Of a stretch of DNA of 64,000 nt, positions 1 through 64,000 are shown piece after piece. Positions within the stretch are counted from its first letter, which is position 1, and the number at the start of each line of letters is the position of its first letter. This DNA comes from Desulfosudaceae bacterium (GTDB lineage: Bacteria; Desulfobacterota; Desulfobacteria; Desulfobacterales; Desulfosudaceae). The position numbers and the translations under genes were made by a program. The notes beneath the pieces were generated by a model. The model saw nothing but the letters and a program-made list of their open reading frames with translations. It had not been told where the DNA came from and made no database searches. The stretch lies in assembly GCA_963674745.2 (NCBI GenBank), contig CAXXDV010000001.1:448001-512000 (forward strand), in the 5' to 3' direction.

Positions 1-1736
1 GGTTCGCGGACAATCCCTTGTTCGGCCTGATGAATGAATCCCAAACCGGCCTGGACTGGATGACCTATGGTCAGGCAGGCAAACGGGTCGACCATTTGCG
101 GGGCGGCCTGGTGCAAAAAGGCATCGGCCCCGGGGACGTGGTCGGTTTTATCGGCAACAACCGTCCGGAATGGGCCATTACCGCTTTTGCCGCCTATGGC
201 GCCGGGGCCAGGTTCGTGCCCATGTATGAAGCCGAACTGGAAAGCACCTGGGCCTATATCATCAAAGACAGCGGTATCAAGCTGCTGGTTGTTTCCCGGC
301 CGGACATTTATGACAAGGTGTTTCGATTGACCCGGGACAACCCCGTTCTGGCCGATATTGCCGTCATCGAAACCCAAGGACAAGGATCTCTGGCCGAACT
401 GGAGTCCCTCGGGGAAGATCATCCGGCGCCCGCCATCCAACCGGCCAAAGACGATATCGCCGCCCTGATTTACACTTCCGGCACCACCGGCGAGCCCAAG
501 GGCGTGCTCTTAAGCCACGGCAATTTTACTTCCAACGCCCTGGCCGGCTATCATCTCTACCAGGATGTACTGGATGCCTCTTCGCGCAGTATTTCCATTC
601 TGCCCTGGGCCCATTCCTACGGCCAGACGGCGGAACTTTACAACTGGATGCTGTTCGGAGGATCAATCGGCTTCATGCGGTCCGTGGCCACCCTGGGTGA
701 TGATTTGACCCAGATCCGGCCCACCTTTATCATCGCCGTGCCGCGGGTGTTCAACAAAATATATGACGGCCTTTGGGCCAAGATGAACGAAACCGGCGGA
801 TTGGCCAAGGCCCTGTTTGAAATGGGCGTCGAGAGCGCCCGCCAAAAGCGGGAACTGGCCGACCGGGGCCGATCCGGTTTCTGGGTCAATCTCAAGTTCC
901 GGCTGGCCGATAAAATTGTTTTTCAGAAAATCCGGGACCGGTTCGGGGGAAGGGTCAAAGGCGCCCTGACCGCCAGCGCCCTGATGAATATCGATATCGC
1001 CCATTTTTTCTGGGATATCGGCATTCCCGTTTTTGACTGCTACGGGCTGAGCGAAACCTCGCCGGCGGTGGCCATGAACTGCTTCGCGGCTTACCGGTTC
1101 GGCAGCGTCGGTCGGCCGGTGGAGAACGTCCGGGTGGTCATCGACCAATCGGTGGTCGAGGACGGCAGCGACGATGGCGAAATTATTGTCTACGGTCCCA
1201 ATGTCATGCAGGGTTACCACAACAAACCCGAAGCCACCCGGGCGACCATGACCGACGACGGGGGGTTTCGCACCGGCGACCGGGGTCGCATTGACGAAGA
1301 CGGTTTCCTGTTCATTACCGGCCGCATCAAGGAACAATACAAACTGCAGAACGGCAAGTATGTCTTTCCCGGCGCCATCGAGGAAGATATCCGGCTGTTG
1401 CCCAATATCGCCAATGCCATGCTCTCCGGCGAGGGGAAAACCTTTAATATCTGCCTGGTGGTCCCCGATTTTGAGGTGCTGGGAAACTATGCCCGGCAGC
1501 AGGGCCTGCCCGATGAACCGCAGCAACTGGTACAGAATATGCAAATCCAGGACATGTTGTCGGCCGAAATTACCGGCTGGCTGAAAGGCAAATACGGCGG
1601 GTATGAAATTCCCAGAAAGTTCATCTTCCTGGCCGAAGATTTTACCCTGGAAAACGGTATGCTGACCCAGACCATGAAACTCAAAAGGCGTGTGGTCATG
1701 GACAAATACAGCCAGGACATCGAAGCCCTTTATTAA
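1..1736 (+). CDS. Long-chain fatty-acid--CoA ligase (AMP-binding), 5' end probably outside window
   Basis: YTSGTTGEPKG, YGLSET, FRTGDRG, GRIKE and LTQTMKLKR motifs; frame is open from the window start. Confidence 0.93.
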   Translation, partial: FADNPLFGLMNESQTGLDWMTYGQAGKRVDHLRGGLVQKGIGPGDVVGFIGNNRPEWAITAFAAYGAGARFVPMYEAELESTWAYIIKDSGIKLLVVSRPDIYDKVFRLTRDNPVLADIAVIETQGQGSLAELESLGEDHPAPAIQPAKDDIAALIYTSGTTGEPKGVLLSHGNFTSNALAGYHLYQDVLDASSRSISILPWAHSYGQTAELYNWMLFGGSIGFMRSVATLGDDLTQIRPTFIIAVPRVFNKIYDGLWAKMNETGGLAKALFEMGVESARQKRELADRGRSGFWVNLKFRLADKIVFQKIRDRFGGRVKGALTASALMNIDIAHFFWDIGIPVFDCYGLSETSPAVAMNCFAAYRFGSVGRPVENVRVVIDQSVVEDGSDDGEIIVYGPNVMQGYHNKPEATRATMTDDGGFRTGDRGRIDEDGFLFITGRIKEQYKLQNGKYVFPGAIEEDIRLLPNIANAMLSGEGKTFNICLVVPDFEVLGNYARQQGLPDEPQQLVQNMQIQDMLSAEITGWLKGKYGGYEIPRKFIFLAEDFTLENGMLTQTMKLKRRVVMDKYSQDIEALY

Positions 1737-1821
1737 AACTAAGGCATACGTCGTAGAAAATAAAATATATGGGACAATATAATAATCATTTTTGTAAGCC
1801 TTAAAGTCTTATAGGAGGTAC

Positions 1822-3213
1822 ATGTTTATGTCGTTCTCTTGCGCTGAATCCGTAAAAATCAGGCCGGTATTGCTCTTCGTTTTTCTTCTTTTCTCAATCA
1901 TCCTGCAGCCTGTGATTGCCTCGTCATCAACCGACCAGGAGCGATTACAAAGCACCCTGAGCGATAGCATGGAAGCGATCTGGACCGGGCAGGATTTCAG
2001 CCCGGAATTGGTACAGCGTCAAAAAGTGCTGAAAACCATGCTTTCTTCCGGAAGCGTAACAAAAGCCGAACTGCAAACCAGCCTGGGGAAAATCATTTTT
2101 TCTCTTTTGGATCGGGAAAAAACGACGCGATATATTTTAAGCAGCTTTCCCGAACGCCTTGAGTCCCTGTTGTCCCCTCTTCTCAAATGGGAAGATATCA
2201 AAGAAATACTCTGGCTCGAGGGGACATCCACGGTCAAAGAAGACGACCCCATTATTATCAAACTCGGTACCCTTGCCCCTTCCGGCACACCCTGGTTGAG
2301 CGTACCCGAAACCGTCTTTTTCCCTGAAATAGCGAGATTGAGCAACGACAAGGCCCGTGTAAAGATATACCCCGGCGGTGTTATGGGCGAGGACACCGAT
2401 ATCTTGAGGAAAATGGATATCGGTCAGCTTGACGCCTGCGGCTGTACGTCCCTCGGGGTCTGGGGGGCTTCACCGGACACCCTGGCAATGTTGATACCCG
2501 GCCTGTTCGACAATTACGAGGAAGTTGATTATATCAGTAAAAAGTTCCGAAAAAGGCTGGATAAAACCTTTGAGGAAAAAGGTTATATCCTGGCGGCCCT
2601 GATCGATACGGGCTTTTTCTACATGTTCTCCAAGAACAAAATAACCAGTTTGGCGGATTTGAAAAAGCAAAAGGTCCTGACATGGTTTCCCGCCATTGAG
2701 ACGCCGCTGTATAAAGAGCTGGGCATCAACGCCACCCCCGTAGCGGTGCCTGAAATCGTTTCCGCCTTGAGCACCGGCATGGCCGATACCAACCTGGCCC
2801 CGGCGGGCTGGATGCTGGGAATGCAGGCATACCAATATTCGAGCTTCTTCCTCAAGCTGCCGATATTTTATTCCCCCGGCGCGGTTATCGTCAGCACCCA
2901 GATAGAGAAAAGAATACAGAAACAGACGGGCAAATCCCAGACTTTTGCCCACAATATCAAAGAAATATTCGTATTTGAATTAACCCAGCTTGAAACGCAG
3001 TGGAAAGCCAAACTCAGGGATTACGAAAAAAAGTGCCTGCAGGCTTTTCAGACCAAATGCGGCATCAAAGCCATGACGCCCCCGCCCGAAGACCTGGCGG
3101 CCCTGAAAAACGCGGGTAAAGCGATTCGGGCACAACTGGCCGGACAGGATTTCCCGAAAGAGCTGATGGATGATATGCTCAAGGCGCTTGAGGAATACCG
3201 GGCTAAGCGTTAA
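1822..3213 (+). CDS. TRAP/TPAT substrate-binding protein (DctP/TatP-like) with N-terminal extension
   Basis: Signal peptide; KLGTLAPSGTPW and KIYPGGVMG motifs begin only about 145 aa in; paralog at 53423-54826. Confidence 0.8.
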   Translation: MFMSFSCAESVKIRPVLLFVFLLFSIILQPVIASSSTDQERLQSTLSDSMEAIWTGQDFSPELVQRQKVLKTMLSSGSVTKAELQTSLGKIIFSLLDREKTTRYILSSFPERLESLLSPLLKWEDIKEILWLEGTSTVKEDDPIIIKLGTLAPSGTPWLSVPETVFFPEIARLSNDKARVKIYPGGVMGEDTDILRKMDIGQLDACGCTSLGVWGASPDTLAMLIPGLFDNYEEVDYISKKFRKRLDKTFEEKGYILAALIDTGFFYMFSKNKITSLADLKKQKVLTWFPAIETPLYKELGINATPVAVPEIVSALSTGMADTNLAPAGWMLGMQAYQYSSFFLKLPIFYSPGAVIVSTQIEKRIQKQTGKSQTFAHNIKEIFVFELTQLETQWKAKLRDYEKKCLQAFQTKCGIKAMTPPPEDLAALKNAGKAIRAQLAGQDFPKELMDDMLKALEEYRAKR

Positions 3214-3280
3214 CCGGCCGACTTTCAGGTCAATAAACCGCTTTATCTTTTGGGTTCTTCTCCAATTTAGTGGGTACACA

Positions 3281-3338
3281 GGTTCAAGGGGTCGAGGGTC
3301 CAAGTGATTGTTTCGGTCTTGCCCCCTCGAGCCCTTGG
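3281..3338. repeat. Octamer-based intergenic inverted repeat (REP-like)
   Basis: caaggggtcgagggtccaag ... cttgccccctcgagcccttg imperfect inverted arms; related copies at 23263, 25774, 55263. Confidence 0.7.
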
Positions 3339-3438
3339 TCTTTTAAAAAACCATCGACTTCACTGAACATTATACAATTTGTCTGCTACCACTAATCGGG
3401 AGATGAACCATCTTTTTTTAAAACGCGGGTTATACGGA

Positions 3439-3905
3439 TCAAATATCCAGCGCAGCCAGAAATCCGCCATGGATGGCGTGATTCATTTTTCCCGGTTTAT
3501 CACCGTCACCGATGATGGCATAAGGAATGCCCAGTTTTTCGATTTTTTCGGAAACCCCCTTCACCGACCGGGACCCGGCCGCGTTGACAATATTGTCAAA
3601 CTGACGTTGATGTTCCTGCCCCTCTTTTTTGAACGTGAGCAGGCCGTTTTTAATGGAAACGACCTCCGCCTCGGTGATGATGCTTACCCCGTATTTCTGA
3701 AGTTCACTCATCAATACCCACTTGGTTGATTTACCCACGTCTTTTCCCGCTTTGGGCAACATCTCAAATACCGTCACACGGGAGGTGCCCTTAACAGGCA
3801 ATCTTCTTCAAGGAGGTCCCAGGCGGACATCACGTCGGGATCGTCAATACCCTCGATTGTTGGCATCAACGGTTCCGCGCCTCACGTCACAATCAGAGAA
3901 TCCGG
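3439..3905 (-). pseudogene. Truncated duplicate of the fadH 3' end
   Basis: 3439-3794 matches 8389-8744 (4 mismatches in 356 bp by eye); 3795-3905 matches 8896-9006 (about 15 mismatches in 111 bp) after a 151-bp deletion and contains an in-frame TGA. Confidence 0.9.
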
Positions 3906-3968
3906 ATATTTTTCTATGATATCACCAGCTGAATTTATTTAAACAGTTGAAACCACCCCACCAATAAG

Positions 3969-3998
3969 TTGACGAAGCGGTACCGGGTGTCGTACCAT
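3969..3998 (+). promoter_or_regulatory. Candidate sigma-70 promoter of the radical SAM cassette
   Basis: TTGACG-N18-TACCAT upstream of ATG 4056. Confidence 0.4.
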
Positions 3999-4055
3999 AA
4001 AAAATTATTTTTTACGGCATTTTACTTATATTTCTGATACGTTGATAATCCTGTC

Positions 4056-5552
4056 ATGGCTGATATTTTGTTGATATACCCCCGGGTCGGGGATATGGAT
4101 ATTATTCGGGATAAACCCCACATTCCTCTGGCTCTGATCCACGCGGCCACACTGGTAAGCCGGCATTACAGTGTCAAAATCATCGATTTACGGCTAACCA
4201 AATCCTGGCGCAAAGAACTGCGCCGTGAACTGGAAACTTCTCCCCTGCTTGTCGGCCTGTCAGTGATGAGCGGCCCCCCGATCGCCAGTGCCCTGATGGT
4301 GTCGCGTTTTATCAAAACGACCTGCGACATTCCGATCGCCTGGGGCGGTAACCACCCCACCTTGAGCCCTGAGACCACCCTGAGCAATCCGGCTGTGGAT
4401 ATGGTCGTCATCGGAGACGGAGAGGAGACCCTGTTGGAAACAGCCGACAGACTGACTGCAGAAAAACCGCTTGACGGGATAAAAGGGCTGTGGGTTAAAC
4501 AGGGCGGCCGGACTGTTCGGAACGAACCCCGCCCGCCCGCGGATTTAAACGCCATGCCTTTTCCACCGTATCACCTGGTGAACGCGGAGCACTATGTACA
4601 GCAATACAGAGAACGTCGTACCATCAACCTGGAAACATCTCGCGGTTGCCGGCATCGTTGCCGGTACTGTTATCATACCGGGGTCACCGGTCATCACCAC
4701 TTTCGGGCGCTCAAGGCCGACAAAGCGCTTGAATGGATTTTCCGGGTACGCGACCAGTTAAATGTGGACGGTGTTTACCTGGTAGACGATAATTTCTTCC
4801 TGGAAAAAGACCGGGGAATGACGATTGCTCGGGATATCGCGCAGGATTCCCTTGGGCCCTGCTGGCAGGTCCAGGGCGTTGATGTACCCAGCATGCTTTC
4901 TTTCAGCGATACGGAATTGAGCGTTCTGGAAGACAGCCGGTTGCTGCGTGTTTCTGTCGGAGCCGATTCCGGTAGCCCGGCGACCTTAAATTATATTCGC
5001 AAACCGCATACGGTGGACATGCTGATCAAGGCTAACCGGCGCTGGAGCCGGTACGCCATAAATGTAGCATACAGTTGGATAGCCGGATTTCCGAACGAAA
5101 CACTGGACGATGTCAGGCAGACCATTGCCATGATGTTTCAAATTATGAAAGAAAATCCTCATGCCAGGCTTTCCCCTTTATATAATCTGTTCCCCTTTCC
5201 GGGAACAACATTATGGGATGAAATGACAGATGATGATGGCAATGTTCTTTCCCCCTCCCTTGAGGAATGGAGCCATTATGATTTTAAACGGGTTAATGTC
5301 AGGTATCTGGACCCTTACATGAAAAAGTTGTTGAATAATCTTTATCTGCCCAGCCTGTGCCTGGACAAAAAGTTCGAGGATTATCAGGTTCCCGGTTGGC
5401 TCCGGCTGGCCATTCGTTTTTACAGGCCGGTGGCCTGGATGAGAATGAAAACCTTGTTTCACTATTTTCCGTTGGAAAAAGCCGTTGCATCATTACTATC
5501 TAATCTATTGTCGCCATCGGATAAACGGCCGAAGCTGCCATGGACCATGTGA
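4056..5552 (+). CDS. B12-binding radical SAM protein
   Basis: N-terminal cobalamin-binding-like region (WGGNHPT, GDGEETL); SRGCRHRCRYC CxxxCxxC; DDNF; IAGFPNET; PFPGT. Confidence 0.9.
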   Translation: MADILLIYPRVGDMDIIRDKPHIPLALIHAATLVSRHYSVKIIDLRLTKSWRKELRRELETSPLLVGLSVMSGPPIASALMVSRFIKTTCDIPIAWGGNHPTLSPETTLSNPAVDMVVIGDGEETLLETADRLTAEKPLDGIKGLWVKQGGRTVRNEPRPPADLNAMPFPPYHLVNAEHYVQQYRERRTINLETSRGCRHRCRYCYHTGVTGHHHFRALKADKALEWIFRVRDQLNVDGVYLVDDNFFLEKDRGMTIARDIAQDSLGPCWQVQGVDVPSMLSFSDTELSVLEDSRLLRVSVGADSGSPATLNYIRKPHTVDMLIKANRRWSRYAINVAYSWIAGFPNETLDDVRQTIAMMFQIMKENPHARLSPLYNLFPFPGTTLWDEMTDDDGNVLSPSLEEWSHYDFKRVNVRYLDPYMKKLLNNLYLPSLCLDKKFEDYQVPGWLRLAIRFYRPVAWMRMKTLFHYFPLEKAVASLLSNLLSPSDKRPKLPWTM

Positions 5553-5562
5553 GGACAAATCA

Positions 5563-8337
5563 ATGATTTCCCACAGGAACATATCAATGATGGTGACAAT
5601 AATCCTCCTCCCTTTTTTCCTCTTTCACTGGATGCTTCCTTTTCTTTCGCATATCTATCCGGACCAGGACTATATGGCGATGTTTGCCCTGCTTCAGACA
5701 GAATATCTTTTTGCCCTGAAAACCGGCACCTTCCCTCTGAATATCGTATGGAGCCAGGTGCAAAATAATCAATGGGGCTGTGTTTTTAATCCTTTTTTAT
5801 ATATAGCGGAAATGGTGCCCGGCTTTTCAACCGGCAGATCGCTGGATTGTGTTCTTTTTCTGCAAATGGTCCTGCTGGGCATCACACACCTGGCGCTTTT
5901 CCGCCTTTTACGGAAAATGCTTTTCCCGGTTTCAATCGCGTTCTTTCTGTCACTAATCACGGTCTATTCACCAAGACTGTTGCTGAGTTTTTCCGTAGGC
6001 GGGGCAGCTCATGTGTGGACCACTTATATTTTGTTATGTGTCGCCATCGGCTTCTACGGTCTGGACCATTCCGGATACAGCGGTCCGTTAGCAATCATTG
6101 GCCTGTCGTACTTGCTTATCAGTTCCGGTTATACCCAGGAGACCTATTTTGCTCTGCTGGGGACGGGATTATTTACATTGTCTTTCCCCTTTCTGCTGAA
6201 TGCCATCTTGCCAGACAGACCTGCAACAGGGAAAACCATGGCATTTTTCTGGAGGCATACGGCTGTCTTCTGCCTGATCGGGACACTGCTCTCCGCAGCT
6301 TTTATCCTGCCGTTTATGCTTGACAATTTTAAAGAAGTGGCCCTGAGCAGTCAGGCTTATGAAAAAGCCTGCCAGTTTTCAAGCAGCCCCTCCGAATTGA
6401 TCAGCAACTTCTTCTCCCCCTTTCGCGCATCACCTTCCGGCCTGCTGGGCAGTTCCCCACTGTTGCTGGCAGCCATGATCATCCCGGTTTCAGTTTTATG
6501 CCGGGCCAGGATTCCCGTAATTATCTGGGTTCTCTGGGGGACATCCTGTTTTCTCATGATCTGCATGCTAGGTGACAACACCCCGGTTCATTATTATGTC
6601 TGGAAATATCTCCCCCTTTATTCCGCCACCCGCTATGTCAATCGTGTCTCCATGATATTGCCCGTCCTACTTATGCTGCTGCTGATATGGCTGTTTAAAA
6701 GCGTGCCTGCGAATCAGGTTTCTATAAAAACGATCAAAGCCTCCCCGCTTTCCGTGCTGACGACCGTTGCCTTGCTGGCAACAATCTTTTACGCTTGCTT
6801 CATGATCAAACCGGTTGAAACACTTCAACCGTCTTTAACCAGAATGAATCTTGAAATCATCCCCGGTTGGGTTGAACCATTGCTGCTGATTTCAGGGCTT
6901 GTGATTCTTGTTGTCGTGACTGTCCATGGATTGAGGACAAAACCTTCAGTCAAACAATGGACCGGTTTTGTTCTCTGCCTTTTGACCTGCCTGCAACTGG
7001 TCGTTTTTTTCCGATACGCCCCATTAACACGCAAGAAACTGGAAACAAGAGATATCAGGACCTTTACACAGTACAAAGAGCAGAAACGCCAACATACTGA
7101 TTTGTTTCTGGGTAATTATATCCTTGGTTTTGAAAAAATATTGTTCCCGGGATACGCCGTTCGCCAGTTGGAGAAGGCCGGACCGCAACCGCTGCTGGCA
7201 AAAATATATGAAAAACACATAAACGTGACAGATATTGAAGAAGCCTACCAGATTCTGAGTCGGGGCAAAAAAGAAGATGTGCTGGTGGTAGCGGGTTATC
7301 CGGGCGGAAATGACGTTAACGCGACATCCCCACCCGGGGAAGCGGACGTCATGCCAGCCAGTGTCCGGCTGACTTACAACTCCAGCAACCGGCTGGTTTT
7401 TGAAGCCCGGGCCAACAGTCCCTCGTTTTTCATGTTCGCCTATCATCGCACCGGGCACTGGCAGGCCTTTGTCAACGGGAAGTCAGCGGCCTCTTATTAC
7501 GCCGACGGTAACGCTCATGCCGTCAAAATTCCGGCCGGGAGAAGCACGGTTGAATTCCGGTACCGGAGCAGCGCCGCCTTTGCTGGAATGTTGATCAGCT
7601 GCCTGACGTTGGCCGGCATCGGTTTGTTTTACGGTGTTTTTCGCACACGCGGACCGGTCGGATATGCCCTGGCCGTAATGTCTCTGATCTGCGGCGGCAG
7701 CCTGTTCTGTCTCTGGTATTCCAGCTTGTATGCCGGAGAGAACCTGGGTACGCATTACCTGTGGCAGGCCCCTGACAGGAATGCGCCCCGTAACATGGCT
7801 TACGGGAAACCGGTCCGGGCATCCCTTCCGCCGTTCGGTCCGTTGAGGCTGAACCTAATGCACGATGCCCGGTTCGCCGTTGACGGCGGTCACTCTTTTG
7901 CTTCCTGCTTTTCAACCGGAACGCAAACGTCTCCCTGGCTGGAGATAGATCTCCTTCATCCCCAACCCGTCGGTTCCATCGTGCTTTACGCAGACCTTCA
8001 GGGCCTGGAAACGAACAATATTGTCTGGTATACTCAAGACAGTGTCAAAATTGCCCGGGAATATGACTTTCTAATATTTGAAAAATCACCCGTCGCCTTC
8101 AACCTGCCTCCGTTAACGATATCGGTATCTGCGGATCACACGCATTGGGAAACGACTCAACTGCATGGACTGATTAAGGGAAAACCGCTGACCATAAGGC
8201 CCCAAAATCCCCTCACGGCTCGATACATACGTATTACCGCCTCCGGAGAATGCCGGTTGTGTTTAAATGAAGTGGAAATCTATCCACCGGGATATGCCTC
8301 TGACAAAGAGCCCCTTGATTTATGCCCGGACAGATAA
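5563..8337 (+). CDS. YfhO-like polytopic membrane protein (GT-C-like) with C-terminal discoidin/F5-8-type domain
   Basis: Many TM segments; WQAFVNG..AVKIPAG..VEFRY YfhO-like C-terminal motif; NMAYGKPV..AVDG..PWLEIDL..ARYIRI..LNEVEIY discoidin pattern; start moved to ATG 5563 after GAGGA. Confidence 0.7.
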   Translation: MISHRNISMMVTIILLPFFLFHWMLPFLSHIYPDQDYMAMFALLQTEYLFALKTGTFPLNIVWSQVQNNQWGCVFNPFLYIAEMVPGFSTGRSLDCVLFLQMVLLGITHLALFRLLRKMLFPVSIAFFLSLITVYSPRLLLSFSVGGAAHVWTTYILLCVAIGFYGLDHSGYSGPLAIIGLSYLLISSGYTQETYFALLGTGLFTLSFPFLLNAILPDRPATGKTMAFFWRHTAVFCLIGTLLSAAFILPFMLDNFKEVALSSQAYEKACQFSSSPSELISNFFSPFRASPSGLLGSSPLLLAAMIIPVSVLCRARIPVIIWVLWGTSCFLMICMLGDNTPVHYYVWKYLPLYSATRYVNRVSMILPVLLMLLLIWLFKSVPANQVSIKTIKASPLSVLTTVALLATIFYACFMIKPVETLQPSLTRMNLEIIPGWVEPLLLISGLVILVVVTVHGLRTKPSVKQWTGFVLCLLTCLQLVVFFRYAPLTRKKLETRDIRTFTQYKEQKRQHTDLFLGNYILGFEKILFPGYAVRQLEKAGPQPLLAKIYEKHINVTDIEEAYQILSRGKKEDVLVVAGYPGGNDVNATSPPGEADVMPASVRLTYNSSNRLVFEARANSPSFFMFAYHRTGHWQAFVNGKSAASYYADGNAHAVKIPAGRSTVEFRYRSSAAFAGMLISCLTLAGIGLFYGVFRTRGPVGYALAVMSLICGGSLFCLWYSSLYAGENLGTHYLWQAPDRNAPRNMAYGKPVRASLPPFGPLRLNLMHDARFAVDGGHSFASCFSTGTQTSPWLEIDLLHPQPVGSIVLYADLQGLETNNIVWYTQDSVKIAREYDFLIFEKSPVAFNLPPLTISVSADHTHWETTQLHGLIKGKPLTIRPQNPLTARYIRITASGECRLCLNEVEIYPPGYASDKEPLDLCPDR

Positions 8338-8388
8338 AGAATGTTTTCAGACGGCATCACTTCCTTAATGTAAAAAATTCATTGTTGC

Positions 8389-10404
8389 TCAAATACCCAG
8401 CGCGGCCAGAAATCCGCCATGGATGGCGTGATTCATTTTTCCCGGTTTATCACCGTCACCGATGATGGCATAAGGAATGCCCAGTTTTTCGATTTTTTCG
8501 GAAACCCCCTTCACCGACCGGGACCCGGCCGCGTTGACAATATTGTCAAACTGACGTTGATGTTCCTGCCCCTCTTTTTTGAACGTGAGCAGGCCGTTTT
8601 TAATGGAAACGACCTCCGCCTCGGTGATGATGCTTACCCCGTATTTCTGAAGTTCGCTCATCAATACCCACTTGGTTGATTTACCCACGTCTTTTCCCGC
8701 TTTGGGCAGCATCTCAAATACCGTCACACGGGAGGTGCCCTTAAACATGAGTTCCCGCAGGCGATCGACATCCTCTGCCTCGTGGGCAAACAGGAAGTAG
8801 AGCACTTCCGGCGTAATGGTGCCTTTGGCCGCGACTTTCAGGGCGGTCTCAAGGCCCACTGCGCCTCCGCCGATAACGGCCACCTCGTCTCCCAGCAGGC
8901 AATCTTCTTTGAGGAGGTCCCAGGCGAATATCACGTCGGGATCGTCAATCCCATCAATCGGCGGCACCAACGGTTCCGCGCCTTCCGCCACAATCAGAAA
9001 ATCCGGTTGCGCTTCTTTTATCAGGCTGTCGTCGACCCGTTTTTTCAGATGCAGTTTAACATCATGTATTTTCAGCATGGACCGGTAATAATCAATCAGA
9101 CCGTACAGCTCTTTTTTGTGCGGCGGCGCGCCGGCAATCCAGACCTGCCCGCCGATGTCACCTTTTTGCTCATACAGGTCCACCTTGTGGCCGGCCTTGG
9201 CTGCCGTGACGGCCGCCTCGAGCCCGCCCAATCCCGCGCCAACCACCATGACATTTTTGGGTGTTTCGCATTTTTTAATTTTCCGGACGCCCTCGTATCC
9301 GGCCTGGGGGTTGGCCACACAGGTAACCGCCTGCCCGCTCATCACACTATCCATGCACCCTTGCAGGCAGGCGACACAGGGCCTGATCTCATCGGCCTTG
9401 TTTGATATGGCCTTGTTTGCCCAGTGGGGATCGGCGATCAGCCCGCGACCGATATTGACCATATCCGCATAACCTTCCCGGATAAGCTTTTCCGCCGCCG
9501 CCGGGGAGGTAATCCGGTTGGACGCCATGACCGGCACATTCACCTGTTTTTTAATATTATAGGCCAGAAAAGCAAAACCGGACTGTGGCAGACAGGCCGG
9601 CAACTGGGGCACATGGGTCTCGTGCCAGCCGCCGGTGACGCTGATGGCATCGATGCCCGCGGCTTCATAAACTTTGGCGAATTCTTTTGTCTCCACATCC
9701 GTATTACTACCGATCACGAAATCATTACCGGCCATACGGATGGTCAGCGGAAAATCCGGGCCCACACTTTTCCGGATGCGTTCGATGACTTCCCGGGGAA
9801 ACCGGACGCGGTTTTCAAAACTGCCGCCATAGTCGTCGGTTCGCTGATTTTTTAAAGGCGAAAGAAACTGGGTAATGAGGTACCCGCCGGAACCCAGGAT
9901 TTCAACACCGTCAAACCCCGCTTCCTGAACCCGGATCGCTGCTTTTACAAACGCATCCTGAACGGCCGCTATGTCTTCTGTGGTCATCTCACGCGGCATG
10001 GCTTTGGAATAGCGGGAAAATACGGCTGAAGGCGCGATCGGCGATTCACCATTCAACAACATGGGGTAAGAATAAGCCCCGGCGTGGAACAACTGTACCC
10101 AGGCCCGGGCGCCTTCGTCTTTAATAATAGCGGCCATTTTTTTAAAATCCGGAATGGCCTCGTCGGTATCGAGCATGGGAATGATGCCTCCGGAGCCGAT
10201 AAAATCGATGGCCACCGGCCCCAGGGTCACCAGGCCGGTGCCGCCGCGGGCTTTTTCCTGAAAGTAATCATAATAGCGGTCATTCAACTTTCCGTCATAG
10301 GAGTACAGCAGCCCCAGTGACGGATACGCCACCCGGTTTCTAATCTCCAGGTTGTTTATTTTTATGGGACTTAAAAGATTTTCATACATGGCGTCTTTCC
10401 TCAT
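8389..10404 (-). CDS. fadH: 2,4-dienoyl-CoA reductase (OYE-FMN + 4Fe-4S + FAD)
   Basis: GFDGVEILGSGGYL, NQRTDDYGGS, GWHE, CVACLQGC..C, GAGLGG and GGGAVG motifs. Confidence 0.85.
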   Translation of the reverse strand: MRKDAMYENLLSPIKINNLEIRNRVAYPSLGLLYSYDGKLNDRYYDYFQEKARGGTGLVTLGPVAIDFIGSGGIIPMLDTDEAIPDFKKMAAIIKDEGARAWVQLFHAGAYSYPMLLNGESPIAPSAVFSRYSKAMPREMTTEDIAAVQDAFVKAAIRVQEAGFDGVEILGSGGYLITQFLSPLKNQRTDDYGGSFENRVRFPREVIERIRKSVGPDFPLTIRMAGNDFVIGSNTDVETKEFAKVYEAAGIDAISVTGGWHETHVPQLPACLPQSGFAFLAYNIKKQVNVPVMASNRITSPAAAEKLIREGYADMVNIGRGLIADPHWANKAISNKADEIRPCVACLQGCMDSVMSGQAVTCVANPQAGYEGVRKIKKCETPKNVMVVGAGLGGLEAAVTAAKAGHKVDLYEQKGDIGGQVWIAGAPPHKKELYGLIDYYRSMLKIHDVKLHLKKRVDDSLIKEAQPDFLIVAEGAEPLVPPIDGIDDPDVIFAWDLLKEDCLLGDEVAVIGGGAVGLETALKVAAKGTITPEVLYFLFAHEAEDVDRLRELMFKGTSRVTVFEMLPKAGKDVGKSTKWVLMSELQKYGVSIITEAEVVSIKNGLLTFKKEGQEHQRQFDNIVNAAGSRSVKGVSEKIEKLGIPYAIIGDGDKPGKMNHAIHGGFLAALGI

Positions 10405-10418
10405 GCAAAACGTTTTAA

Positions 10419-11570
10419 TTAGAACCCTTCGAGCTTGGCGATCACATCACTCATGACCTCGCTGGCCCCGCCGCCGATGGACAACAGTCGCGCATCCCGG
10501 TAAACCCTGGAAATTCGCATTTCATTCATAAACCCCATCCCGCCATACATCTGCAGGCACCCGTCCGTCACCTTGCTCAACAGGTTTCCGCCAAAAAGTT
10601 TGCCCATGGAAATTTCTTTCGAAACATCCTGGCCGGCCATTTTCATTCGTACGATATGATAGGTCAACTGACGAAGGCATTCAATTTCACTCAGCCATTC
10701 CACCAGCCGGTGACGCAACACCTGCTTTTTGATCAGGGGTTTGCCGAATACGATCCGACCTTTAATATATTCTACGGTTTCATCAATCACATCCCTGGCG
10801 CTGATGTAGGTCAGCGGAAGCACGGCAAACCGTTCGTGCTGAAACTGCATCATCTGGTGAATAAAGCCCTCGCCTTCAATCCCGATCAGGTTTTCCGCGG
10901 GTATGCGCATATCATCAAAATAGAGCTCCGCCGTATCACTGCTGCGCATGCCCATTTTATCCAGTTTTTTACTGACATTAAAACCGGGCAGATCGGTGGG
11001 GACCACAAACAGGCTGAAGGAATGATACCCGGGCGCATCGCTGGTGCGTGCCAGCAGCGTCAGAAAATCGGCCTGGGTGCCGTTGGTAATATAGGTTTTG
11101 GAGCCGTTTAATATATAAGAATCCCCGTCTTTTTGGGCTACTGTTTTGATGGCCGCCACATCAGAACCGGCATCCGGTTCGGTGACCGCAATGGCGGAAA
11201 CCATTTCCCCTTTGATGGCCGGCTTCAAATACGTTTCTTTGAGATATTCACTGCCGAACTCGTCTATTGCAGGTGTGGCCATGCTCATCTGAACGGCAAT
11301 GGCCATGGGAACACCACCGCAATGGATATGGGCCAGTTCTTCCATAACAACGGTCTCATACCAGTAATCCAGCCCTTCGCCCCCGTATTTCTCATCATAT
11401 CGAATGCCCAGAAACCCGAGGTCCCCCATTTTTTTAAACAGGTCATGCAAAGGGGCAATCCCTTTTTCCTCCCATTCATCCACGTAGGGATTAACCTCCT
11501 TGTTGACAAAAGCCCTGACCGCCTGACGCACCATTTCATGGTCTTTGTTAAAGTACATTTCACTGCCCAT
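10419..11570 (-). CDS. atuD: Acyl-CoA dehydrogenase, AtuD (citronellyl-CoA dehydrogenase)-like
   Basis: IAVTEPDAGSD, GSKTYITNG, CLQMYGGMGF, SIGGGASEV; directly downstream of atuA. Confidence 0.7.
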   Translation of the reverse strand: MGSEMYFNKDHEMVRQAVRAFVNKEVNPYVDEWEEKGIAPLHDLFKKMGDLGFLGIRYDEKYGGEGLDYWYETVVMEELAHIHCGGVPMAIAVQMSMATPAIDEFGSEYLKETYLKPAIKGEMVSAIAVTEPDAGSDVAAIKTVAQKDGDSYILNGSKTYITNGTQADFLTLLARTSDAPGYHSFSLFVVPTDLPGFNVSKKLDKMGMRSSDTAELYFDDMRIPAENLIGIEGEGFIHQMMQFQHERFAVLPLTYISARDVIDETVEYIKGRIVFGKPLIKKQVLRHRLVEWLSEIECLRQLTYHIVRMKMAGQDVSKEISMGKLFGGNLLSKVTDGCLQMYGGMGFMNEMRISRVYRDARLLSIGGGASEVMSDVIAKLEGF

Positions 11571-11612
11571 GCGTTACCCCCTTTTTTTAAGTACAATTAT
11601 CCGGTTGCAGCA

Positions 11613-13376
11613 TCACAAGATGGATTCCGGCGCCTCGATTATCTTTGCCCGCAGGTATTCCCCAAGGGTCTTGGCCTGGGGATCGTTTCGGACAGATGCC
11701 GCCACCCCTTCTCCCAGAACGCCTTTGATATAAAAATTAACGGCCAACAGGTTGGGCAGGTCATAGCGTTCGATGTCAAACTGTTTCATGTCCGGAAGCA
11801 GTTCTTTTAATTTCTCCACGGTCAGAAATTGATTTAAAAACGAATACGCCTCGATATTTTTGGCCCACACGCCGAGGTTGGCGTTTCCCCCTTTGTCTCC
11901 GGACCGGGTGGCAAACAACCGCCCGAAATGGATTTTTTTCAGGTTTTCCAGGGGGACATCCACCAGCTTTGTCTCTTTTGGCGAGATATCACCCGCATCA
12001 GGATAAGACCCGGTCGGCTTGACCGCAAACTCCCTTCCGTCCAGATAAACTTTCTGTTCGAGCCATTTATTGCTCACCAGTGTCGGCCAGTGTTGAAGCG
12101 CCGGGGTAGCGTCAGCCGGCGGGCTGGTCATGGTAAACCCGGGAATACTGGACAGTGCCATTTCCACCAGCTTGGCCGAAAACAGCTTGCCCACTTTTTT
12201 CTGGTCCGGATCGATGAGCGAAATTTTCAAATGGGCACAGGCTTCATCAATGTGTGTCGGATCCTCCCGGTCAATCCGGATCAACTGAACAGCAGCAACG
12301 GCAAATTGGTCTTTTCCGCCCAGCAGGTCAAAAATGGTGTCTTCCACGATTTGCGCTTTTTTCTCAATGTCCAGGCCGGTCAGCACCACGGTCATGGAAT
12401 TTCTGTATCCAAAAAGGTTATTTATGCATACCTTGGCGGAATCCGTGGGGGGCTGTCCTTTAACACCTTCGATCAGCACCCGGTCTGAACCCTGCTGGAA
12501 AATATTAATAGTATCAAAACGCGCTTTTACATCCGGTGTCAGGTAGGCCGGTTCCCGAATTTCATACAGCAGCTGGGCCGTTACCGTGCCGACCGACACC
12601 AGGCCCCCGGTGTTGGGGTGCTTGGTAATGACAAAGGATCCATCCGCATGCACTTCCGCCATGGGATATCCCACGTTTTTAAAACTGGGGACTTCTTCAA
12701 TAAAAGAATAGTTACCGCCCGTGGCCTGGGCACCGCATTCAATAATATGCCCGGCCACATAGGCACCGGCCAGTCTGTCCCAGTCATCTTCCCGCCATCC
12801 GAACTTCCAGGCGGCCGGTCCGGATACCAGGGCCGCATCCGCCAGACGGCCGCCGATGACGATATCCGCGCCTTCATTCAGGGCCCGGGTGACGCCCCAC
12901 CCGCCCAGATAAGCATTGGCGGTAATCGGTATGGCGCCCGCGTCCTTGAGACTGATGCCTTTATCCAGGTGTGTGAATGTTTCGCCCTGGGCCTGCAGGT
13001 CCTCAATCCGGGGCAGCAAATCATCACCTTCAATATAGGCGATTTTAGGATGAAGGCCGAGCTCCCGGGCCGCCTTTTCCAGCTCCGCGGCCAGGCCTCT
13101 GGGATTCAAGCCGCCGGCATTGGCCACGATTTTGATGTTTTTATCCATGCACGGTCCCATCACGTCGTTCATCTGCTTGAGAAACGTGGTGGCATATCCT
13201 TTTTCCGGTGCTTTCATTTTCATTCGGAAAAGCAATGCCATGGTCAGTTCCGCAAGGTAATCGCCGGTGAGCACATGGATCTCGCCGCCTTCCACAAGTT
13301 CTTTGGCCGCTGACAACTTGTCGCCCAAATAACCGCTGCAGTTTGCAATAATGAGTTTCTCCTGAGGTGCCATCAT
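11613..13376 (-). CDS. atuA: Acyclic terpene utilization AtuA family (DUF1446)
   Basis: IANCSGYLGD, GDYLAELT, NAGGLNP, ANAYLG, GHIIECGAQATGGN, RSGDKGG, DPQAK; start after AAAGGAGA. Confidence 0.9.
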   Translation of the reverse strand: MMAPQEKLIIANCSGYLGDKLSAAKELVEGGEIHVLTGDYLAELTMALLFRMKMKAPEKGYATTFLKQMNDVMGPCMDKNIKIVANAGGLNPRGLAAELEKAARELGLHPKIAYIEGDDLLPRIEDLQAQGETFTHLDKGISLKDAGAIPITANAYLGGWGVTRALNEGADIVIGGRLADAALVSGPAAWKFGWREDDWDRLAGAYVAGHIIECGAQATGGNYSFIEEVPSFKNVGYPMAEVHADGSFVITKHPNTGGLVSVGTVTAQLLYEIREPAYLTPDVKARFDTINIFQQGSDRVLIEGVKGQPPTDSAKVCINNLFGYRNSMTVVLTGLDIEKKAQIVEDTIFDLLGGKDQFAVAAVQLIRIDREDPTHIDEACAHLKISLIDPDQKKVGKLFSAKLVEMALSSIPGFTMTSPPADATPALQHWPTLVSNKWLEQKVYLDGREFAVKPTGSYPDAGDISPKETKLVDVPLENLKKIHFGRLFATRSGDKGGNANLGVWAKNIEAYSFLNQFLTVEKLKELLPDMKQFDIERYDLPNLLAVNFYIKGVLGEGVAASVRNDPQAKTLGEYLRAKIIEAPESIL

Positions 13377-13403
13377 GTATTCTCCTTTGTGTGTCGGGCT
13401 CAT

Positions 13404-13420
13404 TGCTCTTTTCGTGCCGT
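13404..13420 (-). promoter_or_regulatory. Sigma-54 promoter candidate for atuA (proximal)
   Basis: Minus strand ACGGCACGAAAAGAGCA, GG-N10-GC. Confidence 0.55.
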
Positions 13421-13460
13421 AAAAAACCTTGTACGGTCAAAGATGTCTTTTAAAAAACTA

Positions 13461-13477
13461 TTCATTTTCCGTGCCAG
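13461..13477 (-). promoter_or_regulatory. Sigma-54 promoter candidate for atuA (distal, GA at -12)
   Basis: Minus strand CTGGCACGGAAAATGAA. Confidence 0.45.
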
Positions 13478-13540
13478 CGGATGCACCCAGCACAACAGCT
13501 TAAAATTAAAGATGTTTTTTTTAAAAAAACGATTGACATT

Positions 13541-13587
13541 GTTTCATTCTTTTGAAACTGTTGCAACAGCGTTGCGATAGTTGCAAC
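13541..13587. promoter_or_regulatory. Candidate enhancer (UAS) palindromes
   Basis: GTTTCA-N6-TGAAAC, TGTTGCAACA, GTTGCGAT, GTTGCAAC clustered between atuA and its divergent activator. Confidence 0.5.
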
Positions 13588-13635
13588 GCATTCAGCATCA
13601 CAACCCATGCACATTGTTTAACGGAGAAGATACAA

Positions 13636-15033
13636 ATGACATCCCGCCAGGACATCATGCACGCCCCAAGCTACCCGGAAATGAAACAGATGCTGGATTG
13701 CCTTAAAATCAGCTACTGGCTCGTGGACCTGGATTTTACCCTGCTCGACGTGAACGAGACCTTTCTGGAGTGGACGGGTGCCAGCCGGGAAAAGCTGGTC
13801 GGCCGCAATATGCTGACCCTGGTTTCACCCGAAGAAGCCGCCTATTTCCGGGAACAGGTCAAACAGATTCAGCACAAGGACAGTGCCGAATATGAATTTT
13901 ACGTTTACGGTCCGGAAAACAAGGAAAAAATCCCGGTCATGTTTTACATGATGGTCAATCGTAACAACAACGGGCAACCGGTTTCCTGCAATGTGGTCAT
14001 ATCCGATATCAGGGCTCAGAAAAGCCTTGAGGAAAAAGAGCGGGAACTCTTTCATGCCCGGCGAAAAATCCGCCAGGACGCCCTGCGCACCCACATGATC
14101 GGCACCGGCAGGGCCATGGAGACCGTGTTTTATGCCATCATGCGTTGCGCCGAAGTGGATTCGCCGGTTTTGGTCACCGGTGAGACCGGTGTCGGCAAAG
14201 AAGTGGCCGCCCGGGAGATTCATGCCCACAGTGAACGTCGCGACAAACCCTTTGTGGCGGTCAATTGCGGGGCATTGCCGGGAGAGTTGTTGGAAACGGA
14301 ATTGTTCGGGCATGTAAAAGGCGCGTTTACGGGAGCCACCACGGACCGGTTGGGACTGTTCCGTGAGGCGGCGGGCGGAACCCTTTTTCTCGATGAAATC
14401 GGTGACATGGAAAAACGGCTGCAGGTCAAACTGTTACGCGCCATTCAGGAAAACGAGGTCCGTCCGGTGGGGGATGACCGAAGCTATAAAGTGGACCTGC
14501 GGCTGATCTGCGCCACCAACCAGAATCTCCGCCAGCGTGCGGAGACCGGGGCCTTCCGGCTTGACCTGTTTTACCGGATTTCGGTCATACCGATTTATAT
14601 TCCGCCGCTGCGGGAACGAACCGAAGACATCATTAAACTGGCGGAATACTTTAACCGCAAGCACCCCAAACATATGCAATTTTCCGCCATCTCGTCGGAG
14701 GCGCGTCAACTGCTCTATCGCTATCACTGGCCGGGCAACATACGGGAACTACAAAACGCCATTGAACACGCACTGGTGATGAGCAAGGAAAGGATACTCC
14801 AACCCGAGGCCCTGCCCGAACAAATTCAGCGGCATGAAAGATCGTCTGATACCGGGAAGACCGTTCGAACAGGTGCAACGTTAAACCACAGACGCGACAA
14901 GCACGAATTCGACAAAAGAAAAATTATCAATGCCCTGAAAAAACATAATGGCAACCAGACAGCGGCGGCAAAGGATCTCGGGATTTCCCGGGTGACCCTA
15001 TGGCGCAAAAAAACCATGTACGGGATTGACTAA
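13636..15033 (+). CDS. PAS-domain sigma-54-dependent activator (Fis HTH)
   Basis: PAS-like N-terminus; [47 protein letters not shown]; start after GGAG. Confidence 0.92.
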
Positions 15034-15149
15034 AAAACGGGCTCGACCATAAGAAATCTGGATTTAAGGAATCTTTTCAGTTTTAATCTATACAGCGAAA
15101 GAATTCTAAAACCGTCAATAACCATAAAGAAGATAAGCGGGGTGCTGAT

Positions 15150-15977
15150 TTGAAAAAACTGGATAAAAAAGTGGCGGTCGTCACCGGCGCCGCCATGGGA
15201 ATGGGAAAATGCATCGCCGGCATGCTGCTTTCTGAAGGATGCGCGGTAGCCCTGCTGGATGTCAACGAAACATTGCTTTCAGAAACCCGGGAGGACCTGT
15301 CCGAACTGGGGACATGCCAGGCTTTCGTCTGTGATGTATCTGATCGTGGCGCGGTCTACGAGACAGCCTCAAAAATTCGAAACGAAATGGGCCGGGTTGC
15401 TGTTCTGGTAAACAATGCCGGTATTGTAAAAGCCGGTGATTTACAGCAACTGGAAGATGAAACCATCGAAAAAATTCTGAATGTCAATCTGACTGCCGTG
15501 TTCTGGACCTGCAAGGCCTTTCTGCCGGACATGATCGACCAGGGGCAGGGACATATCGTGAACATGGCTTCTGCCGGCGGGATACTGGCCATACCAGGCC
15601 TGACGGCTTATTGTGCCAGCAAATTCGGGGTCATCGGATTTTCAGACGCATTGCGCCAGGAAATGGCCAAACACCAGGCCCATATCGGGGTGACCTTTGT
15701 CTGTCCCAACACGGTCAACACCGGCATGTTTGACGGTTCTAAAATGGTTACCGGCACATCCCTGCTTTCGGCGGAAAACGTCGCCGCACAGGTGATTAAA
15801 GCCATCAAAAAGAACCGTGCCATGGTGGCGGTTCCCAATGTCCCCGTAAAATTTCTGACCCCACTGACAAAGCTCATCATGCCGATCAAACTTATGGACC
15901 TGATGAACCGGGCGCTGGGTATGTGGACAGCCAATGATACATGGACCGGCCGGACGGCTGAAAAGAAAGGGGTGTAA
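15150..15977 (+). CDS. Short-chain dehydrogenase/reductase
   Basis: TGAAMGMG, NNAG, YCASK. Confidence 0.92.
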   Translation: MKKLDKKVAVVTGAAMGMGKCIAGMLLSEGCAVALLDVNETLLSETREDLSELGTCQAFVCDVSDRGAVYETASKIRNEMGRVAVLVNNAGIVKAGDLQQLEDETIEKILNVNLTAVFWTCKAFLPDMIDQGQGHIVNMASAGGILAIPGLTAYCASKFGVIGFSDALRQEMAKHQAHIGVTFVCPNTVNTGMFDGSKMVTGTSLLSAENVAAQVIKAIKKNRAMVAVPNVPVKFLTPLTKLIMPIKLMDLMNRALGMWTANDTWTGRTAEKKGV

Positions 15978-15979
15978 AC

Positions 15980-16594
15980 ATGGCCTCAATAACAAAGGTG
16001 ATGGTCAGCCTGGCACTGAACGGTTTTTCGGGATGGAAGGCCCTGACCATCGAGCAGATACTGGGAAAACCGGCCGAGGAAGTCCGGCTGGAAGATATGC
16101 GGGGGCTCTCACGCCGTCAGGTTTTAGACTTGTTCCACGCGGCAGACGCCCCGGAATTCAAAAAAATCAAGGGCGAATATAAGGCGGAGATTCTGCCGGC
16201 AGGCCCTTTTGCAGCGGTGGCCGCTTTTTACACCCATAAACTTTTCGGCCCCGGCCACTGGGAAGGCAAAGCCTTTTTTCCCTTCAGCGATCGGTCGGGT
16301 TGGGGGTACAATATTTTTTCCGTTAACAGGAAGAGTCGGGAAACAATGGCCCGTACCTGCAAAATGAACACCTGCCATGGCCTGTCCAATATAGACAACA
16401 AATGCTCCCTGCATCTGGACTATGCCGCTCATAACGGTTTTTTGAACCACACCATGCATGACGAAATTCGACGTATAAACGACGAATTGTATATCGGTAT
16501 GGGCTACATGAGTGTCGGCGGAGGACCGGCCAATCCGGCGCCGTTTGTACTTTTCGACAGGCCCTCTAAATGGGTAGGGCCGGACAAAACCTGA
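15980..16594 (+). CDS. Hypothetical protein
   Basis: 204-aa ORF 2 bp after the SDR stop; motif-like WEGKAF..GYN..LDY..DEIR..YIG. Confidence 0.7.
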   Translation: MASITKVMVSLALNGFSGWKALTIEQILGKPAEEVRLEDMRGLSRRQVLDLFHAADAPEFKKIKGEYKAEILPAGPFAAVAAFYTHKLFGPGHWEGKAFFPFSDRSGWGYNIFSVNRKSRETMARTCKMNTCHGLSNIDNKCSLHLDYAAHNGFLNHTMHDEIRRINDELYIGMGYMSVGGGPANPAPFVLFDRPSKWVGPDKT

Positions 16595-16744
16595 GGGCGG
16601 CTGATATTTATCCAGACCGTGTTACAGCTTGACCGCTGACAGCAACATGTATTACTTTTAATAATAATCCAAACTCAGGGGAAAGCCATGAGATCATCCA
16701 CATTCTTCACTCATTCAGCCCAAACCTTAAAACAGGCGTTATAA

Positions 16745-17025
16745 ATGACCCGCAAAAAAAGGGACCCTGATCGCGAATATGAAGAAGCCGTCAAGGATTT
16801 CAAAAAAACCTTTGTGAAAACCCGGGACTTTTTGGATTTTTCGGTGGATTAATGACCGGCTTTTTAATTGGGTGGGTACGTTGGTTTTTCGAACTTAAAC
16901 ATACCGGAAATATGTTTGAGGCAGCCGCAAAAACCATACCGGTAAGCATGTTTTTAGGCGGATTCATCTGCTTTATCGCCGGTACGATATTACACTTTAT
17001 TTTTGAATGGTTTAGAGACAAATAG
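16745..17025 (+). CDS. Small membrane protein, split at an A7 run (or two coupled small ORFs)
   Basis: MTRKKRDPDREYEEAVKDFKK in one frame, then a two-TM segment in the -1 frame ending TAG 17025; TAATG overlap at 16850-16854. Confidence 0.45.
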
Positions 17026-17043
17026 AGGGAAAAGGCCTTATTC

Positions 17044-18006
17044 ATGAAAGATGACACTGCGGACACAGGTCTGCAGACAGCCCATGACATCTGCCAGAAG
17101 CTGACCGCCAATATCGAAATCGTCATGCGGGGCCAGAGCGCCGCCATACGGTTGCTGCTGGCCGGTTTCGGCAGTGGCGGGCACATCCTGCTGGAGGACT
17201 ATCCCGGAACCGGCAAGACCACCCTGGCCAAAACCCTGGCTTTAAGCATCAACACCGGTTTCCGTCGTATCCAGTTCACACCCGACCTGTTGCCGTCCGA
17301 CATCCTGGGGGTTTCGATTTTCAACCAGCAAAGCCAGACCTTCAACCTGCACAAAGGGCCGATTTTCACCAACATCCTGCTGGTGGATGAAATCAACCGG
17401 GCTTCACCCAGGACCCAGTCCGCGCTGCTGGAAGCGATGGCTGAAGGTCAGGTCAGTATTGATGGTGAAGTCCGCCGTCTGGAAGACCTTTTTTTTGTCA
17501 TTGCCACCCAGAACCCCGTGGAGTCCCGCGGAACCTACCCCCTGCCCGAGGCCCAGATGGACCGGTTTGCGCTGAAATTCGACCTGGGCTATGTCTCTGC
17601 CGGAGAGGAAGTCGCCATCCTGACGGACCAGAAAGAAAGCCATCCCATTGAGCAGGTATCATCTTGCGTAGACACCGGCGATATTAAGACCCTCAAACAG
17701 GCCATCAACCAGGTACGCATCAGCGAAGAACTGAAAAATTATATTGTTGCCATCGTACGCCGGACCCGGAACATTGAAGGAGTTGAACTGGGTGCCGGCC
17801 CGAGAGCATCGCTGACGCTCATGAAAACCGCCAAGGCGATTGCACTGTATGACGGTCTTGAATACGTGACGCCGGAACATATTCAGGAACTGGCCGTTCC
17901 GGCCATTGCCCACCGCATGGTGCTGTTTCCCCAGGCGACATTTTCCGGCCGGACAACGGCGGATGTCGTAAAAGAGGCCTTGGAAGCGGTGCCGGTTCCC
18001 TCATAA
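17044..18006 (+). CDS. moxR: MoxR family AAA+ ATPase
   Basis: LEDYPGTGKTT, RIQFTPDLLPSD, DEINRA, ATQNP, LPEAQMDRF. Confidence 0.95.
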   Translation: MKDDTADTGLQTAHDICQKLTANIEIVMRGQSAAIRLLLAGFGSGGHILLEDYPGTGKTTLAKTLALSINTGFRRIQFTPDLLPSDILGVSIFNQQSQTFNLHKGPIFTNILLVDEINRASPRTQSALLEAMAEGQVSIDGEVRRLEDLFFVIATQNPVESRGTYPLPEAQMDRFALKFDLGYVSAGEEVAILTDQKESHPIEQVSSCVDTGDIKTLKQAINQVRISEELKNYIVAIVRRTRNIEGVELGAGPRASLTLMKTAKAIALYDGLEYVTPEHIQELAVPAIAHRMVLFPQATFSGRTTADVVKEALEAVPVPS

Positions 18007-18024
18007 CATGCCATAAAAAAACTG

Positions 18025-19377
18025 ATGATCAATCGCTTTCTCTATCGCAGCTACCGTTTTTTTTATGCCTGGCAACTGTGGCGCGAACGCCGGTTTAGCC
18101 GTGCCGGCTGGGTCCTGTTCTGCCTCGTCGGCGTCCTGGGGCTGTTCAGCCTGGAGACCAACCGGGCCATGGTTTATCAGGCGTTTGCTTTTCTTCTGCC
18201 CGTCATGGGCTTTGCCGTTCTTTTCAGCCTGTTCTTCAGAAGCCGGTTCGAAGTTCGACGTGAGCTTCCCCGATATGCCACCGCCGGCGAAAACCTGACA
18301 TACGCTGTTTACGTAACCAATAACAGCCGTCATCGTCAGCGGGGATTACTGGCCATCGAAAATATGGCCAATCCCTGCCCCGACATGGAAGAAATGCTAA
18401 CCATACCCGAGCCCGGAGAAAACAAACGTAATGCCTGGGATCGACGGGTCATGTGGTTCCGGTTTCAGTGGCTCATCAGACTGCGCAAACGGGCCGATGC
18501 CGGTGAATTCTCCCTGTTGCCCATGGAGCCCGGGGCCACGGTGAAAAACCGGGCCGTGCTCATGCCGCTGCGGCGTGGCCGCATCAACCTGACCGGCATG
18601 ACCATTACCCGTCCCGATCCGCTGGGACTATTCAAGGCAACGGCCCGTATCCAAAACCGTCAGTCCGCCATTATTCTTCCCCGGCGGTATCCGGTACCGT
18701 CACTGACGCTGCCCGGTGTCCGCCAGTATCAGCCGGGTGGCGTGGCCATGGCATCATCGGTGGGAAATTCACAGGAATTCTTTTCTGTCCGGGAATACCG
18801 TCCCGGAGACCCTTTACGCCACATCCACTGGAAAAGCTGGGCGCGAATCGGCAAGCCCGCAATAAAAGAATTCCAGGACGAATTCTTTGTGCGCCACGCC
18901 CTTATTCTGGACACCTTTGAGCCAAACGGAGAGACAGACGTTTTTGAAAGTGCCGTCTCTGTCGCGGCGTCTTTTGTTGATGCTTTTCAGTCACAGGAAG
19001 CGTTGCTTGATTTAATGTTCGTGGAAGACCGGGCCTATTGTTTCTCTTGTGGACGCGGATTGTCCGATACCGGACGGATGCTTGAAATTCTGGCGGATGT
19101 GACCGCCTGCCGGGATAAACCCTTTGAATCCCTGTGGCCGATTGTTTTTGAAAACGCGGCGCATTTAAGCGGTTGCCTGTGTGTTCTGCTGGGATGGGAC
19201 GAAACAAGGCGGAACTTTGTCCGGCAGTTACAGGCAATGCATCTGCCAATGTGCGTCATCATCATCAAAGACAGCCAATCCGAAAAGGAAATTGATCCGG
19301 ACCCCACACATGATCAGACCGCGGCGTTCCATGTCCTGGAAACCGGATCAATCAAAGAGGGACTTGCCGCCATATGA
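18025..19377 (+). CDS. DUF58 domain membrane protein
   Basis: N-terminal TMs; VREYRPGDPLRHIHWKSWAR; follows moxR. Confidence 0.9.
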   Translation: MINRFLYRSYRFFYAWQLWRERRFSRAGWVLFCLVGVLGLFSLETNRAMVYQAFAFLLPVMGFAVLFSLFFRSRFEVRRELPRYATAGENLTYAVYVTNNSRHRQRGLLAIENMANPCPDMEEMLTIPEPGENKRNAWDRRVMWFRFQWLIRLRKRADAGEFSLLPMEPGATVKNRAVLMPLRRGRINLTGMTITRPDPLGLFKATARIQNRQSAIILPRRYPVPSLTLPGVRQYQPGGVAMASSVGNSQEFFSVREYRPGDPLRHIHWKSWARIGKPAIKEFQDEFFVRHALILDTFEPNGETDVFESAVSVAASFVDAFQSQEALLDLMFVEDRAYCFSCGRGLSDTGRMLEILADVTACRDKPFESLWPIVFENAAHLSGCLCVLLGWDETRRNFVRQLQAMHLPMCVIIIKDSQSEKEIDPDPTHDQTAAFHVLETGSIKEGLAAI

Positions 19378-21344
19378 AACCGCCGCCTTTTATCATCACC
19401 GCTGCCATCCTGTTCTGGGGTGCCCACACCGGCATGATACCCGTTGCCCTGGCCATGGCCCTTCCCCTGGAATTGCCCCGCCTGGTGCAGCGCCGGTGGA
19501 ACTTTGATGACGCCGACTTTAACCGGGTGGCAGACATCTGCGCGGTGGTTATTATCGGCCTGTTTGTCTATTTTCTCAGCATCACGCCCATCAAGGCCCT
19601 CTATGCCGTCGGCAAATGGCTGCCTGTGGCCGTATTCCCCATAATGGCCGTTCAGTCATACAGCACGCAAGGCCGGGTGCGCGCCAGCTCCCTGATCTGG
19701 ATGCTGAGACGCGCGGAGGCCCGGGGTGAGATCACACCGCGTTACGTCGACCTGTCTTATCCTTACATCGCCATTTGCGTCATCGCCGCCGGGATCGCCA
19801 ATGTCCGAACGCCATGGTTTTATCCCGGTGTAATAGTTCTTTCCGTGTGGGCATTATTTCCGCTTCGCTCAAGGCGTTATCCCTTTGCCGTATGGATTAT
19901 CATTCTGACCTTTATCGGTTTTACCGGTTTCGGGCTGCATAACGGCATGCACGGCTTTCAAAAACTGGCCATGCGCTGGTATTACAAGAACTTCATGAGC
20001 CCCGCGGATCCTTTTTTTGCAACCACGGCCATCGGGGACATCGGTGAGCTGAAACCGTCGGGACGAATCCTGTTCCGGGTAAAACAGGCCGGGGCTGAGC
20101 CGCTCCCTGCCATGCTGATCGAAGGTGTTTATAATCTGTATGTCTCACGGGACTGGGTTGCCATGGGCGCCGACTTAAATTCAATAGACCCGGAAAACAG
20201 CACCAATAAATGGGTCCTGACCGCCGGCGCCGACCTCAAAGCCGCCGCAACAATAGCCGCCCCTCTCAAACGGGGCGAGGGAATACTGAAACTGCCGCCT
20301 GACACCATTGAAGTCACAAATCTGCCTGTGGCCGCCATCCATCAGAACCGGTTAGGCGCGGTCACAGTGGATGGCGGTCCGGGCCTGGTCACATATACGG
20401 CCAAAACCGGGATATTAAAAACCGTTTCCGCTCCTGATCGATATGACTTAAAAATACCGCACCAGGAGAAAACGGTCATTCGTGACGTAGCCCGATCACT
20501 GGCGTTCGAGGGGCAATCACCGGATAAAATTGTTGCACGGTTGAGCAACTGGTTTCAGGAAGCGTTTACCTACTCCCTGGAACTGGAGGCGCACAAAAAA
20601 GGCACGGCACTGACCGACTTTCTTTTGCGCACCCGTTCCGGACACTGTGAATATTTTGCCACGGCAACGGTTCTCCTGCTTCGCGAAGCCGGTATTCCGG
20701 CCCGTTATGTCACCGGTTATGTTGTGCCTGAAAGAGCCGAGGACCCGACGGGCTGGGTCCCCGTCAGGGGCCGTCACGCCCATGCCTGGGCCACGGCATT
20801 TATCAATCAAAAATGGGTGCCCGTTGACACCACCCCGCCGGGCTGGATACAGGCGGAGGATGAGAACGCTGCTGTATGGGAACCGCTCTACAGCCGGCTG
20901 TCTGGCTTTTATTTCGCCTATAACTTGTGGCGTTGGGGAGAAGAGCGCAACCTGTCCAATTACCTGCTGTGGCTGCTGATTCCCATGATACTGTATCTCG
21001 GCCGTAGTCTTTTCCGTCGCCGGGTCACCCATAAAAATCAGACGGCGAAAACGCAAAAACGGATGGAGGCCATATGGCCGGGCACGGATTCGGCTTTTTA
21101 CCGGGTGGAACAGGCCCTTTTATCCCGGGGATACGACCGGTTTGAAGGCGAAACCCTGACGGCATGGATATTGAGAATACAGGCACATCTGCCCGACCGG
21201 GAACTGACGGATCACATAAAGACCTTACTGGCGCTTCACTATAAATACCGGTTTGACCCGATTGGCCTCAATCCGGATGAAAAAGAACGACTGGTCCGGG
21301 ATGCCGACCAGATTCTGTCAGGCATGGCGTCAAAAACAATATGA
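19374..21344 (+). CDS. TgpA-like membrane transglutaminase domain protein
   Basis: Multi-TM N-terminus; GHCEYFAT, RYVTGY, HAHAW, DTTP catalytic-triad motifs; ATGA overlap with DUF58. Confidence 0.9.
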   Translation: MKPPPFIITAAILFWGAHTGMIPVALAMALPLELPRLVQRRWNFDDADFNRVADICAVVIIGLFVYFLSITPIKALYAVGKWLPVAVFPIMAVQSYSTQGRVRASSLIWMLRRAEARGEITPRYVDLSYPYIAICVIAAGIANVRTPWFYPGVIVLSVWALFPLRSRRYPFAVWIIILTFIGFTGFGLHNGMHGFQKLAMRWYYKNFMSPADPFFATTAIGDIGELKPSGRILFRVKQAGAEPLPAMLIEGVYNLYVSRDWVAMGADLNSIDPENSTNKWVLTAGADLKAAATIAAPLKRGEGILKLPPDTIEVTNLPVAAIHQNRLGAVTVDGGPGLVTYTAKTGILKTVSAPDRYDLKIPHQEKTVIRDVARSLAFEGQSPDKIVARLSNWFQEAFTYSLELEAHKKGTALTDFLLRTRSGHCEYFATATVLLLREAGIPARYVTGYVVPERAEDPTGWVPVRGRHAHAWATAFINQKWVPVDTTPPGWIQAEDENAAVWEPLYSRLSGFYFAYNLWRWGEERNLSNYLLWLLIPMILYLGRSLFRRRVTHKNQTAKTQKRMEAIWPGTDSAFYRVEQALLSRGYDRFEGETLTAWILRIQAHLPDRELTDHIKTLLALHYKYRFDPIGLNPDEKERLVRDADQILSGMASKTI

Positions 21345-22321
21345 TGGTATCCGGTTTTTTTATGCGACAAAAAAGCCCCTTCAACCCGTCCACCCGGCGG
21401 ACCAACGTTATCACCGTTTCCCGGATCGCCGGCTGTTATATCGCCTGGTGCCTGCTGCAGGCCCTGATTTACGGGGCGGGTTTCATGTTTCCCCCGGCTG
21501 AGACCATGTCCTGTATTTTGATCCCCGCAGCCGTCATCGTTAACATTTTGTTCGCCTGCCAATTGACCCTCGCTCATCTGGTATACGTCGAACCAGTTCT
21601 GGCGCGCCGCCCGGTCTTTCGATCCCTGCTGATCATTGTCTGCCTGGCGCTTGGAACGGGCCTGCTCTTCTGGGCTCAAGGCAGAGGATCGACTTTTTTT
21701 ATCCAGACACTGTCGACCGCCAATCTTTTGGTGCTGGCCTGCCTGACAGGGCCCTGGCTCACGGTTTCCCTCAAGCGGCCTTCGGAAATCGTCCTTCTGG
21801 CCGCGCTGGTCCTGGCCATCGACGGGATAAGCGTGCTGGCCGGTCCCACGCGAACAATCAGCACTGTTCTCAAGCCGTTTTACAAAGGCGGCATGAAAGG
21901 TCCGGTACCGCTCAGCGACGCGCTGATTGTCAAAGCAGCCGTGCCCGGCCTGCCTCAGGCGATACCGGTGTTCGGCGTCTCCGACTGGATCATGCTGGTG
22001 TTTTTCGCGGCCGCCTGCGCCCGGTTCAATATCCGGGACAATCTTCTCGGCCCGGGGCTTGATAAACTTGTCCGCCGGAAACAACCCGGCCGGCCCTTCC
22101 TTCCCATCACCGGCGCCGGCCTTATCGCGGCCGTCGTCACGGCCCAGATCCTGGGCCTGTTTCTCCCGGCCCTGCCGTTTATGGCGCTGGCCCTGATATT
22201 ATATCTGACAATATGCTTTCCGGAAACACGGCATATGAAGCTGCGGGAATGGATCATCGCGGCCGCGTTAGTCACGGCTACCGGTGTCGTATGCCTTCTG
22301 GTTTTTCATACCGGCGGATAA
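21341..22321 (+). CDS. Polytopic membrane protein with presenilin/SPP-like (A22) aspartyl protease motifs
   Basis: LAIDGISVLAGP, FGVSDW and LPALP in presenilin order; ATGA overlap with tgpA. Confidence 0.6.
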   Translation: MMVSGFFMRQKSPFNPSTRRTNVITVSRIAGCYIAWCLLQALIYGAGFMFPPAETMSCILIPAAVIVNILFACQLTLAHLVYVEPVLARRPVFRSLLIIVCLALGTGLLFWAQGRGSTFFIQTLSTANLLVLACLTGPWLTVSLKRPSEIVLLAALVLAIDGISVLAGPTRTISTVLKPFYKGGMKGPVPLSDALIVKAAVPGLPQAIPVFGVSDWIMLVFFAAACARFNIRDNLLGPGLDKLVRRKQPGRPFLPITGAGLIAAVVTAQILGLFLPALPFMALALILYLTICFPETRHMKLREWIIAAALVTATGVVCLLVFHTGG

Positions 22322-22341
22322 ACGCCTAAACCGGGCCGCTG

Positions 22342-23115
22342 TTACTTTTTAATCAACTTCTTAAAATCCGGCTTTCGTTTTTCCAGAAAGGCCATTACGG
22401 CTTCCATGTTTTCCGGGCTGCCCGCCTGGCGGCTCATGGCATCATGTTCGGCGTCCAGGGCCGCCTGGATACCCGTCTTATGCATGACATTCAGGCACCG
22501 CTTGGTTTCTTTCAAGGCGTTGACCGGCCATTGCGCGATCTCCGCCGCTGTTTTCAGGGCGGTCTCCAGGACTTCGGCATCGCTGCACTTGGCCTTGGCG
22601 ATACCCGTTGCCACGGTTTCATCCGCGTCTACCCATTTTGAGCTCAACAGGATTTCCGCCGCCCGCTGGGTGCCGATTCTGGCCTGCAGCATATAGGTAC
22701 TGCCAAACTCGGGTGCCATGCCCAGGCTGGTAAACGGCACCCGCAGGCGCAGGCTTTCTCCGACATAAAGCACATCGCAATAAAACAGTATGGTCGCACC
22801 GCCGCCCACGGCAACGCCGGTGGCCGCGCCGATAAGGGGTTTGTCGAATTCAACCACGGCATCCTCACCGGTCCTGTATGAAGCACCGCCGCCACCGGGC
22901 AGGCTTTCAAAATCGCCCAGGTCCTGGCCGGAGCTGAAATTGTTACCGGCGCCGGTGATCACCACCACGTTGACATCATCGTCCTGCCTGGCCTCGTTCA
23001 GGGCGTCGGCAAGTCCCTGCCATTGCGCGGCGTTAAAGGCGTTTTTTTTATCAGGCCGGTTCAGGGTCACCACCAGCACACCGTCATTCAGTTCTTTTAA
23101 AACGACATCACTCAT
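22342..23115 (-). CDS. Enoyl-CoA hydratase/isomerase (crotonase)
   Basis: TLNRPDKKNA, FSSGQDL, GVAVGGG, LGMAPE. Confidence 0.92.
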   Translation of the reverse strand: MSDVVLKELNDGVLVVTLNRPDKKNAFNAAQWQGLADALNEARQDDDVNVVVITGAGNNFSSGQDLGDFESLPGGGGASYRTGEDAVVEFDKPLIGAATGVAVGGGATILFYCDVLYVGESLRLRVPFTSLGMAPEFGSTYMLQARIGTQRAAEILLSSKWVDADETVATGIAKAKCSDAEVLETALKTAAEIAQWPVNALKETKRCLNVMHKTGIQAALDAEHDAMSRQAGSPENMEAVMAFLEKRKPDFKKLIKK

Positions 23116-23262
23116 CTTTTACTTTCCCTTCAATAAGTTAACCGGTTATTTGTATCAAAATAACAACTTCATTTTCATTTCCGCCGATGACTCCCGGAAA
23201 AACCCAAGAGGCCGGAGTTTCAAAGGGTCAAGTGAACAGAAAAAAAATCACCCAGCACAAGC

Positions 23263-23297
23263 CCTTGGCCCCTCGACCCCTTGAATCCTTGAACCCT
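23263..23297. repeat. Octamer-periodic intergenic repeat
   Basis: ccttggcccctcgaccccttgaatccttgaaccct; reverse complement of 25774-25808 at 33/35. Confidence 0.75.
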
Positions 23298-23367
23298 TCA
23301 CAATGTATGCAAAATTTCGAGGGGTGCAGCGTAACACAAAGCAGAGCTCGAACGTTTTACAAAGCCA

Positions 23368-24618
23368 TTACCAGCGGCGGCCCAGCCATGCACTGATCGA
23401 GGTCCTTATCAAATTAGGCGTCAGCCTGGCGCCCAGAGCGACATAACCGCCCGGCGGTTTCTTGTAATCCGCAACCGGCTTCATGGTGATCGCCCGGGCC
23501 TTGTCGCAGGCCACGACACACTGGCCGCAACCCACGCAGCGTTTTAAATCATGATGGTGGGTCTTGTTGCGGGTGTCCACCGTTATGGCGCCCATGGGGC
23601 AACGCAGGGCGCACTTGGCGCAATGGTCACAGGCGTTCATATCAAACACCGGCAGATATCGCGGCGGCGCGATCATGGCCGGCATGTTGTACTGGGTCAC
23701 GGTCTGCATCATATGGCAGCAACAACCGCAGCAGGAGCAGGAGGAGCCGCCGTATTTCCCCGAATCTTCATTAAATATCCAGCTCACCAGACCGGCCTGT
23801 TCGGCCTGACATTTTATTTCAACCGCTTCCTGTTTATCGATAATACGCGCCTTTCCGGCATCGGCCAGGACTTTCACAACCCCTTCCCCGAAAATCACAC
23901 AGTTTTCCAGGGGGCGTCCGCAGCCCCGCCCGGCCAGTATTTCGGTCATTCTGCACTGGCAATTCGTGACCCCAAAGATATGATAACGATCCATGATCTC
24001 CTCCAGGCGATCCGAGGGCAGGGCCACTTGCTGGGCCTCCAGAGTATGATGGCCGGGAAGGTAACGAACGGCCGGCAGATCATATTTCAGATAATCGGTC
24101 AGAAAGCCGGTTTCCACCAGGCGCTCAAACAATTCGGCAAACCGGCGCTGCCAGTCGGACAGGTTGTCCAGGGCCGTGGTCATCATAACCGCTTCAAAGG
24201 TGCCGGGTAAGATAGGCATGACCGCGTATTTTCGTTTTGGCCCGTCTCCCGTGGCCAGGAGAATAAATTTCTCGCGGCTTAAATGATCCAGTATTTTCCG
24301 TACCTCTTCCACCGGCCGCTGGCTGGCCTTGGCCGCTTTCTGAGCGGTCATGCGGACCATGGGCTTAAAATGCCTCACGATATCCGCTTCTTCCTCCGTA
24401 AACATATGCATGATCAAATCCATCAGCTCGTCACAGACTGGCGGACCGGCAAGGCGGGTGGAAGAATAGAGCCTGGCCGTATCCCGGAAGGCTTTAGGCA
24501 CATCCGGGTAAGCACCGAGTGGCTTAATATTGACACTCTTGGTCAGGGGGGGTTTGGGCCCGACGATTCCCTGATTGACTTCAATGATAGTCGTGGCCTT
24601 GGATTTTTCGTCCGCCAT
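23368..24618 (-). CDS. 4Fe-4S dicluster protein with extra Cys-rich motifs
   Basis: CQCR..C..C, CSCCGCCC, CDHCAKCALRCP, CVGCGQCVVAC. Confidence 0.85.
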   Translation of the reverse strand: MADEKSKATTIIEVNQGIVGPKPPLTKSVNIKPLGAYPDVPKAFRDTARLYSSTRLAGPPVCDELMDLIMHMFTEEEADIVRHFKPMVRMTAQKAAKASQRPVEEVRKILDHLSREKFILLATGDGPKRKYAVMPILPGTFEAVMMTTALDNLSDWQRRFAELFERLVETGFLTDYLKYDLPAVRYLPGHHTLEAQQVALPSDRLEEIMDRYHIFGVTNCQCRMTEILAGRGCGRPLENCVIFGEGVVKVLADAGKARIIDKQEAVEIKCQAEQAGLVSWIFNEDSGKYGGSSCSCCGCCCHMMQTVTQYNMPAMIAPPRYLPVFDMNACDHCAKCALRCPMGAITVDTRNKTHHHDLKRCVGCGQCVVACDKARAITMKPVADYKKPPGGYVALGARLTPNLIRTSISAWLGRRW

Positions 24619-24635
24619 AATTTTCTCCCTTTGTC

Positions 24636-25760
24636 TTATTCAGGAAAACACTGCCCGGGTTTTTCGCCGGCTTTTTCCTTGAGTTCTTTTAAACCCGGCC
24701 GGGCGTATTCCATGTGCCCTTCCTTTAAGGTGGGGCCATTGATGATGACCTCGGATCTGAGCCGGCGGCCCATGGTTTTTTCCATATTCCTGCCCAGTTT
24801 TAACACCTTCCGGACATCATAGCCATGATCGATGCCCATCTCATCCAGTTGCACGATCAAATCTTCCAGGCAGACGAGCCCCACATATCTGGGGTCGTCA
24901 TAATAGTAATCCCCGGTGCCCTTGACCGGACAGTCATCGAGGAAATTGGCGGGCTGCCCGCCCAGGCCGCCCAGGGTGGCCTCGAAGTTGGTGATACCCG
25001 CCTGCAGGGCCGCCAGAATAGAGGCCGAAGCCACGCGCTTGGTTTCATGAAAGTGGGCGATATGCCTGGAGACATCCGGGATTTCGTCCAGGACCATGGA
25101 AAAATAGCGATACACTTCAGGGGCCGAGGCGCTGCCGTCATGGTCGGCATGCTCGACATCACTGGCCCCGATATCAAGCCATCTTTTCGTGAAAGTGACG
25201 GCGTCTTTCATGTCGGTTGCCCCGCCGATGGGACTTCCCCAGATGGTGCTGACCGTACCGCACATCTTCATACCCGCATCACGGCACTTCTTGATGGCCC
25301 GCTCGGCTTCGGCCCAGTACCGGGGCAGCGTGATACCGGAATTGGCATAATGGTGCTCTTCTTCGGTGGATACCATCATCAGGCACCTGTCCGGCCCTAC
25401 GCCCGCTTCTCTTAAGCGGATGGCCTTGTCAACCGCAGGCTCCCGGATGGTCACCGCCGTAAAGCAGATATCGGCCGGATTAATCCCCCGCTTTTCACAA
25501 CCCTTGATAAACCGTTCGCTCCGGAAGTACTTAAGTACCTCTTCGGCGTCCCGAAACTGCGGCATGATATAAGGATTGCCGAGGTTGGTCAGTTCAATAT
25601 ACCGGCAACCGGCAAAAATCAGTTCTTCGGCGTAATGAATTTTGGCCGCGGTTGAAATAAACTTCTCCTCGTGCTGAAACCCGTCCCTGACGGTAATGTC
25701 ACCAATCGTGACTTTTTTCGGCATTCTGGGGAAAACTTTCCATAAATCATGTTCGGACAT
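24636..25760 (-). CDS. HMG-CoA-lyase-like DRE-TIM metallolyase (pyruvate carboxyltransferase domain)
   Basis: TVRDGFQHE, HFHET, GGLGGQP (no active-site-loop Cys). Confidence 0.8.
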   Translation of the reverse strand: MSEHDLWKVFPRMPKKVTIGDITVRDGFQHEEKFISTAAKIHYAEELIFAGCRYIELTNLGNPYIMPQFRDAEEVLKYFRSERFIKGCEKRGINPADICFTAVTIREPAVDKAIRLREAGVGPDRCLMMVSTEEEHHYANSGITLPRYWAEAERAIKKCRDAGMKMCGTVSTIWGSPIGGATDMKDAVTFTKRWLDIGASDVEHADHDGSASAPEVYRYFSMVLDEIPDVSRHIAHFHETKRVASASILAALQAGITNFEATLGGLGGQPANFLDDCPVKGTGDYYYDDPRYVGLVCLEDLIVQLDEMGIDHGYDVRKVLKLGRNMEKTMGRRLRSEVIINGPTLKEGHMEYARPGLKELKEKAGEKPGQCFPE

Positions 25761-25773
25761 ATACACCTCTTAT

Positions 25774-25808
25774 AGGGTTCAAGGATTCAAGGGGTCGAGG
25801 GTTCAAGG
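25774..25808. repeat. Octamer-periodic intergenic repeat
   Basis: agggttcaaggattcaaggggtcgagggttcaagg. Confidence 0.75.
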
Positions 25809-25870
25809 TTCTTCCTGAACGGCCTCATTAACACTTTTAAATATTTTCTATGGTTCGGTTGAACACCAAC

Positions 25871-25926
25871 CACATAATCACATAAACACTTAACCGCCTA
25901 AAACCTTAAAACTCTAAAACCATAAA
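25871..25926. repeat. Degenerate 8-nt tandem repeat (7 units)
   Basis: cacaTAAt cacaTAAa cactTAAc cgccTAAa acctTAAa actcTAAa accaTAAa. Confidence 0.7.
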
Positions 25927-25946
25927 ACCAAATCCTATTCTGACTT

Positions 25947-26825
25947 TCACGCCGCCCCGATTTTACTCAAAATAAACGCCGAAGCCGCATCCAACTTTTC
26001 CAGATCCACGCCGCAATCAATATTCAGCTTATCGAACAGATAAACCAGATGCTCGGTGGCGACATTTCCCCGGGCGCCCCGGGCAAACGGACACCCGCCC
26101 AGCCCACCGGCCGAGCCATCGAAAATCGTGACGCCGGCCTCGAGCCCGGCCATGACATTGGCCACGGCAATACCCCGTGTGTCATGAAAATGAAGGGCCA
26201 TTTTTTCAAGCCCGAACCGTTTTTCGACCCGGCCCAGAAGTTCCTTTACCTGCCGGGGACCGGCCACACCGATGGTATCGCTCAAGACGATTTCATAGGC
26301 TCCCAGCGTCAAAAACCGCTCGACAATTTTCATTAAAAGCGATTCATCGATTGAGCCTTCATCCGGACAGCCGAAAACCATGGAGATCAGCCCCCGAATA
26401 TTCATGCCGTGACCAGCGGCAACCCGGGCCACGGCCGCGATGTCCTTTAACGAACCTTCGACATCCCGGTTGATGTTTTTCCGGTTGAAGGTGTCGGACG
26501 GCGAAGTAAACAGGGCGATGGTTTTCACCTGACAACGGACGGCCCGCTCCAGCTGCTTTTCATTGGGCACCAGGGCCGTCAGCCGTATGCCCTGGCCTTT
26601 AAGCCCGGATATTAACGGATAAAAAGTATCCGCATCACCAAGCTGGGGAATCCGTCCGGGATCAACAAAACTGGTCACCTCAAAATCAGTTAAGCCCGCG
26701 GCCAGGAGCTTGTCAAAGAACGCCTTTTTATCCTCCGTGGAGATGACCGGGCCGGTTTCATTCTGAAGCCCGTCCCGCAAGGCCACCTCGACAATCTTAA
26801 CCTTTGGCGGAAAACCGGAAAGCAT
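25947..26825 (-). CDS. liuE: Hydroxymethylglutaryl-CoA lyase
   Basis: VEVALRDGLQNE, SDTIG, LHFHDTRG, GGLGGCPFA, GNVATE. Confidence 0.9.
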   Translation of the reverse strand: MLSGFPPKVKIVEVALRDGLQNETGPVISTEDKKAFFDKLLAAGLTDFEVTSFVDPGRIPQLGDADTFYPLISGLKGQGIRLTALVPNEKQLERAVRCQVKTIALFTSPSDTFNRKNINRDVEGSLKDIAAVARVAAGHGMNIRGLISMVFGCPDEGSIDESLLMKIVERFLTLGAYEIVLSDTIGVAGPRQVKELLGRVEKRFGLEKMALHFHDTRGIAVANVMAGLEAGVTIFDGSAGGLGGCPFARGARGNVATEHLVYLFDKLNIDCGVDLEKLDAASAFILSKIGAA

Positions 26826-27323
26826 CTACTCGGCGTCCTTTTCGGGCGTTATGGCCGCCAGTTCCACATCCCCTTCCACCTGGTCGCCCTCTTTGTAAAA
26901 AATTTTTGTCAGACGGCCGTCCGTATTGGCAGTCATGGTATGTTCCATCTTCATGGCTTCTAAAATAAGAATCTTGTCGCCTTTTTTAACAAGGCTGCCT
27001 TCTGTGACAAAAATTTTAAATATATTGCCCGGCATGGAGGATTTCAAAGAGCCGCTGCCACCGCCGGATTTTTTCGCCCGGACGGCGCCGGGCAATTCGA
27101 CAAAAGCCTCCAGGGGACCGATATTGACCTGAACATTTCGGGCGGTCCGGCTGCACCTGACAACATGGTTCAAATGGTCATTGGTTATAACCAGGCGGGA
27201 TTTGTTTTTCCGTTGCTTAAACACATAGTCTTTACCTTCAAACACAAACGACAGTTCATGACCGTCCATATTGACGGCATCAACTTGATAGGTCTTGCCA
27301 TTGATGATCAGTTCTCGTTTCAC
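26826..27323 (-). CDS. Biotin carboxyl carrier subunit (C-terminal part of MCC alpha)
   Basis: SMPG, EAMKME biotinylation motif. Confidence 0.9.
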   Translation of the reverse strand: MKRELIINGKTYQVDAVNMDGHELSFVFEGKDYVFKQRKNKSRLVITNDHLNHVVRCSRTARNVQVNIGPLEAFVELPGAVRAKKSGGGSGSLKSSMPGNIFKIFVTEGSLVKKGDKILILEAMKMEHTMTANTDGRLTKIFYKEGDQVEGDVELAAITPEKDAE

Positions 27324-28808
27324 TTATACATTCCTGAAGCCGGAGATTATATCCCAGGCGTTTTGGGCCGTTGTTTCATCGGCCGACACGGGTGTGTCTT
27401 TTTCATAAAAAAGAAAACCGGCGATAATCAGTGCCAGTTCATCATTGGAATAGTCTCTCTTTGCGAGCACGCTTCCGAATTCGGCAATAAATGTGGTAAA
27501 GGTATTGCCCTCGTTAAAAGGCCGGGACGACAACACCCGCTTTAAAAAATCCCGGTTGGTTTTAACGCCCTGGAAAGGAATGTCGTCCAGGCCCAGCAGC
27601 AGGCGTTCCCGGGCTTCGGTTCTGGTCATCCCGTGGGCGATCAGCTTGGCCAGCATGGGATCATAGTTGATGGTGACACGATTGGAATCACAGAAGCCGG
27701 AATCCAGCCGGACGCCGTTAATCCGGGACATTCCGATCTGTTCGATGACCCCGGTGGTGGGCAAAAATTCATTGTCCGGGTCTTCGGCATAGATCCTGGC
27801 CTCGATGGCGTGGCCGGTCTGCCGGATGTCCGCCTGTTGAACAGGCAGGGCTTCGCCGGCGGCCACTTCGATCTGTAAGCGGACCAGGTCAAATCCGGTC
27901 ACCATTTCGGTTACCGGATGCTCTACTTGAAGCCGGGTGTTCATTTCCAGAAAATAAAAGTTGTCGGCTTCATCATAAATAAATTCCACGGTACCGGCAC
28001 CGACATAACCGATGATACGGGCCACCTCCACCGCGCTGGCGGTAATGGCCGCTCTTTTTTCCGGGGTCAGGGCGGGTGACGGTGTCTCTTCAATAATTTT
28101 CTGGTGACGACGCTGAATGGAACATTCTCTTTCGAAAAAATGGAGATAATTGCCATGAGTATCACCGAACACCTGGACCTCGATATGACGCGACCGGGGC
28201 ACATACTTTTCGATCAACACCCGGTCATTGGAAAAGGCGTTCTGCGCCTCTCTTTTGGCACCCTCGAGGGCATCCGGAAAATCCGCCGCCTGATGGACCA
28301 CCCGCATGCCCTTGCCGCCGCCGCCGCCGCTGGCCTTGATCAGCACCGGAAAGCCGATGGTTTCGGCCTGTCCCATAAGAAAGGCGTTATCCTGGTTATC
28401 ACCGTTGTAGCCGGGAATAACCGGAATGGCGGCCTCGGCCATCTTTTTCTTGGAGGTGATCTTATCGCCCATCAGCAGCATGGATTCCGGCGTGGGCCCG
28501 ATAAAAGCGATACCGGCGGTTGTGACCTTTTCACAAAAAAGGGGGTTTTCCGACAAAAAGCCGTAACCCGGATGAATTGCGTCGGCCCCGCATTGGCCGG
28601 CTATGGACAGGATCTTATCCTGATTCAAATAAGTATCCGCCAGGGCCCCGCTCCCAAGGCAATATGCCTCGTCCGACAAAAAAGCATGCGGCAGATTGGT
28701 ATCATCCTCACTGTAAACGGTCACACTGGTGATGCCCATTTCCCGGCAGGTGTTGATTACCCTGACGGCGATTTCGCCCCGGTTGGCAATGAGTATTTTT
28801 CTTATCAC
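27324..28808 (-). CDS. liuD: Biotin carboxylase subunit of methylcrotonyl-CoA carboxylase
   Basis: KILIANRGEIA, HPGYGFLSEN, GGGGKGMR, ERECSIQRRHQK, EMNTRLQVEHPVTE. Confidence 0.85.
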   Translation of the reverse strand: MIRKILIANRGEIAVRVINTCREMGITSVTVYSEDDTNLPHAFLSDEAYCLGSGALADTYLNQDKILSIAGQCGADAIHPGYGFLSENPLFCEKVTTAGIAFIGPTPESMLLMGDKITSKKKMAEAAIPVIPGYNGDNQDNAFLMGQAETIGFPVLIKASGGGGGKGMRVVHQAADFPDALEGAKREAQNAFSNDRVLIEKYVPRSRHIEVQVFGDTHGNYLHFFERECSIQRRHQKIIEETPSPALTPEKRAAITASAVEVARIIGYVGAGTVEFIYDEADNFYFLEMNTRLQVEHPVTEMVTGFDLVRLQIEVAAGEALPVQQADIRQTGHAIEARIYAEDPDNEFLPTTGVIEQIGMSRINGVRLDSGFCDSNRVTINYDPMLAKLIAHGMTRTEARERLLLGLDDIPFQGVKTNRDFLKRVLSSRPFNEGNTFTTFIAEFGSVLAKRDYSNDELALIIAGFLFYEKDTPVSADETTAQNAWDIISGFRNV

Positions 28809-28852
28809 CTTATATAAGACCTTTCACACAAATACGTTTTTTAGCGGCTACG

Positions 28853-29641
28853 CTAATCCAGCCATGACGGTTTTCTCTTTTCCAAAAGCGCCGCCATTCC
28901 TTCCTGGCCCTCGTCCGAGATTCTCAGCTTTGCAATCAACTCGGTCGTGTACTTACTGACAGAACCGTCTTTGTCCTTGTTTAACCGTTCCACCTCGCGG
29001 ATCAACGTCTTGGCATGCCGCTGGGCAATCGGCGCGGCCTTTAAAAACCCATCAATAACCACCTCACCACGTTCCCGCAATTCTTCTTCAGGCACAATTT
29101 CATCGACCAGGTTGATCTCTTTGGCAATCCATACCCCGAAACGTTCTCCGGACAGAAACCAGGCCCGGGCATTTTGCGCCCCGATTTTATCCATCACATA
29201 GGGCGAAATCACCGCCGGCACCAGCCCCAGTCGGACTTCTGTAAAACCGAATTTGGCGCTTTCCACCGCCAGAACATAATCACACACGGAAACCAGCCCG
29301 GCCCCGCCACCCAGGGCCGATCCGTTGATCAGCCCGACGACCGGCACCGGGCATTCGCTGAAAGCGGCAAAAAGTCCGTCCAGGCGTTCACTGTCCCGGA
29401 TATTTTCCTCCAGTGAATAATCTTTCATGGACTTCATCCAGTTCAGGTCCGCGCCGGCACAAAAGGATTTACCTTCACCGGCCAAAACAACCAGACGGAT
29501 GGTTTCATCACGGTTTAACTCGGTCATCCGGGCGGTCAGCTCCGCGATGAGTTCATCATTAAAGGCGTTGTGAATCTCCGGGCGATTCAAGGTCAGGTAG
29601 ACCACGCCGCGTTCGTCGATACGTTCGGTAACAAATTTCAT
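28853..29641 (-). CDS. liuC: Methylglutaconyl-CoA hydratase (crotonase)
   Basis: NRPEIHNAFND, FCAGADLNWM, TEVRLGLVPAVISPYV; lies between the MCC subunits. Confidence 0.85.
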   Translation of the reverse strand: MKFVTERIDERGVVYLTLNRPEIHNAFNDELIAELTARMTELNRDETIRLVVLAGEGKSFCAGADLNWMKSMKDYSLEENIRDSERLDGLFAAFSECPVPVVGLINGSALGGGAGLVSVCDYVLAVESAKFGFTEVRLGLVPAVISPYVMDKIGAQNARAWFLSGERFGVWIAKEINLVDEIVPEEELRERGEVVIDGFLKAAPIAQRHAKTLIREVERLNKDKDGSVSKYTTELIAKLRISDEGQEGMAALLEKRKPSWLD

Positions 29642-29645
29642 ATGC

Positions 29646-31253
29646 CTACATCCTGAATACACCGAAATCGGTTCCCGGCAGCCCTGAATTCAGGGAAGCG
29701 GAAATGGTCAGCCCCAGCGCATCCCTGGTTTGAACGGGGTCGATGACCCCGTCATCCCAGATTCGGGCGCTGCTGTAATAAGCGCTTCCCTTTTCGTCGT
29801 ACATGTCGATAATGGGTTTCTGGAATTTTCGAATCTGTTCTTCAGACATGGGCTTTTTGCCTTCCGAGATCATCTGATCGTTTTTGACGGTGGACAGTAC
29901 CCCGGCCGCCTGTTCGCCGCCCATGACCGAAATCTTGGCATTAGGCCACATCCACAGAAAACGGGGATTATAGGCCCGGCCGCACATGCCGTAGTTGCCG
30001 GCCCCGAAAGATCCGCCCACCACCAGGGTATGCTTTGGCACTTTGGCGCAGGAGACAGCGGCCACCATTTTAGCCCCGTCCTTGGCAATACCGGCCGCCT
30101 CGTACTTTCGCCCCACCATGAAGCCGGTGATATTCTGCATAAACAGCAAGGGCGTTCGCCGCTGGCAGCACAGTTCCACAAAATGAGCGCCCTTCAGGGC
30201 GCTTTCCGAAAAAAGAATGCCGTTATTGCCGATGATACCCACCGTGTAGCCGTAAATCCGGGCAAAGCCGCAGACCAGGGTGCTGCCGTATTTTTCCTTG
30301 AACTCGTGGAACTCGGACCCGTCTACGAGCCGGGCAATAATCTCCCGGATGTCGTACGGGGTGCGGGTGTCTTTGGGCAGAATGCCGTAGATTTCTTCGA
30401 TATCATAGGCCGGTGGAACGATCCGGCCGGGCGGTTCCCGCCGGGATTTATAGCTCAGATTTTCAATAATGTTGCGGGTGATGATCAGGGCTTCTTCTTC
30501 ATCTTCGGCAAAATGGTCGGCCACCCCGGACCTGGCCGTGTGCACTTCAGCCCCGCCCAGTTCTTCGGGCGTGACCACCTCGCCTGTGGCGGCCTTGACC
30601 AGGGGCGGCCCGCCCAGGAAAATCGTACCGTTGCCCTTGACAATGACGGTTTCGTCGGACATGGCCGGCACATAGGCCCCGCCGGCCGTGCAGGAGCCCA
30701 GCACTACCGCGATCTGCGGGATCCCCTCGGACGACATCACGGCCTGGTTGTAGAAAATTCGACCGAAATGCTCCTTGTCCGGGAAGACCTCGTCCTGCAT
30801 GGGTAAAAACGCTCCGCCCGAATCCACCAGGTAGACACAGGGCAGCCTGTTCTGCAGGGCCACTTCCTGAGCCCGCAGATGCTTTTTGACCGTCAGGGGA
30901 AAATAAGTGCCGCCTTTGATGGTGGCGTCATTGGCCACAAACATGCACTCGACACCATGCACCCGGCCGATTCCGGTGACAATACCGGCGCCCGGCACGT
31001 CCGTATCATAAACCCCGTTCGCGGCCAGGGCGGAAAGCTCCACAAATGCCGCGCCCGGGTCGAGGATGCGATCGATTCGCTCCCTGGGCAACAGCTTGTT
31101 CCGCGCCCGGTGCTTGGCCACTGCTTTGTCACTGCCCCCCCTTTTGACGACGGCCAGCTTTTCTTTCAGTTCCGCGGCCAAAACGAGATTAAAATCTCTG
31201 TTTTCCAAATATTGCTTCGAAGAAGTGTCAACCTGAGAAACAATCTGATCCAT
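29646..31253 (-). CDS. liuB: Methylcrotonyl-CoA carboxylase carboxyltransferase (beta) subunit
   Basis: [65 protein letters not shown]. Confidence 0.92.
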
Positions 31254-31424
31254 CCGCCCGCCTTCAAGCTAAGAGGTGATTGATTGGCGCTGTCTTCAAT
31301 ATTCCTGATCTTTATTTAAGGATATCCGGATGAACGCGCTGAATCGCCAGAAAACCTTTAACGACCTGAAGCATTAAACACAGTAAAAATCAGTTTATCA
31401 TAAAACATAAACCGCAACCAAAAT

Positions 31425-31470
31425 AATCTCATTCACTTTTTGAATCTTATTCAATATTAAAATCTTATTC
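31425..31470. promoter_or_regulatory. Three direct repeats AATCTYATTC at 18-bp period (candidate operator)
   Basis: Copies start at 31425, 31443, 31461; the middle one lies in the palindrome TGAAT-CTT-ATTCA. Confidence 0.5.
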
Positions 31471-31570
31471 CGTTAATAGCAATAAAATAATGGAAACCGT
31501 CAGTTGAAGATCACCCTGGGGTCTTGAATTTTTTAATGAACAAAATTTGATTCATCATTTTTACCAGCCC

Positions 31571-31598
31571 TTGATATCATGGCAAAATATGATATAAT
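31571..31598 (+). promoter_or_regulatory. Sigma-70 promoter candidate for the Deg protease
   Basis: TTGATA-N16-TATAAT with extended TGn. Confidence 0.55.
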
Positions 31599-31650
31599 TA
31601 TTCAATTTTTCAACTAATTTTAAAAACAACACAACCATGCGGGGCAGTAT

Positions 31651-33147
31651 ATGCGAACTGATCATAACAACCGGATACCGCCAAGATCTTTTCTGCTGAT
31701 GGTCTTAACCCTTTTCTTCCTGGTTTCGCCTGTTCTGAAAAACCCGGCCTGGGCGGACATCCGCAGTTCCATGGTCAAAATCACCACGGTTTATAATGAG
31801 CCGTCATACATCAACCCCTGGAATTTTAGTGGTTCGGAAACATTGAGCGGCTCAGGATGCGTGATCGAGGGTGATCTTATTTTGACCAACGCCCATGTGG
31901 TCAGCTATCAGACTTACATTGACGTGCAACGATACGGCGATCCCAAAAAGTACAAGGCCAGGGTGAAAGCGGTTTCACACCAGGCCGACCTGGCCCTGCT
32001 AGAGGTTGAGGATGCCTCTTTTTTTAAAGGGGTAAAGGCGCTGAAACTGGACGACCTGCCCGAAACCCGCCAGGAAGTGACCGTCTTTGGTTATCCCGAA
32101 GGGGGTGATACCCTGAGCATCACTCGGGGTGTTATTTCGCGCATCGAGCATCAGCAGTACGTTCATTCTTCGGCCAAAATTCTGGCCATTCAGATCGACG
32201 CCGCCGTCAATCCGGGCAACAGCGGCGGACCGGCCCTGATTGACGAAAAAATTGTCGGTGTGGTTATGCAGAACCGCCCGCGGGCCGACAATATCGGCTA
32301 CATCGTCCCCACGCCGATCATAAAGCATTTCTTAAAAGATATTGCCGACGGCCGTTTTGACGGTATCCCCGAAGAGGGACTGATCGTTCAGCCCATGGAA
32401 AACGATACCTTAAGATCCGCCTACGGAATGAAAAAGGACATGACCGGGGCCCTGGTTACGTATGTTTTACCCGGCTCCCCGGCTGAAGGCATTATCCGGC
32501 CGGGCGATGTCCTTCTGGCTGTAGACGGGCATCCCATAGCCGACAACTTGACCGTTGAGTTTCGAAAAAATGACCGGACCAGTGCCGCTTATTTCGTGCA
32601 ACGGCACCAGATCGGTGAAACCGTCAAAATCGACATCATCAGAAACGCAAAACCGGATACCTGTCACATCCCGCTTGAAAAAGCACTGCCTTCACTCAAT
32701 CTTGTACCTGATCAACAGTATGATGTCCGCCCGACATATTATGTTTATGGCGGACTTCTGTTCATGCCGCTTACCATGGACTATCTGATGGCCTGGGGAA
32801 AACGCTGGCGGGGCAATGCGCCGGCCGAACTGCTGGCCGCCACAAAAGAACTGCCGACCCGCAAAGACCAGGAGGTGGTTCTGCTCAGCCGTGTCCTGCC
32901 CCATGACATCAACACGGGATATCATGAATATAAAGAGTCGATCATCACCCACGTAAACGGACAGGAAATTCTGAACCTGAAACATCTGATCCAGGTACTG
33001 GACGACAGCGGGCGGCAGGCCTCGGTCAGGTTCACCACCTCAACCAGAAACATCATTATTTTAAATCCGGCCGAAGCCGCCCGGGCCATGCCGGAAATCC
33101 TGAAAATTTACAATATTCCGGCAGACCGATCCGAAGACCTGAAGTAA
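31651..33147 (+). CDS. HtrA/Deg serine protease with PDZ domains (Deg2-type)
   Basis: Signal peptide; LTNAHVV, DLALL, QIDAAVNPGNSGGP; YVYGGLLFMPL second PDZ-like motif. Confidence 0.88.
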   Translation: MRTDHNNRIPPRSFLLMVLTLFFLVSPVLKNPAWADIRSSMVKITTVYNEPSYINPWNFSGSETLSGSGCVIEGDLILTNAHVVSYQTYIDVQRYGDPKKYKARVKAVSHQADLALLEVEDASFFKGVKALKLDDLPETRQEVTVFGYPEGGDTLSITRGVISRIEHQQYVHSSAKILAIQIDAAVNPGNSGGPALIDEKIVGVVMQNRPRADNIGYIVPTPIIKHFLKDIADGRFDGIPEEGLIVQPMENDTLRSAYGMKKDMTGALVTYVLPGSPAEGIIRPGDVLLAVDGHPIADNLTVEFRKNDRTSAAYFVQRHQIGETVKIDIIRNAKPDTCHIPLEKALPSLNLVPDQQYDVRPTYYVYGGLLFMPLTMDYLMAWGKRWRGNAPAELLAATKELPTRKDQEVVLLSRVLPHDINTGYHEYKESIITHVNGQEILNLKHLIQVLDDSGRQASVRFTTSTRNIIILNPAEAARAMPEILKIYNIPADRSEDLK

Positions 33148-33161
33148 CAGCAATATCCGGG

Positions 33162-33965
33162 TTAACGGCCTTTAAACTTTGGTTTTCTTTTTTCAAACAT
33201 GGCGGCCAGGGCTTCCTGGTGGTCTTCGGTGTTATGACAAATCCCCTGAAAAACCGCTGACTGGTCGAGCAGTTCCTGCAAGGCGGTTTTCTGGCCCATG
33301 TACAGCAGTTTTTTGGCCATGCGCAACGCGCCAGGCGGCTTGGCGGCTATCCTGGCCGCCAGCTCATTGGCTTTGGTCAGAAGCTGTTCGTGGGGAACGA
33401 CGTAATTGACCATGCCGATTTTAAAGGCGGTTTCGCCATCGATCACATCACCGGTAAAGGTCAGCTCACAGGCTTTGGCCATGCCCACCACCCGGGGCAG
33501 AAACCAGGCACCGCCGTCACCCGGGATCAAACCGACATTTAAAAACGTCTCACCGAAACGGGCTTTTTCCGAAGCCACCCGCATGTCACACATCAGGGCC
33601 AAATCACAGCCCGCGCCGATGGCCGGCCCGTTGACGGCTGCGATGGTGGGGGCTTCCACGCCCCGGACGGCCAGGGGAATACGCTGCACATACTGCTTGT
33701 ATTTCTGTTCGATTTCGGCCGGCGTCCCGGCGAACATGCCGGTTTTCTGTGCCATCTCCTTGACGTTGCCGCCGGCTGAAAAAGCGGGATCGGCACCGGT
33801 GACAATCAGGGCCATGATCGACATGTCCGCGTTCACCGTGGCGAAAGCGGCCTCAAGCTCGTCGATCATCCCGGCGTCGGTAATGACATTCCTCGTTTCC
33901 GGGCAATTAAGCGTGATCGTGGCCACACCTTCGCTAATATTGAACAGAATGTTGTTGTATTCCAT
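33162..33965 (-). CDS. Enoyl-CoA hydratase/isomerase (crotonase)
   Basis: AFSAGGNV, AAVNGPAIGAG, VGLIPGDGG, EKRKPKFKG. Confidence 0.92.
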   Translation of the reverse strand: MEYNNILFNISEGVATITLNCPETRNVITDAGMIDELEAAFATVNADMSIMALIVTGADPAFSAGGNVKEMAQKTGMFAGTPAEIEQKYKQYVQRIPLAVRGVEAPTIAAVNGPAIGAGCDLALMCDMRVASEKARFGETFLNVGLIPGDGGAWFLPRVVGMAKACELTFTGDVIDGETAFKIGMVNYVVPHEQLLTKANELAARIAAKPPGALRMAKKLLYMGQKTALQELLDQSAVFQGICHNTEDHQEALAAMFEKRKPKFKGR

Positions 33966-34050
33966 TGTTTTCCCCTTTTTAGACTTTTCACCCGGACACA
34001 GTCCGGCACCAACATTATAAGTAACAGTTGCCGTTTTGTTGCAGACAGTT

Positions 34051-34911
34051 TTAGGATCTCAGCCTCACCCGGTACTTGGTCAGCAACCGGTCCGGGGAGT
34101 AGGACTGTTTGTTCTTTCTGAAATTCGCTTTACCCAGATCCTGTTCGAAATTGTAAAACACAAACCGGTCCGCCATGGCGTTGGCAAAATGATTGAACAT
34201 ATAGGGAAAAATCCCCTTGAACCGCCGGCCGCCCTTGGCAAAATGCACGGTGCACATGCCGGGCACATTTTCTCCGGCCAGCAAAAACCCGGCCGGCGCC
34301 TCATCGGCATAATATATATACCCGAACAGGTCCAGTTCCCGGCTCAGGGCCAGGGCCTCCCGGACGGAATAATAATCCGTGGTTTTCCGTGGGTTGCCGT
34401 TTTCCAGTTGCCACTGTTCAAGAACCGTTTCCGCATCCTGCTTCAGGTCCGAATGGTACGGCCGGCTGGAGACCCGGTGTGCGGCCATAAACTGTTTCAT
34501 CAGGTTTCTTTTGGGGGCCAGTTTTCGCCCTGAATAAGTCTGCAGTTTATCGGCGGCAAAAATATAATCCGCATCATCCGGATTATGATCGGCCCTAAAC
34601 CGGCCCGGGTCAAGTTGATCGAAATCCTCCCGACCGACGGGATAAAGGCATCCGAAAGCATCGATCAGGCGGACCAGATCGGCCTCATCCATCCGGGTCA
34701 GATCAAACAGCGGCATGAAAAAGGCCGTACCGTCATAAGTTTTTCCCCTTACCCCCAGAGGCGTCCGGTTATCAAGAAGAACCGCGTATTCATGAACCCG
34801 GCGGAACAAAAAAAGATTGGCAAAACAGTACTCAGAAAGCCCGTTACCGACCGGCTTTAATTTCTCTTTTAAAATACCGGCATGCTCAAGATTTAGGGGC
34901 TCCCGCTTCAT
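34051..34911 (-). CDS. DUF2156 / aminoacyl-transferase-like (GNAT-fold) protein
   Basis: SEYCFANLFLFR, DYIF, GRKLAPKRN, VHFAKG, NFEQDLG..RKNKQSYSP. Confidence 0.8.
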   Translation of the reverse strand: MKREPLNLEHAGILKEKLKPVGNGLSEYCFANLFLFRRVHEYAVLLDNRTPLGVRGKTYDGTAFFMPLFDLTRMDEADLVRLIDAFGCLYPVGREDFDQLDPGRFRADHNPDDADYIFAADKLQTYSGRKLAPKRNLMKQFMAAHRVSSRPYHSDLKQDAETVLEQWQLENGNPRKTTDYYSVREALALSRELDLFGYIYYADEAPAGFLLAGENVPGMCTVHFAKGGRRFKGIFPYMFNHFANAMADRFVFYNFEQDLGKANFRKNKQSYSPDRLLTKYRVRLRS

Positions 34912-35705
34912 TATGCCGGCTCAATGGCCCTTTTTCCAGGCGCCGGCCCGTCCACCGGCGGACCGGCGAAGCACTGGGCCTTGAGCATCCAGTCCCGGGC
35001 AACGTCACCGGTGACCGCCAGGGCGGTGTCATCTACATGCCGGCGCTGAACCACCACCAGACAAAAGCCCTCAGCCGGACCCGTGATGCGTTGATCGGCA
35101 TCTTCAGGTCCCCATGTCCAGACCTCTTTCGAGGGTGCCGTCAATTCCACCCGGACGGATTTTTCCGGCACCGGCAGGCCCCGGTTCATATAGGTCCAGC
35201 CGAATGTTTTAACCCCCAGATGAGCGATGTGACGCAACCGATCGGTGGGCGTACGTATTATTTTCAGGGCATCAAACACATCCTGCCCATGGGCCCAGGT
35301 TTCCATGAGACGGGCCGTGGCAAAGGACAGGGCGCTCATGGGCGGGCCGTACCACGGCAAGCGGTCCTTGGGGCCGCACTTGACCAGGGCGTCAAGCATG
35401 ATTTTACGCTGTTCCCGCCACCACTGCATGAGTTCCTGCGGCGTCATGTCCGTTCCGACTGTTTTAAGGGTTCGGTCAAACCCTTCCAGGTCCTGAACAA
35501 TTTCCTCCAGGTGGCGATTGAAGGCCTCGGCTTCCGTAGCTGCCAGGGCGGCCCGGTCGTCAAAATAAGCCAGGTGGCGAATCTCATCCTTTATCCGCCA
35601 GGTCAGAAACGGAACCGGCGTCAGCCAGCCGGCTTCATCCAGCGGTGTCAGAACGCTTTCCAGTTCTTCATGTTCGGCTTTTAAGTCATCACAGATCGCT
35701 TTCAT
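34911..35705 (-). CDS. TIGR03084-family DinB/MDMPI-like metal-binding protein
   Basis: HLAYFD, PWYGPPMS, ARLMETWAHGQD, AQCFAGPP. Confidence 0.85.
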   Translation of the reverse strand: MKAICDDLKAEHEELESVLTPLDEAGWLTPVPFLTWRIKDEIRHLAYFDDRAALAATEAEAFNRHLEEIVQDLEGFDRTLKTVGTDMTPQELMQWWREQRKIMLDALVKCGPKDRLPWYGPPMSALSFATARLMETWAHGQDVFDALKIIRTPTDRLRHIAHLGVKTFGWTYMNRGLPVPEKSVRVELTAPSKEVWTWGPEDADQRITGPAEGFCLVVVQRRHVDDTALAVTGDVARDWMLKAQCFAGPPVDGPAPGKRAIEPA

Positions 35706-35777
35706 GGGCTGTCCTTTATTCTTGGTCAATAGTTACCCTTCTTTTTACATGACCGTTTACCGAGTTTCAAGGTTTGA

Positions 35778-36539
35778 TCAGCGGTAACGCATGTAATAGG
35801 TATGCACATACCAGATCATCCCCGCCAGACCGGCAAAAAGATAATATTTGGCGCCGGGAATGTCCATGACCACCATGCGGGTGTTAAAGGGATCGCCGTT
35901 TATCAGGCTGGCAATGGGATCATATTCGGAGTCATTGATCGTCACCCGTGCAGTGGTCTCATATGATTCATGAATGATCTCTTTGGGCCGAAACAGCCAG
36001 ATGGGCTGAATCAAAGAATAAAATTGCAGCGGGCCGCCCACGTTAAAGGTTTTATAATCAAAAACCGGGGGGGGCGGGGTCTGCCGGGATCTGGACATGG
36101 TTTCGATGCGCAGCACCTCTACCTCGCGCCGGCTGACAGCGGCCGTGACATTCCCGCCAGTTTCGTTAAAGGTAAATTCCGCTTTTTTCTTGGGGTAGCC
36201 GAGAAACTCCCGCCCGTATATCATGGCCGTATCATCATCCACCACCATCCAGGGACAGTGCAGACCTTTTCCCAGGGGCGTTTTGACATGAATCAGCAGG
36301 GCCGCTTCATGGTAAGGAACCGAAAATGACGTCTTGGTATAATCGACAATAAAAAGCGTCCCTTTGGGGTCATCGCCGGGGGACATGCACCAGGGAAGAA
36401 TTTTTTTGGTTTCTTTTCTGTCAAGGGGAACGTCAGCCAGCACAAAACGGGCATTTTCCCATAATTTTGTGCCGCGTGCGGTCGGCTGAAAAATTCTGGA
36501 AAGTGACTTTCTAAACGAAGGAAGCTTGTTGTTTGCCAT
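35778..36539 (-). CDS. Acetoacetate decarboxylase superfamily protein
   Basis: PYHEAA, MVVDDD, GREFLGYPKK (Schiff-base Lys motif); start at MANNK after GGGAGG. Confidence 0.8.
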   Translation of the reverse strand: MANNKLPSFRKSLSRIFQPTARGTKLWENARFVLADVPLDRKETKKILPWCMSPGDDPKGTLFIVDYTKTSFSVPYHEAALLIHVKTPLGKGLHCPWMVVDDDTAMIYGREFLGYPKKKAEFTFNETGGNVTAAVSRREVEVLRIETMSRSRQTPPPPVFDYKTFNVGGPLQFYSLIQPIWLFRPKEIIHESYETTARVTINDSEYDPIASLINGDPFNTRMVVMDIPGAKYYLFAGLAGMIWYVHTYYMRYR

Positions 36540-36570
36540 GATTCCCTCCCTATCACACTTGAAGAGATGA

Positions 36571-37824
36571 TTACTCGTAGGTTTTAATCCGCCGGGCGAT
36601 AAATTTTTCCACATCGGTGACGCTGTCAAAAGAACCGACCTTTTCCAAAAGCGTTGTTTTCAAAGCATCATCCTGCCAGAGCCTGGTACGGATTTTTTCA
36701 CTGGTGAGAATGGTTTCGGCCAGATCATCATCTTTAATAAATATTTTGACCGCTTTTTCCGATGTCATTATTTTATTGAACAATGCTTCGATGGTAGTGT
36801 TTGAAACCGCCAGAAAAGGTGCAATCTGCTGCCGGTGTTTGTCGATCAGCTTGAGCAACCATTTTTCCTGCATGATCTTCTCAATGGACACGATTTCATC
36901 CAACGGCCTGTCTTTCATTAAATCCGCCATTCGGGGATCGGAAGCAAACACGAAAAACACACCCAGTACGGCCTGCTGAATGCTCTCAAAAGTCGTCTTT
37001 TTTTCGTAAACATGTTCGACCATTTGCCGCACGACAAGACTTTCAAAGATGGTGTCCAGTATCCGGGTATCAACCAGGTAGTCACTCAGCCGGTTTTTCA
37101 GTATCTGGCCGACCTGGTTGATATCACTTCTCGCGGATTCAATTATCTCCCGGTCCGGAGACAGATAACCGGCATCAATATATTTTTGTTCCCGGACCAT
37201 CTTTCTTAACCCGGTGATATTAATATAGGGATATTTCTTGGATTCAAGCCAGTCGGCAATTTTGACGGGAACGTTCCCTCCGGGGCAGCCTCGATAGGTA
37301 AACGTCACCCGGGTTTTATCGCGGCCGAAATATTCCAGAACATACTCCCCGGATAGTTCGGGCACACGCAAGTATTTGTCATCAGGCGGGACAAGCTGCT
37401 GATCGGAAAGGCGAAAAACGATTTCAACCGTACCTTTCTCAACATGATAGACCGTATCATTTTCCAGCACCATATCCCGGTCTTTAAACGGCAACGGGGC
37501 ATCGACCACGCTGTAGAAAATCTTGGTATTAAAATCGACGTCTTTTAAAAGCCTGGTCTCCTCGCACCTGGCCACCCAGCGGGGGTAGGCTTCGACATCC
37601 CGCAGAACGGTTCCGATCACCTCCATTTTTGCATCCACAAACCCGGAACCTCTGAACGCGTGAGCGGGCGAATCGGGAATGTCTTTCCGGAAAACATCGA
37701 TACCGTCTTTGGTATAAAGATACTCCCATTCAGCCTCGGCACAAAAAACCGTGGCCGGCCAAAAAAACAAAAGCTGGAGTGCAAGCAACAGCGTGGCAAC
37801 AGACCTTTTCTTAAAACCAGCCAT
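36571..37824 (-). CDS. Exported START-domain lipid-binding protein with helical C-terminal extension
   Basis: Signal peptide; WEYLYTKDGIDVF, YPRW, PLPFKDRDMV, PGGNVP. Confidence 0.75.
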   Translation of the reverse strand: MAGFKKRSVATLLLALQLLFFWPATVFCAEAEWEYLYTKDGIDVFRKDIPDSPAHAFRGSGFVDAKMEVIGTVLRDVEAYPRWVARCEETRLLKDVDFNTKIFYSVVDAPLPFKDRDMVLENDTVYHVEKGTVEIVFRLSDQQLVPPDDKYLRVPELSGEYVLEYFGRDKTRVTFTYRGCPGGNVPVKIADWLESKKYPYINITGLRKMVREQKYIDAGYLSPDREIIESARSDINQVGQILKNRLSDYLVDTRILDTIFESLVVRQMVEHVYEKKTTFESIQQAVLGVFFVFASDPRMADLMKDRPLDEIVSIEKIMQEKWLLKLIDKHRQQIAPFLAVSNTTIEALFNKIMTSEKAVKIFIKDDDLAETILTSEKIRTRLWQDDALKTTLLEKVGSFDSVTDVEKFIARRIKTYE

Positions 37825-38012
37825 ATTTTTCTACCGCCCTTCAGCAAACGTGTTCATAGATTTACTGGGCACTACCTTTCAGCACCCCCCGCTTAATTTT
37901 CGCTGAATAATAATCATATCAATTACCAGAGAAAAATAAAAAATGGAAATATTTCCGATGATCAACAGTCATTATCAAAAAAACGGATTTTAAAAAATCA
38001 ATCCCAACACCG

Positions 38013-38651
38013 TTACCGGATAAAATTAGTCATCACCTTCTCGGCCTTGTCCGGGGCGGGTATTTCTTTTTTCCCGGCTGCCATGACCTGCATCAGCCAG
38101 GCCATGTTTTTCCCCAGCACTTCCATGATCTGACTGCCCTCGGCATCCTGGCTCACTTCCCCGGGATTCATGCCGTGGGCCACATTCCAGTAATTCGAAC
38201 CGGGCATGATCATTTCCGAATAAAGGATATAATGGTTCAGGGAGTTCACCGTGGGCAGACCGCCGGACCGCCTGACCGCGGCAACAGATGCCCCTACCTT
38301 ATGTCGCAAAATGCCGCCGTTGACGGAAACGACAAAAAAAGCCCGATCCAGAAAAGATTTCATTGTCCCGGACACACCGGAAAAATAAACCGGTGACCCG
38401 AGCAGAATCCCGTCCGCGGCTTTCATTTTGCCGATCCATTCATTGACCGGGTCATCATTAAATACACACTGTTCATTCTGCTTCTGGACACAACCAAAAC
38501 AGGACCGGCAGCCATGAATTGTTTCCTTGCCGACATGAATCAGTTCGGTTTCAATACCCGCCTTTTCCAGTTCCGACAAGACAATGTTTAATGCGCCGAC
38601 GGTATTCCCTTTTTTTCTGGCACTGCCGTTAAACGCCACAACCTTCATCAT
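38013..38651 (-). CDS. Flavodoxin-fold iron-sulfur flavoprotein (Isf-like)
   Basis: FNGSARKKGNT, CRSCFGC..C, LGSPVYF, RRSGG. Confidence 0.9.
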   Translation of the reverse strand: MMKVVAFNGSARKKGNTVGALNIVLSELEKAGIETELIHVGKETIHGCRSCFGCVQKQNEQCVFNDDPVNEWIGKMKAADGILLGSPVYFSGVSGTMKSFLDRAFFVVSVNGGILRHKVGASVAAVRRSGGLPTVNSLNHYILYSEMIMPGSNYWNVAHGMNPGEVSQDAEGSQIMEVLGKNMAWLMQVMAAGKKEIPAPDKAEKVMTNFIR

Positions 38652-39192
38652 CGTCCCCCTTTATCCTATGCTGTTTCCATATTTCCGCCAGGGCCGTCCG
38701 CCACTTTTCGTTTTCAAAAGCCAGGCCCCGCCATTGTTCCCCTTCTTTCACCTCTGACTCAAGAACTTTCCAGGCCGTCGGATAATCAAACGCTTTCCAC
38801 ATGGCGCCGGCCCGAAAAAGATACTCGCAATCTCCAATTTTCAGAAGGCTTTGACAGCCCCCGGTAAAATCAAACTGTTTCCAGTAAGCCCCGGCATAAA
38901 ATATATATTTCGGGTCCCCGGTTTCAAGCAGGGCCTTTTGTCCCGTTTCAAAATCAAATTGTTTCCATTCCAAACCGGCATGATAGATAAATTTTCCACT
39001 GTTAAGACCGGCCAGGGCAGCCAGACCCCGGGCATAATCAAAACCGGTCCACAGGCGTCCGGCCCGGAAAACATACTCGGCCTCGCCCAGCGCAACCAGA
39101 TCGGCCAGACCCCGGGCACAGTCAAAATCCCCGACGGTTTTTCCCGTCTCATAGATACGCCGGGCTTGACTGGTTTTTTCTGTCTGGCTCAT
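38629..39192 (-). CDS. Hypothetical protein built of 28-aa tandem repeats
   Basis: Four full FD-x3-G..AG-x2-W units plus partial units; overlaps both neighbours. Confidence 0.8.
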   Translation of the reverse strand: MSQTEKTSQARRIYETGKTVGDFDCARGLADLVALGEAEYVFRAGRLWTGFDYARGLAALAGLNSGKFIYHAGLEWKQFDFETGQKALLETGDPKYIFYAGAYWKQFDFTGGCQSLLKIGDCEYLFRAGAMWKAFDYPTAWKVLESEVKEGEQWRGLAFENEKWRTALAEIWKQHRIKGDDDEGCGV

Positions 39193-40553
39193 GATGCTTC
39201 CGTTATATCCATCACGCTTCCGAAGGGCGGATTAAAAAACTGTTTCCGGTTGCCGGATATGACCCAAAGCGTCGGAGAATAGGGACTCAGGGCGTCCAGA
39301 TCATAAATCTCGCCATCCGTGATCACGACCAGGGCCTCGGTATGATGTTTCATATAATCATTAAACAGGGGCGCGAAAAACGTCGCCCCCCGGCTGCCGG
39401 TTTTGATGTGCCGCCAGTCGCCTTTTTGATACAGATAATGCGCTGATTCGCTGTCCATCAGGCGCGCCGCTTCATGTTTCCGGGGAACGAAAAGGTCCTG
39501 GTCCATGCATAACAGGTTGACCTGGAAATCAGAGGTGAGTTCCTCCACGGCACCGAAGGCGGCCTCTAACTCACCGGGATTGGCCGTCATTGACCCGGAA
39601 ACATCGACCACAATGGTGATCAGCGGCCTGTTTTTCAGATACCGCCCCGGTGCGTAAATGCCTGCGCCAAAAAACCGCCGGTTGGGCCGGGCAAATGAAT
39701 AATCCCAGCGGCTGGTCCGGTGCATTTGGTCGGCGATGGACCTGACGGCCTTTTTCCATTTAAGGTCCCGGGCAGGCACCGGTTCTTTGATCAACCGGCA
39801 AAGGTCTGAATAAAGCCGTTCGCCACGGCAATCATCGTTGTTCCGGATAAACCCCAATATCCTTTCTGCGCCCGCCCTGGCCTGTTGAGCGGCATCATCG
39901 GCGTCGAAAAGATGAATACCCGTGGGCAGGGGTGCGCCCTTTTCGTCAACGAACTGAAGGCCTTCCGCCGGCAACGCATCATTACCCTCCCACTGATCAA
40001 TACCCGGCAGCTGTTCGGCTGCCGGCCGGCTTTGGCCATGTCTTTTGTCCTTATCCTGATGACGGGCCTGCAGCCACAAATAAACCGCCTCCCAGGTCAC
40101 ATCATAAAGCTCGGCCCGGCCCGTTTTTTTGCCGAAGGCGGCAGGGATCTCCGGCAAGCCCGGGGGAAGGGCCAGGGAAACGCGTGCGCCCTCCCCTTTT
40201 CTGGAGAAGAACGTTCTTTCATGCCCCTTGAGGTATGAATTGATGACCATATCCTGGGCCAGGTTACGGAAACGAACATCCTGGCCGGCTCGGCCCCGAT
40301 GTGCGTGATTCAGGACAATGTGAAGCATCTCATGAATCAGCAGCCCGATCAGGTGATCGACCGGGATTTTTAATACAAACTGCTGATTGTAAAACAGAAC
40401 AAACCGGTGCGCCGATAGCGTCAACGCCAGGGTAGGAACGCTTTTACTGTCAACCAGGGAAACGGCCTGATAAAAATAGGAGGCAAAACGGCTTTGCCGC
40501 CACAGCGTTGATAACACCGCTTCCCATTTGTCGACAGCAGGAACTGCGGTCAT
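39189..40553 (-). CDS. DUF2201-type metallopeptidase-vWA protein
   Basis: HEMLH (HExxH), NLAQDMVIN, VDVSGS MIDAS, ITDG. Confidence 0.85.
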   Translation of the reverse strand: MTAVPAVDKWEAVLSTLWRQSRFASYFYQAVSLVDSKSVPTLALTLSAHRFVLFYNQQFVLKIPVDHLIGLLIHEMLHIVLNHAHRGRAGQDVRFRNLAQDMVINSYLKGHERTFFSRKGEGARVSLALPPGLPEIPAAFGKKTGRAELYDVTWEAVYLWLQARHQDKDKRHGQSRPAAEQLPGIDQWEGNDALPAEGLQFVDEKGAPLPTGIHLFDADDAAQQARAGAERILGFIRNNDDCRGERLYSDLCRLIKEPVPARDLKWKKAVRSIADQMHRTSRWDYSFARPNRRFFGAGIYAPGRYLKNRPLITIVVDVSGSMTANPGELEAAFGAVEELTSDFQVNLLCMDQDLFVPRKHEAARLMDSESAHYLYQKGDWRHIKTGSRGATFFAPLFNDYMKHHTEALVVITDGEIYDLDALSPYSPTLWVISGNRKQFFNPPFGSVMDITEAS

Positions 40554-41713
40554 TCGCTCTCCAGCATCTCGATTACCTGTTGATCGATTTTCGCGGCCAG
40601 GCCCTTGTCTTCAAGAAGGCCCAGGGCCGACGGCATCTGCGTAAACACGGCACACGCTTTGATCAGCTGATAGACGAAAGACAGGCGCATGTCCGCCCTT
40701 AAGTGGCTGACAAAAGAAAGAATATTTGCCAACGTGCGCAGATCGCCCGGCTGCAGATCAGATCCGGCGTTGATTTTCATATCCCTTAATGTATTTAAGG
40801 CACCGGTCATGGCCCATAAAACGTCTTCAGGACTGATCTGATTGTTTTTCACGGCTTCCAGCTTTACGGGATCGCCATCAAGGACATCCTGTGTCGTCAG
40901 TTGCCGGGGACAGGTCAGCTGAAGGACAAAGTCATCGCTGGCCACCCGGCCGACAAGGGCGCTGATCATTTTTTCAAGCGAGGAGAGCGGATTGGTCGAC
41001 AGGTAGGCGGTCAAGGCGTCATGGGTGTGTAAGCCGTAGGACAGGCACAGGGCCTGGGACACCTGGTGCCAGCCCCGGGGATTGGGATGGACATGGTTCT
41101 CGTCCCAGAGCCTTTCCGGATACCGGCTGATGTATCTCATGATCGAGGGGTGTATCTTTTCCGCAGCCGCCCAGCGCAACCAGCTTTGCGCGTCCGGTTT
41201 CAGATGAAAGATGGCCAGCCGCCCGTCCAGGGCGGCATCATCAAACCGGGTGATGGTGGTGTTGTCGGTTTCGCCCAGGTTGCCGGCCAGGACGATAAAC
41301 GTCCTGTCGGCCAGCCGGTGCTCACCGCATATTTTTTCCGTAATAATCTGAAACAGGGTCTGGATAACGGTCGGATGGGCCCGGTTGGCTTCGTCCAGAA
41401 ACCAGAGGATGCCGTCGAACCCTTCCGGCACATGGTCCGGCGGAATAAACCCCGGCCGGTAATAGATCATCCGTTGGGCTTTGTGGTCGGGAACCGGGTA
41501 TCCGCCAAGGTCAATGTTTTCCTTGAAGGCCAGGCGCGTGTCAATAAAAAGAAAATTCTTCTTTTTTGCCGTCTGCCGGACAACATCCGACTTGCCGATA
41601 CCGGGGTGCCCCACGATCTTGACGGCAAAGTTGATGGTGGCCTCAGCGTCAAGGTAATTTTCGAGTATCTCCTTGAGTTCCGGAACACCAACGCCGACTG
41701 GATCTTTTCTCAT
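40550..41713 (-). CDS. MoxR-related AAA+ ATPase (partner of DUF2201-vWA)
   Basis: GHPGIGKS, FLDEANRA, LAGN, NPRGW. Confidence 0.85.
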   Translation of the reverse strand: MRKDPVGVGVPELKEILENYLDAEATINFAVKIVGHPGIGKSDVVRQTAKKKNFLFIDTRLAFKENIDLGGYPVPDHKAQRMIYYRPGFIPPDHVPEGFDGILWFLDEANRAHPTVIQTLFQIITEKICGEHRLADRTFIVLAGNLGETDNTTITRFDDAALDGRLAIFHLKPDAQSWLRWAAAEKIHPSIMRYISRYPERLWDENHVHPNPRGWHQVSQALCLSYGLHTHDALTAYLSTNPLSSLEKMISALVGRVASDDFVLQLTCPRQLTTQDVLDGDPVKLEAVKNNQISPEDVLWAMTGALNTLRDMKINAGSDLQPGDLRTLANILSFVSHLRADMRLSFVYQLIKACAVFTQMPSALGLLEDKGLAAKIDQQVIEMLESE

Positions 41714-41730
41714 TTATCCCTCACCCAACA

Positions 41731-41763
41731 AATAAGGCGGAAGTATTGAACCCCCGCCTTATT
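41731..41763 (-). terminator. Stem-loop, probable terminator after the acyl-CoA dehydrogenase
   Basis: aataaggcgg ... ccgccttatt perfect 10-bp stem. Confidence 0.5.
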
Positions 41764-41791
41764 CGAATATTTTTTTTACAAAGCCATCAAA

Positions 41792-43498
41792 TCAGGGATT
41801 CATTTGGTAAGCGTCAATCAGGGAATAAACATGCTTCTCAAGCACCCGGGCGAACTGGTCATTGTCCGTCACCGGGCTTTTGATGATCTTCAGGGCCTGG
41901 TCTTTCTGGGCCTGGGTTGACGTGGGCTTACCGTGAATATCGACCGCGTATTTTGAAAAATCGCGGACAAACACGTCAAAGATCTGGTTCAGAAGCTCGT
42001 CATCGATCTTTTCGATGGCGGCGCTTTCAATAATCAGCTGGCCATAAGCCACCAGGGTAAACATTTCACCGACCGCCAAAAGATAATCAAAATCGTTCAT
42101 CATCTGGTCTTTGAGTTCCATGCCCGAGAGCATCAGCCAATCGGCAAAGGCCTTTATCTGCTCTTTGAATACGTTGATGTTGGGCAGATCGACGCTGTTA
42201 TAGGCGATGTTGTAATCATGAAACTGAATTTTACCGTATCCGCGCGTGGGCCCCTGCTGAAACAGGTAATCATCGTTTTCAGGCCCGTTTCGTCTGGGTA
42301 TTTCCGGGTATTCCTTGGGGTTGAAGAAGAAGTTGGGCAGCAGCTTGGCGATCAGGGCCATGTTCACGTGACGGGTCCCTTCCAGCTTGGGAAAACCCTT
42401 CAGTTCCACCACGGCCTGGGAGAAGTAGTTGTCCTTTTCAAATCCCTTGGCGGCGATAATATCCCACAGCATCTCGTGGACCTCTTCGCCCTGGATGGCC
42501 ACCTTCATTTTCATGATGGGGTTGTACAGCATGTATCGTTTGTCTTCGGCCGACGCGGCCCGCATATAATCGGTCGCCCTGAGGCCGAAGAGCTTCATGC
42601 CGGCCAGGCGGCAGAAGGAGTCCATGAAGAGCCGCTTGACATGGGGGAATTCGGTGACGAACTTGCCGTAAACGTTTCTGTGGGCGGCATGGTTGATGGC
42701 TTCGTAAAAAGAATGGGTGACAATACCGGTGGCCCCGGAACCGATGTTGAACTTGCAGATATTGATGGTGTTGAGCATGTCGTCCCAGGCCTTGGGGCCG
42801 CGGGCGGAAATATCGGCATCGGTGATGGGGTAGTCATGAAGAATAAATTCAGAAACATAGTTCTGGGCCTTGATGACGTTCTGTACGCATTCAAACTTTT
42901 CATGGTGGGAATCAACCACGAAGAACACATAATCATCCGTACCGGCGATTTTGCCGAAAACCGTAATGGTGGAGGCTTCGTTGCCGTTACCGATATAATA
43001 TTTGGTCCCCCTGGCAAGGTAAGTCCCGTCATCCTGAGGATACAGTTTCATTTCTGAAGAGTAAATGTCCGCACCATGCTCTTTTTCCGACAGCCCGAAG
43101 GCGCACAGGGGATTTTCTCTCAACTGCTGAACGGCGCGCTGTTTGAGTTCCTCGTTGTCCCCGAGAAAGACCGGATCCAGGCCCAGGGTGGACACATGAT
43201 ACATGTACCAGTAGGCCGAGCCGTAAAAACCGGTGATTTCGGAAAACTCGTACATGCGGTAGGTGCTGTAATACTGGTCCTCATCACCATAGCCCTTGGG
43301 GAGGAACAGGGTCTCAAAAATTCTTTCTTTTTTGCAGAACTCGGCAAAGTCATAGGTAAATTCAAAGGAGAAGGTATCCTCCTTCATTTTTTTCATGCCC
43401 TTGTTTTCAAAAAACGCGATGGTCTTGAGCATAATCTCTTTTGACCGTTCGTCGGGATAGTTTCTGTCCTGGTATTTCTTGGGATTCAACAACAACAT
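41792..43498 (-). CDS. Acyl-CoA dehydrogenase (long, 568 aa)
   Basis: AFGLSEKEHGAD, GTKYYIGNG, AAKGFE, PKLEGT. Confidence 0.88.
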   Translation of the reverse strand: MLLLNPKKYQDRNYPDERSKEIMLKTIAFFENKGMKKMKEDTFSFEFTYDFAEFCKKERIFETLFLPKGYGDEDQYYSTYRMYEFSEITGFYGSAYWYMYHVSTLGLDPVFLGDNEELKQRAVQQLRENPLCAFGLSEKEHGADIYSSEMKLYPQDDGTYLARGTKYYIGNGNEASTITVFGKIAGTDDYVFFVVDSHHEKFECVQNVIKAQNYVSEFILHDYPITDADISARGPKAWDDMLNTINICKFNIGSGATGIVTHSFYEAINHAAHRNVYGKFVTEFPHVKRLFMDSFCRLAGMKLFGLRATDYMRAASAEDKRYMLYNPIMKMKVAIQGEEVHEMLWDIIAAKGFEKDNYFSQAVVELKGFPKLEGTRHVNMALIAKLLPNFFFNPKEYPEIPRRNGPENDDYLFQQGPTRGYGKIQFHDYNIAYNSVDLPNINVFKEQIKAFADWLMLSGMELKDQMMNDFDYLLAVGEMFTLVAYGQLIIESAAIEKIDDELLNQIFDVFVRDFSKYAVDIHGKPTSTQAQKDQALKIIKSPVTDNDQFARVLEKHVYSLIDAYQMNP

Positions 43499-43599
43499 GG
43501 CAGACTCCTTTTACGTCTGAGAAAGTTAAAATGGGCTAAGACGGATTTTACAACGTATTGTCCATAAACATAAAATTTTGAAAAACTCAAAAAAATATT

Positions 43600-44316
43600 T
43601 TACATCATAAGATTCAAAGGTTCAATATATTCCGGATCTTCCTTGTCCAGAATTTCAACAATATGTTTGTGCAGCCGGCGCTTGTGCTCGCCGAATATGC
43701 CTCTTTTTTTATTGAATGTCCGGGCAAAGGCCAGGGCGTTGGCCATGAGATCATCTTTATCCGCACAGGCCTTTTCAATAATATGATGTTCCTCAAGTTC
43801 CGGTGCGGCAACCCTTTTACCGGTCAGTTTCATTTCATTGAACTTGTAGTAGGGAATGGCTTTTTTAACAAAGGCCACCATGCCGGGCAAAAAGGGAATG
43901 CTGACGTCCACCTCCGGGAAACAGAAAAAACCCCGATCCGACTTCATGAACCGGAAATCACAGGCACATGAAAAAATGGCCCCGTTGCCAAAGGCATGAC
44001 CATTAATGGCCGCAATCACGGGGACGGGCGCCAGCAGGCATTTTTTAAACACATCGTTCATGCCGTACATAAATGCCCGCATATCGTCCAGGGCGTTGTT
44101 TGAGAACCGGTCCATCATCCATTCCAGATCGACCCCGGCTGAAAAAATTTTTTCACCGGCGGAGGTAATGATAACGGCGGTAACCGACTCGTCCGCCAGG
44201 GCGTCATCAATGGCTTTATTCATGGCCTGGGCAAAGGCCAGGTTCTGACGGTTCTCACCATTGTCCATTGTGATCACGGCAACGGTACCATCCAGGGTTA
44301 AATCAACAATACTCAT
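43600..44316 (-). CDS. Enoyl-CoA isomerase/hydratase (crotonase)
   Basis: FSAGVDL, AAINGHAFGNG, FCFPEV. Confidence 0.9.
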   Translation of the reverse strand: MSIVDLTLDGTVAVITMDNGENRQNLAFAQAMNKAIDDALADESVTAVIITSAGEKIFSAGVDLEWMMDRFSNNALDDMRAFMYGMNDVFKKCLLAPVPVIAAINGHAFGNGAIFSCACDFRFMKSDRGFFCFPEVDVSIPFLPGMVAFVKKAIPYYKFNEMKLTGKRVAAPELEEHHIIEKACADKDDLMANALAFARTFNKKRGIFGEHKRRLHKHIVEILDKEDPEYIEPLNLMM

Positions 44317-44412
44317 GTTTCACTCCTCTATATTTTTTATCTAAAACACAATTTTTTACTTTTACATGATGCCGGGGGGGAGAGCAATCTCAAAAACATT
44401 CAGGCCTTCACC

Positions 44413-44778
44413 TTATTCACTCTTCAGCCACAGAACAGCTTCCGGCTCTTCTCGAAACACGCGCATTTCAAGCCCTTCATGTTTCCTGAACAGGACGACG
44501 TACATGCGTGCAAGCCCGAAAGTAAGGTCGTCAGGGGCAACGACGGCGCTCTTAGAAGGCACCGGCCATAGATCAATACCCTTTTGTGCAAGCATCTTTA
44601 GTTCAGATGAGTCGGCGTTACCACCGAATGAATATATCCATAATTGCCGGCGGGTTACACCTCTCGCTACGATTTCATCCAGAGCGGCGAACACATCAGA
44701 TAAAGTTGCCTCCCTTAAGAAACGCACTACAGATATCCCGTCGACGACTTCTAAAACGTATGATTTCTGTTTCATCAT
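44413..44778 (-). CDS. Small hypothetical protein (STAS/SpoIIAA-like)
   Basis: KSAVVAP..TFGLARMY..MRVFR..EAVLWL pattern. Confidence 0.55.
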   Translation of the reverse strand: MMKQKSYVLEVVDGISVVRFLREATLSDVFAALDEIVARGVTRRQLWIYSFGGNADSSELKMLAQKGIDLWPVPSKSAVVAPDDLTFGLARMYVVLFRKHEGLEMRVFREEPEAVLWLKSE

Positions 44779-45025
44779 TTCCGGATCCCGTCCAATTATA
44801 ACTTTACGGCGGCTGTATATCTCTCATGAAACGCAGAAACGCTCTTTCCGGAATTTATAATAACTCCATACCGAAGAGGGAACAATAAAAAGCTGAGAAA
44901 GCCCTTTCATCCCTCCCCCGGAATAGCGCTCGAAGCTTTATCCCGGGGTTATTTTTATTTTGGGTCAGCCCTTCAGTGTGGCCTGAGCTGACCGTTGAAG
45001 GTCTCCGCCACATTGGTTTTCATTT

Positions 45026-45069
45026 TATAATAATGGCCGTGAAGTTTTTACCCCACGGCCATTGTTATA
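45026..45069. terminator. Long stem-loop downstream of the crotonase at 45200
   Basis: tataataatggccgtg ... cacggccattgttata (16-bp stem, one imperfect pair). Confidence 0.5.
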
Positions 45070-45199
45070 TCGATCAATCGTTGTGACAGCGAGTTTTACG
45101 GCATGGACCACCGGGACAGAAAAGCCCATATTTCCCGGATCACATCCACACCATCGACATTATCTTAATACAGACCTTCAGCAAAATGGACTGCATTCA

Positions 45200-45874
45200 T
45201 CACCAATTGGTATACATATCCTTGAGCGATTTTTTCAAATTACCCTTAATCAGAGCGTAATTACTTCGCTCTTTGGATGCCATGTCCCGGGCAAAGGCCA
45301 TGGTCTTTTCAAAGAGTTCGGATTCAGGGTAAATGTAGTTAACAATGCCCTGCTGCAGGCACGCTTCCCCGGTAAGGGCTTTTCCGGAAAGGACCATTTC
45401 ATTCACAGCATGTGGGCTGGACAGGTTGTTGATCAGGGCAATCAGGGGCTCATCCAGGGGCATACCATAAGTGGCTTCCGGAAAGCAGAAACGGCTTTTG
45501 TCAGCGCGCATAATCCGGAAATCCAGCGAACTTGCCATGATTGCGCCCATGGCATAGGCGTGACCCGCAATGCAGGCGATTGTGGGAAGGTTGAGGGTGG
45601 CCGCCCGTAAAAGGGTCTTCTTTACCCGGTGCAAAAAATCATCCCGCTCCTCAACGCTTGCAGAGGAGAACCACTGAAGGTTAATGCCGTTGGAAAAAAA
45701 TTTGGGGTGATTGCTGGTAATGACCATTGAAGCGTTTCCCGGCGAGTTTTCAATTTCATCAAAGACCTGATTGTATTCAATCAGCGCTTCGCTGCAAAAG
45801 GTATTTTTATTTTCACTGTCAATTAACGTAACCACAAAGACGTTGCCGTCTTTTTTTAAGTCCAGATATTTCAT
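45200..45874 (-). CDS. Enoyl-CoA isomerase (crotonase, delta3-delta2-like)
   Basis: KFFSNGINL, IAGHAYAMG, FCFPE. Confidence 0.88.
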   Translation of the reverse strand: MKYLDLKKDGNVFVVTLIDSENKNTFCSEALIEYNQVFDEIENSPGNASMVITSNHPKFFSNGINLQWFSSASVEERDDFLHRVKKTLLRAATLNLPTIACIAGHAYAMGAIMASSLDFRIMRADKSRFCFPEATYGMPLDEPLIALINNLSSPHAVNEMVLSGKALTGEACLQQGIVNYIYPESELFEKTMAFARDMASKERSNYALIKGNLKKSLKDMYTNW

Positions 45875-45950
45875 ACCGCTCCTCTCTGTAAAAATTCATC
45901 ACCCTTTATTGTGGTGATTTAGCTCATCCCGAAATCATTTCAACAGGCAA

Positions 45951-46054
45951 AGCATTAACCGTGCCATAATAATTATCTCTTAATATTCAATTAGTTATTT
46001 TTTTTGCCGGCATCAATATTACCAAATACGGAATAATTTATTGCCAAATATGGG
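45951..46054 (-). promoter_or_regulatory. Sigma-54 promoter + IHF-like site + twin UAS (copy 1)
   Basis: Minus ATGGCACGGTTAATGCT; ATTCAATTAGTTA; CCAAATA at 46022 and 46044. Confidence 0.8.
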
Positions 46055-46091
46055 ATATATGCCTAAATGTACCATGTAAAAAAGGTCATAT

Positions 46092-48164
46092 ATGAATACC
46101 CGTGTGAACACCGACTTACAGACAGGCAAGCAATCTCTTCTAGACGAAGCAGATCTTCAGGAAGAACTGAATGATATTTTTAAAAGCATTTCAGGTCAGA
46201 TTCCCGTTGATAAAATTCACTGGGTTCAGACCCATTATGATCTGCAGATGATGCGTATCATCGCGCAGGCGTCAGACACGGGCGGCGAAATAACCAATTT
46301 CATGTATGACGTTCCCGGGGATATCGTGGCGTTTTTGGACAGCGACGCCCTGCCTGAAATCCATATCATGAATCAACCGGAAATCGATCCCATTGGAAAA
46401 GAAGTTTCCCGGCGGGCCAAACTGTTTGACTGGTCCGCTATGTATATAAATTTTCGCAACCGTACGGATACGTTATCCTCGGTAGCGATTTATGCGGATG
46501 GAAAGAACCGGTATTCCCGAGAACATACCCGTCTGCTGAGGCCTTTTTCGGGGCGCCTTCAACGAATTACGGATATCCTCATTGCTGATAATGAAAGAAA
46601 AATACCCCATCCGACGCAGAAAGAACCCGTTGAAGACAAAAATGATTTTTTCCGACAGGTCACCCTGCGGCTATGCGGCAACCTTGACCTGGAAACAGGT
46701 GTTACCCAGTGTCTTCAATACCTCAGCCGTTTTATTCCGGCTGATGGACTGATTGTCAGGCAGTTGGAACCGGAAATGCAATCCGAACGCGTGCTTGCGG
46801 AAAGTTTCGGCGTATTTCATCAAAAGTCAGGGACCCTGATTCCATTGTTCACCAGAGAGCGCAATCCTTCCGACAGGCGGAGCCCCCCCAGGATACGCAT
46901 CATCAACCGGCCGGAACAATCTGTTTCGGTGCAATTCTACACCCAAATTTTCGGGCATGACTTATCATGTATCTCCATGCCCCTTATCGACAAAAAAAAC
47001 CCGATTGGTGTGGCCGTGCTGGGCCTGGAAGGCAAGGACCGCTACCGGGAAGAGCACATGCAGCTTTTTGCACTGCTCCATGACCCTTTTGTCCTGGCCC
47101 TTTCAAACAACATCAAACACCGGGAAATGATACGACTGAAGAACCTGATTGAAGAAGAGAAACAGGGCCTGGCAGAAGAACTGCACTACAATGCGGCTGA
47201 TACCATCATCGGCAGCAGCCTGGGGCTGGCGGGCGTCATGGAAAATGCCCGGCTTGTTGCCGAACAGGACAGCCCGGTTTTGCTGACCGGTGAAACCGGT
47301 ACCGGCAAGGAAATCATCGCCAATTTCATCCACCGCAACTCTTTACGAAAAGACGGCCCCTTCATCAAGGTCAATTGCGGCGCCATACCGGATACGCTGG
47401 TGGACAGCGAACTGTTCGGTCATGAAAGGGGGGCCTTCACCGGCGCGGGCACCCGGAAAAAGGGCCGTTTTGAAAGGGCCCACAAAGGGACAATTTTTCT
47501 GGACGAAATCGCTGAACTGCCTCTGGCCGCCCAGGTCCGCCTGCTCCGGGTGCTGCAGCATAAAGTTATCGAGCGGGTTGGCGGTATGGAATCCATTTCC
47601 GTGGATATCCGTATTATTGCCGCCACTCATGGCAATCTGGAAGATCTGGTCGCGCATGGTCGGTTTCGGGAAGACCTGTGGTTTCGCCTGAATGTCTTTC
47701 CCATCCGGATTCCGCCGTTGCGATCAAGGCGGTCGGATATTCCGGCCCTGGTAGATTATTTTATTGAAAAAAAGTCCCTTGATTTGAAGTTTCACACCAG
47801 GCCGCTCCTGTCTGTTGATGCAATGGAACGGTTGACCGCTTATAACTGGCCGGGCAATGTCCGCGAACTGGAGAATGTCGTTGAAAGGGAATTGATACTC
47901 AGCAGGGGCGAGGCCCTGACATTTCAAAACATCAACCCCCAACCATCAGGCAATGATTCTCCGGGCAGTGCGGTTTCAAAAAATGATGTTTTGGGGCTGG
48001 ATGATTTTTTTGCCCGACACGTCAAAAAAGTCCTGGCCATGTGTAACGGCAAAATTAACGGCCCGGGCGGAGCAGCAGAATTGCTGAACATGAAACCCAA
48101 CACGCTCCGGAACAGGATGAAGAAACTGGGGATTCCTTACGGCGTAACAAAAGCTAAAAATTAA
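46092..48164 (+). CDS. Sigma-54-dependent activator, tandem GAF-like input (type A, copy 1)
   Basis: GETGTGKE, ELFGHERGAFTGA, FLDEIAE, WPGNVREL, FhlA-like HTH. Confidence 0.92.
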   Translation: MNTRVNTDLQTGKQSLLDEADLQEELNDIFKSISGQIPVDKIHWVQTHYDLQMMRIIAQASDTGGEITNFMYDVPGDIVAFLDSDALPEIHIMNQPEIDPIGKEVSRRAKLFDWSAMYINFRNRTDTLSSVAIYADGKNRYSREHTRLLRPFSGRLQRITDILIADNERKIPHPTQKEPVEDKNDFFRQVTLRLCGNLDLETGVTQCLQYLSRFIPADGLIVRQLEPEMQSERVLAESFGVFHQKSGTLIPLFTRERNPSDRRSPPRIRIINRPEQSVSVQFYTQIFGHDLSCISMPLIDKKNPIGVAVLGLEGKDRYREEHMQLFALLHDPFVLALSNNIKHREMIRLKNLIEEEKQGLAEELHYNAADTIIGSSLGLAGVMENARLVAEQDSPVLLTGETGTGKEIIANFIHRNSLRKDGPFIKVNCGAIPDTLVDSELFGHERGAFTGAGTRKKGRFERAHKGTIFLDEIAELPLAAQVRLLRVLQHKVIERVGGMESISVDIRIIAATHGNLEDLVAHGRFREDLWFRLNVFPIRIPPLRSRRSDIPALVDYFIEKKSLDLKFHTRPLLSVDAMERLTAYNWPGNVRELENVVERELILSRGEALTFQNINPQPSGNDSPGSAVSKNDVLGLDDFFARHVKKVLAMCNGKINGPGGAAELLNMKPNTLRNRMKKLGIPYGVTKAKN

Positions 48165-48175
48165 CGGAACACATT

Positions 48176-50251
48176 ATGAAAAGCGCGCCGGATACTGTTT
48201 TAGACCAGATAAAAGAACGTGTCGCTTCAGACGGGGATATCTACGAGGCGGTTTACACGTATTACGAATATATTCAAAAACACCTTCCCGCGGAACGAAT
48301 GAGCCTGAGCCTGCTTGACTTTGATCAGAAAAACATACAAATCATTGCCCAGGCCAGTAAAACCGGAAGTGAAAAAACAGATTTCATCGTTTCAACCCCA
48401 AAAGAGCTACCGGCTTTTTTTAATTTGAACGATCTGCCTGAAATTTACATGATCAACGAACCGGAAACCGACCCGCTCGGACGGAATATGATTAAGCGAA
48501 CAGGTTTCAAGGACTGGTCTCTGATAGGCGTGCTGATCAGGGAACAGGCAGTTGCTTACGGTGTGATATTTTTTACGGTTAAAGGGAAAAACGGGTATTC
48601 TGAAAAACATGCCGCCTTGCTCACGGATTTATATGATTCGCATAAATGGCTTCTGGACGCTGTTATCAGGGAACATAAGAACAAACCCGGCGGCCTTGAT
48701 CAAAAAGAGACCGTAGAAGACAAATATGAATTCTTCCGCCAGGTCACCCGGCGGTTATGCGGGCACCTTGACATGGAGGTCGGTGTTCTGCATTGTTTTC
48801 AATACCTCAGCCGGTTCTTTCAGGCTTCCATGCTGTCCGTCCACAAACATCATGAAGAGAGTGATACAGATATCATCGGGGTCGGACCGACCACTTTTTT
48901 AAACTATTTCGATCCGGATATGATGGCCAGGGGTACAGAAAGCCTGAGCCCTGCGGAAAAAACATCGTCTCCCGAAACCGTGATCACCAATCGCCCCGAG
49001 CGCGACCCTACCCTGAATCGCACGGTAAAAAAATTCGGGGCCAACTGGTCGGCGATCACCATGTATCTTTCACATAAGCGGGTCCCGCTCGGCCTTGCCA
49101 ACCTCGTCACGGAAGGAAGAGATGCTTTTTCTGAGGAGCAAAGGGAGCTGTTTGCCATGCTCCATGACCCGTTTTCCCTGGCCCTTTCAAATCATATCAC
49201 ACACCGGGAAGTCATCCGGCTGAAAAACATCATCGAAGACGAGAAGAAAAACCTTCAGGAGGAATTGCATTTCTCCGGGGAAACCACCATTATCGGCGAA
49301 ACGTCGGGATTAAAGGGGGTCATGGACAGTGCCCGGGTTGTCGCCGGCCGGGAAAGCCCGGTTTTGCTGTCCGGTGAAACCGGCGTGGGCAAGGAAATCA
49401 TCGCCAATTTTATCCACCGGCAATCATCACGAAGAGACGCCCCCCTGATCAAGGTCAATTGCGGTGCCATCCCGGATACACTGGTCGACAGCGAACTGTT
49501 CGGCCATGAAAAAGGGGCCTTCACCGGCGCGGACACCCGAAAAAAAGGCCGTTTTGAACGGGCTGACGGCGGGACGGTTTTTCTGGATGAAATCGCGGAA
49601 CTGCCCCTTCCGGCCCAGGTCCGCATGCTGCGGGTCCTGCAAAATAAAACCATCGAACGGGTAGGAGGCACAGAGACCGTACCCGTGAATATCCGCATCA
49701 TCGCCGCCACCCACCGCAACCTGGAAGAAATGGTCGCTTCCGGCCTGTTCCGGGAAGACCTGTGGTTCCGGCTGAATGTCGTTCCCATCCATATCCCGCC
49801 CTTGAGAGCAAGACGGTCGGACATCCCGGCCCTTGTGGATTATTTTATTGAGAAAAAATCCCGGGAAATGACACTTCATGTCAATCCATCCCTGCCTGCC
49901 GATGCCATGGAGCGGTTGACTTCGTATGAATGGCCCGGCAATGTTCGTGAACTGGAGAACGTCATTGAAAGGGAGCTGATCCTGCAAAAAGGCGAGGCGC
50001 TCACGTTTGAGCACATCATTCCCGGGCCGACAAGCGGTAATACACAAGATAATAATACCATTCCGGAAGACGACGTTCTGGAAATGGACAAGGCCTTTGC
50101 CCGTCATATCAGAAACGTTCTGGGGCTTACGCAAGGTAAAATCAACGGCCCCGGAGGGGCAGCGGAATTACTGAAAGTTAAACCCAGCACCCTCCGCCAC
50201 CGCATGGACAAACTGGGAATCACCTATGGCTGGAAAAAAACAAAAAAATAA
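48176..50251 (+). CDS. Sigma-54-dependent activator, tandem GAF-like input (type B, copy 1)
   Basis: [32 protein letters not shown]. Confidence 0.92.
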   Translation: MKSAPDTVLDQIKERVASDGDIYEAVYTYYEYIQKHLPAERMSLSLLDFDQKNIQIIAQASKTGSEKTDFIVSTPKELPAFFNLNDLPEIYMINEPETDPLGRNMIKRTGFKDWSLIGVLIREQAVAYGVIFFTVKGKNGYSEKHAALLTDLYDSHKWLLDAVIREHKNKPGGLDQKETVEDKYEFFRQVTRRLCGHLDMEVGVLHCFQYLSRFFQASMLSVHKHHEESDTDIIGVGPTTFLNYFDPDMMARGTESLSPAEKTSSPETVITNRPERDPTLNRTVKKFGANWSAITMYLSHKRVPLGLANLVTEGRDAFSEEQRELFAMLHDPFSLALSNHITHREVIRLKNIIEDEKKNLQEELHFSGETTIIGETSGLKGVMDSARVVAGRESPVLLSGETGVGKEIIANFIHRQSSRRDAPLIKVNCGAIPDTLVDSELFGHEKGAFTGADTRKKGRFERADGGTVFLDEIAELPLPAQVRMLRVLQNKTIERVGGTETVPVNIRIIAATHRNLEEMVASGLFREDLWFRLNVVPIHIPPLRARRSDIPALVDYFIEKKSREMTLHVNPSLPADAMERLTSYEWPGNVRELENVIERELILQKGEALTFEHIIPGPTSGNTQDNNTIPEDDVLEMDKAFARHIRNVLGLTQGKINGPGGAAELLKVKPSTLRHRMDKLGITYGWKKTKK

Positions 50252-50332
50252 TCCCCAAATTCGCAGGTCCGCACGCAGTATCAGTTCCTTTAAGACCTGC
50301 TTGAGCCGTTCGGATAAGGAATAGCCCCGCAT

Positions 50333-51217
50333 ATGAAACGAAAAAAGATAATCATTGATACAGATCCTGCCATAGGCGTTTTTTTAAGAGATGTTGATGA
50401 TGCCCTGGCAATTTTGCTGGCAATTGCTTCCCCTGAAATTGAACTGGAAGGCATTACGATTAATTTTGGGAACGTGCCGTCTGAAAAGGGATATACCGTA
50501 GGCAAGCAGATACTGGCGGTCGCCGGGGTTGATATTCCAATTATACCGGGAGCCGCCTCCAGAAAATTGCTGGGCCGGCCAACACCGGCGGTAGAGCATT
50601 TGATTCAGACCGTAAATAGACATCCGGGGGAGATAACCCTGGTTGCTGTCGCGCCGTTGACGAATGTGGCGTCAGCCATGATGCTGGACAATACCTTTGC
50701 CGGGAACCTGAACGAACTTATTGTAATGGGCGGTGCCGTTAATTTTAAATTCTTCTCAACCTTTGGGGAATTGAATTTCCATTTAGACGGCCAGGCTGCC
50801 TCAATTGTTATGGCGGCGCCGTGTCACAAAACATTACTGACGATGGACCTCTGCTCCCAGGCTGTATTTACCCGGTCCCACTTAGCACAATTAAAAGGAA
50901 ATAAAACAGCAGTGTCGCAATTTCTGGCGCGCAACATTCCTTCATGGTTGACGCTCAACAGAATTGTATTTCGGAAAGGCGGCTTTTTCCCCTGGGATCC
51001 AATTGCAGTCGCCTGCGCAATTAATCCAGACCTGACGGACAAAAAACACTTTACCTTTGATGTCCAGGCACAAGGCATTCGAAGCGGCAGGATATATAAC
51101 CTTAAAGAACAGGCGGCGCAGGACGATACCGCAAACAGATATCCGGTTAATATTCCTCAGAGATTAGACAGCAAGCATTTTATGAAAATGCTTTTAGACC
51201 ATTTATTGTCTTTGTAA
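50333..51217 (+). CDS. Nucleoside hydrolase (IU-NH fold)
   Basis: IDTDP..DVDDALA, FGN, PLTNVA, MGG, ELNF, PWDP. Confidence 0.88.
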   Translation: MKRKKIIIDTDPAIGVFLRDVDDALAILLAIASPEIELEGITINFGNVPSEKGYTVGKQILAVAGVDIPIIPGAASRKLLGRPTPAVEHLIQTVNRHPGEITLVAVAPLTNVASAMMLDNTFAGNLNELIVMGGAVNFKFFSTFGELNFHLDGQAASIVMAAPCHKTLLTMDLCSQAVFTRSHLAQLKGNKTAVSQFLARNIPSWLTLNRIVFRKGGFFPWDPIAVACAINPDLTDKKHFTFDVQAQGIRSGRIYNLKEQAAQDDTANRYPVNIPQRLDSKHFMKMLLDHLLSL

Positions 51218-51274
51218 AAAAACAAGGTTTTAAAGAGTTCCGCATCATTTCATGCAAAGACAAACAAGAAACCG

Positions 51275-52015
51275 CTACGAATCTCCGCCCGCCCAGGACC
51301 GGCGGATCAGGCTGCGAAACAGTTCCAGGTGGCGGTTGAACTGTTCCATCCGGGCCAGGGTCTCTTCCGGGGAGCCGGAAATATAGGCTTTGATCAAGGC
51401 CCGCTTGATCTGGTTGTGGCGGCGGAGCAGGGGCTTGTCGACCACCTGTAAAAACAGGGTAAACATCATTTTCCGCAGGGGTCGGAACGAGTTGACCAAC
51501 ATCCGCAGGACGGTGTTGTCCAGGGCATCGACGATGATGTCCTGGGACCGGACCTCCAGTTCCACCAGAGCGCCGAGGTCGGCCAGGTCCAGAAGGGCTT
51601 CTTCTTCATCCAGCAGAGAAAACAGCTCCTTAATCTGTATCGCCGACAGGCGGGGCGCGGCAGCGGCCAGCATGGCCGGGAAAACCATTGTCCAGGCCTC
51701 CAGTATCTCATCAGCCAGGTACTGGTCGGTAAACAGGGGCGCCGCTGCGGGGTCCCCCCGGGATACCAGCAGACGCAAAAAATCAATGCCGGCGTTGTGG
51801 ACATAGTCGCGGACATACATCCCGTCTCCCTGGCGGACATCCAGCACTCCCATGGACTGCATGATCTTTACGGCCACCCGCAGGGCGCTACGGTCCACCT
51901 GCAGTTCCTGAGCCAACTCTTTTTCCGGGGGCAACTTTTCACCCGGCTGGCGTTTACGGGTAAATATCTGCTGCATGAGGGTGTTGGCAGCTACCTGGTG
52001 GTTTTGCTGGGCCAT
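51275..52015 (-). CDS. GntR/FadR family transcriptional regulator
   Basis: PGEKLPPEKELA..VDRSALR..RQGDGMYV. Confidence 0.88.
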   Translation of the reverse strand: MAQQNHQVAANTLMQQIFTRKRQPGEKLPPEKELAQELQVDRSALRVAVKIMQSMGVLDVRQGDGMYVRDYVHNAGIDFLRLLVSRGDPAAAPLFTDQYLADEILEAWTMVFPAMLAAAAPRLSAIQIKELFSLLDEEEALLDLADLGALVELEVRSQDIIVDALDNTVLRMLVNSFRPLRKMMFTLFLQVVDKPLLRRHNQIKRALIKAYISGSPEETLARMEQFNRHLELFRSLIRRSWAGGDS

Positions 52016-52093
52016 GGCTTTCTCCTTGTGGTGGCGTCGTAAAAAGTCCGGTTTATGTTTTCTGCAATCAAATTTTACATACTCAAATAATTG

Positions 52094-52122
52094 TTGACAT
52101 GAATTTTTAAAATTGTTATGAT
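52094..52122 (+). promoter_or_regulatory. Sigma-70 promoter for the MBL-fold gene
   Basis: TTGACA-N17-TATGAT with extended TGn. Confidence 0.7.
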
Positions 52123-52176
52123 GAATTTAAACTATAAATAATATGTCTGTCAACTCTTATTTACAAGGAGCATATC

Positions 52177-53394
52177 ATGGCATTCAAAGGTCTGATTCCC
52201 GGCTGGTTTCCCACCAAAGAAATGGCCCGTTCACGGGTAATGGAGATCGCCCCGGATATCTGGGAGGTGGAAGGGTATCTTTCTTCCCAGTTCTTTTTGA
52301 AACCGCCCTCGTGCAACTGCTTTGTGCTTCGGGACAAGGATCTGGTGCTGCTGGTGGATACCGGCACCTACGCCTTTTACCGCAGGCCCATATTGGATAT
52401 TCTTGAGCGATACAAAAAGGACGGGGCAAAACGGCTGGTCCTGATGCTGACCCAGGGTCATTTTGATCACGTGGCCAACAATGATCTCATTCTCGAGGCC
52501 GGATACGACGAGGTCCGCTTTCTGCTGCCCGAGGCCGAAGTATCCACCATCGACCTGTGGGGCCACTGGACCGGTGAATATCTTGAGCTGACCGAATATT
52601 ACGACCCCTATTGCCAGATGCCCATGGCCTTTCCCACGGCCGTGCCCAACCTGGCCGGGCACATCTCCCCGGCCCTGGCCCAGAAATTAATCGAAAAAAA
52701 CCTGCGCCACATGTTCCGGGGGATTAACACCCTGGCCGACCGGGCCGAAATTTTGACCAATGACAGCCGGATTTCACGTACTTTCGGAGACGTCACTTTT
52801 CAGGGGTGGGAAATCGGCCGTTTTTTCGCGATCCATGACGCCACCCACAGCCCCGGCCACCTGTCGTTTTACGATCCCGAACACAAGGTTTTCCTGACCG
52901 GTGACGCCACCCTGGAGATCAACCCGGCTTTTTTCAACTCCAGCCTCAACACCTGCATCGACATGATGGACAAGTTCGCCCGCTTTGCCGAGCAGGGCTT
53001 TGTGGAGCTGGCCACCGACGCCCACCGCTCGGTCATCTGGGCCGAACGCCTGGCCGATGACCTGAAGTATTCGGCCGCCGATCCCATCCAGGAGGTGGAC
53101 GCTCTGGAGGGTAAAGACAAGTGCATTACCTTTTACCGTTTTTTCGAAGCTTACTACAAGGTGATGAAAGAGACGGTCATTTCCGACCTGTCCCGCCTGG
53201 GATCGGCCACCGTGCCCCAGTTGGTGGAAGAGTTCAAGGGCTGCACCCACCCCTATGCCCGCTTCAAGGTGGCCGCCAAATTTCCCCGGCTGCCTTCCCG
53301 GCTGGACGTAATGGTGGCCAATATACTCAAAGAGGCCGAAATCCCGTCCAGACGAAGGGGCACGGACATCATTTTTTCACCGAAAGAAAAATGA
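52177..53394 (+). CDS. Metallo-beta-lactamase-fold hydrolase
   Basis: LVDTG, TQGHFDH, THSPGH, LTGD, DAH. Confidence 0.82.
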   Translation: MAFKGLIPGWFPTKEMARSRVMEIAPDIWEVEGYLSSQFFLKPPSCNCFVLRDKDLVLLVDTGTYAFYRRPILDILERYKKDGAKRLVLMLTQGHFDHVANNDLILEAGYDEVRFLLPEAEVSTIDLWGHWTGEYLELTEYYDPYCQMPMAFPTAVPNLAGHISPALAQKLIEKNLRHMFRGINTLADRAEILTNDSRISRTFGDVTFQGWEIGRFFAIHDATHSPGHLSFYDPEHKVFLTGDATLEINPAFFNSSLNTCIDMMDKFARFAEQGFVELATDAHRSVIWAERLADDLKYSAADPIQEVDALEGKDKCITFYRFFEAYYKVMKETVISDLSRLGSATVPQLVEEFKGCTHPYARFKVAAKFPRLPSRLDVMVANILKEAEIPSRRRGTDIIFSPKEK

Positions 53395-53422
53395 CCCGAA
53401 AGGTCGGAGAGAGATGTCCGGG

Positions 53423-54826
53423 TTAACGGGTTGCACGGGTTTCCCGGTAATCGCTCAGCGCTTTTCGTATGTTGTCGATCAGGTCTTTGGGAAACTGCTT
53501 TCCGGCCAGTTTCCGCTCGACCGCTCTTCCCGCTGTTTCAATGGCCTGTTGATCTTCGGGTGACAAGGTCACGGCCTTTATACCACATTTGGTTTCAAAG
53601 GCTTCCAGGCTTTTTGCTTCGTATCTTCTGATCATCTCCTTCCACTCAGGTTCAACAGCGTTTAGTTCGGAGACAAACATTTCCAGGATATTTTTAGCGC
53701 AGGTATCAGAGACACCTATATCTTTTCGAAGCCGGGCCCGTATGCTGGAGCTGACCAGCACCGACCCCGGAACATAAAAAACCGAGGGCTTAAGGTAGAA
53801 ATTCGTGTACTGGTAGGTCTGCATGCCCAGCATATAGGCCGGGGGCGACAGATTAACGATTTCCTGGCCCGGGCGGAAAAAGCTAATAACATCATCCATA
53901 GATACAGACGTTACGTTGCTTATGCCCAGCGCCTGATAAAAAGGAGGCTCTATGTCGTTGTAAAGCATTAAAATCTTCTCTTTTTTCAAGTCCGCCAGGC
54001 CGGATACCCTGTTTACTGAAAACCAATATAAATTACCGGTATCAACAAGGGCACACAGAATGTAGCCGTTTTCCTCAAAAGCCCGGTCCAGCGTTTTTCT
54101 GAACGTTTTTAAGATGAAATCAACTTCTTCGTAATTCTTGAACAGGCCGGGCAGCGACAATACAGAAGAAACGGAAGATGCTTCCAGCATACCAATGACG
54201 GTGCAGCCGCAACTGTCGAGCTGGCCGTCTTTCATTTTTTCCAGAACATCCAGGTCGTCTCCCATGACCCCGCCGCCGTAAATTTTGATTAAAACTTTTC
54301 CCCCGGTCAGCTTCTTAATTCTGGGAAAAATGATGTTTTCGGGCACATTCATCCAGGGTGTGCCCGGGGGCGCAAGGGTGCCGACTGTCAACACCATCGG
54401 CTCTTTGTTCTGGAGTGGCGACGTGGCAGCACGCCAAATGATGATTTTAGCCGCTTCCCACGCCATGTGGGGGGAAAAGAGGGGGTTAAAGCGCTCTGAA
54501 ACATCGTTTAAAACGTATCGGGATGTTTGATAGCGATTTAGTAAAGGCATGGCCGTCTTTTCAATCATGCTTTCAAGGACCGCTGTTGTTATGGTGCCGT
54601 TTGACAGCATGGCTTTCATTGCCTGCTGGCGCTGCTTTAATTCAACAGGAAATTCCCGACCGGTCCACAATGCAATCAGGCTGTCCTGCAGTATGCTTTG
54701 AAATTTTTCGGCGGTTTTTTCTTCTGCCGCGGCAGCAAGGGGTTGTCCGGCGATAGCCGCAATTGTAAGCGCGGCAATGATTGTCAACAGGCTTGTCTTG
54801 AATGAATACAAACGAATAAAAAACAT
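53423..54826 (-). CDS. TRAP/TPAT substrate-binding protein (DctP/TatP-like), paralog of 1822-3213
   Basis: Signal peptide; VGTLAPPGTPW, KIYGGGVMG, MLGMQ.YQY, TKCGIKA shared with the paralog. Confidence 0.8.
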   Translation of the reverse strand: MFFIRLYSFKTSLLTIIAALTIAAIAGQPLAAAAEEKTAEKFQSILQDSLIALWTGREFPVELKQRQQAMKAMLSNGTITTAVLESMIEKTAMPLLNRYQTSRYVLNDVSERFNPLFSPHMAWEAAKIIIWRAATSPLQNKEPMVLTVGTLAPPGTPWMNVPENIIFPRIKKLTGGKVLIKIYGGGVMGDDLDVLEKMKDGQLDSCGCTVIGMLEASSVSSVLSLPGLFKNYEEVDFILKTFRKTLDRAFEENGYILCALVDTGNLYWFSVNRVSGLADLKKEKILMLYNDIEPPFYQALGISNVTSVSMDDVISFFRPGQEIVNLSPPAYMLGMQTYQYTNFYLKPSVFYVPGSVLVSSSIRARLRKDIGVSDTCAKNILEMFVSELNAVEPEWKEMIRRYEAKSLEAFETKCGIKAVTLSPEDQQAIETAGRAVERKLAGKQFPKDLIDNIRKALSDYRETRATR

Positions 54827-54941
54827 CTTTTTCCGTTATCTATTGTGTTAAAAATCGAAACCGATCATCCTCCGGAAACGCCACCCACATGGACCGCCAT
54901 AGCGGCAGCCCGGCAAAGCATTTGAGAAATACTTGTATTAT

Positions 54942-55238
54942 CTATATCATTCCGTAAATCGACAAATGAATTTCAACAAGCATTTTCATTGTAATAAAGA
55001 ACCAGATTACCGTTAGTCCGGCAGACAAAAGGAATATGGATAACCAGCGGAAAAAAGGAACCCGTTTCTTAAATAACTGTTTATTAACCCATACAAATGA
55101 AAGGAGAACCATCCCCAATATTATAAGGAACTCATATTCATGCCCTGAAATTTTGAACAAAGTGATATCTATTAAGTCGATGCTCAGCCAAACACCGATA
55201 TATAATACGAATACAGAAATGTTATTTCTGGCTGCCAT
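54942..55238 (-). CDS. Small AT-rich membrane protein (3 TM)
   Basis: Hydrophobic 98-aa ORF from MAARNN; the longer start runs through a repeat. Confidence 0.5.
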   Translation of the reverse strand: MAARNNISVFVLYIGVWLSIDLIDITLFKISGHEYEFLIILGMVLLSFVWVNKQLFKKRVPFFRWLSIFLLSAGLTVIWFFITMKMLVEIHLSIYGMI

Positions 55239-55262
55239 CCGTGAGGTTTCGCCATGTTTTTT

Positions 55263-55312
55263 AAAGGGGCCAAGGGCTCGAGCACTTGCCCCCTCGAATC
55301 CTTGGCCCCTTT
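55263..55312. repeat. Octamer-based intergenic inverted repeat (REP-like)
   Basis: aaaggggccaagggctcgag ... ctcgaatccttggccccttt. Confidence 0.75.
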
Positions 55313-55384
55313 CAAACGCCATCGACTGAACTGAAAAAACCATGTCATCCCTTTACTGCGACTGACCGGAATATGAGTATATTT

Positions 55385-56464
55385 TTAATACCCGGCATTT
55401 TTCAAACGATTGGCATGCTGACGGTACAGTTCCACCTCGTTAAAGAAAGGATTGGTCATTTCCCAGAGCAGGTTGGTCTCATCCAGGTGGTTCATGGGGT
55501 AGTTATCGCGAATCACTTTGCCCCAGTGGGATTCAGGGGCATTTACCAGGCCATCTGTCTGGATGGGCTCACCGGAGAGGGTGCCTATGGTGGCAGCGGC
55601 CAGCAGGGCGGCATCAGAAGGATCAAGCGGGTTTGTCAACACCTGGGTGCCCGACCAGGAGTAATATCCGATTCCGTTTTCACCCACTTCAGGCCCCTGG
55701 CCGCCCCAGCGGTCCGGTCGACCGATGGAGTAGAGGCGGTTGAAATATTCCTTGCGCTCATCAAAACCACTGTCGGCAGCAGCATCAACGGGAAAACCGT
55801 AAAGCTCGTAGGCGCTGTTTACAGCCTGCTGGGAAACCCTGGCCGCCTCCCTTAAGGAAGCCAGGTCGGAATTAACATCACTTGTTCCTTGCGGTACGGT
55901 CCAGCGAATGCCGCCGGCATCCATAAAAATCAGCTCGGTCAACTGGCAATCGATGCCGCACGAAAAATCAACGGGATTCGGCGGGTTCGGGTTGTCCCGG
56001 TCATCGGTATCGTTTGACCCGCCCACTGTACTGACGGACGCGACCAGGTCCGGTCGGACAGCGGCCACATACCTGGATGTCGGCGCGCCGAAACTGTGAC
56101 CGATGAGATTGAACTTTTGATGACCTTTCAAGGCCCTGATGAAATCAAGCTCATGAATAAGTTGTTCGCCGCGGATTTCCGGGGAATTGAGCGCGGAAAC
56201 CTGCGCCACGTAAACGGTTCCGCCGCTGCGCATGATTTCATACGGAATAGTGGGCCAGTAATCGGTATCAAGAAAGCCAACAATATCCGTGTTGTCAAAC
56301 CCCATACTGCCGTGCACCAGCACCATCGGATAAGCTGTTTTGGTGTATGTATCGGGCGGCGGCGGGGTTGGCCCGAAGGCAAACGCCGTATACGAAACAA
56401 GCATGGTGGTCAGGGTAAACAACATAGCGATGACTGTTTTTTTGATCAAGGATTCTGCTTTCAT
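55385..56464 (-). CDS. lip: Secreted triacylglycerol lipase (family I.1/I.2 type)
   Basis: Signal peptide; YTKTAYPMVLVHG, RGEQL, LIGHSFG, DGLV, MNHLDETN, HANRLKNAG. Confidence 0.92.
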   Translation of the reverse strand: MKAESLIKKTVIAMLFTLTTMLVSYTAFAFGPTPPPPDTYTKTAYPMVLVHGSMGFDNTDIVGFLDTDYWPTIPYEIMRSGGTVYVAQVSALNSPEIRGEQLIHELDFIRALKGHQKFNLIGHSFGAPTSRYVAAVRPDLVASVSTVGGSNDTDDRDNPNPPNPVDFSCGIDCQLTELIFMDAGGIRWTVPQGTSDVNSDLASLREAARVSQQAVNSAYELYGFPVDAAADSGFDERKEYFNRLYSIGRPDRWGGQGPEVGENGIGYYSWSGTQVLTNPLDPSDAALLAAATIGTLSGEPIQTDGLVNAPESHWGKVIRDNYPMNHLDETNLLWEMTNPFFNEVELYRQHANRLKNAGY

Positions 56465-56479
56465 TCGGGTGGTTCCCCT

Positions 56480-57574
56480 TTAATTTTCGTTGTTATGATT
56501 TTTTACGCGATACCGTTCAATCACGGCCACACGCATTCGCTCTGTTTCGGAAAACGCGCTGGCCTTTATTTCTTCTATCAACTCTTTTTTGTCGCCTTCG
56601 GGCCAGTCGGCGGCATTAATCTGATCCACCTCTTCAAAGAAATCGTTCAAACGGGACTTCCATACGCGGTTTCTTTCATCCAGCGCTGCCATCCGCTGGG
56701 CTGCATCATACCCGTAATCGGCCAGCCGCCTGTCATACAGTTCGTCATCGGACAGCGACTCTTCCTGCCAGGCTTTTTCTTTGTTTATAGACCCACTCAC
56801 CTGTTCGTGATTGCGGATGATCTCCTGCTGCATTTCCGGCAATTGGCTTCTCAGTTCCTCTATCCGGCGTTGTTTTTCTTCGTCCGGCAAATCCGCAAGG
56901 CTCAGTTCCAGGCGGGCGATATTGTAGGCCTGGTAATTTTCCTCACTTTCAAAAAACACATCGCTGTATTCCTGACCGAAGTGACGCTTACGGGCTTCCG
57001 CCAGGTACGCATGATATGCTTTCAGGTAATCAACCAGATCCCGGCCGTAAATATTATATACATCCGTGTTATCAGAAGCCCCGTATTCTGCCAGATCCCG
57101 GTTATAGGCCATAAACTTCTGCAGCAGCGCCCGTGCCTGTTCGGCCGCCTTGGGTGAAAGCTTGCTGTCAAGATACTGCTCCATATTGGCGGCAATCTGT
57201 TCGGGTGTTTTTTCGCCAAGCGCTGAAAAAAAATAATCAAAGAGGTCCTTAAAACCGATGTCTACAACCAGGTTGCCGTTTTTGTCCTCCTGCAACCGGC
57301 CGTCGATTTCCGTGTCATGCTGGGACGGTGATATCAGCGCTGACGCCGGCAAAGGACGTTCTGCCGGAGGCGCCTGGTCAGTCGGAAGCGGGGTGGTTTT
57401 CTTTTCTTCTATGGGCACCGGGCTTGAAAGCGCGTTCGCAGGTAAATCAAGAGAGGCTTGTTTGGCGGGTATAGGCGACGGTGAGTCGCTTTGCATCCAG
57501 TATATCAAGCCGGCAATAATAAAAAATACGGCAGACGCGGATAAAAAATATTTTATTTTTTCCTTAAAAATCAT
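56480..57574 (-). CDS. lif: Lipase-specific foldase
   Basis: N-terminal TM + Pro-rich linker; SQHDTEIDG..GNL, FDYFFSALGE, AAQRMAALD..W; adjacent to the lipase. Confidence 0.88.
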   Translation of the reverse strand: MIFKEKIKYFLSASAVFFIIAGLIYWMQSDSPSPIPAKQASLDLPANALSSPVPIEEKKTTPLPTDQAPPAERPLPASALISPSQHDTEIDGRLQEDKNGNLVVDIGFKDLFDYFFSALGEKTPEQIAANMEQYLDSKLSPKAAEQARALLQKFMAYNRDLAEYGASDNTDVYNIYGRDLVDYLKAYHAYLAEARKRHFGQEYSDVFFESEENYQAYNIARLELSLADLPDEEKQRRIEELRSQLPEMQQEIIRNHEQVSGSINKEKAWQEESLSDDELYDRRLADYGYDAAQRMAALDERNRVWKSRLNDFFEEVDQINAADWPEGDKKELIEEIKASAFSETERMRVAVIERYRVKNHNNEN

Positions 57575-57668
57575 GGCCACTCCTGAACCCTTTTTACGCC
57601 AGCCACGCAAACTGCTGTCCGATATTGACAATAACGCCGGGCTTCGCTAACGTTATCAGTCTTTATTT

Positions 57669-57798
57669 AGCATTAATCGTGCCAGAATAATTATATATAA
57701 ATTTCAGGCTGTTAACATTTGAGCCAAAACAATCTTGCCAAATAGCAAAAGCTTTCTTACCAAATAGCAGAGGCTCTCATATATGATAGGTTCAAGGG
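57669..57798 (-). promoter_or_regulatory. Sigma-54 promoter + IHF-like site + twin UAS (copy 2)
   Basis: Minus CTGGCACGATTAATGCT; TTTCAGGCTGTTA; TTGCCAAATAGCAA and TTACCAAATAGCAG 22 bp apart. Confidence 0.85.
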
Positions 57799-57913
57799 TG
57801 AGCATTCGCCAATGAGAATTATCGGCCGGGTCCCAGGCCAGGCAGGGAACGTATTTGTGCCGTTCTTTTAGTGACATGTTCTCTTTTTGAGCGTTTGAAT
57901 GCCGCTGAAAAAT

Positions 57914-57948
57914 TTAGGCCCCTCAAAGCATTTCTTTGAGGGGCCTAA
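57914..57948 (-). terminator. Intrinsic terminator of the esterase-lipoprotein operon
   Basis: ttaggcccctcaaag-N5-ctttgaggggcctaa perfect 15-bp stem, T-run on the minus strand. Confidence 0.8.
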
Positions 57949-57994
57949 GAGCTTTCCAGGATAGCGTTCGGCCCCAGTTCAGGCCTTTTCCGGA

Positions 57995-59014
57995 TCAGAA
58001 TATCCGACTGTAAACATCCCGCCAGTCCCAGGCAATGTCATCAGGGTCAACGGGATCAAAACCGCCACCTATTGCAAGACTGTCTTGAAGCAATTTCATG
58101 ATCTGAAATGGGATATATTCAACGCCGGAGGCAAGGGCGCCATACCCGTCTTCGCTTGCCGTGTCTCCCACCATTGCCAGGCAGTGTTCTGCGCCATAGA
58201 GATTGCGTAAAGTAGTGATTGCAGCCGCTTTGTAATCTGCGCTCTCCGCGTAGTTCAGATCTGCTTTAACAATAATCGGAACCGTTCTTGTTCCATCCGG
58301 GGAGAAATGTTTAACCATCTGGTCACGCGTCAGCGGCCTGACACTTTCAGGCTGGCCGGTAATAATGACCACATCCGCACGGTCAAGAATATCGGGGAGG
58401 ACATCTTTTACATACCAGTCCACGTAGGGCCAGTCATAGCCAAACATATTCACAAAGTCAATATAATCTAAAATCGTATTGGCTCCGCCAGTGGCGTGAA
58501 TGGTGTTGTCATGATCGGTAAATAGAACATCGGGATTCGCGCTGGTGTCATTGCTGAGAATATTCAGAACACCTTCCTGGTCTTCAGACCAGCCGTCGCG
58601 GCACTCTACTTTAGCCATGAGCCGAAGCTCAATCGGAGCCAGATCAAGAATATCAGCCGGTATATAGTTCCGCAGGCTGTCAAGTTTTGCGATACCATTA
58701 CTATTTGTTGTAAGATCCGGCCCGATCTGTATCCAGGTGTTATTACGAGGATCCTCTATTTTAAAACGTACGGTGACATCACTAATCCTTGACGCTGTAA
58801 GGTATCCTATCAACCCCCTGTAATCCTTAAGAGGCAGATAAAACGCCGTAACATTGGGTAAGATTTCACCGGGGTCGGCGCCGCTGCCGTCCCAGTTGCT
58901 GGTAAAACCATCTGAAACGACCACCCTTGTATCACTTACTCTACAGCCCGGAAAAATCATGGAAAATATTGCGATGCAAACCAAAACATAAATCAGTCTT
59001 TGGGTTATTTTCAT
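57995..59014 (-). CDS. Putative lipoprotein with HAD phosphatase domain (lipin/App1-like)
   Basis: Signal ending FPGC; FTDHDNT (DxDxT), IITG, YK, VGDTASED. Confidence 0.65.
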   Translation of the reverse strand: MKITQRLIYVLVCIAIFSMIFPGCRVSDTRVVVSDGFTSNWDGSGADPGEILPNVTAFYLPLKDYRGLIGYLTASRISDVTVRFKIEDPRNNTWIQIGPDLTTNSNGIAKLDSLRNYIPADILDLAPIELRLMAKVECRDGWSEDQEGVLNILSNDTSANPDVLFTDHDNTIHATGGANTILDYIDFVNMFGYDWPYVDWYVKDVLPDILDRADVVIITGQPESVRPLTRDQMVKHFSPDGTRTVPIIVKADLNYAESADYKAAAITTLRNLYGAEHCLAMVGDTASEDGYGALASGVEYIPFQIMKLLQDSLAIGGGFDPVDPDDIAWDWRDVYSRIF

Positions 59015-59096
59015 TCTGCGTCTCCTCTTTATTCGTTATTCGTCAGATTATCTCTTTGAGTTATTATGTGTAGAACTATCTTTTATTCTAAAGGCC

Positions 59097-60812
59097 CTAA
59101 AAGATAAAACCCGACTCGGACAGGTCCTCACGAATCAGGCGAGGACTAAGTCCATCAAAGGGCTGGGCATCCCAGAATGCCCGTGTTGCACCGTCCGGAT
59201 CATTCTTCAGCCGGCTGGTTGCGTCTGAGCCTTTTGCGTTAAAAAGCATGGTCGGGCGATCACAGGTATTGTAGGGGCGCCATTCCGGCATGTTGGCATG
59301 GTTGGGATTTCCGGTTTTGGCAAACGAAGCCCAGGCGTCCATCATCTGGTTCTGAAGGCCTTGCGGAATACCATTTTCTCCGTAAAGCTCAGGCCAGCCT
59401 TCGGGATACCCCGTGACAAAGGCCAGTTCTGAACCGTGCGGCGACCCGAGGTTCAGGAAGGGATAGTCGGGAGCGGGAGGATTCCAGTCAAACCGGTAGA
59501 CAAAAACGTTGCCGGGCTGATGCGCGACTTGCGCTTCCGCCTGCCTGAGTGTGGGAATCCGCAGGAAAGCATCCGTCATCATGGCCAGAGACACAAGATT
59601 CGGCGAGATAACAAGTTCAGGATTGTAAAAGTAGTACAGGGCAATCCCCTCCGCGGCTGTTTTATTGTCAGGAATACACCTTTCAAAATAGGGAAACGCG
59701 GTCATTAGTGCCAGTGGTGTCGCAACCGGCAGCGCTAGCAGCGCGTTTTCCGCCATCCACCATCGTCCCTCGTCCTTTGTGGTTCCCACAAGCAGGGGGA
59801 TATTTGATGATCGTCCATTGGCAATGGCCTGCAGGGGCGGCTCCGGAAAGACTGTACCGTCGATAACCCCGGCATAAATGTTCTCCGGCAGAAGAGTGGT
59901 TTCCATTACCTGTTCCTGTGCGGCCATCACCTGCTGCCAGCTGAGCTGGCGCAGTTCTGCCAGGGTGTTGACTCCTGCATACTGAAAAAGCAATTCTGTT
60001 GAACGCCGGGCATAGGGTTTCCTTCGAATCGTTGAACTCCCGCCGCTCTGTCCGATCGCTTTATGAAACAGGCCTTCGGCAGCCGGCATGCCAAGAAGCG
60101 CGCACACGCTGTAACTCCCGGCGGACTCTCCAAAGATGGTTACATTATCGGGGTTTCCGCCAAAGGCGGCAATATTGTCCTGAACCCAGCGAAGGGCCAG
60201 AACCTGGTCGAGCAATGCGGCGTTGCCGCTGCCCGGAACGTCGTCAAAAAAACTGAAACCAAAGGCGCCGAGCCGGTACTCTACACTGACGACCACGACA
60301 TTCTCGCGCGCCGCCAAACGGGCACCACAGTAAAGCTTATCACCCGAGCTCTCCCATAAATAACCACCGCCATGGATCCAGAACATGACGGCCCTGTCCT
60401 GGTCATCCACCGAAGGCGTCCAGACGTTCAGGGTGAGGCAGTCCTCATCGATATTCGAGTTCATTACGTCGCTTGGTTCGATTTCCTGCTGCGGGCAGGC
60501 CGGCCCGAAATCCATTGCATCAAGTATATCTGCCCAGGATTCAGGCGGCACCGGAGGGGCAAATCTCAGCTCGCCGACAGGCGGCTTCGCATAGGGAATT
60601 CCCAGAAAAGCAACGACACCTTCATCGGCAATAAACCCTTTGACATCACCGTATATTGTCTGCGTCTGGGTTATTCCGTTTCCAATCGGCGCTGGAGGAA
60701 CAGGCTCGGGTTCAGGCGGTTCTGAGCCTTTTGCATAGGAAAACCCTGGAATCGCCAAGGAAAAAGAAATAACTGTTAACATAGCCAGAATAAAAATGGT
60801 TACATTTTTCAT
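59097..60812 (-). CDS. Secreted type-B carboxylesterase/lipase
   Basis: Signal peptide; FLGIPYAKPP, EDCLTLNVW, WIHGGG, FGESAG, KDEG, PHGSEL. Confidence 0.93.
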   Translation of the reverse strand: MKNVTIFILAMLTVISFSLAIPGFSYAKGSEPPEPEPVPPAPIGNGITQTQTIYGDVKGFIADEGVVAFLGIPYAKPPVGELRFAPPVPPESWADILDAMDFGPACPQQEIEPSDVMNSNIDEDCLTLNVWTPSVDDQDRAVMFWIHGGGYLWESSGDKLYCGARLAARENVVVVSVEYRLGAFGFSFFDDVPGSGNAALLDQVLALRWVQDNIAAFGGNPDNVTIFGESAGSYSVCALLGMPAAEGLFHKAIGQSGGSSTIRRKPYARRSTELLFQYAGVNTLAELRQLSWQQVMAAQEQVMETTLLPENIYAGVIDGTVFPEPPLQAIANGRSSNIPLLVGTTKDEGRWWMAENALLALPVATPLALMTAFPYFERCIPDNKTAAEGIALYYFYNPELVISPNLVSLAMMTDAFLRIPTLRQAEAQVAHQPGNVFVYRFDWNPPAPDYPFLNLGSPHGSELAFVTGYPEGWPELYGENGIPQGLQNQMMDAWASFAKTGNPNHANMPEWRPYNTCDRPTMLFNAKGSDATSRLKNDPDGATRAFWDAQPFDGLSPRLIREDLSESGFIF

Positions 60813-60869
60813 TTTACGCCCCCCTTTAATTAAGGACTAACTTTTATTGTATTATTCATCCATCAATAA

Positions 60870-60998
60870 AGCATTAATCGTGCCATAAAAATTACCCATA
60901 AAATTCAGAATGTTAATATTTAAACCAAAACAATACTGCCAAATAGTAAAACTCTTCTTGCCAAATAGTAAAACCTTCTCTATATGATAGATTCAAGG
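60870..60998 (-). promoter_or_regulatory. Sigma-54 promoter + IHF-like site + twin UAS (copy 3)
   Basis: Minus ATGGCACGATTAATGCT; ATTCAGAATGTTA; CTGCCAAATAGTAA and TTGCCAAATAGTAA 22 bp apart. Confidence 0.85.
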
Positions 60999-61007
60999 AT
61001 GATAATT

Positions 61008-63083
61008 ATGAAAAAACAAAATCTTCTTGATGAAAGCGCCCTTCAGGAAGAGCTGGGTGATATTTTCAGCTGTCTTTCAAGTCAGATTCCCGCGAATACG
61101 ATCAATTGGGTCCAGTCGCATTTTGATCCGATGGTCATAAGGATTATCGGACAGGCGTCAGACACCGGCGGAGAAAAGACCAATTTCATTTACGACGTCC
61201 CCGAAAAGATCGCAGCGATTTTTCAAAGTGACGCCCTGCCCGAAATCCACCTGATAAACCACCCGGAAAGAGATCCCCTGGGAAAAGAGATATCCAGGCG
61301 CGCCAAACGCTTTGACTGGTCGGCCCTGGTTATTAATTTTCGAAACCGCTCGGATACGCTATGCTCGGCAATAGTCTATGCGGATGGAAAGGACCGGTAC
61401 AAGGAAGAACATATCCGCCTGGTCACCCCCCTTAAGATGCGCCTTCAACAAGTTATGGACGTCCTCATTGCGGACAATGAAAAGAAAGGCCTGAACCCCA
61501 CTGAAAAAGAACCGGTTAAGGACAAAAATGAATTTTTTCGCCAGGTCACCCTGCGATTATGCGGCCATCTTGACCCTCAAACCGGTGTTTCCAAATGCCT
61601 CCAATACATCAGCCGCTTTATGCCGGCCGACGCGCTCTTTGTCAGACAGCTGGAGCCGGAATTTCAATCGGAACGCGTGCTCGCGGAAAGTTTTGGTGTA
61701 TTTCATCAACAGACAGGAACCCTGATTCCTCTGGTCCCGGAAAAACGGAACACCGCCCTCAGGCGGGGGGCCGACAGGCGAAGAATCCCCCGGATACGCA
61801 TTATCAACCAGCCGGACCAATCTGCCGCCACGCAGCCCTATGTGCAAATATTCGGCAATGACTTTTCGTGTATTTCCATGCCGCTTATCCATGGGAAAAA
61901 GCCCATTGGCCTGGCCGTACTGGGCCTGGAAGGCAGGGACCGCTACCGGGAAGCGCATCTGCAACTTTTCTCGCTGCTTCATGATCCGCTTGTCCTGGCC
62001 CTGTCAAACAACATCAAACACCGGGAAGTCATCCGGCTGAAAAACCTGATCGAGGAGGAAAAAACAGACCTGGCCGAAGAGCTGCATTACACGGCGGCAG
62101 ACACCATTATCGGCGGCAGCCTGGGCCTGGAGGCCGTCATGGAAAAGGCCCGCCTTGTCGCTGATCAGGACAGTCCGGTGTTGCTGTCCGGCGAAACCGG
62201 CACGGGTAAAGAAATCATCGCCAATTTTATCCATCAGAAGTCCGCGCGGAAAGACGGCCCCTTCATCAAGGTCAATTGCGGTGCGATACCGGATACACTG
62301 GTGGACAGCGAACTGTTCGGTCATGAAAAGGGCGCATTCACCGGCGCAGACGCCCCCAAAAAGGGCCGCTTTGAAAGGGCTGACAGGGGAACGATTTTTC
62401 TGGATGAAATTGCCGAATTGCCCCTGGCCGCCCAGGTCCGCCTGCTGCAGGTACTGCAGCATAAAATAATCGAGCGCGTCGGGGGTACGGACGCCAAATC
62501 CGTCGATATCCGTATTGTCACCGCCACCCACCGCAACCTGGAAGAACTGGTCGCAAAGGGCCGATTCCGTGAAGATTTGTGGTTCCGGCTGAATGTTTTC
62601 CCCATACAGATCCCCCCCCTGCGATCAAGGACAATGGATATCCCGGCCCTGGTGGATTATTTCATTGACAAAAAGTCGCTTGACTTGAAGCTTCACACCA
62701 AACCGTCCCTGAGTCCGGACGCAATGAAGCGGTTGATGTCCTATGAATGGCCGGGAAACGTCCGTGAACTGGAAAACGTCGTTGAAAGAGAATTGATCCT
62801 GAACAAGGGAGAAGCCCTCACGTTTCATCATATCAACCCCCGGCAAACAAGTGACGGGGAAACCGACGATGTCATGACAGAAGAGAATATCCTGTCCCTT
62901 GATGAAGTTTTTACCCGTTACGTTAAAAAAGTTCTGGGCCTGTGCGACGGTAAAATCAGCGGCCCGCACGGCGCCGCGAAAATGCTTCAGGTAAACCCGA
63001 GCACGCTCCGCAACAGGTTGAAAAAAATGGGAATCCCCTACGGTTGGAACCCAAAAAAACCGCTTAATCGGGATACGCAATGA
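61008..63083 (+). CDS. Sigma-54-dependent activator, tandem GAF-like input (type A, copy 2)
   Basis: Aligns end to end with 46092-48164; GAFTGA intact; start at MKKQNLL (alternative 60984). Confidence 0.92.
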   Translation: MKKQNLLDESALQEELGDIFSCLSSQIPANTINWVQSHFDPMVIRIIGQASDTGGEKTNFIYDVPEKIAAIFQSDALPEIHLINHPERDPLGKEISRRAKRFDWSALVINFRNRSDTLCSAIVYADGKDRYKEEHIRLVTPLKMRLQQVMDVLIADNEKKGLNPTEKEPVKDKNEFFRQVTLRLCGHLDPQTGVSKCLQYISRFMPADALFVRQLEPEFQSERVLAESFGVFHQQTGTLIPLVPEKRNTALRRGADRRRIPRIRIINQPDQSAATQPYVQIFGNDFSCISMPLIHGKKPIGLAVLGLEGRDRYREAHLQLFSLLHDPLVLALSNNIKHREVIRLKNLIEEEKTDLAEELHYTAADTIIGGSLGLEAVMEKARLVADQDSPVLLSGETGTGKEIIANFIHQKSARKDGPFIKVNCGAIPDTLVDSELFGHEKGAFTGADAPKKGRFERADRGTIFLDEIAELPLAAQVRLLQVLQHKIIERVGGTDAKSVDIRIVTATHRNLEELVAKGRFREDLWFRLNVFPIQIPPLRSRTMDIPALVDYFIDKKSLDLKLHTKPSLSPDAMKRLMSYEWPGNVRELENVVERELILNKGEALTFHHINPRQTSDGETDDVMTEENILSLDEVFTRYVKKVLGLCDGKISGPHGAAKMLQVNPSTLRNRLKKMGIPYGWNPKKPLNRDTQ

Positions 63084-64000
63084 AGAACAAGCCGGATATT
63101 GTTTCAAACCAGGTCAAACAGCATGTCGCTTCCGGCGGGGATATCTATGAGGCGGTGCACGCCCATTTCGATTCTTTTCAAAAATATCTTCCCGCGGAAC
63201 GAATGAGCCTGTGTATGCTCGATTTTGAACAGAAAAACCTACGAATCATTGCCCAGGCCAGTAAAACGGGCGGTGAAAAAACAGATTTTAACATTCCGGT
63301 GCCCGAAGAGCTCCTGGCTGCTTTTAATTTGGACGACCTGCCTGAAATTTACATGGTCAATGAACCGGAATCAGACCCGCTCGGGCAGAATATTATCAAG
63401 CGATCGGGCTTCAAAAACTGGTCCCTGATAGGCATGCGGATTAAGAATCAGGAAGTCGCATACGGCGCCATATTTTTTACGACCAACGGCAAAAACAGGT
63501 ATACGGATAAACATGCCGCTCTGCTCTCAGATTCATATGATGCACATGAATGGTTTCTGAAGACTGTTGTCAAGGACCATGGGGACAAAACCGGCGGCCT
63601 TGATCAAAAAGAAACGGCGGAAGATAAATATGAATTCTTCCGTCAGGTCACCCGGCGGTTATGCGGACACCTTGATATGGAAACCGGTGTTCTCCATTGT
63701 TTCCAATATCTCAGCCGCTTTTTTCAAGCGTCCATGCTGTCCGTCCACAAGCATCACAAGTCGGATGATACCGATATTATCGGGGTCGGACCTACCCATT
63801 TTTTTAATTATTTCGATCCCGGTATGATCGCCAGGGATACAGAAAGCCACAGTCCGAGGGAAATAACGATCGCCCCCAAAACAGTCATTATCAACAACCC
63901 CGAAAACGATCCTACCCTGAAACGGGCTTTAGACATGTTCGGAAGCAACTGGTCGTCGATTACCATGTATCTTTCTCACAAGCGGGTCCCGCTCGGTCTT
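63080..64000 (+). CDS. Sigma-54-dependent activator (type B, copy 2), runs off the window
   Basis: Not in the ORF track; manual translation MKNKPDIVSNQ..YEAV..LPAERMSL..KYEFFRQVTRRLCGHLDME..YLSHKRVPLGL matches 48176-50251; ATGA overlap with the upstream gene. Confidence 0.9.
   Translation, partial: MKNKPDIVSNQVKQHVASGGDIYEAVHAHFDSFQKYLPAERMSLCMLDFEQKNLRIIAQASKTGGEKTDFNIPVPEELLAAFNLDDLPEIYMVNEPESDPLGQNIIKRSGFKNWSLIGMRIKNQEVAYGAIFFTTNGKNRYTDKHAALLSDSYDAHEWFLKTVVKDHGDKTGGLDQKETAEDKYEFFRQVTRRLCGHLDMETGVLHCFQYLSRFFQASMLSVHKHHKSDDTDIIGVGPTHFFNYFDPGMIARDTESHSPREITIAPKTVIINNPENDPTLKRALDMFGSNWSSITMYLSHKRVPLGL

Follow-up and report, generated by a model that had tools for sequence, protein, structure and literature searches.

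The locus studied here raises the question of whether a bacterial moxR-DUF58-transglutaminase cluster ends in an intramembrane protease of the presenilin/signal peptide peptidase (SPP) type and, if so, whether the four gene products act as one system. In the 64,000-nucleotide stretch of DNA that we analyzed (the window), the + strand carries moxR, a DUF58 gene, tgpA, and a fourth open reading frame, ORF4, in a row with ORF4 last, as the initial annotation had described (Table 1). Judged by sequence, MoxR, the DUF58 protein, and TgpA are ordinary members of their families in that order, with an AAA_3 ATPase, a DUF58 protein, and a Transglut_core protein encoded by adjacent same-strand ORFs. The translations contained GTGKT and VDEINR motifs in MoxR and GHCEYF, HAWA, and VDTTP motifs in TgpA. 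Hydropathy analysis gave two N-terminal hydrophobic segments in the DUF58 protein (peaks at residues 27-45 and 53-71) and N-terminal hydrophobic segments in TgpA, which also had a second Pfam match to DUF4129 (6.3e-5, residues 574-642). The tgpA start overlaps the DUF58 stop. ORF4 had likewise been described as coupled to tgpA through an ATGA overlap, and this holds when the first ATG (21341) is used, since it shares bases with the tgpA stop TGA (21342-21344). However, the nearest homologues start about seven residues later (alignment A1), which makes Met8 (21362) just as plausible; that start leaves a 17-base gap (21345-21361) after tgpA and no overlap. The arrangement in the window probably gives ORF4 cotranscription with the triad.

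Table 1. Genes of the cluster and motifs of ORF4 in the window
Feature	Position	Strand	Description
moxR	17044..18006	+	MoxR-type AAA+ ATPase, 320 aa; Pfam AAA_3 4.2e-62, AAA_lid_2 4.8e-20
DUF58 gene	18025..19377	+	DUF58 protein, 450 aa; Pfam DUF58 1.3e-7, residues 254-336
tgpA	19374..21344	+	Membrane transglutaminase-like, 656 aa; Pfam Transglut_core 1.5e-22 (373-486)
ORF4	21341..22321	+	Polytopic membrane protein with predicted presenilin/SPP fold, 326 aa from first ATG
First Asp motif, D161-G-I-S-V-L-A-G-P169	21821..21847	+	End of helix 148-167; helix 169-182 next
Second Asp motif, G212-V-S-D215-W	21974..21988	+	Start of helix 213-228, after predicted strand 208-212
P276-A-L-P motif	22166..22177	+	Start of helix 277-292

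The ORF4 translation holds VLAIDGISVLAGP with Asp161 (codon 21821), FGVSDW with Asp215 (codon 21983), and LPALP with Pro276 (codon 22166), which confirmed the three motifs, their order, and the two Asp codons as first annotated. A phmmer search of 1.84 billion representatives returned 93 ORF4-like proteins at E<=1e-3, and conservation was read from an alignment of 86 ORF4 homologues with a mean column identity of 27% (alignment A2). G168-P169, D215, and P276 are present in all 86 sequences, D161 and S164 in 85 each, G212 in 83, A277 in 69, and L278 in 66. Position 214, just ahead of the second Asp, holds a small residue in 83 of 86 sequences, namely, Ser in 46, Thr in 20, Ala in 14, and Gly in 3, and has Val and Pro once each. 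Ser is the commonest residue there; the proposed noncanonical GxSD site reads GVSD in ORF4 itself, and just 3 homologues have the Gly of GxGD. This Gly matters for presenilin activity. Position 160, before the first Asp, is Ile in ORF4; the alignment has Ala there in 56 sequences, Val in 15, Ile in 6, Ser and Thr in 4 each, and Gly in 1, and the Tyr of the YD motif nowhere in the family. As in A22 proteases, D161 lies within a transmembrane helix (residues 148-167), PAL opens the last core helix, and the order is Asp, GxxD, PAL. The family also conserves residues outside the A22 signature, namely, Y181 (82/86), P190 (86/86), D193 (78/86), K198 (79/86), and E149 (77/86). On this sequence evidence, the ORF4 motifs are more than chance.

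We compared two AlphaFold models of ORF4, model 1 (pLDDT 85.1) and the AF2 model 2 (pLDDT 92.8, pTM 0.90, nine long helices), with 48,161 PDB chains using VIA, and for each model the four presenilin/SPP representatives took ranks 1 to 4. With model 2 these were SPPL2a 9k93_A (Z 11.7, 198 residues aligned, rmsd 3.7), the archaeal presenilin homologue PSH 4hyc_A (Z 9.0, 175 aligned), presenilin-2 (PS2) 7y5z_B (Z 8.7, 157 aligned), and presenilin-1 (PS1) 4uis_B (Z 6.7), the next chain being unrelated at 6.3; with model 1 the same chains scored 11.8, 9.3, 9.0, and 8.1, and Z values below about 13 can reflect a generic arrangement in helical bundles. The top Foldseek ranks, 1 to 12 for one model and 1 to 13 for the other, were all A22 chains (SPPL2a, PSEN1, or PSH) with probabilities up to 1.00, a best E value of 5.9e-3 with none reaching 1e-3, TM-scores of 0.24-0.45, and large rmsd for both models. 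Neither structure search placed a transporter or channel above the A22 proteases, and no A24 chain was among the best 50 matches listed; A24 enzymes (type IV prepilin peptidase/FlaK, other GxGD proteases) are not known to have PAL, which ORF4 conserves. In the ORF4 model, four helices precede the first-Asp helix and one follows the PAL helix, compared with five and none in A22, and the VIA alignments begin only at model residues 52-63. They end with model residue 295 on PS1 452 and residue 298 on PS2 436, which places P276 on PS1 P433 and PS2 P414, provided that the last helix is ungapped. The models put A22 chains first in both searches and support, in keeping with the A22-like reading of the initial annotation, a presenilin/SPP nine-helix fold for ORF4 with a different N-terminal helix count and Z scores under the helical-bundle caution line.

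At the level of sequence, the link to presenilin runs through intermediates. ORF4 matched no Pfam (E<=1) or NCBIfam model, and searches with ORF4 or with the A1 or A2 profile found neither A22 chains nor Pfam A22 models. Among the 86 aligned homologues, two touched PF01080 (best E 0.037) and one touched PF06550 (0.098), and neither ORF4 nor any of these members reached the curated gathering threshold of PF01080, PF04258, or PF06550. Distant family members carry GVGD or GIGD. Of 10 further relatives, six matched Pfam Presenilin with E values between 2e-4 and 3e-3; every match lay at profile positions 327-398 of the 408 and scored 17-21 bits, below the 34.3-bit gathering score. Comparison by hhalign of the ORF4 family with a bacterial GxGD subgroup (alignment A4) gave a probability of 99.9 and an E value of 8.6e-32 and brought the D, GxxD, and PALP columns into correspondence, such that the first Asp motif aligns with D-I-Y-S-V-x-x-G-P, GVSD with GIGD, and PALP with PALP. 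When searched against the PDB, the A4 profile matched presenilin chains only (8/8 matches, best 4.2e-4) and the A5 profile matched presenilins in 7/8 (best 5.2e-5), with GIGD paired with LGLGD385 and PALP with P433-ALP of presenilin-1. HMMER did not bring the first Asp into register with PS1 D257. A separate lead came from the atlas, in which the nearest named cluster is "Signal peptide peptidase domain-containing"; 24% of its members carry PF04258, and the score is 0.89. From the VIA ranks and the sequence bridge from the ORF4 family through the GxGD subgroup to presenilin, the claims of fold and homology are therefore supported, as is the conclusion that the two catalytic-type Asp residues and PAL of ORF4 are conserved and in register with presenilin. 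Of the initial description as an A22-like protease, the fold, both Asp residues, and PAL held up and the strict A22 signatures did not. Because YD, GxGD, and the Pfam gathering scores are missing, ORF4 fits better into a separate sister family within the presenilin/SPP superfamily than into A22 itself.

Across the 86 sequences, the mean K+R counts add up to about 11.0 for the N terminus and even-numbered loops versus 4.5 for the odd-numbered loops. By the positive-inside rule, the N terminus of ORF4 would be cytoplasmic and the loop between the Asp helices periplasmic, which is the SPP orientation, and the likely substrates would therefore be segments in N-in/C-out orientation, for example, residual signal peptides or signal-anchored proteins. 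Among the predicted helices, D161 lies in the one ahead of a 45-residue loop, D215 begins the next within G-V-S-D, and PALP begins the helix after next; by way of the bacterial GxGD subgroup, D215 and PALP align with D385 and P433 of presenilin-1. In the mechanism that we propose, D161 and D215 would face each other and hydrolyze a transmembrane substrate that enters laterally, with the short strand before GxSD as a candidate substrate-pairing strand. The helix after GP is presumably the counterpart of presenilin TM6a. We consider it likely that ORF4 belongs to a rare bacterial family homologous to presenilin, SPP, and PSH, whose gene is normally solitary, and that it functions as a di-aspartyl intramembrane protease without a cofactor.

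That ORF4 is an ordinary helical membrane protein with three short motifs arising by chance is highly improbable. The motifs are short, ORF4 itself has no significant A22 sequence match, and the Foldseek E values exceed 1e-3, but 86 divergent homologues keep the motifs invariant, A22 cluster representatives rank 1 to 4 of 48,161 chains with two separate models, and the significant presenilin profile link (E 5.2e-5) comes via a subgroup whose own link to ORF4 has an E value of 8.6e-32. It is unlikely, though less so, that ORF4 keeps the presenilin fold as a nonprotease, such as a channel, transporter, or scaffold whose buried Asp pair binds an ion or substrate. GxSD in place of GxGD, the missing Tyr of YD, and the extra conserved residues (Y181, P190, D193, K198, and E149) would fit such a role. 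Against it, the family invariants are what an A22 protease needs (both Asp residues, GP after the first, and the PAL proline), the small residue that precedes the second Asp passes into canonical GxGD within the related subgroup, and A22 proteases outrank any transporter or channel in the structure searches. The best reading of ORF4 is a stand-alone, probably SPP-oriented putative di-aspartyl intramembrane protease with a GxSD site.

The neighborhoods of homologues bear on whether this protein works with the triad. The initial annotation combined protease and triad in an envelope-remodeling or quality-control module. In such a module, a membrane client, for example, TgpA or a TgpA substrate, would be remodeled or presented by MoxR and DUF58 and then cleaved by ORF4, making the genes interdependent. 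All four window genes share a strand and either overlap or are separated by short gaps, and a same-genus genome (G202) retains their order with identities of 85, 76, 66, and 60% and a tgpA-ORF4 gap of 32 bp. Of the four genes, however, ORF4 has diverged most between these two species, and the ATGA overlap rests on a start codon without homologue support. The triad lies beside the homologue in only one of six relatives, the same-genus genome. By tblastn (E<=1e-5), triad genes were found around ORF4 homologues at none of 30 genome loci and none of 39 metagenome loci (21 loci with at least 2 kb upstream), and the 102 neighbor ORFs from 28 loci included no Pfam AAA_3, DUF58, or Transglut_core match and no recurring partner gene. 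Three of five ORF4-bearing relatives have a transglutaminase-core gene, but on a different contig. The ORF4 homologue gene is normally solitary, and its position behind moxR-DUF58-tgpA is a genus-level arrangement. Linkage is thus confined to the window and one same-genus genome among the homologues examined, the outcome that the initial annotation had named as counting against the system and leaving the fold untouched; an obligate four-part system is not supported, and we regard the module as quite improbable. We give an equally slim chance to a true SPP-type enzyme, in SPP orientation and with Ser/Thr/Ala for the GxGD Gly, that was recruited behind the triad to cut a membrane anchor of the triad machinery or of its client. 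If true, the recruited ORF4 would make presenilin-type catalysis tractable in a bacterial model and provide a first way into the function of the enigmatic TgpA triad. For the family as a whole, the MoxR-DUF58-TgpA neighborhood gives no basis for inferring function.

The ORF4 family is a rare, unnamed, and uncharacterized bacterial family. The relevant section of one review names eukaryotic presenilin as the sole example of an aspartyl intramembrane protease (PMC7593790), the relevant part of another source lists A22 enzymes for archaea and eukaryotes (PMC9263693), and full-text literature searches turned up no description of a presenilin/SPP family from bacteria. A bacterial family that combines the A22 fold, both Asp residues, PAL, and GxS/T/A-D would extend the range known for this protease class and test the strictness of the GxGD glycine. 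Its members, small and without partners, would lend themselves to structural and mechanistic studies that bear on gamma-secretase and would add a candidate route to clear N-in membrane segments in bacteria.

A MoxR-DUF58-transglutaminase cluster has been described for Bifidobacterium (PMC8430577 and PMC6803598); such triads elsewhere are without a presenilin-like fourth gene, which is appended only in this genus. Archaeal PSH/MCMJR1 (PF06550; 4hyc and 4hyg) matches ORF4 with Z 9.0-9.3 over 172-175 residues and is likewise a prokaryotic, stand-alone protein of roughly 300 residues. Its Asp residues are at positions 162 and 220, compared with 161 and 215 in ORF4, and it is active without partner proteins, as stated in a passage of PMC2947513. 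PSH has canonical YD and GxGD, unlike ORF4, which has no PF06550 match; nor did this model match in the window's genome or in 201 genomes of its phylum. Presenilin-1 and -2 (MEROPS A22A, the gamma-secretase catalytic subunit) match ORF4 structurally with Z 6.7-8.1 and 8.7-9.0, respectively, and the GxGD-to-PALP region aligns via the bacterial GxGD subgroup (E 5.2e-5). Like presenilin, ORF4 has GP after the first Asp and then a short helix; unlike presenilin, it has no partner subunits encoded nearby, its predicted membrane orientation is opposite, and its two Asp helices are joined by about 45 residues with a predicted hairpin, where presenilin has a long cytosolic loop. The same passage of PMC2947513 gives SPP the opposite topology to presenilin's, and type II substrates. 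SPP/SPPL (MEROPS A22B; human SPPL2a 9k92 and 9k93) is the best structural match (Z 11.7-11.8, rmsd 3.7-3.8, Foldseek rank 1). ORF4 differs from it in being bacterial, in having no PF04258 match, in the family's A/I-D for YD and GxSD for GxGD, in having four helices, not five, ahead of the first Asp plus an extra C-terminal helix, and in an N terminus predicted to be inside and an inter-Asp loop with its own invariant residues. With SPP it shares nine helices, the succession of Asp helix, long loop, GxxD helix, and PAL helix, a predicted inter-Asp loop on the noncytoplasmic side, and probably freedom from partners, because its gene stands alone in nearly all genomes.

We analyzed ORF4 (protein P0001), the fourth gene of a moxR-DUF58-tgpA-ORF4 cluster, together with the genes on either side (table). 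The DUF58/tgpA and tgpA/ORF4 junctions each have an ATGA overlap. The initial annotation had picked out three motifs in ORF4, and these are correct: VLAIDGISVLAGP, FGVSDW and LPALP are present, and the two Asp residues are encoded at 21821 and 21983. The true start may be Met8 (21362), because in the alignment the nearest homologues begin about seven residues downstream of the first ATG; the tgpA-ORF4 spacing in a same-genus genome (G202) is 32 bp. A scan of 16400-23300 was uninformative, as its numbers of promoter-like sites (5; 4.4 expected) and terminator-like sites (12; 9.6 expected) show.

Coordinates and annotation of ORF4, its cluster and the flanking genes, with Pfam E values
Feature	Coordinates	Strand	Annotation
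PAS-domain sigma-54 activator	13552-15033	+	Sigma54_activat 1.2e-66, HTH_8; upstream of the SDR gene
SDR gene	15150-15977		flanks the four-gene cluster
204-aa ORF	15980-16594	+	starts 3 bases past the SDR stop, between SDR and the moxR cluster; no Pfam match at E≤1e-4, no hydrophobic segment
moxR	17044-18006	+	MoxR-type AAA+ ATPase; AAA_3 4.2e-62, AAA_lid_2 4.8e-20
DUF58 gene	18025-19377	+	DUF58 1.3e-7
tgpA	19374-21344	+	membrane transglutaminase; Transglut_core 1.5e-22, DUF4129 6.3e-5
ORF4	21341-22321	+	326 aa (P0001)
Enoyl-CoA hydratase gene	22342-23115		flanks the four-gene cluster
416-aa protein gene and two HMGL-like genes	23368-26825	-	C-terminal 4Fe-4S dicluster domain in the 416-aa protein; downstream of enoyl-CoA hydratase

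ORF4 had no Pfam or NCBIfam match at E≤1, and its sequence matched no PDB chain. Searches of PDB chains with ORF4, with either alignment of its family (A1 and A2) or with protein P0102 alone returned no chain of A22, the presenilin/signal peptide peptidase (SPP) family. A word-indexed search brought up 12 homologues in addition to ORF4. With phmmer, run exhaustively on 1.84 billion representatives, the number was 93 at E≤1e-3, falling to 80 at E≤1e-10 and to 35 at E≤1e-30. Repeating the word-indexed search with A2 added a single protein (P0106), and none of the matches was annotated with a Pfam A22 model. A2 aligns 86 of the 105 proteins, with 19 short fragments left out, and its columns are on average only 27% identical. 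Within it, G168-P169, D215 and P276 are present in all 86 sequences, D161 and S164 in 85 each, and G212 in 83. The residue preceding the second Asp varies (S 46, T 20, A 14, G 3, V 1, P 1), and the most distant family members have a canonical GVGD or GIGD. Residues conserved specifically in this family (Y181, P190, D193, K198 and E149) lie in the inter-Asp loop and elsewhere. The family is rare: of 201 genomes sampled evenly across the phylum, the A2 profile matched one, the window's own, and the ORF4 protein had matches in 7 of 61 close-relative genomes, again including the window's own.

We compared two AlphaFold models of ORF4, built on a 13-row alignment (model 1; pLDDT 85.1, pTM 0.85) and on the 86-row alignment (model 2; pLDDT 92.8, pTM 0.90), with all 48,161 PDB cluster representatives using the structure aligner VIA. 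In both models the secondary structure consists of nine long helices plus a short one (169-182) and a small hairpin formed by 196-199 and 208-212. The four presenilin/SPP representatives took ranks 1 to 4 with either model: SPPL2a (9k93_A; Z 11.8 with model 1 and 11.7 with model 2, the latter over 198 aligned residues at an rmsd of 3.7), the archaeal homologue PSH (4hyc_A; 9.3 and 9.0), presenilin-2 (PS2, 7y5z_B; 9.0 and 8.7) and presenilin-1 (PS1, 4uis_B; 8.1 and 6.7), followed by an unrelated chain (7.6 and 6.3). All of these A22 Z-scores are below about 13, a range that the aligner itself warns can be generic for helical bundles. With model 2, only three chains reached a Z of 8, and all three were A22. 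Foldseek, an independent aligner, placed A22 chains alone at ranks 1 to 12 and 1 to 13, with probabilities up to 1.00, TM-scores of 0.24 to 0.45 and a best E value of 5.9e-3, never attaining 1e-3. We find the match convincing because it is specific: every A22 cluster, and nothing else, came out on top with two models and two aligners. Homology of ORF4 with the A22 fold is very likely; the proposal in the initial annotation that ORF4 is A22-like has held up for the fold, and the two Asp residues are conserved. A protein-language-model atlas gave the same lead to presenilin/SPP as structure and sequence, its nearest named cluster being "signal peptide peptidase domain" (PF04258 in 24% of members; score 0.89) and the next a PF06550 cluster (score 0.77). 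A chance resemblance to presenilin/SPP was considered and set aside, as was, more tentatively, membership of ORF4 in A24.

The sequence comparison with A22 was made through a bridge of intermediate alignments (A4 and A5). Further relatives came from a search with A3, a profile built on the distant members with GxGD; some are source-named as Gaiellales bacteria and none has a Pfam annotation. For 6 of 10 of these, Pfam Presenilin was the best or only family, with E values between 2e-4 and 3e-3; the matched part was in every case positions 327-398 of the 408-position profile, the GxGD-to-PAL stretch, and none of the matches reached the gathering score. Alignment of the GxGD subgroup (A4) with the ORF4 family by hhalign (probability 99.9, E 8.6e-32) put D161, GVSD215 and PALP276 of ORF4 in register with D128, GIGD202 and PALP246. 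Against 177,635 PDB sequences, the A4 profile had eight matches, each one to presenilin-1 or -2 (best 4.2e-4); presenilins made up seven of eight matches to the 13-row A5 profile (best 5.2e-5). The printed alignments set GIGD opposite LGLGD385 and PALP opposite P433-A-L-P of PS1; in PS2, the GIGD Asp and the PALP Pro pair with D366 and P414. This register agrees with where the VIA alignments end (model 295 opposite PS1 452, model 298 opposite PS2 436). HMMER misplaced the first-Asp region, with no placement in register with PS1 D257. We propose that D161 corresponds to the TM6 Asp of A22, given that it lies in the helix preceding the loop, has a D-x-x-S-V-x-x-G-P context and is invariant. PF06550 had no match in the window's genome or in the 201 genomes of the phylum and did match control archaeal genomes. 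Four of the relatives (P0113 and P0115-P0117; 241 aa, two source-named Gaiellales) have IGASD or IGARD instead of GxGD and lack most of the inter-Asp loop, and still matched Pfam Presenilin (E about 2e-3); this subgroup may represent the fold in minimal form.

The initial annotation had also proposed that ORF4 and the three preceding genes (the triad) form a functional system, and the neighborhoods of the homologues speak against this. We used MoxR, DUF58 and TgpA of the window as tblastn queries (E≤1e-5) against up to 8 kb on each side of 30 genome loci, whose titles are all Desulfobacterota-type or delta/Proteobacteria, and found the triad beside none. It adjoined none of 39 metagenome loci, 21 of which have at least 2 kb upstream, and one of the six homologue-bearing relatives among 60 searched, four of the six apparently overlapping with the 30 genome loci (same contigs, as their equal lengths indicate). 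Only G202 retains the four-gene order, with identities of 85, 76, 66 and 60% in that order, and in three of the five relatives that carry ORF4 a transglutaminase-core gene is present on a separate contig. A Pfam scan of 102 flanking ORFs at 28 of the 30 genome loci (L005 and L022 left out) found no AAA_3, DUF58 or Transglut_core and no recurring partner gene; the sole AAA protein was Mg-chelatase-like, two genes away at L028. In place of the proposed system, we see a local arrangement of ORF4 and the MoxR triad, and we are highly confident that the linkage is lineage-specific.

An SDR or enoyl-CoA hydratase gene lies directly beside the homologue at six other loci (L003, L005, L018, L045, L049 and L052), and the same two kinds of gene flank the window's cluster, which suggests that in this genus the triad was inserted beside an older ORF4 neighborhood. 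At L015, L017 and L021, the gene immediately upstream of the homologue encodes an MFS_1 transporter; it shares the homologue's strand, only a few bases away, at L015 and L017, and L029 has such a gene on the opposite strand. This is the only neighbor to recur in what may be an operonic position. Fer4 proteins of about 355 aa, similar to the window's 416-aa protein, are encoded two genes from the homologue at L012 and L016.

We conclude that the ORF4 family is genuine, conserved and rare, a bacterial sister family to presenilin/SPP in which the active-site motif varies from the canonical one. We found no description of a bacterial presenilin/SPP family in the literature searched. The phylogeny of Raut et al. 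2021 (Proteins 89:232), the likeliest place for mention of bacterial members, may include bacterial sequences. The atlas cluster bearing PF04258 is 61% bacterial, and therefore some bacterial A22B-like (SPP-like) proteins are already in databases.

Our analyses establish for ORF4 the predicted fold, two invariant membrane-embedded Asp residues and the GP and PAL motifs, and they place its second Asp and PAL in register with presenilin. In presenilin, strand and helix elements corresponding to 208-212 and to the helix after GP dock the substrate. By analogy, strand 208-212 before GxSD and the post-GP helix of ORF4 may do the same, and the two Asp residues, located close to the periplasmic side, would activate water and cut a transmembrane helix entering laterally. 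The enzyme would work alone, on N-in segments. We consider this full statement on ORF4, its putative protease activity included, reasonably probable.

Compared with A22 proteins, ORF4 lacks the Tyr of the YD motif and has GxSD in place of GxGD. It has four helices before the first Asp helix, whereas A22 has five, and one after the PAL helix, whereas A22 has none; the structural alignments to A22 chains start only at model residues 52-63. Lys plus Arg counts over the 86 sequences sum to about 11.0 for the N terminus and even-numbered loops versus 4.5 for the odd-numbered loops, which favors a cytoplasmic N terminus and even-numbered loops and would make the 45-residue inter-Asp loop periplasmic. 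A passage in PMC2947513 describes SPP as having a topology that is the reverse of presenilin's and as cutting type II segments. With its inter-Asp loop in the periplasm, ORF4 would have the orientation of SPP, the reverse of that of presenilin.
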